From Eledone cirrhosa (Eukaryota), in assembly GCA_964016885.1 (NCBI GenBank), contig OZ024749.1, positions 5,890,001 to 5,954,000 on the forward strand: 64,000 nucleotides of DNA, given 5' to 3'. The translations under genes and the position numbers were made by a program. Numbering within the stretch: position 1 is the stretch's first letter; the number at the start of each line of letters is the position of its first letter. This document shows positions 1 through 64,000 of the stretch, one piece after another. The notes beneath the pieces are model-generated. The model saw nothing but the letters and a program-made list of their open reading frames with translations, was not told the DNA's origin and ran no database searches.

Positions 1-249
1 TTGTTTAATTATAATATTCATTTGCCCCTGCTCCTTAATATATTGCAATTAACAATTATAATTAGTCTTCTGACATATAATGTATCCTGTTAAATGTTCT
101 AATCATTAGGAATTTATTTGTTTTAACATTTTATATGCTCCAATGATTCCAGACCTATATCTGGATAAAACGATCGTAAGCAATTAAATGCCTTAAACAC
201 AATTTGATTGTTATTTATGTTATTAAACAGAATTTGATTGTTATTTATG

Positions 250-631
250 TCATCATCATCATTTTACATCCACTTCTCCCTGCTTGCAAGGGTGGGACGG
301 GAACTGATTCTGGCTTGATTTCTACAGCTGAATGCCCTTCCTAACACCAACCTCGTTTACAGTGCGTGCTGGGTGCTTTTTTTCGTGGTACCTACACGTC
401 CACTTTACAGTGTGGGCTGGGTGCTTTTTTGCCGTAGCACCTCCACGACCACTTTCCAGTGGAATGATAGGGACCCCAGTCTCTATCATCTCATTTCTAC
501 AGCTGAGTAAATTGGAGCAATGTGAAATAAAGTGTCTTGCTCAAGGAAACAACACATCTCCCGGTCTGAGAATTGAACTCACAACCTTTCGATTGCAAGG
601 CCAAAGCTCTAACCACTAAGCCATGTGCCTC

Positions 632-632
<1 letters not shown>
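250..632 (-). mobile_element. tRNA-derived SINE (family 1) with RTE-derived 3' tail
   Basis: Minus strand: A box TGGCTTAGTGG and B box GAGTTCAATTC, then a body shared with 41271-41704 and 53945-54215, an RTE-like 3' end (ggtgttaggaagggcat) and a (GAT)n tail. Confidence 0.8.
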
Positions 633-703
<71 letters not shown>

Positions 704-884
704 AAGCTGTTCATGTCACATGGTAGCTGAGAGCTGAAACAAAATGTTAAGAGAAGGTGAAGATGCAATAATCCTCAATTCATGGATGAAAAGAAAGAAA
801 GGCAAATATAGACTTTTACATGAATATTGAATATTTGAGGAAAATTAGGAAAAATATGAAGAACTGCCACACAATAGAAACACA

Positions 885-1590
885 CTCACATGAGAAACAC
901 ACTCACCCTTCTACACACACTCACAAACACACACACATACACACAATATCATGAGAAACACACTCACCCTTCTACACACACTCACATACACAGACACAGA
1001 CACACACATACACACAATATCATGAGAAACACACTCACCCTTCTACACACACTCACATACACAGACACACACATACACACACAATATCATGAGAAACACA
1101 CTCACCCTTCTACACACATTCACATACACAGACACACACATACACACACAATATCATGAGAAACACACTCACCCTTCTACACACGCTCACATACACAGAC
1201 ACATACACACACATACACACAATATCATGAGAAACACACTCACCCTTCTACACACACCCACATACATAGACACACACAGACAGACACAATATCATGAGAA
1301 ACACACTCACCCTTCTACACACACCCACATACATAGACACATACAGACAGACACAATATCATGAGAAACACACTCACCCTTCTACACACACCCACATACA
1401 CAGACAGACACAATATCATGAGAAACACACTCACCCTTCTACACACACTCACATACACAGACACACACATACACACACAATATCACGAGAAACACACTCA
1501 CCCTTCTACACGCACCCACATACATAGACACACACAGACAGACACAATATCGTTAAAAACACACTAACTCTTCTACACACACCCACACAC
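885..1590. repeat. ~66-bp CA-rich minisatellite (tatcatgagaaacacactcacccttctacac...), ~10 copies
   Basis: Recurring unit read directly; ORFs repeat MRNTLTLLHT. Confidence 0.9.
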
Positions 1591-1829
1591 TCACACACAC
1601 ACATACACACATGCAGGTGAATTAGGGTGTTCAAATATACTTAATGCACTTGACAATGTTATCTCATTTCTTATCAAATACGCAAATTGGATATTGTTTC
1701 CTGCATAAATTACTATCATTAGTATGACACCCCTCCCCCATAACACCCACCTACCACCCACTTCTAGTATTCACCAGCAAGACTACTAATGTAGATTGTG
1801 TTAGAATTTTCAACAAAAAGCTATACATG

Positions 1830-7295
<5,466 letters not shown>

Positions 7296-7299
<4 letters not shown>

Positions 7300-7752
7300 A
7301 AATAAATGGAAACTATATTTATAAAACCAATATTTATTTTCGTTATATATATTTCAGGGATATCATATTAACAATATGTTATGCCATCTTCAGACAACAA
7401 ATACACTATAAAACAGTCTTATAAATAAAATAAATAATACGACATACCCTTTCAATCACCTTGCATTTGGGAGGTTGATTTGGTTGATTTCCCAAATGCA
7501 AGGTGATTGAAAGGTATGTCGTATCTATTTATTTATTATAAGAATGTTTATATATTGTATTTTGTCTGAAGATGGCATAACATATTGTTAATATGATATC
7601 CCTGAAATATATATAACGAAATAAATATGGTTTTATAAATATAGTTTCCATTTATTTAATATCATAAATATACTCCAAATACTTGTTGAGTGCTTTTATA
7701 TCAGTTATAAATATTTACTCGTTGTTAACCCAACAATTTAAATATAACTTTC
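7296..7752 (+). mobile_element. Short fold-back Penelope-derived element (inverted arms ~7296-7472 / 7490-7661 plus tail) with HHR
   Basis: Arms are reverse complements; sequence and tail closely match the end of the element at 59430-59675; flanked by (TA)n. Confidence 0.8.
7558..7623 (+). ncRNA. Type I hammerhead ribozyme motif
   Basis: tattttgt-CTGAAGA-stem II (catatt/aatatg)-GAAA-tatata-TA-acgaaata. Confidence 0.6.
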
Positions 7753-7799
7753 CATATATATATATATATATATATATTTCCTCAAAATGAAAGCCACAC

Positions 7800-8535
7800 C
7801 TTATAATGCGTGCATACGAACAGCAATGTTACATGGTAGTGAGACCTGGGCGCTGTCTGTAGAAGACTTGCATAGATTAGAAAGAAACAAAGTAATATAC
7901 GCGAACGGCAAAGCATAAACAAATTGAGAGAGAGACTGAGCATAAGAGGAATCAAATGTTGTGTTCAGGAGAGGAGGTTGCGTTGGTATGGACATGTGAT
8001 GCGTATGAAGGATGACAGCTGCATAAAAAGGTGCAGAGCACTAGAAGTCGATGTAAGCCGCGGAGTGGGGAGAGCCAAGAAGATCTGGGATGAGGTGATA
8101 AAAGCTGACCTTGCCCAATTGCACCTCTCAAAGGTGATGACGCAGGACTGTGACCTCTGGTGTCACACAGTAATACAGAAGACCCGGTTTCCCATGGGTA
8201 CAAGCTGAAGCATATGGAGAATAAGCCCTCACCCCTTCCCACTGCAAAGTGGCCGTTGTGGTGTCACAACAAAAAAAAGCACCCATCCCACACTGTAAAG
8301 TGGTCGTGTAGGCACCACTGTAAAAAAGCACCCAAGCCCACACTGTAAAGTAGGCGCCATGGCGAAAAAGCACCCAGCACTCACTGCAAATGAGGTTGGT
8401 GTTTGGAAGGGCATCCAGCTGTAGAAATCAAGACAAAACCAGTTCCCGTATGAGCAAGACAAGGTCACTCCACCTGGCATTGCCTACAACAGGAGAACCC
8501 GTTTAACCCATGCTAGCATGGAAGAATGGACGTAG
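7800..8535 (+). mobile_element. RTE-clade LINE 3' fragment
   Basis: MLHGSETW...RRLRWYGHVMRM...GRAKKIWDE motifs; 3' UTR shared with other copies. Confidence 0.85.
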
Positions 8536-8975
8536 GATCTGATTTTCTTTTTTCTTCTTTGATTCGTCAAAGAGATATTATTGAAAAAATGAGAGGAATA
8601 ATTCTTTTTAAAAAGGAGTTTTATAATGTATATAAAATATATAAAATATAACTCGTTTCAATGTATCAGTGTGAACTATCTAATCAAATGTTGAATATTA
8701 CAAGTACAAAGAATTAAAAAGAATTAAAAAAATAATTTTTTAAATTTTTTATTTAAAATTAAGTGTTGAAAAAGTCTGTTCTTCTTTCTTGTGAGGACTG
8801 AGTCTAAAATAGAGCCTTATATAGAGAGAGAGGTAGTCATAGTAGTAGTAGAAGTAGTGTTGGTAGTTATGTTTTTTCACAGAACAAAATTATTTTTAGG
8901 AGTAGTCTCAATTGTGTTAAAGGATTGGTCAAAAGTTCAGGGGGTGGCATGATGAGTAGCATCTCCAACAGCAGC

Positions 8976-10035
8976 CTAGTAGTCAACCACTGTTCTTACT
9001 TTATGACTGCGAAGATGACTTTCGAGCCCAGCTTTACTTAGACAGAGTCTCGCACAGACGCTGCATGTCATTACCATAGGAGGACCGTCGCCGTCTGGAA
9101 GTGCAACAGCAATGCCCTTCCTCACATCCCGCTTTACTTTCTCGTATGCGATTCGAGATGCCTCAAAGGCAACTTTTCCCTCATATACAGTCTTTCTCCA
9201 TTTATTACGATCAGCAGCAGTATTTTCCCATGTATCAGCAGAGATGTTAGCGTCTTTCAAAGAATCCTTATACCTCTTTTTTGGTTTATGTGGCGGTCGT
9301 TTTCATTTAACTAACTCTCCATAAAAGAGTTGTTTTGGTATTCTAGAATCCTTCATCCTGGCAAGGTGACCACTCCAATGGAGTCGTTGCTTAAGCACAA
9401 GAGCTTCTATACTGTCACACATAGAGCTTTCCAAAATCTCTATATCACTGATGTGGTCCCTCCAGTGAACGCCATTCGTCCGTCTGAGACACATCTGAAG
9501 GAACGCTCCATTTGCTTAAGGTGGTGTTGATATGTGACCCAGGTCTTGCAGGCATAAAGAAGAGAAGAGAGCACACAAGCCTTGTACACCTTTACCTTTG
9601 TCTTCTTGTATATGTCTCGCCGACCCCAGAGTCGCCTTTCTAGCTTTCCGAAAGCATCACTTGCTTTCCTAATCCTAAGTGAGATTTCACTATCAAGGTT
9701 GCCGTATCGATCGACAGTGCTTCCCAGGTAGACAAACTGATCAACCACTCCAAGTCGTTTACCATACACATAGATAGTTGGTTCACTGTACTGCTTACAA
9801 GGGGCAGGTTGGTACATGACGACGGTTTTCTTGAGACTGATAGTCAAACCCAGGGCAGTGCAAGCGTCAGAAAATGCATTCAAAATGTGCTGCATATCAC
9901 TCTCTGTGAGCGCTACAAGATCGCAATCATCTGCATACAAGAGGTCTCTTATGATTAATGTAAATACTTTTGTCTTCGCAGCAAAGCGCCTGATGTTAAA
10001 TATGCTGCCTGAGGTTCGATATCGGATGTAAACAA
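8976..10035 (-). pseudogene. RTE/BovB-like LINE RT C-terminal fragment, frameshifted
   Basis: LLYADDC, LGLTISLKKT, FVYLGS, RLHWSGHLARM, C-terminal CxxC...HxxxH zinc finger. Confidence 0.9.
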
Positions 10036-10069
<34 letters not shown>

Positions 10070-10089
10070 TCTCTATATTTTATTACATA

Positions 10090-10565
10090 TATTTACCACT
10101 GCGATTCTGTGTTTTTTCTCTCTCTCTCTTACTGTTTCCCCATTCTCTCTGTTTCTCCCCCTCTGTCATGTCAGTTAACTCTTCCTCACACTTTCACTCA
10201 CTCACTGTTTCTCTTCTCTTCATTTCACCCTGTACACCACGAAGGCTATTTTTCTCTCTCCTCACATAGCCATCGCTCGTGTCGGGTCTGTTCTAAAAGC
10301 GCTCATATATTCACCTAGCTTATGCTAAACAGAATAATTTTTGAAGCTTGTTTCTTTCCCCTACGGTTAGCTATACTCTTTGTTGTTCTCCTGTCTCACT
10401 CGCTTTACGCGTTTCAATTGTCCTAATAACTTATTTTGATTATTATTGTACCGACGTGAGGTATATGATTTTTAATGCAATGAAATATCTATGATCGTCG
10501 GCAAATCACTGATGAGGGACTCATTTTATTACATGTTATCCATGTGCTACCTGCAGTATTTTTCT
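10090..10565. repeat. Dispersed repeat, homologous to 26310-26680
   Basis: Shared ctcgctttacgcgttt...aaatcactgatgagggactcatttt block; both copies flanked by (TA)n. Confidence 0.7.
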
Positions 10566-10573
10566 CTATATTT

Positions 10574-10682
<109 letters not shown>

Positions 10683-10695
10683 TTTATATATATGC

Positions 10696-10733
<38 letters not shown>

Positions 10734-10745
10734 GCATATATATAC

Positions 10746-10809
<64 letters not shown>

Positions 10810-10837
10810 ACACATATATATATATATATATATATAC

Positions 10838-10901
<64 letters not shown>

Positions 10902-10976
10902 TTATATATATATATATATATACTTATATATATATATACTTATATATATATATATATATACATACACATACATACA

Positions 10977-11085
<109 letters not shown>

Positions 11086-11160
11086 TGTTATACTTTGAGA
11101 GAGTCATGTTGCCAATAAGAAACACACGCACCAGTCGCTTTGACTCCAATTTATGATAAA

Positions 11161-12062
11161 CTAGCAGTGGTACCTGGCGTTGCACAGGATAAGGTATTTT
11201 GGAACGCAGGCTGGCTACAGACCTAATCGTGGATAAACTGCATGCCTGGACAATATGTAAAGAAAATAACCCGAATACTCTGGTGGCTGGATAATCTTTA
11301 AGATTTTCCTCGAAGAAGCAGGAAAAATGCAGGTTTTAACCTAATGCGGGCCCTAGGGGATGAAGAAAATTAATTTTTTTTATGTGCATAATATGCCTTG
11401 AAATTTCGGGAAAATCGGCTAGGTGTAACGCCTCAAAAATGCCCTAAGAAGTTTTTCACCTAATGCGGGCTCTAGACCATAAAAAAGTTTTGATTTTCTT
11501 TTGCTCACGGTATGAAGAAGAGACTGACTAATACATAGTTACAATTTCAAGGAAATCAGTCTGATGTAACGACTCAAAACACCCCTAAAAACCTGAAAAA
11601 ACGCATTTTTTCAACTAATGCGGTTCCCAGAGGATCAAAATCTTGAATTTATGTGCGTAACACTCCTTGAAACATAAGTAATACACATGTAAACTTTGGA
11701 AAAAGTTGGTTGGGTACTTCTCGAATTTTAGGGATTCAAACTCACACACACACACATACATACAGACATCCTCAGGGAAGTGACGTAATGCAGACAGACA
11801 GACAGACATTATAAGGCCGTTACGTTATATGTATGTATCTATCTAAAAAGAGAAAGGCTAAAAATTATAGAGAGATATCGCTAAATCGCCTAATGCGGTC
11901 CCTAGGGCATGGACAATTTTAAATTGTTTTGCTCAGAAAACTCCCTGAAACATAAGTATTACATGTGTAAAGTTTGAAAAGAATCGGTTGGGTGGTTCTC
12001 GAGTTTTAGGGATTCAAACTCACACACACACAGACAAACATCCTCAGTTTTATATATATAGA
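11161..12062 (-). mobile_element. Non-autonomous Helitron-like element
   Basis: Minus strand 5' TC, subterminal hairpin cctgtgcaacgccagg, 3' CTAG, inserted between A and T; internal subrepeats (ctaatgcgg). Confidence 0.65.
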
Positions 12063-12063
12063 T

Positions 12064-12430
12064 TAAATTATAAATTAAAAAATTTATAAATTTCCGGTTG
12101 GTTGGTTGGTTCCACAACCGGACGGTTGTTCATATATTGTCAAAGTTCTTTCGTCACACATTCTGTGACATCTTCAGTGACTGGGGATTATTTTCTTTGT
12201 ATTGTGCCTCTCCTTTGTTCTTATATGAACAAACGTCCGGTTGTGGAACCAACCAACCAACCGGAAATTTATAAATTTATATATTTATAATTTAATTTAT
12301 AATAAATTGGAGTGAAAGCAACTGGTGCATGTGTTTCTTATTAGCAACATGACCCTCCCAAAGTATAACAATATCGCGTTCAACACACGTTTTCAGATAA
12401 AGAATCCTGCTAACCAAATTCAGAAACGAA
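12064..12430 (+). mobile_element. Fold-back element (arms ~12064-12136 / 12223-12294) plus tail
   Basis: aaatttccggttggttggttggttccacaaccggac inverted; tail catgaccctcccaaagtataac is shared with 60515-60555. Confidence 0.6.
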
Positions 12431-12440
12431 ATATATATAT

Positions 12441-12498
<58 letters not shown>

Positions 12499-12602
12499 TA
12501 ATAAAAACAAAGATCAAGTTCCTTATATTAAAAAAATAATCATTTTACGATCGTTTCTGGGATGTATATGTGTGTTGGCATGTCTTTTATTAGAAATATG
12601 GT

Positions 12603-12945
12603 AATGAAGGTATGTGGTTTAGTGGTTGGAACATCCGGCTTACACAATCGTGAGTTCAATTCTCGACCGAGACTTTGCGTTGTGTTCTTGAGCAAGACAC
12701 TTTATTTCTTGTTGCTCCAGACCACTCAGCTGTAGAAATGAGTTACGACATCACTGGTGCCAAGTTGTACTGGCAATTTCCTTTCCCTTGGACAACATCG
12801 GTGGCATGGAGAGGGGATACTGGTATGCATGGGTGACTGATCGTCTTCCACAAACAGCCTTGATTGAACCTGTGACATGGAGGGGAACTTTCTAGTTGCA
12901 AATCCTATGACCATTCATGACCAAAGAAGGTTTTTACATTTTACC
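12603..12945 (+). mobile_element. tRNA-derived SINE (family 1 head)
   Basis: tggtttagtggtt A box, gagttcaattc B box, ttgagcaagacacttta body. Confidence 0.75.
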
Positions 12946-13316
12946 CATGGTAACAAACATGTTAAGAGTGTTAAGGTGTAACTGAATTAAATTATTATTT
13001 TGTTTTTAAATATATTCGGATTTCCTTGTAGTTGCTTAAATGGTATACACTCCTTCTGATGTAACCCCAAATAGGGTAGAAAATTGCTTAAAGTTATTTA
13101 TAATTCCTTTCAATTTACAGGCAATATAATCTTGATATATTTAAATGTCTATATACTAAAAATGTGTAGATCTATATACATATTTATGAAGTTAGAGTTA
13201 GTATTCTTATTCATATCTATAAATATGATTTTATCAAATACTTCGGATGCTTAGCTCAAATTAATCTATATCTATCTATATATCTGTATATGCGTGTGTG
13301 TGTCTGTGGCGTATAC

Positions 13317-13401
<85 letters not shown>

Positions 13402-13562
13402 GAGAGAGAGAAATGGCTAGATAGATAGACATACATTCATACACATATCTATATTAGTATATATATATATATATATATTTGTGTGCGACTGCGTGTGTAA
13501 ATAACTGAAAACTTCTAGACAGAATGACAACAAAACAAATCATTCATGTTTGTTATATATAA

Positions 13563-13647
<85 letters not shown>

Positions 13648-13818
13648 CATACACACACACAAACACATACACTCACTCACACACACACACATATACATAG
13701 GTTAAACTTATGTATTTTTTACTGGTGTTGGCTCTGAACACCATTATGAAGAAAAGCGAGTTGACAGTTGTAAGTCAAATGTGAGATAAGAAAAGTTGTG
13801 TACATATATGTCTGCGTG

Positions 13819-13878
<60 letters not shown>

Positions 13879-13930
13879 TATGTATGTATGAGTGTGTCTG
13901 TATGTATATGTATATATGTGCCTATATATA

Positions 13931-13979
<49 letters not shown>

Positions 13980-14044
13980 TTATATATATATGTATATGTC
14001 TATATATGTATACATGTATGTATATATGTATGTATGCATATGTA

Positions 14045-14085
<41 letters not shown>

Positions 14086-14194
14086 AAAGAGTAAGAGAGA
14101 TGCCTAGACGAGAAAATAAAATTGCAATTATTCAAAACAATTTATCATTATCTAATATATCTAATGGGCAATACAACATGATAAAGCATCACAC

Positions 14195-14660
14195 GGACAC
14201 ACACACACCTGTATACACACATACCTGTACACACACACACACACTTGTATAAACGCACATATAAATAGATGTAGACACACACACACACACCTGTATACAC
14301 GCACACACCTGTATACACGCACACACCTGTATACACGCACACACTTCTATAAACACACACACACACACACCTGTACACACGCACACACCTGTATACGTAC
14401 ACACTTCTATAACACACACACACCTGTACACACGCACACACCTGTACACACGCACACACCTGTACACACGCACACACTTCTATAAACACACACACACACA
14501 CCTGTTCACACGCACACACCTGTATACGTGCACACTTCTATAAACACACACACACACACATACACCTGTTCACACGCACACACCTGTATACAAGCACACA
14601 CCTGTATACGTACATACTTCTATAAACACACACACACACACACGTGTATAAACACACACA
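14195..14660. repeat. CA-rich minisatellite (cacacctgtatacacg)
   Basis: Direct. Confidence 0.85.
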
Positions 14661-15640
14661 CATATAAATAGATACAGACACACACCAAAATAAGAGCACT
14701 ACAGTAATTACCTTTCTATTTTAGAAGGTCCCTGCCCACCTGAATTGCTACACACCCCCTCCATGTGTTTACACAAATCAAACTGATAATATCTAATAAA
14801 ATTTTGAAATTGCCAAATAACTATATAAATGAGAGGTCCTGACATTTCCCAAAAATTATTGTAGAAAACACAACAACAACAACAACAACAGCAGCAGCAA
14901 CAACAAACACACACATACATATGTTTATACATTTCGTAGAAACACAACAACAACAACAGCAAACACACACATACACATTTATACATTTCTATAGTAACAA
15001 CTGAAAGAGCAAAGTTATTTCAGATTTATCAGAGTAAGGTGTAAAGGAAAATAAAAATAAAAAATAAAAAACACACACAAAAAAACAAGAGAAAATTGTA
15101 AAATTCAGCTGATTGTCAGGTGAAACAGAGGAAAGCATGTTTCTATTGGTCTTTCCATTGCTGATAGTTCACCTGTCTCATCAACTGTTTCTACTTTTGT
15201 GCACAAGGACAGTAATTACCCCAGTGCAGTCCTGGTACTTTATTTTATCAACTCCTGTAAGGATGAATGGCAAAGTTAACCTCGGCGGGATTTGAACTCA
15301 GAACATAAAGGACCGTTCTGAGTTCAAATTAATTCACCTGTCTCATTAAATACCTGGCAGACGGATGTAAGATTTAAACTTAGAATAGACAAGACCAAAA
15401 CAGGTACCACAAGGCACCCTGTCTTACCTTTCAGTAACATCATCGATACACTATTCCTAGAACCTGACCTGGTATTTTATTCATCAACCACAAAAAGATG
15501 AAAAGCAAAGTTGACCTCAGCAAAAAAGTCAAAACAAATACTGCAAGGCACCTTATCTAACTCTTTAGTAACATCCCCAATCAAGTAGGCCTAGACCCTG
15601 CACTGGTACTTTATTGATAGACCCTGAACGGATGAATAGC

Positions 15641-16685
15641 GTACCCCTGCATTAGTACTTGGCCTGCCTGAGAGGTTAGTAGCCCTGCATTAGTACTTGG
15701 CCTGCCTGAGAGGTTAGTACCCCTGCATTAGTACTTGGCCTGCCTGGGAGGTTAGTACCCCTGCATTAGTACTTGGCCTGCCTGGGAGGTTAGTACCCCT
15801 GCATTAGTACTTGGCCTGCCTGGGAGGTTAGTAGCCCTGCATTAGTACTTGGCCTGCCTGGGAGGTTAGTAGCCCTGCATTAGTACTTGGCCTGCCTGGG
15901 AGGTTAGTACCCCTGCATTAGTACTTGGCCTGCCTGGGAGGTTAGTACCCCTGCATTAGTACTTGGCCTGCCTGGGAGGTTAGTACCCCTGCATTAGTAC
16001 TTGGCCTGCCTGAGAGGTTAGTACCCCTGCATTAGTACTTGGCCTGCCTGGGAGGTTAGTACCCCTGCATTAGTACTTGGCCTGCCTGGGAGGTTAGTAC
16101 CCCTGCATTAGTACTAGGCCTGCCTGAGAGGTTAGTAGCCCTGCATTAGTACTTGGCCTGCCTGGGAGGTTAGTACCCCTGCATTAGTACTTGGCCTGCC
16201 TGGGAGGTTAGTACCCCTGCATTAGTACTTGGCCTGCCTGGGAGGTTAGTACCCCTGCATTAGTACTTGGCCTGCCTGGGAGGTTAGTACCCCTGCATTA
16301 GTACTTGGCCTGCCTGGGAGGTTAGTACCCCTGCATTAGTACTTGGCCTGCCTGGGAGGTTAGTACCCCTGCATTAGTACTTGGCCTGCCTGGGAGGTTA
16401 GTACCCCTGCACTAGTACTTGGCCTGCCTGAGAGGTTAGTACCCCTGCATTAGTACTTGGCCTGCCTGAGAGGTTAGTACCCCTGCATTAGTACTAGGCC
16501 TGCCTGAGAGGTTAGTAGCCCTGCATTAGTACTTGGCCTGCCTGGGAGGTTAGTACCCCTGCACTAGTACTTGGCCTGCCTGGGAGGTTAGTACCCCTGC
16601 ACTAGTACTTGGCCTGCCTGGGAGGTTAGTACCCCTGCATTAGTACTAGGCCTGCCTGGGAGGTTAGTACCCCTGCATTAGTACT
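15641..16685. repeat. 38-bp tandem satellite, ~27 copies (acccctgcattagtacttggcctgcctgggaggttagt)
   Basis: Period of 38 counted; near-identical units. Confidence 0.97.
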
Positions 16686-16741
16686 GACATGTTCTGTTAA
16701 GATATGTCCAAGATTATTAGCATGAAAAGTGAACGTTAAAT

Positions 16742-17041
16742 AATGATGGCGATGGTGGGGGTCGTGATGATGATGATGACAATGATGGTCATGATACTGA
16801 TGATGTTCATGATGGTGATGATGGTGGTGATGGTGATGATGATGATGGTGGTAGTGATGGTGATGATGATGTTGGTGGTGATGATGATGGTGGTGATGAT
16901 GATGATGATTGTGATGGTGGTGGTCATGATGATGGTGATGAGGATGGTGATGATGGTGGGGATTGTGATGGTGATGATGATTATGGTGGTGATGATGATG
17001 ATGATGATGATGATGATGACGGTGATGATGGTGGTGATAGC

Positions 17042-17075
<34 letters not shown>
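16742..17075. repeat. (GAT/GGT)n microsatellite
   Basis: Direct; the poly-His ORF is an artefact. Confidence 0.95.
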
Positions 17076-17575
17076 CATAAACGAATTGAGAGAGAGACTG
17101 TGCATAAGAGGAATCAAATGGTATGTGCAGGAGAGGAGGTTGTGTTGGTATGGACATGTGATGCATATGGAGGATGACAGCTGCCTAAAAAGGTGCAGAG
17201 TAGTAGAAGTCGATGGAAACCGCAGAGTGAGGAGACCAAAGAAGACCTGGGATGAGGTGACGAAAGCAAACCTTACCCAATTACACCTCTCAAAGGCGAT
17301 GACACACGACCATGACCTCTGGCGTTACGCAGTAATACAGAAGACCTGACCCCCCCCTCAGGTACAAGCCAAAGCTGAAGCATATAGACAATATGCCCCC
17401 ACACCCTCCCACTGCAAAATGGTCGTGGAGGTACCACGGCAAAAAAGCACCCAGCCCACACTGTAAATGAGGTTGGTGTTAGGAAGGGCATCCAGCTGTA
17501 GAAATCAAGCCAGAATCAGTTCCATATGAGCAAGACAAGGTCAGCCGACCAGACACTGCCCACAATAGTACAATC
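17076..17575 (+). mobile_element. RTE LINE 3' fragment
   Basis: RRLCWYGHVMHM...RPKKTWDE plus 3' UTR. Confidence 0.85.
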
Positions 17576-17579
17576 ACTC

Positions 17580-19230
17580 TAACAGTAAACTCCTCTACTT
17601 AGCTTTTGTAGACCTGGAAAAAGCCTTTGACAGAGTCCCCTGCTCCATTATCTGGTGGGCTCTTAGAAAACTAGGTGTAGATGAATGGCTTGTGAGAGCT
17701 ATACCAGCCATGTATAAAGAAACAGTCAGCAAGGTTAGAATTAACAACGAATATTGTGAAGAGTTTAGAATAAAAGTTGGTGTTCATCAGGGCTCAGTCC
17801 TTAACCCCCTCCTATTTATTATTGCCCTCCAAGATATAACGGAGGAGTTCAAGACCGGCTGTCCATGGGAACTTCTATACGAAGATGATCTAACGCTCAT
17901 AACCGAATCAATGACCGAACTAAAGAAGAAATTCCAAACATGGAAGCATGGCCAAGAATCAAAAGGCCTTAAAGTTAACTTGTCTAAGACTAAAGTCCTG
18001 ATATGTAGGAAGGAGAATAGGGCACTGGTCCCATCTGGGAAATGGCCATGCTCAGTGTGTAGGAAAGGCGTAGGCAGAAACTCCATTTTATGTCCCAAAT
18101 GCAAAGTATGGGTGTATAAAAGATGTAGTGGGATCACAGGTAAGCTAACTAAGAATATAGATTTTATATGTGGCCGGTGCTCTGGTGCAATAAGTAGCAG
18201 CAAATGCCCACAGAATACTAGCTCATTCCATTGCCCAGATGGTTCTATAGAAATAGTGGATACCTTCCTTTACCTGGTTGACAAAATCAGCAGTGGTGGA
18301 GGGTGCTCCGAAAGTACTGTAGCTAGAGTCAGAACGGGATGGAAAAAGTTCAAAGAGCTTATACCACTATTGGCCGCCAAAGGTTTCTCTCTAAAAATAA
18401 AAGGCAGGCTGTATGATGCCTGCATATGAACAGCGATGTTACATGGCAGTGAGACCTGGGCATTGTGTGTAGAGGACCTGCGCAGACTGGAGAGGAATGA
18501 AGATTGCATGCTCCATTGGATGTGTAATAGTAATATACGAGAACGGCAAAGCATAAATGAACTAAGTGAGAAATTAGATGCTGAGGGATCAGATGCTGTT
18601 TACTCGAGAGAAGACTACGTTGGAGTGGTCACGTGATGCGCATGAAAGATGACAGCTGTATAAAAAAGTGCAGGGCGATCAAAATAGACGGTAGCTACGG
18701 AGTAGGCAGACCCAGAAAAACCTGGGACGACTTGATAACATCCGACCTCACACACTTACACCTCTCCAAGACAATGTCACTGGACCGAGATCTTTGGCGC
18801 TACGTAGTAATACAGAAGACCCGCCTTGCCTAAGTACAAAGCGAAACCTACAGTCAGTAGGCACCTCTTAACCAAAATACACCCCGTCCCACTACCCCTA
18901 CCTCCACCGCCATCTACACCACCCCCTTTCGATTGTAAAGCTATGTTGGTACCATAACATCCAGTCCTAAATAAATGAGGCCATGTAGGTGTCACGACAA
19001 AAAAACACACAGTCCACGCTGTAATGTGGCTGTGTCGGTAACACGGTAAAAACCTCCCAGTCCACACTGTAAACGTGGTTGGTGTTAGGAAGGGCATCCA
19101 GCCATAGAAAACCCGCAAGACAACCAATCTTGAGCAAGACAACCAATCTTGCCTCAAGTGGGACAATTCCCATCCAGACCCATGCTAGCATGGAAGATGG
19201 ACATTAAACGATGATGATGATGATGATGAT
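17580..19230 (+). pseudogene. 5'-truncated RTE LINE (RT plus PHD-like Cys insert), disrupted
   Basis: FVDLEKAFDRVP, GVHQGSVL, LLYEDDL, GLKVNLSKTK, CSVC..CPKC..C; 3' UTR and (GAT)n tail. Confidence 0.9.
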
Positions 19231-19879
19231 ATATATATATATATAGTCTTAAATGTAACACATGTACACTGGCTTCTCTGTTCTAAAATAAGAGAGGTTA
19301 ATAAGTATCATAGAAATATTGGCACTATATCAATATATATCTACACCTTGCTGCCTCCTCACCCCTACATCATTTACTCATTACATTCAATAGCCATATC
19401 AATGTTAGTACTACAGATATTTAATTATTTCAATTTCATTTCTCGTATAATACAATTTAAAAAAAAAATTAATTCTTAATACGATTAGAAGAACACTTCT
19501 TATCTTGAAAGTTTCATATTTAATATAATAACAGTTTTTCCAGTTGATATTATATTTATTTAGAAATTCCTAATGCCATTATATGAACAACATCTCTTAT
19601 CTTTTAAGCCCCATATTAGAAGTCAATACTGAAAATAATAGTAAATATATTTTTTATATTAAATAGAAAAAAAACAAATGACAAATTCTTCAAATGTTGA
19701 GAATGTAAGAAAACCGAACCACAGCCATATCATCATCATTGTCATCATATCATCATCATTATCAACAATTTACATATAATTTATATACTAGTGTGGGTTG
19801 AATGCATTGAGACAGACTGAGACGAGGCAGCTAGCATATACCTTGCTCATAAGTTCCATATTTAGGCATGCTTTAGGCT

Positions 19880-22315
19880 AGGAGTATTTTATTGTGACAC
19901 CAACACTACCCCTTTACAGTGTGGGCTAGGTGCATGTTATTGTGACACCAACATTACCCCTTGACAGTGTGGGCTAGGAGTATTTTATCGTGACACCAAC
20001 ACTACCCCTTTACAGTGTGGGCGAGGTGCATGTCATTGTGACACCAACATTACCACTTTACAGTGTGGGCTGGGAGTATTTTATCGTGACACCAACATTA
20101 CCACTTTACAGTGTGGGCTGGGAGTATTTTATCGTGACACCAACATTACCACTTTACAGTGTGGGCTAGGAGTATTTTATCGTGACACCAACATTACCAC
20201 TTTACAGTGTAGGCTAGGAGTATTTTATCGTGACACCAACATTACCACTTTACAGTGTGGGCTGGGAGTATTTTATCATGACACCAACATTACCACTTTA
20301 CAGTGTGAGCTGGGAGTATTTTATCATGACACCAACATTACCACTTTACAGTGCGGGCTGGGAGTATTTTATCGTGACACCAACATTACCACTTTACAGT
20401 GTAGGCTAGGAGTATTTTATCGTGACACCAACATTACCACTTTACAGTGTAGGCTAGGAGTATTTTATCGTGACACCAACATTACCACTTTACAGTGTAG
20501 GCTAGGAGTATTTTATCGTGACACCAACATTACCACTTTACAGTGTAGGCTAGGAGTATTTTATCGTGACACCAACATTACCACTTTACAGTGTAGGCTA
20601 GGAGTATTTTATCGTGACACCAACATTACCACTTTACAGTGTGGGCTGGGAGTATTTTATCATGACACCAACCTTACCACTTTACAGTGTGGGCTAGGAG
20701 TATTTTATCGTGACACCAACATTACCACTTTACAGTGTGGGCTGGGAGTATTTTATCATGACACCAACATTACCACTTTACAGTGTGGGCTGGGAGTATT
20801 TTATCATGACACCAATATTACCCCTTTACAGTGTGGGCTAGGAGTATTTTATCATGACACCAACATTACCACTTTACAGTGTGGGCTGGGAGTATTTTAT
20901 GATGACACCAACATTACCACTTTACAGTGTGGGCTGGGAGTATTTTATCATGACACCAACATTACCCCTTTACAGTGTGGGCTGGGAGTATTTTATCATG
21001 ACACCAACCTTACCACTTTACAGTGTGGGCTAGGAGTATTTTATCGTGACACCAACATTACCACTTTACAGTGTGGGCTGGGAGTATTTTATCATGACAC
21101 CAACATTACCACTTTACAGTGTGGGCTGGGAGTATTTTATCATGACACCAACATTACCACTTTACAGTGTGGGCTGGGAGTATTTTATCATGACACCAAC
21201 ATGACCACTTTAAAGTCTGGGCTGGGAGTATTTTATCATGACACCTACATTAACTCTTTACAGTGTGGGCTAGGTGTATTTTATCATGACACCAACATTA
21301 CCACTTTACAGTGTGGGCTAGGTGTATTTTATCATGACACCAACATTACCACTTTACAGTGTGGGCTAGGACTATTTTATCGTGACACCAACATTACCAC
21401 TTTACAGTGTGGGCTAGGAGTATTTTATCATGACATCTACATTACCACTTTACAGTGTGGGCTAGGACTATTTTATCGTGACACCAACATTACCACTTTA
21501 CAGAGTGGGCTAGGAGTATTTTATCATGACACCTACATTAGCACTTTACAGTGTGGGCTTGGACTATTTTATCATGACACCTACATTACCACTTTACAGT
21601 GTGGGCTAGGACTATTTTATCGTGACACCAACATTACCACTTTACAATGTGGGCTAGGAGTATTTTATCATGACACCAACATTACCACTTTACAGTGTAG
21701 GCTAGGAGTATTTTATCATGACACCAACATTACCCCTTTACAGTGTAGGCTAGGTGTATGTTATCGTGACACCAACATTACCACTTTACAGTGTAGGCTA
21801 AGAGTATTTTATCATGACACCAACATTACCACTTTACAGTGTGGGCTAGGACTATTTTATCATGACACCTACATTACCACTTTACAGTGTGGGCTAGGAC
21901 TATTTTATTGTGACACCAACACTACCCCTTTACAGTGTAGGCTAGGTGTATGTTATCGTGACACCAACATTACCACTTTACAGTGTAGGCTAAGAGTATT
22001 TTATCATGACACCAACACTACCCCTTTACAGTGTAGGCTAGGTGTATGTTATCGTGACACCTACATTAACTCTTTACAGTGTGGGCTAGGTGTATTTTAT
22101 CGTGACACCAACATTACCACTTTACAGTGTAGGCTAGGTGTATGTTATCGTGACACCTACATTAACTCTTTACAGTGTGGGCTAGGTGTATTTTAACGTG
22201 ACACCAACATTACCACTTTACAGTGTGGGCTAGGAGTATTTTATCGTGACACCAACATTACCGCTTTACAGTGTGGGCTAGGAGTATTTTATCATGACAC
22301 CAACTTTACCGCTTT
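19880..22315. repeat. 48-bp tandem satellite, ~50 copies (ggagtattttatcgtgacaccaacattaccactttacagtgtgggcta)
   Basis: Period 48 (16-aa repeat in ORF 21201-22196). Confidence 0.97.
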
Positions 22316-22421
22316 ATAGGCTGCGTTCATCTTAACATGACATAAACGCTACCTCTTTACTATTATATATTTGGGTGGTTTTATGTATATATATATGTTC
22401 ATAGATATATATATATATATA

Positions 22422-22485
<64 letters not shown>

Positions 22486-22873
22486 TGAATATATATATAT
22501 ATAGAGAGAGAGATATAGATATAGATATATATATAAAACCACCCAAATGAAACAAAAGGAATATTCTCATCACATGATTTATATGATGCTATCCAGTAAG
22601 CAGAGCTGGGGGAGGAGGCAGGAGAGGGGGAGGGGGGGGGACAAAGAAACTCTACATTGTCAATAAAGAGAAATGTATTTTTGTTATGCTTTAGTTTTAT
22701 TTCTCCCCCCAAAATTCATTCATTTGCTGTGACATGGAGTAAAGAATATTTACGACCGCAGAGAAGAAACAAAATAAACTTTGAAACAACATTTGTGGAA
22801 AATATATCTTTTCTAAGTAAGAGAAAGAAAAAAATACATCTCCACCCGGCCATTGTTTTTATACTGAAGGCAG

Positions 22874-22918
<45 letters not shown>

Positions 22919-22921
<3 letters not shown>

Positions 22922-23017
22922 GGTGTCCCAAATAATGTATACATACTTTGATTACCTGTACATGCAATATTCATTAGAATGCTGTTGAAGTGTCTATACA
23001 TTTTTGGGGACACCCTG
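22919..23017. mobile_element. Tc1/mariner-type MITE
   Basis: TIRs cagggtgtccca...tggggacaccctg; TA on the left flank. Confidence 0.7.
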
Positions 23018-23021
23018 TTTA

Positions 23022-23087
<66 letters not shown>

Positions 23088-23232
23088 TACACACACACAC
23101 ATATATATATATATACACACACATTTATATATGTATAACCACCTTAGAATATATAGTAGTAAAGTGGTAGTGTTTATGCCATTTTAAGTTGCACCAGGTC
23201 CACATATGTATGTATATAACTATATCTATATA

Positions 23233-23264
<32 letters not shown>

Positions 23265-23561
23265 CTATTTTTTAATTATGTTCATTCACAGAACGAAAAC
23301 TGCTATCTAAGATTTCAAGGTCCAGTTATGGCCATCTCCCCAGATAATGGAACGGTGGTGCAGGGTGGAACAGTAAGCAAATTGGTGATGTAGTTATCAG
23401 ACGCTTGGATAAGTTTGAAGGTAGATACGTATATATCAAAATATATGTGTGTGTGTGTTTGCGTATATGTGTGCGTGTTTGCGTGTATGTATGTGTGTGT
23501 ATATATATGTGTGTGTATGTGTGTGTATATATGTGTGTGTGTGTGTGTGTGTGCATATAAA

Positions 23562-23592
<31 letters not shown>

Positions 23593-23827
23593 GTGTGTGT
23601 GTGTATAAATGTGTGTGCGTGTATGTATGTATGTGTGTGTGTATATATATATGTGTGTGTATGTGTATCTTGGTATTTTGTAAGAGGTATACTGTTGCAA
23701 GACATGACAAAAAGGGTTAGGATCAGGAATGTTGTCTAGCTACAATGGTGTATTGCTACAAAAAGACTCATCCAACATAAAAACAAAAATGATAATGAGA
23801 AGCCATATGTGTGTGTGTATATATATA

Positions 23828-24197
23828 AAACCAAAGATTAATATGGTTCATTGATTACTCAACGAATACAATATTACAATAGATTAGAAGCACTCAACAG
23901 TTTTTTCTGGAGTTCTTAATATTATTCAAAATGTTAATAAATGAAAAATATTCTCATAATCAAAATATATATGTTATTATACATATTTCAAAGGTACAAT
24001 GGTGTTTTTAAGTATGTTTTCATCATGCCGATATTGGAATTGAATAATCAAAACCGTAGCGGTATGTCACATATCAAATCATATATTTTGTCTGATGAAA
24101 ACGTACCTTAAACACCATTGTACATTTGAAATATGTATAATAAAATATATATTTTGATTATGAGAATATTTTTCATTTATTAACATTCTGAATAATA
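23828..24197 (-). mobile_element. Fold-back Penelope-derived element with HHR (arms ~23920-24025 / 24093-24197)
   Basis: Inverted arms; CTGATGA at 24092 with paired stems; tail (gttgagtgctt) on the minus strand. Confidence 0.7.
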
Positions 24198-25198
24198 TAT
24201 ATATCGATCATTTTCCATGCTACCATGCATTAAACAGTTTGTCCCATTAGAGCCAAGTTGGGTCAGATGACCGTGTCTTGGTCCCATAAAACTATTTCTG
24301 GCTAGGTTTCTATGGCTGGATACCCTTCCTAATGCCAACCACATTTACAGTGTGTGCTCAGTGCCTTTTGTTGTGACTCCTACATGACTACTTGACAGTG
24401 TGGGCTGGCTGCTTTATTCCATGATTATAAACAACATAACATATCAATAGATACTTCTATAACATTAGATTTTATCTCTATATTTAGTCTGAAGAAGGCT
24501 GATCCGTCGACAAACATTGCATACTTGACTGGCAAATAAACCCAGAAACGTTCATCACTTTATGAAATGAAATAGTATATGAAAACTTTATATACTGCCT
24601 TCAAAATGATTCACATATATGTATATTAGCAGAGAAGGCACACAATTACATAAGACAAACAGACAGCTGCTTCTCTCCTCATCAACCACCATGCTGACAG
24701 TGCAGTTCTGTGTATTAAGGTGTATTGTACTTGTAATGCTAGTTTGTGCAAGAGTTTGCCAGACCAGTCTGTTTTTAAAATGTATGTGAGATGATAAGGA
24801 AACAAAGAAAAGAGAGGAAAGTTTACGGGAGTCTTTTGAGAAAAACAGATGAATTCATAAAAAAAATCATGAATGGAAATAAACAGACAACAGACTTAGT
24901 ATGAAAAATGTGAAACATATTAATGCTGGAAAATTTGAAAATGTAAAAAAATTGTCATTCGTCAGAATTCCTCAAATTAATGTGGTTATGTGGCTAAGGA
25001 AATGAGGTCTGTTAGATGCCACGCATGAGAGACAAAAGACTAAATGTTAGGACAAAAGCCAAAGAGAAAGAAGATGCAACACGAGAGAGAGAAAGAAGGA
25101 GTGAATGGAAAAGGGGGTGGGTATAGAAAGGAGTGGAGGGAGATAAAGAGGGAATGAGGAGAGAACAAAGAAGAAATATATGTACACATTTCACACAC

Positions 25199-25231
<33 letters not shown>

Positions 25232-25251
25232 CACTATCCTATATATATATA

Positions 25252-25426
25252 TAATGAAGGAAGTGTGGTAAGGAACCAGGTGGACCATAACGCACCAGAG
25301 TACTCGATACTTTGGGTAGTAGAGTGGGTAATAGGAAAAGGTTCAGGACCCCGACGGCAGAGTTCAAGCCTTTTTGACGGCTATTTCTGGACTGCATCCA
25401 GAACCTTTAAAGCCTCATAAGCTTTT

Positions 25427-25428
<2 letters not shown>
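25252..25428 (-). mobile_element. Short dispersed element (family with 36208, 46305, 54487)
   Basis: ggtaaggaaccaggtggaccataacgcaccagagtactc...gaccccgacggcagag; flanked by (TA)n. Confidence 0.75.
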
Positions 25429-25464
<36 letters not shown>

Positions 25465-25731
25465 TAGTACAGATTAAAGGTTAAGCAAAATAATTCTGCT
25501 TTCACCTTATTACAGGGTCTTTGAAATTGAGAAAAATCAATCTGAAGACGCAGAAGTAAATGTTTAAAAAAAAAAACAACCAAAAGAAAACAGGAAGACA
25601 ACATTAGTTTGTGAAGACATTCTCTGGTGATGGGTGAGAAATATATAGGTACTATACTTATTGAGCCCTCTTCGGATTTTGGTCTTCGTAATTGTTATTG
25701 CTATATATATATATATATACATACACACACA

Positions 25732-25798
<67 letters not shown>

Positions 25799-26062
25799 TA
25801 AAATTAAGAATATAAACAAGGGAGGACAACAAATTAAAGCAAGCCAAAATGATATAAACACTTTTGGAGGGGAAATATTTTTTTTTTAATAAAAGACAAA
25901 CGAAAGACAGAACATTTTATCAGTTTCGACCCCTGCCATGTGGTACTGCTTGTCCACCTGGGAACACACCATCTGACACAAGCCAAAGCACTGTCCATGG
26001 AGTAAATGGTAAGTCAAAACAAAACTTTTAACAATTAAGCCAAAAGAGGTCCACATAGAGTT

Positions 26063-26127
<65 letters not shown>

Positions 26128-26152
26128 TAAACATACATATATATATATATAA

Positions 26153-26185
<33 letters not shown>

Positions 26186-26309
26186 AATATATACAAACAT
26201 ACATATATATATATAAATATATATATACATACTTATATATATATATAAATATATATATATACATACTTATATATATATATATAAATATATATATATATAC
26301 ATACTTATA

Positions 26310-26675
26310 ACCCCTTCTAACTTACCCCCGTTCGCAACGAAAACGATTTTCCTTCTTTCTTACATCGGATTCATCGCGAAAGGTCTATTTCTTACTCGCT
26401 CATATATTCACCCAGCTTATACTGATAGAATAACTATGTAGCTTGTGTTTCTTCCTATCTTCGGTTAGCTTTTCCCTGTGTTGTTTACTTGTCTCACTCG
26501 CTTTACGCGTTTTAATTGTCCTAATAACTTATTTTAGTTATTATTGCACCAACGTGAGGTATATGATTTTTAATGCAATGAAATACCTATGACCGTTGGG
26601 AAATCACTGATGAGGGACTCATTTTATAACATGTTATGCATGTGCAACCATGCAGTATTCTTCTCCCCATATTTT

Positions 26676-26680
<5 letters not shown>
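26310..26680. repeat. Dispersed repeat, homologous to 10090-10565
   Basis: Direct sequence similarity. Confidence 0.7.
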
Positions 26681-26725
<45 letters not shown>

Positions 26726-26902
26726 GCTAGCATGGAAGAGCGGACGTAAAACGGTGATGATGATGATAATGATAAATACATACATACATACATATAATTA
26801 TATAAATAGATACATACATATATATGTATGTATATATATATATATGTTGATTTAAAACTGCACTATCAACAAGTGTTTTTTTAGCCTTCATATCATGTTC
26901 TC

Positions 26903-26976
26903 CTGTTTTATCTGATGAAAACACAAATATTATTGCTTGATGATGTTTGTTTTTGAAATGCGCATAATAAAATATA
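26903..26976 (+). ncRNA. Type I hammerhead ribozyme motif
   Basis: tgttttat-CTGATGA-aaacacaaat...atgtttgtttt-GAAA-tgcgca-TA-ataaaata. Confidence 0.6.
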
Positions 26977-27095
26977 TGGAACTCCTTTAACCATCTTTTG
27001 ATCTTATATTATGCATACTCCAGTCCCACAAACTGTAGAGTGCTTCTTATCCGATATCTGCATTGCTTTATTGTACTACAATAAAACTCACCTCC

Positions 27096-27170
<75 letters not shown>

Positions 27171-27426
27171 TCTCACTGCTATCAAAAAACCACTCCCTCA
27201 ACTATTCTTCTAACAACTTCACCCCTCCCTCCTAATATTCTCTATAAAAACCAAATAGGTCCTCAGTAATATTATTCTGATGAAATGACAGTAAATAATA
27301 ACATTGAAATATTGAATGTCTGCATAACTAAAACTTTGTAGATAGCAGCTGTTTTCAGGTTATGTAACTGTTATAGAAACACGTGTCAATAAATTCCTTT
27401 CAACTAAACTGTATCCATTCAAATCT

Positions 27427-27461
<35 letters not shown>

Positions 27462-27482
27462 CACATATATATATACATACAT

Positions 27483-27566
<84 letters not shown>

Positions 27567-27584
27567 TTATTTATATTTATATAT

Positions 27585-28158
27585 GCACATTTGTCCTAAG
27601 CCACCTGGACTATTGCTCCCAGTTGTGGTCACCCCATAGTGTCAAACTAACCACGGAGTTTGGGGCATTCCAGCGAAGTTACACAAATAGGATTGCGACG
27701 ATGAAGGAGATAAGCTACTGAGAGAGACTAAAATAACTGAAACCCTACTCCTTGGAATGAAGATGGGAGAGATACACATTGATATACATGTAGAAAATCC
27801 TGGAGGGACTAGCACCAAACTTTGGCATTGGGAGCTGGACCAACCCACAAAGAGGACGTCACCGTGTGGTGCCAAAGTCCCGTCTTCCATATCTAGAATA
27901 AGGAGCGGATATTGCTCTTCAACAAGCTGCCAAGGGATCTGAGAGATCTGCATGGTGTGAATGTGGATGTTTTCAAGAAACATCACGACACCTTGCTATC
28001 CAGGATCCCATATGACCCTAGCAAGGCACAAGGGAAACCCAAGGGCAGCAGCAACAAACTCCCTCTTGCACCAGTAGCCAACCGATATAGGCTGGAGATA
28101 AAATGTGTAGCAACAAGGGCGGTGCCCCAGCATGGCCTCAGCAGGATGGCTGGAAGTC

Positions 28159-28160
<2 letters not shown>
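27585..28160 (+). pseudogene. CR1/Jockey-group LINE 3' fragment
   Basis: [34 protein letters not shown]. Confidence 0.75.
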
Positions 28161-28192
<32 letters not shown>

Positions 28193-28195
<3 letters not shown>

Positions 28196-28606
28196 GAGGT
28201 TATATTTAATTTGTTGGGATTCAACAAGCTTAAACATTTTATAACTGATATAAAGCACTCAACAAGTTAGTGGAGGAAATACACAATATATTAATAAATG
28301 GAAACTATATCTATAAAACCATATTTATTTTATTATACATATTTCAAGGGCAACCAAGGTAAATTATGGTGCGCTTTCATCAGATAAAATACAGATTTGG
28401 TTTATAAATAAATATTGACATACCCGGAAAAAAAAAGCTCCAACCGTTAAGGTTGTCTTTTTTTCCGGGTATGTCAATATTTATTTATAAACCAAATCTG
28501 TATTTTATCTGATGAAAGCGCACCATAATTTACCTTGGATGCCCTTGAAATATGTATAATAAAATAAATATGGTTTTATAAATATAGTTTCCATTTATTA
28601 ATATAT

Positions 28607-28608
<2 letters not shown>
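28193..28608 (-). mobile_element. Fold-back Penelope-derived element with HHR in both arms
   Basis: Arms ~28284-28435 / 28458-28608; tail matching 59584-59675 in reverse; CTGATGA at 28509. Confidence 0.8.
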
Positions 28609-28671
<63 letters not shown>

Positions 28672-28928
28672 ATATATACACATATATAAATATAATATTA
28701 AGGATACTATCTATAATTAAGTATATACTATACTATATACAACTATAAACAGGTAAGGTCAGTAATGTATTACTACCTTAATACCAGTAAGATAAATAGC
28801 TCAATGTAAGAACATCATTTGTTATACAGAGCAGTAATATAGAATACACAAGAAACAAAGCTATGTTAGAACATTTAATTGCTGACAATTGTTTCTTCCA
28901 AGCCTAGGCTTGGAGTCTTCGGAGCATT

Positions 28929-29110
28929 GTGGATTGGCAGTATCAGTAGAGGGTCAGACGCCATGCTTTCCAGCATAGTTACGTCCCTTTACGATCTGAG
29001 TTCAAATCCCGCCGAGGTTGAATTTGCCTTTCATCCTTACGTGGTCGATAAAATAAAGTACCAGTAATGCACTGGATAATTGCTGGCCCTGTGCCTAAAG
29101 TAGAAACAAA
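28929..29110 (+). mobile_element. SINE family 2
   Basis: gtggattggcagtatc...gagttcaaatccc (B box)...gcctttcatcc...gataaaataaagtaccag; many copies in the window. Confidence 0.8.
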
Positions 29111-29299
29111 TATTAATAATGTTTGTACATATAATCAACCTCCTATTCCGCTGAAGAATCATACAGATACATATTGTGGACATCAGTGTGGGATGGATGC
29201 GACATATATTATGTTATACTATAATTGTACAATAAGATTAAAAATTAAAATTAAAAGCTTTTGCTGGGGCAGATAATACAAGAGCGTCTAGTAAATAAA

Positions 29300-30420
29300 T
29301 AAGTTAAATTAAAGAGACAGTACGTGCGTTAGTTATATATAAAGCAATTGAACAAGCAAAAGTATCAAGCATATATGAATACTGGTTGTTGCATACAAAA
29401 TACAAGCACTTAAAGCGGGTGTGTTATTATACTATGGTGGTTGCAATGCAGAGATATTTTGTGTAGGTCAAATATGTGTGTGTGTAGAATAAGAAAGCTC
29501 CAGGTTTCACATCCATTACATTTGTCACGATATATTTGTATTGAGTGTCTGTTATAGTAACAGCTTGTAATGTAAAGTAACTTAGTGTTATTTAGTCCGT
29601 ATCGTATATTACACTTGTAGAGCTGGGAGAATTTGCTACTGTTTAATACCCGGAAGTGGGAATGGAAATAAGGGGAGCCAATTTAATTTTAATTTAATTT
29701 TAATCCCAGTCTACTCTCTCCTAATACATTAAGGTATCATTATAACGTTGCCTATCAAGTATTATAAAGTGCCATAATTGAATTTCCCATACAAAGTGTT
29801 ATATATTTATATTAATATAATCTTAGATACAGTCTACCCTCCCAAAATATATCAAAGGTTTTACTAGATTGCTGTCTACCTAGTATATGGTAAGCTATGT
29901 AATAACGTATAGCTGTTTGCATGGTAAAATAGATATATCTCTAGAGTAAATAAACACATGCTTTATATACAATGTTATTAACGTTAATCCATATATTTGA
30001 TTATAAATGTATACATAATTCATTGTTGCATATTGCATTTAAGTTAGATAAATCCCTTATGTTACTACATTAATCCGATATATACAATGATATTAATGTT
30101 TACATTTAATTGAAAATGTATAAACAATTCAATGTTACGTTTAATATTTAGAGTTAATCCAAATTATATTTCCATCACTATATAATTATAAGTAATCTAA
30201 GTTTACTATATTAAGAGTATATAGTTATAGGTCGGCTGAATTGTGTAGAGGAAAGGGTGGATCAAAGAGTGTGGTGCAGTGGTGCAATGCAAACCCTAAA
30301 TGTGAAGTGCTAATGGAGGTGCTGAGTTCAAAACTGACATTGCTATATTCTAGGTTTAAAGCTTTGGAAAGAGTGTTGTAAGCGGTGCAGGCACGATGCA
30401 AACACTTCCAATTTTTTTAT
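29300..30420 (-). pseudogene. Highly decayed LINE RT remnant
   Basis: Minus-strand traces of RPITI, SKTFD, GLN and ETWS motifs. Confidence 0.35.
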
Positions 30421-30428
30421 AAAGGAAG

Positions 30429-30628
30429 NNNNNNNNNNNNNNNNNNNNNNNNNNNNNNNNNNNNNNNNNNNNNNNNNNNNNNNNNNNNNNNNNNNNNNNN
30501 NNNNNNNNNNNNNNNNNNNNNNNNNNNNNNNNNNNNNNNNNNNNNNNNNNNNNNNNNNNNNNNNNNNNNNNNNNNNNNNNNNNNNNNNNNNNNNNNNNNN
30601 NNNNNNNNNNNNNNNNNNNNNNNNNNNN
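30429..30628. other. Assembly gap (N run)
   Basis: Direct. Confidence 0.99.
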
Positions 30629-30700
30629 GAAAGTCCCTGGGGGTAGATATAACTTCTGAGATTGACGTTTGTGAGGACATATATATATATAACATTTTCC

Positions 30701-30744
<44 letters not shown>

Positions 30745-30932
30745 GGTGTATATATATATGTATGTATGTATGTATGTATATATATATGTATATATATATA
30801 TATGTATGTATATATATATATATGTATGTATATATATATATATGTATGTATATATATATATGTATGTATATATATATATATGTATGTATGTATATATATA
30901 TATATGTATGTATGTATATATATATATGTATG

Positions 30933-31082
<150 letters not shown>

Positions 31083-31224
31083 TACATACATATATATATA
31101 TACATACATATATATATATATATACATACATACATATATATATACATACATACATATACATAGGGTAGGGGTTCTCCTACATGGATATAAAGTAGTGGCC
31201 GTACTCGAAAACTAGTTGGCAGCC

Positions 31225-31284
<60 letters not shown>

Positions 31285-31438
31285 ATATATATATGTATAT
31301 ATATATGTCAGGTCACCAGTTGGTGCTACTGGTAACATGTATCCCAGTACAACCTGTCTCATGGTCGGGTCGTTGGCGACTAAACTGGCAACCCCACCAA
31401 GGTTTCTATATATATATACATATCTATCTAGGGCAGGC

Positions 31439-31484
<46 letters not shown>

Positions 31485-31489
31485 CTAAA

Positions 31490-31763
31490 GTCTGTCTTAA
31501 GCCAGTAGGGTCATTTGGTCGGTGCTTATCCCGTTTTCATGGCGTGAAGCGACTGAGAGTGCAAGACCCCCCCCTGGACAGGACGCCAGTCCATTGCAGG
31601 GTTAAACCTCCAGCTATTGCTGGTACTCATTTTCAGCTGGGTATACTGAAGCAACGTGAAATGAAGTGTTTTGCCCGAGAACACAACACGCAGCCCATGA
31701 ATCGAACCCACAACATTATGATCGTAAGTCCAACACTCTTACTACTAGGCCACGTGCCTCCAC
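31490..31763 (-). mobile_element. tRNA-derived SINE
   Basis: Minus strand tggaggcacgtggcctagtagt A box, gggttcgattc B box. Confidence 0.75.
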
Positions 31764-32443
31764 ATATATATATATGGTGGCTGCTAACTCGTTTTCGAGT
31801 ACGGCCACTACTTTATATCCATGTAGGAGAACCCCTACCGATGCGCTGAACGAGTGTGACTTTTTAGTCCAGACAGCGACTTGAAAACTCTGGTACAAAC
31901 ACTACACTTGTGACAATTATTGACACATAATGCTGGGCCCATGGTACCATGTGACGACAAGTGCAGAAAGATCTCCAGATATAAAGCAATGCCTGTGCCG
32001 TGAAGCTTTTATAGTGAGCAAAGGCACTGCACAAAGCCAGTCCCACTCTCTCAACTAAGATGATATTAACCAAAAAGAATATATATATAGATACATATAT
32101 ACATACATATATACATATATATATATGCATCTGTATATATATGTTGGTAGATATACAAATTCTTTATAATTATCTCCAAATTATTTTGTTGAGCAAAAAT
32201 TTGCCAAAACTGCTACTATAGTTCATAGTAATAGTTCGGCTACTGTCTTCTTAACACCCCACTCCTCACTGATTAAACTCGATGTCACGTGATTGATTCT
32301 TTTGAATTTGCCACCGACCAAGTAGGCAGTGATGTTTTCAATGTCTTGGAATTTAGTCCTCGCTTGCTTTTTTCCATCCACTGAATTATTTTTGTATAAG
32401 TTCCCTGTGTCCACGCATCGCCTGGGAACTTAACTGAGAATTG

Positions 32444-32527
32444 ACTTCCTGATGACGAAAGGTATTCTCCATGTTGCTCCATTCGGAAACCATGTTTATT
32501 CCCTTTCAGAAACTAATTAGTTGGAGT
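32444..32527 (+). ncRNA. Type I hammerhead ribozyme (predicted cleavage after 32522)
   Basis: Stem I acttc/ggagt, stem II gaaagg/cctttc, palindromic stem III actaattagt, GUU site. Confidence 0.65.
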
Positions 32528-32975
32528 GAAATTTTAGTAAGTAAGTTAATTTTTATAATTTTCTTATTTTACGTCTTTCATATAATTGTTCTGCATCCCC
32601 TTGCATTGAACCACAAAGTTACTAAGACAAAACCTATATATTTGCTAGTATAGGTATGCATCTGTATATATATGTTGGTAGATATACAAATCCTTTATAA
32701 TTATCTCCAAATTATTTTGTGGAGCAAAAAATTGCCAAAACTGCTACTATAGTTCATAGTAATAGTTCGGCTACTGTCTTCTTAACACCCCACTCCTCAC
32801 TGATTAAACTCGATGTCACGTGATTGATTCTTTTGAATTTGCCACCGACCAAGTAGGCAGTGATTTTTTCAATGTCTTGGAATTTAGTCCTCGCTTGCTT
32901 TTTTCCATCCACTGAATTATTTTTGTATAAGTTCCCTGTGTCCACGCATCGCCTGGGAACTTAACTGAGAATTGT

Positions 32976-33057
32976 CTTCCTGATGACGAAAGGTATTCTC
33001 CATGTTGTTCCATTCGGAAACCATGTTTATTCCCTTTCAGAAACTAATTAGTTGGAG
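32976..33057 (+). ncRNA. Type I hammerhead ribozyme (predicted cleavage after 33053)
   Basis: Second copy of the same motif. Confidence 0.65.
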
Positions 33058-33230
33058 TGAAATTTTAGTAAGTAAGTTAATTTTTATAATTTTCTTATTT
33101 TACGTCTTTCATATATATATATATATAGATAGATACATATATATATACATACATATATATATATAGATAGATATATATACATCTTCATCATCATCACCAT
33201 CACCATCATCATCATCATGGTGATGATGAT

Positions 33231-33500
33231 GTTATACTTGGGGAGGGTCATATTGTAATAATATTGCCAGAAATAATAACAGAACACACTCATTGTTTGG
33301 TTGGTTTTCGCTTCTGTATCTTTAATATCAGTTAATTTATTCGGTCCTCAATGTTTACTATTGACTGACCAACCGTCAAAAATACAGATAGAATATAGAT
33401 ATAAACACATATATATAGTCTAACAAAGTTCTTTCGTTGCACATCTGCAACATCGTCAGTGGTGCTATTATGTTCCTCCTGTTGTATTATATATCTACGC
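33231..33500 (-). mobile_element. Dispersed element homologous to 59701-59985, with HHR-like core
   Basis: Minus strand CTGACGA-tgttgca-gatg-tgcaac-GAAA. Confidence 0.6.
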
Positions 33501-33544
33501 CATCTTCCTTCATTATATCTCAATATATATATAGAGAGAGAAAG

Positions 33545-35235
33545 ATCATCATAATCATCATCATCGTTATTTTATGTCAGCTCTTCCCTACTTGCAAGGG
33601 TCGGACGGGTCTTATTCAGCACAACATCTCTCCACTTGTCACGGTCCTACGTCATCTCCACCGTGAGCTTCAGCAATCTGTGGTCTGTTCTCACCACCTC
33701 CACCCACGTTTTTCGTAGTCTACCTCTCCCACGTCTTCCTTCAACTGGCATTTCCTGGCACTTCTTTACCAATCGCTCATCCTCCATGCGCATCACATGT
33801 CCATACCACCTAAGTCTCCTCTCCCATACACTACATTCTATCCCTCTCAGACAGTTTCTCTCTCAACACATTCATACTGGGCCGTTCATGCACATTGATA
33901 CTGCACATCCAGTGGAGCATGCTTGCCTCATTTCTCTCCAGTCGTCGCATATCCTCTGCAGTTGCTGCCCATGTCTCACTACCATGCAACATCGACATCA
34001 CACAGACATCATATAAGCGGCTTATCGTACGCAGGGAGAAACACTTCTTCGACAGCAGAGGACGCAACTCCCTAAACTTCTTCCAACCCGTCCTTATTCT
34101 AGATACTATGACCTCGGAACACCCCCTCCCATGCTAATCTGATCTCCTAGGTACCGGAAGCTATCCACCACTTCTATAGCACCCGCCTGCATTTGAGAAA
34201 TGTGTCTATCAATGCGACTTCTACTGTCTAATTTCCCTGTACATCTACTGCATACATATTTCTCCCTACCTGTTAGTTTGCCTGCTATCCCGCTACATCT
34301 CTTGTGTACCCAGGATCTGCATTGTGTGCATTTTATAGAATTTATGCCAGTTCCTTTTCTGCATATCGAACATGGCCTGACGGAATCAGAGTTTTGTCCT
34401 CTTTTCTACTAATCAACACTTTTTGTCTTAGCTAAGTTCACTCTCAGTCCTCTTGCTTCCAACTGCTGTTTCCATAGCCAGAATTTATTCTCTAGCTCCT
34501 CTACTGATTCTGCTATAAGAACCAGATCATCACCATAGAGAAGTTCCCATCGACAGCCAGTCTTAAACTCCTCTGTTATGGCTTGGAGGACTATAATGAA
34601 CAAGAGCGGGCTGAGGAACGAACCTTGATGTACCCCTACTTGCATCTGGAATTCCTCACAAAACTCCATTCCTACCCTGACTTTACTGACAGTACCTCTG
34701 TACAAAGTTTGCAGTCCTCACAAGCCATTCCTCAACACATAGTTTACTTAGGGACCACCAGATGACAGATCAGGGTACCCTATCAAAGGCCTTCTCTTGG
34801 TCAACAAACGCTAAGTATAGTGGCTTATTTTCTCTAACAACCTCTCTTGCAATTGTCTCACCAAGAAGAGGGCATCTGTTGTACTCTTGCCAGGCACAAA
34901 ACCAAACTGCATCTCATCGAGTTTGACCCTTTCTCTAATTAGTTGTGCTAATATCCTTTCTGCCACTTTCATAACCTCATCCATCAGTTTTATACCCCTA
35001 TAATTGCTCCACTCCAGAGCACCCCCTTTACCGTTGTAGCAATTTATGAGAATACTGCTGCACCAGTCTTTGGGTATGACACCACCATATATAGCCTGAT
35101 TGATGATGCGTGCAACCAGCTTAGTGCCTACGTCCTCAGATGCCTTCGGCATCTCAGCAACTATTCCCGATGGTCCAGCAGCCTTACCATTTTTCATTTC
35201 CTTCATCGCCTCTTGGACCTTATATTCGTCAATCT
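33545..35235 (-). pseudogene. RTE LINE fragment (RT), multiple frameshifts
   Basis: MKNGKAAGPSGI, NYRGIKL, QFGFVPGKSTTDA, GVHQGS, LLYGDDL, MLHGSETW; (GAT)n tail. Confidence 0.9.
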
Positions 35236-35259
35236 CAATATATATATATATATATCTTT

Positions 35260-36164
35260 CTCAGTGTGTTTGGCCTCTTAACTTACGTTCTTGCTCTAGA
35301 ACACTAGCTTCTATGGAGCACTTGCCTCACTCCTCTGAAGGTGTCTTTCGCTAATTTCCAATAGCCGAAATACGATCCTCGCTAATTTATATTTGTATTA
35401 ATCTCCAGAATTTAGCTATTATCCAGTTAATTTTTTTGAATTTTTTAGTTAATCCTATTGACTCTTGTTAATTTTTAAACGATTCTGTCAAGAGCTTAAT
35501 TCGATTTGTGATTTTTTGCAATTTTGCAATAACACACCTACTGAATTCATCCGGCAAAACTATGGGTTGTTTCCCTTATCGAGCCCTATTTGGGTTTTTG
35601 ATAACGGTTAGTCCTTGGCTTTGCACAGATCTAAATGCCTGTTGAAAAAGTGACTTCCTTGTTCGATTATCGTACCAAATGCTTAAGCAGACAGTACTTG
35701 ATTTAGGAGTTGCAGAAACCCCATACTGGATATTACCAACCTTCCGGGGTTCTGGGTGTAATTTTCAATCATATTTTATTATTATTATTATTATTATTAT
35801 TGGACGCCATGCTTTCTAGCATAGTTACGTCCCTTTACGATCTGAGTTCAAATCCCGCTGAAGTTGACTTTGCCTTTCTTCCTTACGGGGTCGATAAAAT
35901 AAAGTACCAGTAATGTACTGGGTGTTTTCTGGCCTTGTGCCTAAAGTAGAAACAATTATTATTATTATGTGTTTAACCCGAAATGGCATGATCGTTTCTA
36001 TGACTGTGTGGACAATGGTTTAACCATCGTCTCAGTGTGTTTGGCTTCTTAACTTACATTGTTGCTCTAGAACACTAGCTTCTATGGAGTGCTTGCCTCA
36101 CTCCTCGGAAGGTGTCTTTCGCTAATTTCCAATAGCCAAAATATGATCCTCACTAATTTATATT

Positions 36165-36168
<4 letters not shown>
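35260..36168. mobile_element. Element with ~138-bp direct terminal repeats (35260-35397, 36031-36168), interrupted by a SINE
   Basis: ctcagtgtgtttgg...ctaatttatatttgta present twice. Confidence 0.6.
35801..35955 (+). mobile_element. SINE family 2 (5'-truncated)
   Basis: Homology to 45334-45515. Confidence 0.8.
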
Positions 36169-36207
<39 letters not shown>

Positions 36208-36210
<3 letters not shown>

Positions 36211-36402
36211 CGAGTAGGACCCCGACGGCTGAGCTCAAGCCGTTTCGACGGCTAATTCTGGACTCAATCCAGAATTAGCCGTCGAAACGGCTTGAGCTCA
36301 GCTGTCGGGATCCTACTCGTTCCTATCACCCACTCTACTACCCTAAGTATTGAGTACTTTGGTGCATTATGGTCCACCTGGTTCCTTACCACATTTCCTT
36401 CG

Positions 36403-36404
<2 letters not shown>
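36208..36404 (+). mobile_element. Fold-back element (palindrome 36208-36322 plus tail)
   Basis: gaacgagtagga...tctgga ctcaa tccaga...tcctactcgttc; flanked by (TA)n. Confidence 0.75.
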
Positions 36405-36493
<89 letters not shown>

Positions 36494-36574
36494 TATATAC
36501 ACATATATATATATAGATATAAGCCTAATATATATATACATTTTATCTCTATATATAGAGAGATAGAGAGAGAA

Positions 36575-36646
<72 letters not shown>

Positions 36647-36813
36647 ATATATACATATATGTATATATATACATATCTATATATATATTATATATATACA
36701 TATATATATTATATATATGTATATACATATAATATATATATATATACACATATCATATATATATACAAATAAATGCATAATACATATATATATACACAAC
36801 CATACACATATAC

Positions 36814-36888
<75 letters not shown>

Positions 36889-37590
36889 TATATATATAAA
36901 CATGTAACCTGGAAAGTTTCCAGGAAAGAAATTAGAAAGAAATGTTATCAACTTATTTTCTCCACTGCTAAAACATTCCAGAAACTGGTCAATTTCTAAT
37001 AATAAAGTGTAAATTATATAGAATTCACCACACCAATAAATGGTTATTGGCTGATGGAACTTTTAATAATACCATTACACATGGTGAGCCACTTTATGAC
37101 ATTCCTAGCATTCTATAATAGAATATTCCCACCGAAATAATGATTTTTAGCTAAACAAAAAAAAAAAAAAAGAAACTGTTGCTCATAAAAAAAAAAAAAG
37201 AGGAAACAAACTACAAGCTTTAATCCTTTAGGTACCATATATAGTTGAAAGAACTGCAGGAAAGTATATTTTCCCTTTGGTTTTTGGTTGTCTACCTATC
37301 ACAGTAGAGTTGGTTTTTATTTTTTAGATTTATTCCATAATAAGACTGCCAACTTTTGAATATTTCAGTAATAAATTTCATGCTAAAGAATGCCATTGGA
37401 TAAACGACTTCTTTATTAATAACAGAAAAAATAGCCATCACTTTAACTCACTCACTGCTCTCTCTCTTTCAGCAATATATTTATATATATATATGTATCT
37501 TAGCATGTCTAAAACATCACATGACATAACATAAATATTGACACAATGCGTGTATGTATGTATGTACACATACAGAGACACACATATATA

Positions 37591-37625
<35 letters not shown>

Positions 37626-37760
37626 TGTATGTATGTATATATATATATATATATTATATATATATATATATATATACATACATATATATATATATATCTG
37701 TGAGTTTATGAATATATACATATATATATATATATGTGAGTTTATGAGTGTATACATACA

Positions 37761-37808
<48 letters not shown>

Positions 37809-38134
37809 GATAATTATATGATAGCAAAAAGAATATACATGTATATATAAGATAAAATGAGCACTCTCTTATTTCCCCCACAAAGAATGAAATGAAATAG
37901 AATAAAATACATAAAAATGTTGTTGATATCTATGAAAGATCTATGGCAAATCATGTATGAGCAAATATACAAACACATACATACACACACATACACACAT
38001 ATATATATATATACACACATACGCATATACTTGCATTATATACTGAAATTTATGAATTTTTACCAATAGAAAAACACCAATGACTATGACAACAAGAACA
38101 TGTATATTTATATATCTATCTATACATACATACA

Positions 38135-38215
<81 letters not shown>

Positions 38216-38255
38216 TACACATATACATATATATATACATATATATATATGCATG

Positions 38256-38329
<74 letters not shown>

Positions 38330-38390
38330 CGTATATACACACATACATATATATATATACATATATATACATATATATATATACATATAC

Positions 38391-38436
<46 letters not shown>

Positions 38437-38910
38437 ATATATATAAATATATATATAAACATATATATATATATGTATATTTACATAGGTATTGAATGTA
38501 TAACAACAGATGAGGTATAACAAGCAAAAACTTTTACATTTTCTGTAGTAGAAACAAAATTCTGAATTTAAACTATGAAAAAAATATATATTAATGCTAA
38601 AAATAATAATATTTTCTAATTTTCTGGGGTTTTTTTTTTTCCTTTTTACATAATAATGAATAAAACGCACATGTATTTTTGCATTTGAAAGCGTGCATAG
38701 AGGTGTCTGTAATATATATATATTTTCTCCCAAAGATTTATCACATATAGATATATAAAAATATATATATGTCTATTTGAAATCCTTTCAGCTTAAGTTA
38801 ATGTATTATATAGCGTATTCTTCGGAAAAAGTTCTTTACAACCACAATCAGAATCTAAGAAAAATATGAAATATTTTCAAATGATATTATAATTTTTAGA
38901 AATTTTACAA

Positions 38911-40520
38911 TTGTGTGTATGTGTGAGACCGAGTGTGAGTGTGTAGTGTATGTGTGAGAGTGTGTGTGAGTGTGTAGTGTGTTTGGTGTGAGTGTGTGTG
39001 ATAGCGTGTGTGAGTGTGTGGTGTGAGTGTGTTCGTTTGAGTGAGACCGTGTGTAACTGTGTGTCTGAGCGTGGGTGTATGTGTGAGAGTGTGTGAGTGT
39101 GTGTGTGAGTGTGTGTGTGAGTGTGTGTGTGAGAGTGTGTGAGTGTGTGTGTTTGTGTGAGACCGTGTGTGACTGTGTGTCTGAGTGTGGGTGTGTGTGT
39201 GAGTGTCTTTGGTGTGAGTGTGTGTGTTTGTGTGAGACCGTGTGTAACTGTGTGTCTGAGTGTGTGTGCATGTGTGAGAGTGTGTGAGTGCGTGTTTGAG
39301 TGTGTGAGTGTGTGTGATAGCGCTGTGTATGTTTGGTGTGTGTTTATGTGAGAGAGCATGTGTGTGTGTTTGGTGTGTGTGTCTATGTGTGAGAGCATGT
39401 GAGTGTCCGTTTGGTGTGTATGTGTGAGAGTATGTGAGCATGTGTTTGGTGTGCGTGTGTGTGTGTTTGGTGTGTGTGTGTGTGTGTATGTTTGAGAACA
39501 TGCGAGTCTGTGTTTGGTGTGCGTATGTATGTGTGAGAGTGTGTGTGTGAGAGCATGTGGATGTATGTTTGGTGTGTGTGTGTGTGTGTGTGAGCGTGTG
39601 AGTGTATGTTTGGTGTGTGCGTGAGCGTGTGAGTGTATGTTTGGTGTGTGTATGTGTGTGAGAGCATGTGAGTGTATGTTTGGTGTGTGTGTGTCTGAGA
39701 GAGTGTGTGAGTGTATGTTTGGTGTGTGTGTGTGAGCGTGTGAGTGTATGTTTGGTGTGTGTGTGTGTGTGAGAGAGAGCGTGTGTGTGTGGGGGTATGT
39801 GCCTTCCTTCTTGTAAGTGTTTGTGTGTTTTTATAAATGTGCATATGCGTGTATTTGTGTATGAGTGTATGTTTGTGTGTTTATGTTCATGTGTGTGTGT
39901 TCATACACATGAGTATCTATCTCTGTGTATTTATGTATATGTGTGTGTGTGCGTATGTATGAGAGAGTGTGTTTGTGCATGTGTATATGCTTGTGTGCCT
40001 TCATGTGTGTGTATATGTCTCTGAGTGTTCATTCACGTTTGCATGAATGAGTGAGTGTGTTTGTCTGTCTATGTAATTATGTATATGTGTGTGTGTGTAA
40101 GGGTGTAAGGTGTTTGTATAAGTGTGGGTTAGTGAATGGTTGTATGTGTATGTATGTGTATATGTGTATGTGTAAGCATTTGTTTGTATAAGTGTGAGGT
40201 AGTGAATGTTGTACGTGTATGTGTATGTTGATGTATGTGTATATATATGTATGTGTATGTTGATGTATGTGTATACGTATGTGTATGTTTGTACGAGTGT
40301 GGGTGAGTGAATATATGCGTTTGTATGTTTATGTTTGGTATATGTATGTGTGTGTAAATGTACGTTTGATTAAGTGTCGGTTAGTAAATGTATATATGTG
40401 TATGTATGTTGATGTATGTGTATATGTATGTGTGTGTAAGTGTATGTTTGCGTAAGTGTGGGTGAGTAAATGTTTGCATGCGTATGTATGTTCATATATG
40501 TGTATATGTTTATGTGTATC
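38911..40520. repeat. GT-rich low-complexity/minisatellite region
   Basis: Direct. Confidence 0.9.
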
Positions 40521-40862
40521 CATGCATATACATGTGTGTAAGTCTCTGATGTATGATTTTTCTTGTAATGGTAGGAAGGTGGCATGTGGGAAGATATGCA
40601 GAGAACATTTGTGTTAACATGTGACTCAAATATCACAGCTTTTAACATGTCTGTATGTAGGAAAATTGCTCAGGTTCCTGTACAAATTGATCACATAATT
40701 TCAAAACAGTTTGAGTTGTTTTTAAAGTGTATAACACACTTTAAACAAACATTTACAGAATATATATTCATATACTTATATAAATATATATATATATATA
40801 TGTATGTATATGTATATACATATATATATGTATGTATATGTATATACATATATATATGTATG

Positions 40863-40961
<99 letters not shown>

Positions 40962-41013
40962 ATGTATATATATATATATATATAATCTATACACAAACAT
41001 ATTTGTATGTATA

Positions 41014-41110
<97 letters not shown>

Positions 41111-41270
41111 GATTAAGAAGCATTGTTTCTCTCAGGAATGTCTGAAAGATTTTAGATACCATTTTCTACAACAAAATGATTTCCTCTAATGGAATATAAT
41201 CATGTACATACTCATATATAAATATATATATATACTTAAATATATATATACATATATATATGTATATATA

Positions 41271-41704
41271 TCATCATCATCATCATCACCGTTTTACGTC
41301 CGTTCTTCATGCTAGCATGGGTTAGATGGATTGTCCTGTTGTGGGCAGTGTCCAGTCGGCTGACCTTGTCTTGCTCATACGGGAACTGATTCCTGCAGCT
41401 GGATGCCCTTCCTAACACCAACCTCATTTACAGTGAGTGCTGGGTGCTTTTTCGCCGTGGCACCTACACGTCCACTTTACAATGAGTGCTGGGTGCTTTT
41501 TTGCTATGGCACCTCCACGACCACTTTGTAGTGGAATGATAGGGACCCCAGTCCTATCATCTCATTTCTACAGCTGAGTAAACTGGAGCAATGTGAAATA
41601 AAGTGTCTTGCTCAAGGAAAGAACACATCATCCGGTCCGAGAATTGAACTCACAACCTTTCGATTGCTAGGCCAATGCTCTAACCACTAAGCCATGTGCC
41701 TCCA
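41271..41704 (-). mobile_element. tRNA SINE family 1 with RTE-like tail
   Basis: Close to 250-632. Confidence 0.8.
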
Positions 41705-42549
41705 CATATATATATATACATATATAGAGATAGAGAGGGGCTCTAACCACTAAGCCATGCACCTTATATATATATAAACTGCTTTTTTCACCTCATCCCG
41801 TCATCACTAGGTTGTGTTCACGCGTGTTTTGTTAGTTCATTTCTACATGCTGTCGCTTGCCTGCTTTTAACTCCCAGTGGATTATTTTTTTCCCTCGGTA
41901 TTTTAGCAGTGGTGATTTAGTTAATGTGTTGAGCACTACTGAAGATCGACTCCAACCGTGACTAATCCCACTAACACTCTCGTGAAATCGTCTTTTAAGA
42001 CTATATAGTGCATTTGTAGTTTTCCCCAAATTGACGGTTAAGTATTACTTCTTGATTTTATTTTGAATTGAGATTGTACTGCTTTTTCCCGAACTTACAT
42101 AAAGTTTGACGACAAAGTTTTTCTTCTTGATTTGTTTAGAATTAAGATTGTATTACCTTTTCCCCCTCATCTTACATTAACATTTTTTCATCTTGATGGT
42201 ATAGTCACTTATATACCTGAATTATTGTTGGCATTTTGCTTACATTAATTTTATTTTCATTTATATATATATATATATATATATACTCATCGTCATCATT
42301 ATCACTGTTTAATGTCCATTTTTCTATACTAGTATGGGTTAGACGAATTCTCCTGTTGTGCAAAATACCAGGTCAGGTGACCATGTTTCACTCATACAGA
42401 ACTGATTTTGACTTGGTTTGTACAGCTGGATGTGCTTCCTTATGTCAACCGTATTTAGATTGTGTACTTGATGCTCTTTGTCACCTACATGGCCACTTTA
42501 CAGTGAGGGCTGGATGCTTTTTGTTGTGATTCCTCCACACACACTTATA

Positions 42550-42975
42550 TATGCATATTGCTGTAGTGGAGTCTGTGTTGCTGTACGGGGCTGAGACTTG
42601 GACACTGACCAAGAAACTCACTCAGATGGTGGATGGGTGCTACACGAGAATGCTGAGGATGGCTCTGAACATCAATCAATATACACTGAGGATGAAGAAC
42701 TCGGAGCTGTATGGGATCCTCCCAAAAGTCAGCTCAAATGTGTCACAGAGGAGACTGAGGTTAGCTGGACATGCTCACTGACATCCAGTTGTTGTCACTG
42801 CACTCCGTGCTCCTGTGGGAGCACCTGCATGGACACACTGGAAGAGGAAGACAAAGGTTAACGTATGTTGATGCCCTAAGGACTGACACTGGACACACAC
42901 AGGACATGGCAGCAATAATGAGGGACTAAGACCGCTGGAGAGAACTCGTCCATGGATCTCGGGAATTTTAACCGC
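42550..42975 (+). pseudogene. RTE/RTEX-like LINE 3' fragment
   Basis: VESVLLYGAETWTLTKK...RRLRLAGH. Confidence 0.75.
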
Positions 42976-43004
42976 CCTAAATATATATATATATATATAA
43001 ACAA

Positions 43005-43595
43005 GGCCCTCTACTGTTTATTATCATATTGCAGGCTATAACAGAGGAGTTTAAGACAGGATGCCCATGGGAACTTCTGTATGCAGATGATCTTACACTT
43101 ATAGCTGAATATATGGTGGAACTAGAGAAGAAATTCCAAACATAGAAAGAGGGCCTAGAAAGAAGGGGTCTTAAAGTCAACCTGAAAAAGACTAAGGTCC
43201 TAGTAAGTAGAAAAGAAGACAGAACCCGGATCCCCTCAGGGAAATGGCCTTGCTCAGTATGTAGGAAAGGTGTATATATAGACCTAAAAACTGACCTTGC
43301 TCAATTGCACCTCTCAAAGGCGATGACACAGGACAGAGACCTTTGGTGTTACGCAGTAATACAGACGACCCGACTTCCCACAGGTACAAGCTGAAGCTGA
43401 AGCATATAGACAACACGCCCCCACCCCCTGCCACTGTAAAGTGGTCATGGAGGTGTCACAACAAAAAAGCACCCAGTCCACACTATAATGTGGTCATGTA
43501 GGTGCCACAGTAAAAAGCATCTAGTACTCACTGCAAATGAGGTAGGTGCTAGCTTGGAAGAATGGATATAAAACAGTGATGATGATGATGATGAT
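43005..43595 (+). pseudogene. Internally deleted RTE LINE fragment
   Basis: GCPWELLYADDL...GLKVNL joined directly to the 3' end and UTR. Confidence 0.8.
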
Positions 43596-43854
43596 TTTTT
43601 TTTCCTGCTGTCATTTATTGCAATGGTTTAAACACATTTAAACACAATATCTTACTTTCTTCTGCTTTTTTTCTTCATTTCTTTTTTTTTTTTCTTCGTT
43701 TCAATCATTACTCTCGTAATAGCACACATTTTCCCTTATGTCACATAAAATTCTGTGTGTACTTGTTGTAGCTTAATTGCTATAAATTGCTGTTATGTCT
43801 CTTGTCACTTACCCCACTGGACAGCGTTTGGCTTGAGTCAGATGCTGTGACTTC

Positions 43855-44227
43855 GGGTGAGCCAGCAGTACTGTTGGTAGGGGTCAAAACTGCAAAACTC
43901 TGGGTGAGCCAGCAGTACCGTTGGTAAGGGTCAAAACTGCCAAACTCCGGGTGAGCCAGCAGTACCGTTGGTAGGGGTCAAAACTGCCAAACTCCGGGTG
44001 AGCCAGCAGTACCGTTGGTAGGGGTCAAAACTGCCAAACTCTGGGTGAGCCAGCAGTACCGTTGGTAAGGGTCAAAACTGCCAAACTCTGGGTGAGCCAG
44101 CAGTACCGTTGGTAGGGGTCAAAACTGCCAAACTCCGGGTGAGCCAGCAGTACCGTTGGTAGGGGTCAAAACTGCCAAACTCTGGGTGAGCCAGCAGTAC
44201 CGCTGGTAGGGGTCAAAACTGCCAAAA
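43855..44227. repeat. 47-bp tandem repeat, ~8 copies
   Basis: gggtgagccagcagtaccgttggtaggggtcaaaactgccaaactcc. Confidence 0.95.
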
Positions 44228-44366
44228 TTCACCTCAACGGCTGATGACCCTGGAGTTGTCTGTCCCTCATTTGTATTTTCCTTTTTTTAAAATAATTTTA
44301 TAAGGTTTACCCTTAAAAATTCGTTTTTCATTCATTGTCGTATCTTCTCTTTGTTATTTTTCTTCT

Positions 44367-44410
<44 letters not shown>

Positions 44411-44412
<2 letters not shown>

Positions 44413-44620
44413 TGTACTGAAGAAGGGTAATCACCCAGAAACATTAATGTCGGTAGTTCTTTTTACATGCCAACACAAGAGCAAGAATGAAGGGATCATT
44501 CTACTGTCATGACTTTAAAGAGGCTAGTTTGCATAATTGAAAACAAATCAAATATTTTTATTAATATTCGAAAAACTCAGATTACATTTATTGTATTCCG
44601 TCATGTAGAGCGATAAACGA
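44411..44620 (+). mobile_element. HHR-like short element (family with 48570-48990)
   Basis: CTGAAGA-aggg/ccc-GAAA-cattaatg-TC, followed by sequence shared with 48630-48745 and 48935-48990. Confidence 0.55.
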
Positions 44621-44633
44621 TTCATTTCTTATA

Positions 44634-44673
<40 letters not shown>

Positions 44674-44677
<4 letters not shown>

Positions 44678-45275
44678 GAGACAGAGGATAAGAGGAATCA
44701 AATGCTGTGTGCAGGAGAGACGCTTGCGTTGGTATGGACGTGTGATGCGTATGAAGGATGACAGCTGCATAAAAAGGTGCAGAGCACTAGAAGTCGATCG
44801 AAACCACAGAGTGGGGAGACGCAAGAAGACCTGGGATGAGGTGATAAAAGCCAAGCTTACGCAATTACACCTCTCAAAGGCGATGACACACGACTGTGAC
44901 CACTGGTGTCACGCAGTAATACAGAAGATCCCCCCCCCCGCTCCCATGGGTACAAGCCGAAGCTGAAGCATATAGACAATATGACCCCATACCCTCCCAC
45001 TGCAAAGTGGTCGTGGAGGTGCCATGACAAAAAATCACCCAGTCCACACTGTAAAGTGACCGTGTAGTCGCCACAGAAAAAAAGCACCCAGCACTCACTG
45101 TAAATGAGGTTGGTGTTAGGAAGGGCATCCAGCTGTAGAAATCAACCCAGAATCAGTTCCTGTATGAGCAAGACAAGGTCAGCCGACCGGACACTGCCCA
45201 CAACAGGACAACCCGTCTAACCCATGCTAGCGTGGAAGAACGGACGTGAAATGGTGATGATGAGGATGATGATGA
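44674..45275 (+). mobile_element. RTE LINE 3' fragment
   Basis: RRLRWYGRVMRM; UTR; (GAT)n. Confidence 0.85.
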
Positions 45276-45333
45276 CACATATATATGTGTATAATGCATA
45301 TTTCTATAGTGTATTTGTGAGTGAATAATAAGA

Positions 45334-45515
45334 GTGGATTGGCAGTATCGGTAGAGGGTCGGGCGCCATGCTTTCCAGCATAGTTACGTCCCTTTATGAT
45401 CTGAGTTCAAATCCCGCCGAGGTTGACTTTGCCTTTCATCCTTACGGGGTCGATAAAATAAAGTACCAGTAATGCACTGGGTAATTGCTGGCCTTGTGCC
45501 TAAAGTAGAAACAAT
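45334..45515 (+). mobile_element. SINE family 2
   Basis: Full-length copy with B box. Confidence 0.8.
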
Positions 45516-46304
45516 TATATTACTATAATATTATTAATATTTGGTTTGTTTACAAGTAAACAGTCTCATAAAACACCATGTGGTAGAGATGACGATGTCA
45601 ACCTTTTGTTCCAGAAGTAGCTGAGATCAAACAATCGACAATTGACAATTGTTACTTGTTTTGGAGTCTTGCTCCTCGTCAAGTTTGTGTATTCTGCTCT
45701 TTAACTCTTGTCTGGAGCTGCTGAGAATACATAGTATTCTCGAATGTATACATCGGCTGATTAGCCTCATTTGCAAACTGAGGGATTTTACAGCCATCTT
45801 TGCCAAAAATTAAACAAAAAAATAAGATTTGTTTTCACTTCAAACATGGTGGATATCTTAAGGTTTTACATCAGAGTTTTCCTACTCCCAGAATGATCTC
45901 CTAACAAGAACTCAAGGTCTCTCACTCCCGATGAGCTAACAGTGTGCTTCGGCAATCTCAACTCCAGGTCCTCCAGAGAAGAGAGAGAGTGAATTGACCC
46001 CAATTCTGGACTGGTACCTCTTTATCAATGACAAAAGGATGAAAAGCAAGATGTTGGTGGGATTTGAACTCAGAGAAAGCCGAGAGCCAGAATGAATGTT
46101 GCAAAGCATTCTATCTCTTGTTCTAATGGCTCTGCCAATTCACCACCTCCCACCCACATATAAATATATATCTCTCATCATTTAACGTCCATTTTCCATG
46201 TTAGCATGGGTTAGATGGGTTGTCCCATTAGAGGCAAGTTGGGTCAGGTGACTGTGTCTTGCTTATATAGAACTGTTTTTGCCTAGTATATATATATATA
46301 TAGC

Positions 46305-46495
46305 AAAATGTATGACCCCGACGGCAGAGCTCAAGCCGTTTTGACGGCTATTTCTGAGTCCAGAAATAGCAGTCGAAACGGCTTGAGCTCTGCCGTCGAG
46401 GTCATACATTTTCCTGTTACCCACTCTACTACCCAAAGTATTGAGTACTCTGGTGTGTTATGGTCCATCTGGTTCCTTACCACAACTCCTTCGTT
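46305..46495 (+). mobile_element. Fold-back element (palindrome 46305-46412 plus tail)
   Basis: aaaatgtatgacccc...gaggtcatacatttt; same family as 36208. Confidence 0.75.
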
Positions 46496-46520
46496 TTATA
46501 TATATATATATGTATATATA

Positions 46521-47453
46521 CTAGCAGTAAAGCCCGGTGTTGCTCGGGGCTGCTCAGTAGCTGTGTTAAAGTTACAATGTTAAGTTCCTTTCTTGGCTAA
46601 AAAACTGTAGAGTCTACAGTGTAGACTTTCATGTGGTACTTTTGATTAATATTCCCTCAACCAACAGTATGCCTTATGAAGTTAAGAAAATATAAGCCTA
46701 ACCCGAATGTTAAAACAAAAGAGGATGATTGGGATAAAAACTGCACTGGTAATAGTTAATATTAACAAAAATCGAAAATGTAAACACTGCATTACTTGTT
46801 TCAGAGAAAAACATCAGCGTAACCAAACTATCAGTAATATTGAAACAAAGAAATTGGAAGGACATGAAAAAAAAAAAAAATGCGTTATCTGTCTGTCGTT
46901 TAAAATCATTGCTTCTAAATGAAAATCTCATAAGGCTTTATTCGAGATTATATATATAGATCAATGCTTTTTTTACAAACTATTTGCTTGTGTTTCGGTG
47001 TATTCAAATAGGCGGTGTTTTCAAGTAAACAATATTGTTTTAAAAGACTTTTTAATGGAAATGAAGCCAAATGGAAGTTTAATGTTGAAACTGCGAACTC
47101 ATGAATTTTGCAGGTTAAAATTGTGCTGGTACGAAAACTGTTCGCGTATTTTTGTAATTTTGCACGCGTCGTATATTCGTAACGTAAATATTTAGACAGA
47201 ATGACGCCATAACAGGGAAATAACTCGTCTCTCATCTCTATTTATACATTTGAACTGAACAATCAATACATTACAAATTCGATTTTTGCACTTAGCTTGG
47301 GTGGATTTAAACATTTTTTTGACCGATGTCTCCGCCGGACCTTCATCTATATGTGTAGCAGTTTCACCGAAATTTGAACGTACGATTTAGGAGGAGATGT
47401 GTGCCGACCGTTTTAGTAGACAGACAGACACAGACAGACAACCTCAGTTTTAT
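46521..47453 (-). mobile_element. Helitron-like element
   Basis: ctagcagt plus hairpin cccggtgttgctcggg end like 11161; other end cagacagaca..cctcagttttata like 12030-12060. Confidence 0.55.
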
Positions 47454-47466
47454 AACAGGAAGACAG

Positions 47467-47502
47467 TCTCAACGTTTCGGGCGCTAGCCCTTCATCAGAA
47501 GA
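47467..47502 (-). ncRNA. Minimal type I hammerhead motif
   Basis: Minus strand tctt-CTGATGA-agggc-tagc-gccc-GAAA-cg-TT-gaga. Confidence 0.6.
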
Positions 47503-47667
47503 ATGAGAAATAAACTAGATTGAGGGGTCGGGCCGGATGGAATTGGAAATAATGTTTTCAGATAAAAATAACACGTCCATTCATGTTGACATCTCTTGCA
47601 ATATATATATACACAATAAATATATACATACATAAATTCACACACACTCATATATATATATATCAAT

Positions 47668-47805
47668 GATATTAATAAATAGAAAGTATATTTACAAAAC
47701 CATATTTATTCTATTATATATATTTCAAGGGTACCAACAATTCTGAACGCTCTCATCAGATATCAGATAAAATACAAAGTTTGTTTTATAAATATTGACA
47801 TATCT
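47668..47805 (-). mobile_element. Solo arm of the 7296/28193/59400 Penelope terminus family
   Basis: attaataaatagaaagtatatttacaaaaccatatt...ctcatcag...gacat. Confidence 0.65.
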
Positions 47806-47816
47806 AGGAAGGAGAT

Positions 47817-47868
<52 letters not shown>

Positions 47869-48750
47869 GGTGATAGACAGATAGATAGAACCAGAGCAAT
47901 GTGTTTTCTTATTGATTGCAATAGATAATATTTCATAATTAACCACAGTTATTGAGCTACTACTTGAGAGTTACACAAGAGAAAATTAAGCCGTTTCAGT
48001 AGAGTGAAACAATCATTGCCTGCAAGAAAATTGAGACATTTTTATGTTTTCACATTATAATTTACAAGTACTTAAATTTGATCGGTAAATTGTTTTTTGT
48101 TTGAGTAAATTAAGATAACAAGGAATAATTATTACTGGAAAATTTCTGAATACTGTTAGATAAACATGTAATTGGAGCCTATAATTTAAAAAAAATTTTA
48201 TTAAAAGATCAAATAAAACATATTCTTTCAGTTGGAGAGGCAGTTTTCTCTTCTACATCAATACAATCTGACCTACTGGGAGTTACACACCCAGGCCTAT
48301 CACAACTAACTTCTATTTGTATAGATCAGCATGTTGAAGACCTAGGAACAAAGTTATATTATACAGATATGTTTATTGTGTGTTCCAGGAAATATTATAT
48401 AATTGTTTTAATGTATATCAACGTATTGAGTCCAATGTGCTCTCCAAATTGTTCTATCATTTAAAGTCTTCTTGCACCAAAACAAGAAACGCTGATTACC
48501 AAAACAAGATTAATCTCCAAAAAGACTGATACTAATTGTTTGCCTATTAATAATCTTTATAAATGTAAACTGAGCTTTTCGAATATTAATAATAATAGTC
48601 GATTCGTTTGCAATTATGCAAACAGCCACTTTTTACATGCCAATACAAGAGCAAGAATGACGGAGTCATTCTACTGAGATGGCTTTAAAAAGAGGCTGTT
48701 TGCATAATTGCAAACAAATCAAATATTATTTTTAATATTTGAAAAGGGCA

Positions 48751-48932
48751 GTGCATTGGCAGTATCGGTAGAGAGTCGGACACCATACTTTCAAGCATAG
48801 AGTTACGTCCCTTTATGATCTGAGTTCAAATCCCGACGAGGTTAACTTTGCCTTTCATACTTACGGGGTCGATAAAATAAAGTACCAGTAATACACTGGT
48901 AATTGTTGGCCTTGTGCCTAAAGTAGAAACAA
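48751..48932 (+). mobile_element. SINE family 2, inserted into a fold-back element
   Basis: Homology; flanked by duplicated taatatt(t/c)gaaaa. Confidence 0.8.
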
Positions 48933-49464
48933 TTATTAATATTCGAAAAACTCAGATTACATTTATTGTATTCAGCCATGTAGAGCGATAAACTATTTGT
49001 TAGATAATCTTTATAACACTTTATATATATATATCTCATCATCATCATTGTTTAATGTTTATTTTTCCATACTTGCATGGGTTAGAAGGGTCACCCAAGT
49101 TATGAAACAAGAAGTCAGCTGGCTGTGCTACACCTGAATTTTGTATTTTGGCTGGGATTTTTTACAGCTTGATGTCCTTCCTAACGCCAACTACGTTTAC
49201 AGTGTGGAAGTGGGCCGTCCCTTATAAGGGAGGTGAGACCAGTTGGCCATGTTTAAGCTGAGTGTTTACAGTGCTGGATTCACTTCCTATTGCCAACGAT
49301 GTTTACAGTATAAAACGGTGTTGCACCATTACAATGCAAGTCTCACCAAATAGCCTTGTTCATAATGATGTTTTGGGTGGGTGTAGATACAATATATATA
49401 TCACATATGCATATATATATAACATACAATACATAATACACAATATACATATATTTTATTATAT

Positions 49465-49534
<70 letters not shown>

Positions 49535-49809
49535 GGATATATAGATAGATAGATACATCCATATATACAGATATATATTTGTTTTATCGTTGATAGCATT
49601 TTCTCTAGCGAACGCCGCAGATGGGAAACCCTTACGGAACTCATATGTCTGCTGGGCACACAAGCAATAGGACGTGTGTTTTTTCCTGCCAGCAGCATAT
49701 AAAACATATCGAATATCATCTGAGGATACTGTTCTCATAACAACAACAAATGCATGAAGGACTTCTCGATTGCACGGAGAACCGTGGAAATAATTATAAT
49801 CATTAAAAA

Positions 49810-50350
49810 AAAAGTGCAGGGCGATCAAAATTGATGGAAGTTACGTAGTAAGCAGACCCAGAAAATCTGGGACGATTTGATAAATTCTGACTTTACACAC
49901 TTACACCTCTCTAAGGCAATGTTACTGGACCGAGATCTTTGGCGCTACGCAGTAATACAGAAAACCCGCCTTGCCTAAGTACAAAGCGAAACCCACTGTC
50001 AGTAGGCACCTCTTAATCACCACCCCAAATCCCCCACCCCCACCAACACCACGCCTTCTCTGTAAAGTCATGTTGGTACCACAATATCCAGTCCTAAATA
50101 AATGAGGTCGTGTAGGTGTCACGACAAAAGAACACACAGTCCACACTGTAATGTGGCCGTGTAGGTAACACGGTAAAAACCTCCCAGTCGACACTGTAAA
50201 AGTGGTTGGTGTTAGGAAGGGCATCCAGCTATAGAAAACCTTCCAGGCAGTCCTATACGAGCAAGACAACCAATCTTGCCCCAAGTGGGACAATTCCCGT
50301 CTAAACCCATGCTAGCGTGAAAGGTAGACGTTAAACGATGATGATGATGT
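49810..50350 (+). mobile_element. RTE LINE 3' fragment (subfamily of 18660-19230)
   Basis: Direct homology. Confidence 0.85.
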
Positions 50351-50588
50351 TCATGATGATTAAACAATATATGTAACCTCAGCATCTCATTTTGTTATTT
50401 TTATTTATTTACATATATATATATATATACACACAGCATCATCATCATTGTTCTTTTAATGTCCACTTTCCCTGGTAGACCAAGTCAGTACAGAAAGTGA
50501 ATGCACCTGAACCCTTTGTTTGGCCATATTTCTATGGCTGGATGCCCTTCCAATCTTCTATATATATATACACAACACACACACACAC

Positions 50589-50639
<51 letters not shown>

Positions 50640-50648
<9 letters not shown>

Positions 50649-51015
50649 CGTAAAATAAGAAAATTATAAAATTAACTTACTTACTTAAATTTCACTCCCA
50701 ACTAATTAGTTTCTGAAAGGGATTAAACGTACTGTGTCCACGTATTGCCTGGAAACTTAGCTGAGAATAGACTTCCCTGATGACGAAAGGCTTCTCCGTG
50801 CTTTCTTCGGATAGTACGTTTAATCCCTTTCAGAAACTAATTAGTTGGGAGTGAAATTTAAGTAAGTAAGTTAATTTTATAATTTTCTTATTTTACGTCT
50901 CTCATATTATTGTTCTGCTACCCCATGCATTGAACCACATAGTTACTAAGACAAAACCTATATATTTGCTAACATAAGTATGCATCTGTGTGTATATATA
51001 TGTTACTAGATATAC

Positions 51016-51022
<7 letters not shown>
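50640..51022 (+). mobile_element. Fold-back copy of the 531-bp HHR family
   Basis: Arms ~50640-50733 / 50813-50906; HHR at 50771-50852. Confidence 0.8.
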
Positions 51023-51066
<44 letters not shown>

Positions 51067-51469
51067 ATATATATATTAATATATAGATATATATATATCT
51101 GTAAATGTGGTTGGTGTTAGGAAGGGCATCCAGCCATAGAAAACCTCCCAGAAACAGTTCTGTATGAGCGAGACACGGTCTTCCGACCAATCTCGCCTCA
51201 CATGGGACAAAACCGTCCAGCCTATGCTTCCATGGAAGATGGGTGATGATGATGATGATGATGATGATGTATATATCAATAGATACATACATATATGAAT
51301 ATGAAAATGTGATATATATATATAAATGTATATATCACACACATATATATATTGAATAATCATACATTTATTTTTAGAGCGCTGGTAAAAGTGATGTATT
51401 TGTAATTATAGTTTGGCAAGTAAATCTCTCAGAGGGAAAATTATTGTTTTAGCAGAAGAAAGACTTGAA

Positions 51470-52510
51470 GAACAACATCACCACAAACAACAACAACATA
51501 AACAACATCACCACAAACAACAACAACATAAACAACATCACCACAAACAACAACAACATAAACAACATCACCACAAACAACAACAACATAAACAACAACA
51601 ACACAAGCAACATCACCACAAACAACCATAAACAGCATAACCACAAACAACAACATAAACAACATCACCACAAACAACAACAACATAAACAACAACAACA
51701 CAAGCAACATCACCACAAACAACCATAAACAGCATAACCACAAACAACAACATAAACAACAACATAAACAACATCACCACAAACAACAACAACACAAACA
51801 ACATCACCACAAAGAACAACAACATAAACAACAACACCACAAACAACAACAACATAAACAACAACAATACAAGCAACATCACCACAAACAACAACAACAA
51901 CATAAACAACATCACAAACAACATCACCACAAACAACAACATAAACAACAACAACATAAACACTATCACCACAAACAACAGCAACACAAACAACATCACC
52001 ACAAACAACAACAACATAAACAACAACATAAACAACAACAACACAAACAACAGCAACACAAACAACATCACCACAAACAACATCACCACAAACAACATCA
52101 CCACAAACAACAACAACATAAACAACAACAACATAAACAACAACAACACAAACAACAGCAACACAAACAACATCACCACAAACAACATCACCACAAACAA
52201 CAGCAACACAAACAACAACAACACAAACAACATCACCACAAACAACATCACCACAAACAACAGCAACACAAACAACAGCAATATAAACAACATCACCACA
52301 AACAACAACACCACAAACACCATCACCACAAACAACAACAACACAAACAACATCACCACAAACAACATCACCACAAACAACATCACCACAAACAACAGCA
52401 ACACAAACAACAGCAACACAAACAACATCACCACAAACACCATCACCACAAACAACAGCAACACAAACAACAGCAACACAAATAACAGCAACAATACAAA
52501 CACTAACAAA
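51470..52510. repeat. (CAA/CAC)-rich degenerate minisatellite
   Basis: Direct. Confidence 0.9.
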
Positions 52511-53242
52511 TAAACAGGAAAGAAAATACTAAAAGCCATTTCGTTTTCCAGATTTTTAGTGTAATGGCAGTACACATTATTTCTCACCATAGTAGCCCAG
52601 CAGTTAGTATTTTAGTGTTCAATGACACACATCACATATACATACACATGTGCACACATACACCCACGTGCACACATCACACACACACACATGTGCACAC
52701 ACCACACACAGACACATACATATGTGCCCACATCACACACACACATATGCACATGTGCACACATCACACACACATACACATGTACACACACACACATGTG
52801 CACACACACACATACACACATGTGCACACACCCACACACACACACATGTGCACATACACACACACCTAAACCCATACGGGGGCTATAATCACACCTACAC
52901 ACACACCACCACACCAGTACCCTCCCCAAACCTTACACTCTCTCACTTTTTCATATTCTCTGTTTGTTTTATTACCTTTACTTTCCACTTCATATTCCAT
53001 TTTCATTTTATTTTTACCTCTACATTTCTTGTTAACTCCCCATTCACTCCTATTCATAGCCAACCCCCACCACACACACACTCTCTCCTGATGAAGGGCT
53101 TATGCCTGAAATGTCGCAACCGCACCCCCCACAATCACCAAGCGTGAAACTAATAACATTTGTAACATTTACTCCTGTGTTTGTCTGTTTTTTTTGTTTT
53201 CTGTTATTCCGAACTATATTATATATATATCTATCTATATAT

Positions 53243-53428
53243 ATAGATGATATTCTACAGGACTAGAACTGTTTCATTCTTTAGAAATCATCAGGAATCT
53301 CCTGATGATTTCTAAAGAATGAAACAGTTCTAGTCCTGTAGAATCTCATCTATATTAAAATCTTTATACTCTGCAATGTATTGAGTACCTTACTTAGTGT
53401 GGTTACCTCCGACTCAACCCGGAATAAT
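53243..53428 (+). mobile_element. Fold-back element with HHR core plus tail
   Basis: Near-perfect palindrome 53243-53353; CTGATGA at 53302, GAAA-cag...ctg-TA; tail gtattgagtac. Confidence 0.7.
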
Positions 53429-53460
53429 ATATCTATATATATATATATATTGTAATAATA

Positions 53461-53648
53461 ATTGTTTCTACTATTGGCACAAGGCCAGCAATTACCCAAG
53501 TGCATTACTGGTACCTTATTTTATTGACCCCCGTAAGGATGAAAGGCAAAGTTGACCACGGCGGAATTTGAACTCAGATTATAAAGGGCTGTAACACTAT
53601 GCTGCAAAGCATAGCGTCTGACCCTCTACCGATACTGCCAATCCACTG
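53461..53648 (-). mobile_element. SINE family 2
   Basis: Homology. Confidence 0.8.
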
Positions 53649-53883
53649 CCCTGAGGGTGGTGTGTGTGTGTGTATAGTCCCTGTAATATTTATAGTAATA
53701 ATAATAAATGTGAAGACTAAAATCCAAAGAGAGCTCGATAAGGATAAATATATATCAAATATAAAAGAATCATAGAGCAAATATTTATTAAAATAACATT
53801 AAAGTTTAAGCAAATAATCACTGCTTTCACCCTTAACGTTAAGGGTGAAAGCGGCAATTCCTTGCTTAAACTTTAATCTGATA

Positions 53884-53944
<61 letters not shown>

Positions 53945-53947
<3 letters not shown>

Positions 53948-54212
53948 CGGGTGATGTGTTGTTTCCTTGAGCAAGACACTTTATTCACATTGCTCCAGTT
54001 TACTGAGCTGTAGAAATGAGGTGATAGGGGCTGGGGTCCCTATTATTCCACTGTAAAGTGGACGTGTAGGTGCCACGGAAAAAAAGCACCCAGCCCTAAC
54101 TGTAAATGAGGTTGGTGTTAGGAAGGGCATCCAGCTGTAGAAATCAAACCAGAATCATTTCCCGTCCCACCCTTGCAAGCAGGGAGAAGCGGACGTAAAA
54201 TGATGATGATGA

Positions 54213-54215
<3 letters not shown>
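53945..54215 (+). mobile_element. SINE family 1, 5'-truncated, RTE-like tail
   Basis: Homology to 250-632. Confidence 0.75.
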
Positions 54216-54264
<49 letters not shown>

Positions 54265-54357
54265 GGGCTAAACAAGATTCAATGTGTATATCAAAGAATG
54301 AGCTTTACCTTGATTAAATCTTAACCATTTAACATCTCAGGGTATGTCATGTATCAT

Positions 54358-54417
54358 TATATTTTGTCTGATGAGGACGTACTGTTGTACATCCGAAATA
54401 TGTATAATAAAATGTAA
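54358..54417 (+). ncRNA. Type I hammerhead motif
   Basis: tatattttgt-CTGATGA-ggacgtac-tgtt-gtacatcc-GAAA-tatgta-TA-ataaaatgta. Confidence 0.65.
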
Positions 54418-54451
54418 TTGATCAAAAGAACATCTATTTTATTAATATTTG

Positions 54452-54486
<35 letters not shown>

Positions 54487-54488
<2 letters not shown>

Positions 54489-54625
54489 CGAAGAAAGTGT
54501 GGTACAGAACCAGGTGGACCATAACGCACCAGAGTACTCAATACTTATGGTAGTAGAGTGGGTAATATGAAAATGTTCAAGACCCCGACGGCAGAGCTCA
54601 AGCCGTTTCGACGGCAATCTCTGAA
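54487..54625 (-). mobile_element. Short element of the 25252/36208/46305 family
   Basis: Homology. Confidence 0.75.
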
Positions 54626-55300
54626 CTCTATATATATACAGACATACATGGATACAAGGACACACACACACACAGTTGATATAACAGAACAAGTTTTTTT
54701 TTACCTTCCGGACACTAGTCCTTCATCAAAAGATAGAATGAGAAATAAAAAATGAAATAGAAGGAGAGAGAGTGACAAGAGGAAGGAATGAAAAATATGT
54801 TTTGTGAATAAAATAATCTATCATCACCATCATCACTGGTTAACGTCTATCTTCCACGCTACTATATCTATGAAAATATAGTCAGCCCAATGTGATGCAT
54901 GTTTTGATTCCCTGCAGGTATCTCTGTCTATTTTTACCACCAGAAGAGATACTCTACCCATTTATTTCCTCCTGTTATATCTGTCTATGTTGCGGCATCT
55001 ACAATTTCTAACTTTAAATTCCTCAACCTTTCACAAGTCAACAGGATGTTAACATATATATACATATAAGCATGTATATATGAAATCAGTGACTAGAAGT
55101 GCGTTGGCTCCTAGAAGCAATAAGAAGAAATATTACAAAACATTAAATTTTCTCATCATCTTTTAGACTGCCTGTGGTTTCAACAATTTAACTAAAAGGA
55201 CCACGTAAGATAGATAGCTCGTAACCACGGACTAATAAATACCTCTGTTGGTATAATGTTTGGTTTGTTGTCGAAGAAGCAATTCAATTGATAGGCAGAT

Positions 55301-55350
<50 letters not shown>

Positions 55351-55358
<8 letters not shown>

Positions 55359-55817
55359 ATAAATGGAAAACTATATTTATAAAACCATATTTATTTCATT
55401 ATATATATTTCGGGGATATCATATTAACAATATGCTATGCCTTCATCAGACAAAATACAATATAAACAGTTTTATAGATAAATATATTCGACATACCGTA
55501 ATAAACATCAACTTCATTTGAAGAGGTTTACGCTAGCAGTGAAAATACAGAGAGAAAGAAAGAGAGAAAGAAAAGAGGGAAAAAAAAAAGAAAGAAAGAC
55601 AAAACGAAGAAAAGGAAGAAAAAGAAGAAAAAGAAAAAGAAGAAATGCATGGGACAAAATAGAGAGATGGAAAAATAGATAAAGCGAAGAGCTTCATGTA
55701 AAGAGACAGAAAGATATATATATATATAGAGAGAGAGGAAATAGAGATAGATACATATATATATATAGAAAATTAGGTAGTGGGAGGTCATTTTGAGTAA
55801 GTGTATCAATGATACAT

Positions 55818-55848
<31 letters not shown>

Positions 55849-56854
55849 GCTCAAGTATTAATGTAAGGGAGATATATAGAGAGATATAGAGAGATATAGA
55901 GAGAGAAAAAAAAAATTTAAAAATAGCCAGACATATTCGAGGCGTATAAAACCCTATGTTTTAATGTATTAGTATTTATAAAACTTACACTACATTGTAA
56001 ATATCAGTATTCCTGAATGAAACAAGTATTCACAATGTGTGAAAATTCATTATCTTATGTTTAGTTTTAAAAAATTCATATGTTTATGTGACAGCTACAA
56101 ACATCAATGTGAATCCAACTGATTCACTCCGCAAACTTTAAGTTACCGGAAAACATTCTCAATGTGGTATAAAAATTTGAGCGTATTATTATTCTTGCGA
56201 TTACTCTACAAGATTATCTATCAAGCAGAAATAGAGAACAGATTTCAATATACTAATCGAAAATATATATTATATTATAAACAAAGATAACAATAATAAT
56301 AATAATAAGTAAAAATATATAAAAATATAGAATAGAAAACTAAAAAAATATTACGAAAGAATATTACATAATAAAATAAAAATATTGCATATTAAAAATA
56401 CTACGTATTAAAAAATATTACGTATTAAAAATTTACATATAAAAATATTAAAAATAATTAAAAATAAAATAAAAAATAAAAATATTATAGAATACTACAA
56501 TACTAAAAGAATAAAAATAAATAAAAAATAAAAATAAGAATAAAAATAAAAATGAAAATAAAAATAAACCACAAAGAACAACCCTTAAAAGTTAATTGAC
56601 AATATATTGCCAAGTTCATTACAAGACAAAGCCAAAAATTATCTATCAAATCACATCTAGCAAAGAATATCGCAAAAAGATTATGATGTCCAATAATGTC
56701 TACATATGTTCCTATATTTAATATAGAAGTTTATCTAGTGTAAGGTTAATTCAAAAAATTTGGAGCATCGGCTTTTAGGGTAGCTTAAATTTTTCATGAG
56801 GAATGTTTAGATAAAAATAAAAATAAATAAAATAAAATAAACAATAAAAAGAGT
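55351..56854 (-). repeat. Left inverted arm (inverted pLTR/3' UTR)
   Basis: Reverse complement of 58112-59583; mirror ORFs 55528-55809(-) and 59142-59420(+). Confidence 0.95.
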
Positions 56855-56858
56855 TAGA

Positions 56859-57656
56859 TTGATCGCACCTTCAAAATCGGACCTGGGCAAATTAAGCCAA
56901 AACATTCTTGACAGGGTGATACTGCAAATTAAGAACTTGAATTGTGTATCTAACCTGAGCTTGTGGAAGGGAACTGGAGAGGTTGTTGAGTGGTTTAGGC
57001 AAATTAAATATGACAATAATAATAGGTTTATTCAACTTGATATAGCTAACTATTATTCTTCTATTACCCCTAGTCTACTAAATAAGGCACTAAATTACGC
57101 ATTCAAACATACGGACCTAACTAGCAAAGAAATGCATATTATATTATCGGCTAGGAAAACTTTGATAGAATTTAATGATAAATTATGGACCAGAGCAGAT
57201 AGAGATAGCAATTTTGACATAACTATGGGATCTTCCGACTCAGCTCAGGTAACTGACCTTGTGGGCTTATTTTTAATCAATTCGCTACATAGGAAAATAC
57301 CTGGTACTACCGGAGGTTTATATAGGGATGACATGCTTTTACTTATTAATAATAATAACCCTGAACTAAATAGAAAATGTAAACAAATTACAAAATTTTT
57401 TAATTACTTTAACCTTAAAATAGAAATTGAGAACAACCATAGAATAGTCAATTTCCTAGATATAACATTAAATCTCAACACATGTCTCCACTATCCTTTT
57501 CACAAGTTGAATGAAAACTTAAACTATGTCAACTTTAACTCTAACCACCCCAGATCTGTCAGAAACACTATAGTAAACTCAGTCCAAAAACGTATCTCTA
57601 GGATCTCGTCGAATAGAAAGATTTTTGACGAAAAGGCCCTGCAACTGCTTAGTTAA
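56859..57656 (+). CDS. Penelope-like reverse transcriptase (5'-truncated)
   Basis: RLIAPSKSDLGK, FIQLDIANYYSSI, ITMGS, GLYRDDML, VNFLDITL, YVNFNSNHP. Confidence 0.9.
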   Translation: MIAPSKSDLGKLSQNILDRVILQIKNLNCVSNLSLWKGTGEVVEWFRQIKYDNNNRFIQLDIANYYSSITPSLLNKALNYAFKHTDLTSKEMHIILSARKTLIEFNDKLWTRADRDSNFDITMGSSDSAQVTDLVGLFLINSLHRKIPGTTGGLYRDDMLLLINNNNPELNRKCKQITKFFNYFNLKIEIENNHRIVNFLDITLNLNTCLHYPFHKLNENLNYVNFNSNHPRSVRNTIVNSVQKRISRISSNRKIFDEKALQLLS

Positions 57657-58032
57657 AAATATAGTATACAATTGTAATGTTAATACTGACTCTAATTCTT
57701 TTAACTACGTCGGTTCCACATCGACGGAATTTAAACTTCGCTATAATAACCACAAGAATTATTTCACAGATCCAAATAAAAAATCTTCAACGGCACTATC
57801 AGGGGTACTCTGGCAACTTAAGCTAGATAACGTTAGATATTCGACGGCTTGGAATATAGTCTCAAGAGGGATTCCTTTTAATTCATCCTCTGAGACATGT
57901 GACCTCTGCGCAGAGGAGATATTCTTTATACTAAAATCTAAAAATTCCCTTAACCTACGGACAAATTTATTCAGTTGTTGCAAACATAGATTAAACTCAA
58001 CGTTTAAATATAAATTTAAATTTAAAATGTAG
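57625..58032 (+). CDS. GIY-YIG endonuclease domain (frameshifted from RT)
   Basis: CNC, NIVY...YVGST, FKLRYNNH, TALS, CDLCAEE, LNLRT, CKH. Confidence 0.85.
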   Translation: MTKRPCNCLVKNIVYNCNVNTDSNSFNYVGSTSTEFKLRYNNHKNYFTDPNKKSSTALSGVLWQLKLDNVRYSTAWNIVSRGIPFNSSSETCDLCAEEIFFILKSKNSLNLRTNLFSCCKHRLNSTFKYKFKFKM

Positions 58033-58111
58033 TATATTTAGTTTGATTTATATTTATATGAGAACTAGCCGATAAATCTTTTGATTCCTAAATCTTTGAT
58101 TCCCTCTTTTT

Positions 58112-59098
58112 ACTCTTTTTATTGTTTATTTTATTTTATTTATTTTTATTTTTATCTAAACATTCCTCATGAAAAATTTAAGCTACCCTAAAAGCCGATG
58201 CTCCAAATTTTTTGAATTAACCTTACACTAGATAAACTTCTATATTAAATATAGGAACATATGTAGACATTATTGGACATCATAATCTTTTTGCGATATT
58301 CTTTGCTAGATGTGATTTGATAGATAATTTTTGGCTTTGTCTTGTAATGAACTTGCCAATATATTGTCAATTAACTTTTAAGGGTTGTTCTTTGTGGTTT
58401 ATTTTTATTTTCATTTTTATTTTTATTCTTATTTTTATTTATTTTTATTCTTTTAGTATTGTAGTATTCTATAATATTTTTATTTTTTATTTTATTTTTT
58501 ATTATTTTTAATATTTTTATATGTAAATTTTTAATACGTAATATTTTTTAATACGTAGTATTTTTAATATGCAATATTTTTATTTTATTATGTAATATTC
58601 TTTCGTAATATTTTTTTAGTTTTCTATTCTATATTTTTATATATTTTTACTTATTATTATTATTATTGTTATCTTTGTTTATAATATAATATATATTTTC
58701 GATTAGTATATTGAAATCTGTTCTCTATTTCTGCTTGATAGATAATCTTGTAGAGTAATCGCAAGAATAATAATACGCTCAAATTTTTATACCACATTGA
58801 GAATGTTTTCCGGTAACTTAAAGTTTGCGGAGTGAATCAGTTGGATTCACATTGATGTTTGTAGCTGTCACATAAACATGAATTTTTTAAAACTAAACAT
58901 AAGATAATGAATTTTCACACATTGTGAATACTTGTTTCATTCAGGAATACTGATATTTACAATGTAGTGTAAGTTTTATAAATACTAATACATTAAAACA
59001 TAGGGTTTTATACGCCTCGAATATGTCTGGCTATTTTTAAATTTTTTTTTTCTCTCTCTATATCTCTCTATATATCTCCCTTACATTAATACTTGAGC

Positions 59099-59133
<35 letters not shown>

Positions 59134-59583
59134 ATGTATCATTGATACACTTACTCAAAATGACCTCCCACTACCTAATTTTCTATATATATATATGTAT
59201 CTATCTCTATTTCCTCTCTCTCTATATATATATATATCTTTCTGTCTCTTTACATGAAGCTCTTCGCTTTATCTATTTTTCCATCTCTCTATTTTGTCCC
59301 ATGCATTTCTTCTTTTTCTTCCTTTTCTTCGTTTTGTCTTTCTTTCTTTTTTTTCCCTCTTTTCTTTCTCTCTTTCTTTCTCTCTGTATTTTCACTGCTA
59401 GCGTAAACCTCTTCAAATGAAGTTGATGTTTATTACGGTATGTCGAATATATTTATCTATAAAACTGTTTATATTGTATTTTGTCTGATGAAGGCATAGC
59501 ATATTGTTAATATGATATCCCCGAAATATATATAATGAAATAAATATGGTTTTATAAATATAGTTTTCCATTTATTTAATATT
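58112..59583 (+). repeat. Right arm (3' UTR/pLTR)
   Basis: See left arm. Confidence 0.95.
59477..59542 (+). ncRNA. Type I hammerhead motif in the Penelope terminus (mirror copy ~55392-55457, minus strand)
   Basis: tattttgt-CTGATGA-stem II-GAAA-tatata-TA-atgaaata. Confidence 0.6.
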
Positions 59584-59700
59584 GTAAATATACTCCAAAT
59601 ATTTGTCGAGTGCTTTTATATCAGTTATAAATATTTACTAGTTGTAACCCAACAATTTTAAATATAACTTTACATGTATATATATATATAAATATATATA

Positions 59701-60593
59701 GTTATACTTGAGGAGGGTCATATTTGTGTAATATTACCAGAATTAATAACAGAACACACTCACTGTTTGGTTGGTTTTCGCTTTTCGCTTCTGTGTCTTT
59801 TATATCGGTAATCTAATATACTCGGTCCTCAATGTTGCCATTGACTGACCGACGGTCAAAAATAATACAGATACAATATAGACACAAACACATATATATA
59901 GTTTATCATAAATCTTTCGTTGCACATCTGCAACATCGTCAGTGGTGCTATTGTTTCTTCCTGTTGAATTGTATGGCTACGCCATTTTTATTCAGTCTGT
60001 CTATATATTTTTTTATTTATTTGCTTGTTTGTTTATTTTATTTTGTCTTCTTTGCGCATGCGTTTGCGTGTGTGTATAGTGTTTTGTTTGATGTGTGATG
60101 TGTGTTCGTGATTGGGTGACTAATGTGTGTTTATGTGTTTGTTGTTATTGTGCTTGTGCATGTATTTATTTATTTATTTATTTATTTTATTTTATTTTAT
60201 TTACTTATTTATACTTCTCTTAGGTCAGTGTTGTTTGTTTGCGTGTTGTTGTTATTCCATTCATTCTTTCTCTTTAGTCTTGGTCTTCTAAGTTCTATTT
60301 CACCGGCCTCTCTGATTTGCCTATCTGCTGGGTCATTTCTATGTTTAGATATTATTGTAATTTCTATGTTGTCTATGTTAGCGTCATATTGTTGTCTGGC
60401 ATGTTCGTATAGTATACTATACGAACATGATATAAAAGACACAGAATCGAAAAGCGAAAACGAACCAAACAGTGAGTGTGTTCTGTTATTAATTCTGGCA
60501 ATATTACACAAATATGACCCTCCCCAAGTATAACAATATTTGTTTCGACACACGATTTCATATAAAAAACCTCGCAAAACTAATTCATCGCCG

Positions 60594-60595
<2 letters not shown>
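59701..60595. mobile_element. Element with ~105-bp inverted ends (59701-59806 / 60428-60534)
   Basis: gttatacttgaggagggtcat... vs ...atgaccctccccaagtataac; HHR-like core on the minus strand near 59915-59947. Confidence 0.7.
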
Positions 60596-60673
<78 letters not shown>

Positions 60674-60745
60674 ATTGGTAAATGATAACGCAATTGGTGC
60701 ACAGAATAAAGCAATATATACTACGACATAGGTGCCATCTTAGTA

Positions 60746-62257
60746 ACATCCCTTAGCAATAATCCTATTTCACATCCCTTAGCAATAATCCTATTTCACA
60801 TCCCTTAGCAATAATCCTATTTCACATCCCTTAGCAATAATCCTAATTCACATCCCTTAGCAATAATCCTATTTCACATCTCTTAGCAATAATCCTATTT
60901 CACATCCCTTAGCAATAATCCTATTTCACATCCCTTAGCAATAATCCTATTTCACATCCCTTAGCAATAATCCTAATTCACATCCCTTAGCAATAATCCT
61001 ATTTCACATCTCTTAGCAATAATCCTATTTCACATCCCTTAGCAATAATCCTATTTCACATCCCTTAGCAATAATCCTATTTCACATCCCTTAGCAATAA
61101 TCCTATTTCACATCTCTTAGCAATAATCCTAATTCACATCCTTTAGCAATAATCCTATTTCACATCCCTTAGCAATAATCCTATTTCACATCCCTTAGCA
61201 ATAATCCTAATTCACATCCCTTAGCAATAATCCTATTTCACATCTCTTAGCAATAATCCTAATTCACATCCTTTAGCAATAATCCTATTTCACATCCCTT
61301 AGCAATAATCCTATTTCACATCCCTTAGCAATAATCCTATTTCACATCCCTTAGCAATAATCCTATTTCACATCCCTTAGCAATAATCCTATTTCACATC
61401 CCTTAGCAATAATCCTATTTCACATCTCTTAGCAATAATCCTAATTCACATCCTTTAGCAATAATCCTATTTCACATCCCTTAGCAATAATCCTATTTCA
61501 CATCCCTTAGCAATAATCCTATTTCACATCCCTTAGCAATAATCCTATTTCACATCCCTTAGCAATAATCCTATTTCACATCCCTTAGCAATAATCCTAT
61601 TTCACATCTCTTAGCAATAATCCTAATTCACATCCTTTAGCAATAATCCTATTTCACATCCCTTAGCAATAATCCTATTTCACATCCCTTAGCAATAATC
61701 CTATTTCACATCTCTTAGCAATAATCCTATTTCACATCTCTTAGCAATAATCCTAATTCACATCCTTTAGCAATAATCCTATTTCACATCCCTTAGCAAT
61801 AATCCTATTTCACATCCCTTAGCAATAATCCTATTTCACATCTCTTAGCAATAATCCTATTTCACATCCCTTAGCAATAATCCTAATTCACATCCCTTAG
61901 CAATAATCCTAATTAACATCCCTTAGCAATAATCCTATTTCACATCCGTTAGCAATAATCCTATTTCACATCCCTAAGCAATAATCCTATTTCACATCCC
62001 TTAGCAATAATCCTAATTCACATCCCTTAGCAATAATCATAATTCACATCCCTTAGCAATAATCCTATTTCACATCCGTTAGCAATAATCCTATTTCACA
62101 TCCCTAAGCAATAATCCTATTTCACATCCCTAAGCAATAATCCTATTTCACATCCCTAAGCAATAATCCTATTTCACATCCCTTAGCAATAATCCTATTT
62201 CACATCCGTTAGCAATAATCCTAATTCACATCCGTTAGCAATAATCCTAATTCACAT
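60746..62257. repeat. 26-bp tandem satellite, ~58 copies (cacatcccttagcaataatcctattt)
   Basis: Period of 26 counted. Confidence 0.97.
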
Positions 62258-63569
62258 TGCTTTTCTTTCTTAATAGGAAGGTAAAATAACCATCAGTGCA
62301 GAGGGGCTGATATGATCAACTACAAGGCATTTGGGGGGGGGGGGGGGGCTCAATATAACAGCCATTCCATAGGTGGAGAGTACCTGAATGGATGAGCAGT
62401 TTTTTCCCTTCCACGTTACTTAAGTAGCAGTACTGAAGACGTTCTTATGTCTACTGAAGGACAGATGTTCTCTGCTCTACTGTATCTCTACTCCTTCATC
62501 AACCTCTATCTACAAAGTAATGGCTGTATTTTATCATCAAACCAATAATATTAATAAAAAATGACTAAGTACATACCAGTTGCACAATAAATGATTATTG
62601 ACTCTTTATTACTTAGTTGTAAATATATTTTCTCATTTTATTAAGATTATTTAGTTAATAACTGATATAAAACTAGTATTTGGAGATCATTGGTTACTAA
62701 AGAGAAGCCAAGCTTCCGTGTAATGTAGCAATATACAAAGTTATTAAGCAAACAACACAAGACATGGTAGTTGATTTATTAAAACTTCTGGACAGGGCCA
62801 TATAACAGAAGAGAAATGAAAGCAATCAAAATAAAATATGATGTCTCCCCCTCAAAGTTATATTAAATAATTCCCCAGTGGATTCTGTGCTGTTTTCTAG
62901 CCAATCAATAATTATTCATTATGTAATTAGCAAATCAAACCAAATAAGAGGTGAATTTAGAATTTTAAGTACCATAACTTGAAGAAATTACAAAATATCT
63001 GCTCTTATATCCACAGAATTATATTAATCCTGACACTTTGATGTGAAATTAAACTTTCTGCCAACTTATATCATATAAATTGGTTTTGATGTGATATTTT
63101 ATGAATATTTCATGGCTCTATAGAATTACTTGAGACCTTTATTATACACAAGCTCTAAAGAAAACCAGTTTTCTCCCAAATAGAATTAATATTAGAGTAA
63201 AGAATGAAAAGTAATTAAGTATCAGTTTAAATGCTATTCTCTTCTGATGGTTCGTAATCAATAAAGTACCTAAATGACTCAAAGTGGACATTACAGACCA
63301 GCTCTGCTGGCATGCATGTCACGAAACTAAATTTATTTTCCTTACTCTGACCTATTAATGAGTATATATCATTGATATATGGAATGTCAGAATCTACAAA
63401 CTTCTCAATAAGAAATTAGCATATTTACCCTAATCAAGTTACCATACAAAATTTATTAAATTGTACACAGAAGTAGTAAGCGGATTTTCAAAATTTGGCA
63501 GATATATTAATCGAGGTAGCTAAAGAGGCTGAGCATGAACATTAACAAAAAAACAAAAACAAATAATAA

Positions 63570-63963
63570 TTGTTTCTACTTTAGGCACAAGGCCAGCAAT
63601 AATCCCCAGTACATTACTGGTACTTTGTTTTATCGACCCTCTGAAGTATGAAAGGCAAAGTTAACCTTGGCGGGAGTTAAGCTCAGAACGTAAAGGACCA
63701 TAACTCCATGCCGTTAGGCATGGTGTCTGATGATCTACCAATATTGCCAATCCACCACCCAAACAAACATTAATAATTGCTTCTACTTTTGGCACAAGAA
63801 CGGCTATTACCCCAGTGCATTACTGGTACTTCATTTTATCGACCTCGTAAGGATGAAAGGCAAAGTTAACCTCGGCGGGATTTGAACTCAGATCGTAAAG
63901 CGCCATAACTCTATGCCGCAAAGCATGGTGTCTGATGCTCTACCGATATTGCCCATCTACCAC
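63570..63963 (-). mobile_element. Two tandem SINE family 2 copies (a third begins at the window end)
   Basis: Homology; repeated ttgtttctacttt...atccaccaccc. Confidence 0.8.
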
Positions 63964-64000
63964 CCAAACAAATAATAATAATAATTGTTTCTACTTTAAG

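Follow-up and report, generated by a model that had tools for sequence, protein, structure and literature searches.

How does a Penelope-like retrotransposon come to lie between two near-perfect inverted copies of its own 3' end, with a tail on one side only? The question is raised by positions 55351-59679 of the window, the whole stretch of 64,000 nucleotides of Eledone cirrhosa (contig OZ024749.1) that was analyzed. The inverted repeat, the one-sided tail and the (TA)n insertion site described in a first-pass annotation are all real. The two arms align as reverse complements with 1,473 matches and 2 internal substitutions. There are 2 further substitutions at the outer TA edge, and the 6 gaps, 40 bases in total, all fall in microsatellites or short repeats. 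The inverted arm (55351-56854, minus strand) is 3' UTR copied from terminus A inward, without the tail, and the direct arm (58112-59583, plus strand) is the microsatellite-rich 3' UTR up to terminus A. Only the direct arm, on the right, runs on past terminus A, into a tail of about 90 nt that ends at terminus B (59584-59679, plus strand). The target is (TA)n on the left (55303-55350) and (TA)-rich on the right (59680-59700). A transcript across this copy would form a predicted duplex of about 1.5 kb. Pfam finds no family for a 91-aa frame in the arm.

The arms enclose a damaged coding region. A 5'-truncated RT with LYRDD (56852-57639, plus strand) corresponds to residues 196-457 of the intact 737-aa protein and matches the intact copy L021 at 98.9% (tblastn). 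It begins at the inversion junction (56852-56854), a 3-nt microhomology common to the arm and the RT. At 57640-57641 (plus strand) a 2-nt sequence stands in place of 451 nt of the intact element, with a frameshift, a net internal deletion of 449 nt that removes residues 458-608, i.e., the end of the thumb and the CxCx5C linker. The C-terminal GIY-YIG endonuclease with CxxC and CxH follows (57642-58032, plus strand, residues 609-737), and then the first part of the 3' UTR, which the inverted repeat does not cover (58033-58111, plus strand). The two coding fragments themselves span 56853-57638 (RT) and 57643-58032 (endonuclease). Because of this replacement the RT and the endonuclease are not contiguous. 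The first-pass annotation was right on both domains, but the 'CNC' that it read is a product of the deletion junction, the true linker motif being lost; the deletion was overlooked. The window copy can encode no working protein. A deleted non-autonomous subfamily was considered and rejected, since the junction sequence has one exact match in the genome. By itself, the locus is an ordinary dead copy, and a probable new member of the Hydra clade.

Judged by its motifs, the element is a Penelope-like retrotransposon with Hydra-clade features, and its family is young and abundant. The unit measures about 4.0 kb, of which 1.7 kb are a microsatellite-rich 3' UTR, and is present in thousands of insertions; 15 of 81 loci keep the 737-aa protein intact in a single frame, with the RT followed by a C-terminal GIY-YIG endonuclease. 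Motifs were counted in 48 aligned proteins, the intact protein and 47 homologues. RWR lies near residues 37-39 (RW[KR] in 38/48), the GxKF position of the intact protein reads VFKS, and KSDKTNNLY contains the DKT found in 46/48. The linker of the intact copy is CNC-x5-C-x5-C, of the CxCX5C type. CDLC..E is present in 48/48 and N...CKH in 47/48, a CxxC/CxH layout that agrees with the Fig. S7 text of PMC8557442. CCHH is absent; a single C, not conserved, lies between the GIY and YIG positions. In the published portions compared by eye, the spacing of motifs A and B matches that of Hydra-1_Obim and Hydra-2_Amil, with no fingers insertion. Pfam gives a weak GIY-YIG match in 3 of the 48 members and none in the query, and nothing above cut-off for the window fragments and the intact protein; a search of solved structures returned weak RT matches only (best E 0.016, a retron RT). 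The call of a Penelope-like element whose 5' end carries an inverted copy is borne out by the RT and GIY-YIG domains, the partial tandems (pLTR) and the one-sided tail. Its assignment to the Naiad clade was wrong, as the endonuclease is C-terminal, the motif is DKT, CCHH is lacking and a hammerhead motif is present.

As the first-pass annotation had noted, a predicted type I hammerhead motif lies in each arm, at 59477-59542 (plus strand) and, as its mirror, at 55392-55457 (minus strand), with one motif match per arm at 59485-59526 (+) and 55408-55449 (-). In the direct arm the core is at 59485-59491 and GAAA at 59523-59526, and the predicted cut falls after 59534, all on the plus strand. The hand-set stem I has 8 pairs, 2 of them G-U; stem III is minimal, and the core and stems are kept across family copies. 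Rfam gives no match at gathering score anywhere in the window, and unconstrained folds of the hammerhead and tail show no extra stability over shuffles (z +0.8 to -1.6). Because neither gave support, the assignment rests on the motif, stem I and cross-copy conservation. The loose motif has 23 matches in the window against 0.99 expected, and 6,904 genome-wide. A hammerhead-cut 5' end as the usual start of the template is unsupported, as upstream partial copies begin at scattered positions and none begins at the predicted cut.

Comparison with sister copies, picked by best RT match or by motif and not at random, suggests how the arms arise. As a remarkable structure the inversion had been overrated, since an inverted arm occurs in 54 of the 74 copies sampled, and 16 of these 54 arms reach 1.5 kb or more. 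Arm length varies, and most ends lie in (TA)n, as had been raised for the family: 72/75 right ends and 54/56 inverted-arm ends adjoin it. The insertions end at two fixed sites, A and B, about 90 nt apart, one per arm. Of 54 inverted loci, 51 have such A/B or B/A ends (Fisher p 1.4e-11), as do 23/23 and 16/17 in two further samples. Both B/B exceptions are larger palindromes that take in flank, and the A/A exceptions are L027 and L157, each from a different sample. In 30 of 51 loci it is the shorter arm that carries the tail, independent of arm length (10/15, 8/17 and 12/19). In L022, a 20-nt arm lies wholly inside the tail and the long part ends at A. Of 3,197 family-polymorphic positions, 25 differ between the two arms of a locus, whereas the figure between loci is 25%. 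Tandem units within loci are also near-identical (12 of 1,063 polymorphic positions differ), and a triple array has two full units without any substitution; this identity fits a circular template, strand transfer or an assembly effect alike. In tandem copies the tail continues into the 5' UTR.

We suggest, with a probability of roughly three in four, that the window copy is a 5'-truncated, internally deleted Hydra-motif element whose inverted arm was made by twin priming on one sense-strand RNA. The endonuclease would cut both strands of the (TA)n target; one 3' end would prime cDNA at site B, the end of the tail, and the other at site A of the same RNA. The second RT would displace the first cDNA, each cDNA would stop at its own point, and the two would be joined head to head, often at microhomology, and then filled in. 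The first-pass annotation had explained the RT at the inversion junction by 5' truncation and a template-switch inversion. Truncation stands, and a switch onto the nascent cDNA is not favored by the end sites and L022. In such a switch, one cDNA from site B would fold back at a microhomology and copy itself to site A, and where the tail lies on the short arm, later recombination between the arms would have flipped the middle. This would account for the identical arms and for the edits in common described below, it agrees with the microhomology at 32 of 54 junctions (BLAST edges), and it fits the window copy. However, flips would be needed in 30 of 51 young loci, with arms under 400 nt flipped as often as long ones, and L022 cannot be produced, since its short arm and long part have no common sequence. 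Because the tail is so often on the shorter arm, fold-back copying cannot account for it, and we regard the template switch as unlikely. Some observations do weigh against twin priming: the window copy taken alone has its tail on the longer arm, where fold-back also fits, and the A/A loci L027 and L157 break the end rule.

At least 13 independent genomic copies in the family are hypermutated from A to G on the sense strand. In these 13 copies there are 1,023 A>G changes, and the next class amounts to 36. A is edited at 0.083 after G versus 0.27 after T and 0.26 after A (p 9e-23), and G and A are favored as 3' neighbors. The A>G changes follow the sense strand of the element, hence opposite genomic strands in the two arms, and their clusters have sharp 5' boundaries. 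Since the clusters are confined to one strand, depleted after G and show this neighbor preference, we read them as ADAR-type, and the dense A-to-G changes are likely RNA editing written into the genome. They would represent inosines that ADAR produced in double-stranded element RNA and that the element RT then fixed, the edited RNA sometimes serving as template. The proposal that element RNA is an ADAR substrate is thus supported by scars in sister copies, though not by the window copy, where no editing was found. L073 differs from L021 by 60 amino-acid changes. Genome-wide, editing was seen at 0/275 for one RT site and 8/863 for one endonuclease site, which is not significant (p 0.21). The sense unit has no strong self-complementarity to explain the edited region. 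Reads of an intact copy from four sequencing runs include none spanning that locus and no joint at the editing boundary, and are uninformative either way.

The edits also label the template. The arms of one insertion have 95 of 105 edited sites in common (9 loci), whereas the Jaccard index of edited sites between loci has a median of 0.20 and a maximum of 0.40 (same-region control, at most 0.24). Direct alignment of L107, L109 and L112 reveals no A/G difference between arms. Two loci with the tail on the longer arm contribute 80 of the 95 common edits; the other 15 are in loci where the shorter arm has it. As the same sites are changed in both arms, both were likely copied from one RNA molecule. 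Against twin priming it can be said that common edits show a single template molecule but not that the second priming took place on RNA, and that the arms would likewise be equalized through a free cDNA or by later gene conversion. A full-length cDNA might be made first, with its sense DNA strand, not the RNA, templating both arms from the two cut ends. One template molecule and near-perfect sharing of edits, as in the three loci above, are what this would give, with no second RT required to displace cDNA from RNA. Against it, free cDNA is not known for Penelope-like elements. Also against it is the in vitro behavior of one Penelope-like protein, which uses target DNA as primer at two positions on the RNA (PMC11167929). 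We consider it a little less likely even than the template switch.

It is very improbable that the A-to-G clusters are RT misincorporation or sequencing or assembly error, or that the window inversion is an assembly chimera. Artefact gains some credit from the copies picked by G-bearing motifs, 13 of 28 of which belong to an older subfamily with balanced changes and are not hypermutated; motif counts alone therefore mislead. L146 and L133 are not hypermutated either, and L130 gave no alignment; the T-to-C motif control is confounded by a subfamily variant. Against artefact stand a single substitution class tied to the sense strand across opposite genomic strands, the same sites in both arms, ADAR-like neighbors and sharp 5' boundaries. 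Against a chimera, the window arms differ by the 2 substitutions and 6 indels, have 3 private variants in common and obey the family end rule. Reads of the window copy from four sequencing runs include none spanning the locus and no inversion or deletion joint, which is uninformative either way. Self-priming on an antisense template, a published model for head-to-head inversions (PMC3846280) with which the palindromic junctions of some short fold-backs agree, is the least credible and already disfavored, since ADAR editing would then be expected to leave T>C on the sense strand, where only 33 T>C were counted and no T>C cluster occurs among 120 loci screened.

Twin priming on sense RNA is thus the reading that we retain. 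We also think it probable, though less firmly than for the window copy, that ADAR-hyperedited RNA has been written back in at least 1-2 of every 100 endonuclease-bearing copies, and that the edits are single-molecule barcodes of two-site twin priming. If both cDNAs ended early, around a point roughly 100 nt upstream of the hammerhead, a short hammerhead fold-back would result; 16 pairs of these were looked at. The family had been proposed as the driver of the fold-backs nearby. It does appear to make short hammerhead fold-backs, but those in the window are older relatives or unmatched. The fold-backs at 7.3-7.8 kb and 28.2-28.6 kb, together with a solo piece at 47.7 kb, come from older relatives because they are only 91%, 77% and 73% alike, respectively, and the fold-back at 53.25-53.35 kb has no match to the family.

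The importance of these findings lies in the family, not in the window copy. How tandem and inverted ends with a tail originate in Penelope-like elements is a named open question (PMC8557442), and sense versus antisense template was left open in PMC3846280. The edited copies address both from genome sequence alone, as the edited strand gives template polarity and sharing between arms gives one template. They predict a strand-displacing, two-subunit reaction. If true, this would be a natural route from A-to-I editing to heritable DNA change, and edited copies would be a record of double-stranded RNA in germ-line cells. Reportedly, ADAR-edited RNA has been fixed in retroviral proviruses in cell culture, which is a precedent. 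We found no report in the literature of genomic A-to-G edited copies or of two-site twin priming with one site per arm.

Among known systems, the Hydra clade is closest. It is described with RWK, GxKF/Y not conserved, DKT in place of DKG, a CxCX5C linker, no CCHH, a C-terminal endonuclease, a canonical hammerhead near the 3' end and insertion in (TA)n (Craig et al. 2021, PMC8557442). The window family agrees with its members (Hydra-1_Obim, Penelope-13_HM) in a single ORF, RWx, DKT, CxCx5C, CxxC and CxH, the absence of CCHH, a hammerhead (here predicted) near the 3' end and (TA)n targets, and Penelope-13_HM also has a 5'-truncated inverted copy at its 5' end (PMC8557442). It differs in size, about 4.0 kb versus 1.1-3.0 kb for the listed families (generally under 3 kb, which is typical and not diagnostic), in a tail of about 90 nt versus the 30-40 bp described (PMC8557442), in a hammerhead unlike that listed for Hydra-1_Obim, and in its 1.7-kb 3' UTR and thousands of insertions. 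The Naiad clade is alike in (TA)n targeting, inverted and tandem insertions and a tail. However, it has an N-terminal endonuclease linked to the RT by a CxC domain, DKA, CCHH, an insertion in the fingers and no canonical hammerhead, unlike the window family.

L1 twin priming is alike in that a single RNA is primed from both target strands, with head-to-head joining of the two cDNAs at microhomology; the second primer, however, sits upstream at a position that varies, and no sequence is duplicated. In the window family both sites are fixed near the 3' end, and the same stretch is copied twice. The Poseidon element of Anolis carolinensis, PAc (Frangieh et al. 2024, PMC11167929), is alike in its AT-rich targets and in vitro activity. 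Its protein, a predicted dimer, cuts and extends both target strands and starts at two internal RNA sites that bound the tail, downstream of the hammerhead cut site. It differs in that its main text draws no link from two sites to two arms, and the start sites did not differ between strands in vitro, which speaks against twin priming; in the window family each arm uses one of the two sites, on a common template, and both sites lie outside the ORF. Lastly, APOBEC-hypermutated LTR retrotransposons also leave genomic copies with strand-biased clusters of one substitution, acquired at the moment of retrotransposition (Knisbacher and Levanon, PMC4866542). Those are G>A changes that DNA editing left in LTR elements of vertebrates, and 19 invertebrate genomes lacked them (PMC4866542), whereas here they are A>G with ADAR preference in a Penelope-like element. 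If our reading is true, editing would disable the endonuclease half of new copies, an invertebrate counterpart of the APOBEC scars.

Insertions of this Penelope-like family have two fixed ends, one per arm, lie in (TA)n targets, are each copied from a single template molecule, and include copies with clusters of sense-strand A>G changes. In the window's copy, the inverted arm (55351-56854) and the direct arm (58112-59583) align with 1,473 matches, two internal substitutions and six gaps totalling 40 bases, so the near-perfect inverted repeat described in the first-pass annotation is real. Its one-sided tail and (TA)n target are real as well, with about 90 nt beyond the right arm and (TA)n adjoining both ends. 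The RT and GIY-YIG fragments between the arms are in different frames. Compared with L021, the intact reference copy with a unit of about 4.0 kb, the first residue present in the window's copy is 196 and residues 458-608 are missing, with 2 nt standing in for 451 nt at an internal deletion. The junction of this deletion occurs once genome-wide, and the 'CNC' motif annotated earlier is its artefact. Because its closest sampled relative differs at only 15 of 2,296 positions, the copy is young. Judged from its sequence, this is an unremarkable, dead copy of a Penelope-like element of Hydra type.

The initial placement in the Naiad clade is wrong. As set out in the available part of PMC8557442, an N-terminal endonuclease and the lack of a canonical hammerhead mark the Naiads. 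Hydra-clade elements, by the same account, combine a C-terminal endonuclease with RWK, DKT, a CxCX5C linker, and CxxC and CxH without CCHH, together with a hammerhead and (TA)n targets. In our family the endonuclease is C-terminal and the motif set is that of the Hydra clade. The intact protein carries RWR, DKT, CNC-x5-C-x5-C, CDLC..E and N...CKH, common to most of 47 aligned homologues (47 of 120 listed), and by eye it resembles Hydra proteins in the accessible supplement of that paper. Among named homologues, those of Argonauta hians score best (36-41% identity); they hint at a cephalopod-like host, a point on which no other conclusion depends. The hammerhead noted in each arm is present as a motif and its core is maintained across family copies, but Rfam does not score it and unconstrained folding gives no signal; the hand-set structure has the core, a stem I of 8 pairs and a minimal self-complementary stem III.

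Searched with the RT fragment, the 3.0-Gb assembly yielded 144 scored matches of at least 97% identity, and 80 of these were retrieved with no more than 10 kb of sequence each; with the window, they make 81 loci, 15 of which retain an intact 737-aa frame. Short-motif matches, with each arm scored separately, number 275 for the RT, 816 (exact) and 863 or 1,090 (degenerate) for the endonuclease end, and 6,904 for the hammerhead. One head-to-tail array (G000:C7:78,449,000-78,468,999, L101-L102) holds one partial and three full units over about 13 kb, with zero substitutions between two of its full units and a terminus at site A. In an older subfamily (L113, L115, L118, L122, L124, L127, L129 and L131) the alignment covers the ORF and the last 250-400 nt and skips the mid-3' UTR, which suggests replacement or rapid evolution of that region.

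When insertions are placed on L021, their ends fall at two sites, A (window 59583-59586) and B (59675-59679). After exclusion of seven loci (one duplicate and six in which one end was not covered or fell in a gap), an inverted arm was found in 54 of 74, and the two arms end as B/A in 31, A/B in 20, B/B in two and A/A in one (Fisher p 1.4e-11). Both B/B loci have identical flank on either side, and are thus larger palindromes. L063 and L100 are palindromic duplications that take in at least 300 nt of flank on each side of the element, probably a product of later rearrangement or of assembly. The 20 loci without a detected inverted arm end at B (15) or A (2) or are broken off (3), and at one of the two A-ending loci, L022, an inverted fragment of 20 nt from B is present. 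Among 40 further loci, all 23 readable at both ends are A/B or B/A, and the rule is kept in 16 of 17 when 16 short hammerhead pairs from the first listed matches are taken with L146. The junctions of many short pairs gather about 60-100 nt upstream of the hammerhead core. Across the 54 inversion junctions, as placed by BLAST edges, 32 show microhomology, 16 inserted bases and six neither. An arm of about 1.5 kb is not unusual in the family: 16 of the 54 inverted arms reach at least 1.5 kb, in a sample that favours long copies.

Two related hammerhead fold-backs inside the window follow the same rule. One (7296-7757), short and of a related subfamily 91% identical to L021, has an inverted arm from A and a direct arm to B and lies in a long (TA)-rich tract; the other (28175-28610, 77%) has an inverted arm from the equivalent of B and a direct arm ending at A. 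The latter and a solo 3' piece (47669-47795, 73%) stem from more distant relatives. An unrelated hammerhead-bearing repeat forms a fold-back at 53249-53430, with two motifs head to head and a one-sided extension, and also flanks L021 (8680-8830). The window has 23 hammerhead-like motif matches, with about one expected; further motifs of other families lie at 12149-54398 and 59915-59942, including direct pairs (32449/32980) and a repeat (33432/59915). A 138-nt inverted pair (88%; 59669-59806 and 60429-60566) adjoins the element. L021 is flanked by this repeat end too, so the (TA)n used as target may mark where a different repeat family ends. A 26-nt and a 15-nt tandem array and an AT-rich tract (5 kb, about 96% AT) occupy 60616-62400, 51400-52700 and 1800-7300, respectively.

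How the inverted arm forms can be judged from the tail. If a cDNA folds on itself and recopies its own sequence, as the template switch proposed earlier implies, it can recopy only what it already holds. The window's copy, with its tail on the long arm, is compatible with this and may have formed so. However, in 30 of 51 loci the tail sits on the shorter arm, so that the long arm is without the tail and the short arm without the rest. Later flipping of the element's middle could imitate these loci, but their fraction is independent of arm length (10/15, 8/17 and 12/19), and L022 has no overlap on which to flip. Between the two arms of a locus, 25 of 3,197 family-polymorphic positions disagree, as against 25% between loci; where one arm carries a private variant, the other arm has it too in 56 of 93 cases (three of four in the window's copy).

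Some copies are hypermutated. L073 has 92 private changes, 88 of them A>G and one T>C; against its nearest relatives it has about 100 A>G, clustered from unit position 1,623 onward. Patterns in which one or the other of two positions in the endonuclease had to be G gave lists of 8 and 22 matches. Together with the degenerate-motif listing they gave 28 loci, comprising 13 hypermutated copies, 13 of an older subfamily with balanced changes, one unedited and one without alignment; L125 and L126 look like a single duplicated insertion. Editing was absent from all 12 exact-motif control loci. The 13 independent hypermutated copies together hold 1,023 A>G, 36 C>T and 33 T>C, whereas the other 78 sampled copies are balanced (104 A>G, 117 T>C). 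The window's copy is unedited, with one private A>G among eight changes. At least 14 of 863 endonuclease-motif matches are edited copies, and a genome-wide comparison of one RT site with one endonuclease site (0/275 and 8/863) gave no significant difference. By preceding base, the rate at which A is changed is 0.083 for G, 0.15 for C, 0.26 for A and 0.27 for T (p 9e-23); by following base, it is highest for G (0.35) and A (0.26). Throughout animals, ADAR editing is marked by such a deficit after G (PMC5625713). At window 59543 (unit position 3860), just beyond hammerhead stem I, an A>G occurs in several edited copies and in five of 81 sampled loci, and may be an editing hot spot or a subfamily variant.

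In nine edited two-armed loci, the overlapping parts of the arms contain 105 edited sites, of which 95 are common to both arms, while the between-locus Jaccard index has a median of 0.20 and a maximum of 0.40 (at most 0.24 over the same region). Direct arm-to-arm alignment gave no A/G differences over 1,161 (L107), 707 (L109) and 762 (L112) columns, and two over 1,455 in L106. L107 and L109, with the tail on the long arm, supply 80 of the shared edits. The four loci with the tail on the short arm (L106, L110, L112 and L121) supply 15, with three unshared, and the remaining three loci have none shared and one unshared. Antisense self-priming (PMC3846280, as far as available) is disfavoured as the source of the inversions, since it predicts T>C and the changes are sense-strand A>G.

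In the six copies that extend far enough upstream, clustered edits start at 1,623, 1,630, 1,681, 1,733, 1,846 and 2,155, and upstream of the boundary only three of 1,663 A are edited, though the count is partly circular, as each boundary is placed where clustering starts. Edits grow sparse in the 3' UTR of most edited copies. The start positions and this thinning are consistent with pairing with antisense RNA of truncated copies or with the source locus's inverted arm. The second possibility is in line with the earlier suggestion that the arms form a double-stranded ADAR substrate; editing is seen in sister copies and is absent from the window's copy. An antisense GTGAG at unit position 1,621 (L021:6187-6191), one of four GTRAG in the unit, lies 2 nt from the first L073 edit; noticed post hoc, it may be a splice donor that limits the double-stranded stretch.

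We suggest that insertion proceeds by twin priming on one sense RNA; the first cDNA would be displaced and the cDNAs joined head to head, with ADAR as the probable editor behind the A>G clusters. Because A and B both lie downstream of the predicted hammerhead cut, the template would be uncut or re-joined there. The Penelope-like protein of PMC11167929 cuts and extends both target strands, starting at two internal RNA sites that flank the tail; for it, according to the available text, hammerhead cleavage is dispensable and a dimer is predicted.

Several elements of this picture have been described, namely inverted 5' copies, one-sided tails and (TA)n targets (PMC8557442, PMC3846280, in the parts available), two initiation sites (PMC11167929), and hypermutated genomic retroelement copies for APOBEC and LTR elements (PMC4866542). 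In the literature covered, which leaves out most subscription journals, we found no report of ADAR-edited genomic retroelement copies or of Penelope-like elements that use twin priming or template switching; data relevant to the end rule may be contained in the supplement of PMC11167929 (genomic ends, Fig. S2). With this family, a mechanism still under question can be tested directly from genome sequence, and a path from RNA editing to inherited DNA emerges that seems not to have been described. Twin priming is known from L1, and ADAR-edited proviruses are known from retroviruses. Compared with the Hydra-clade families in the available listing, the element is longer.
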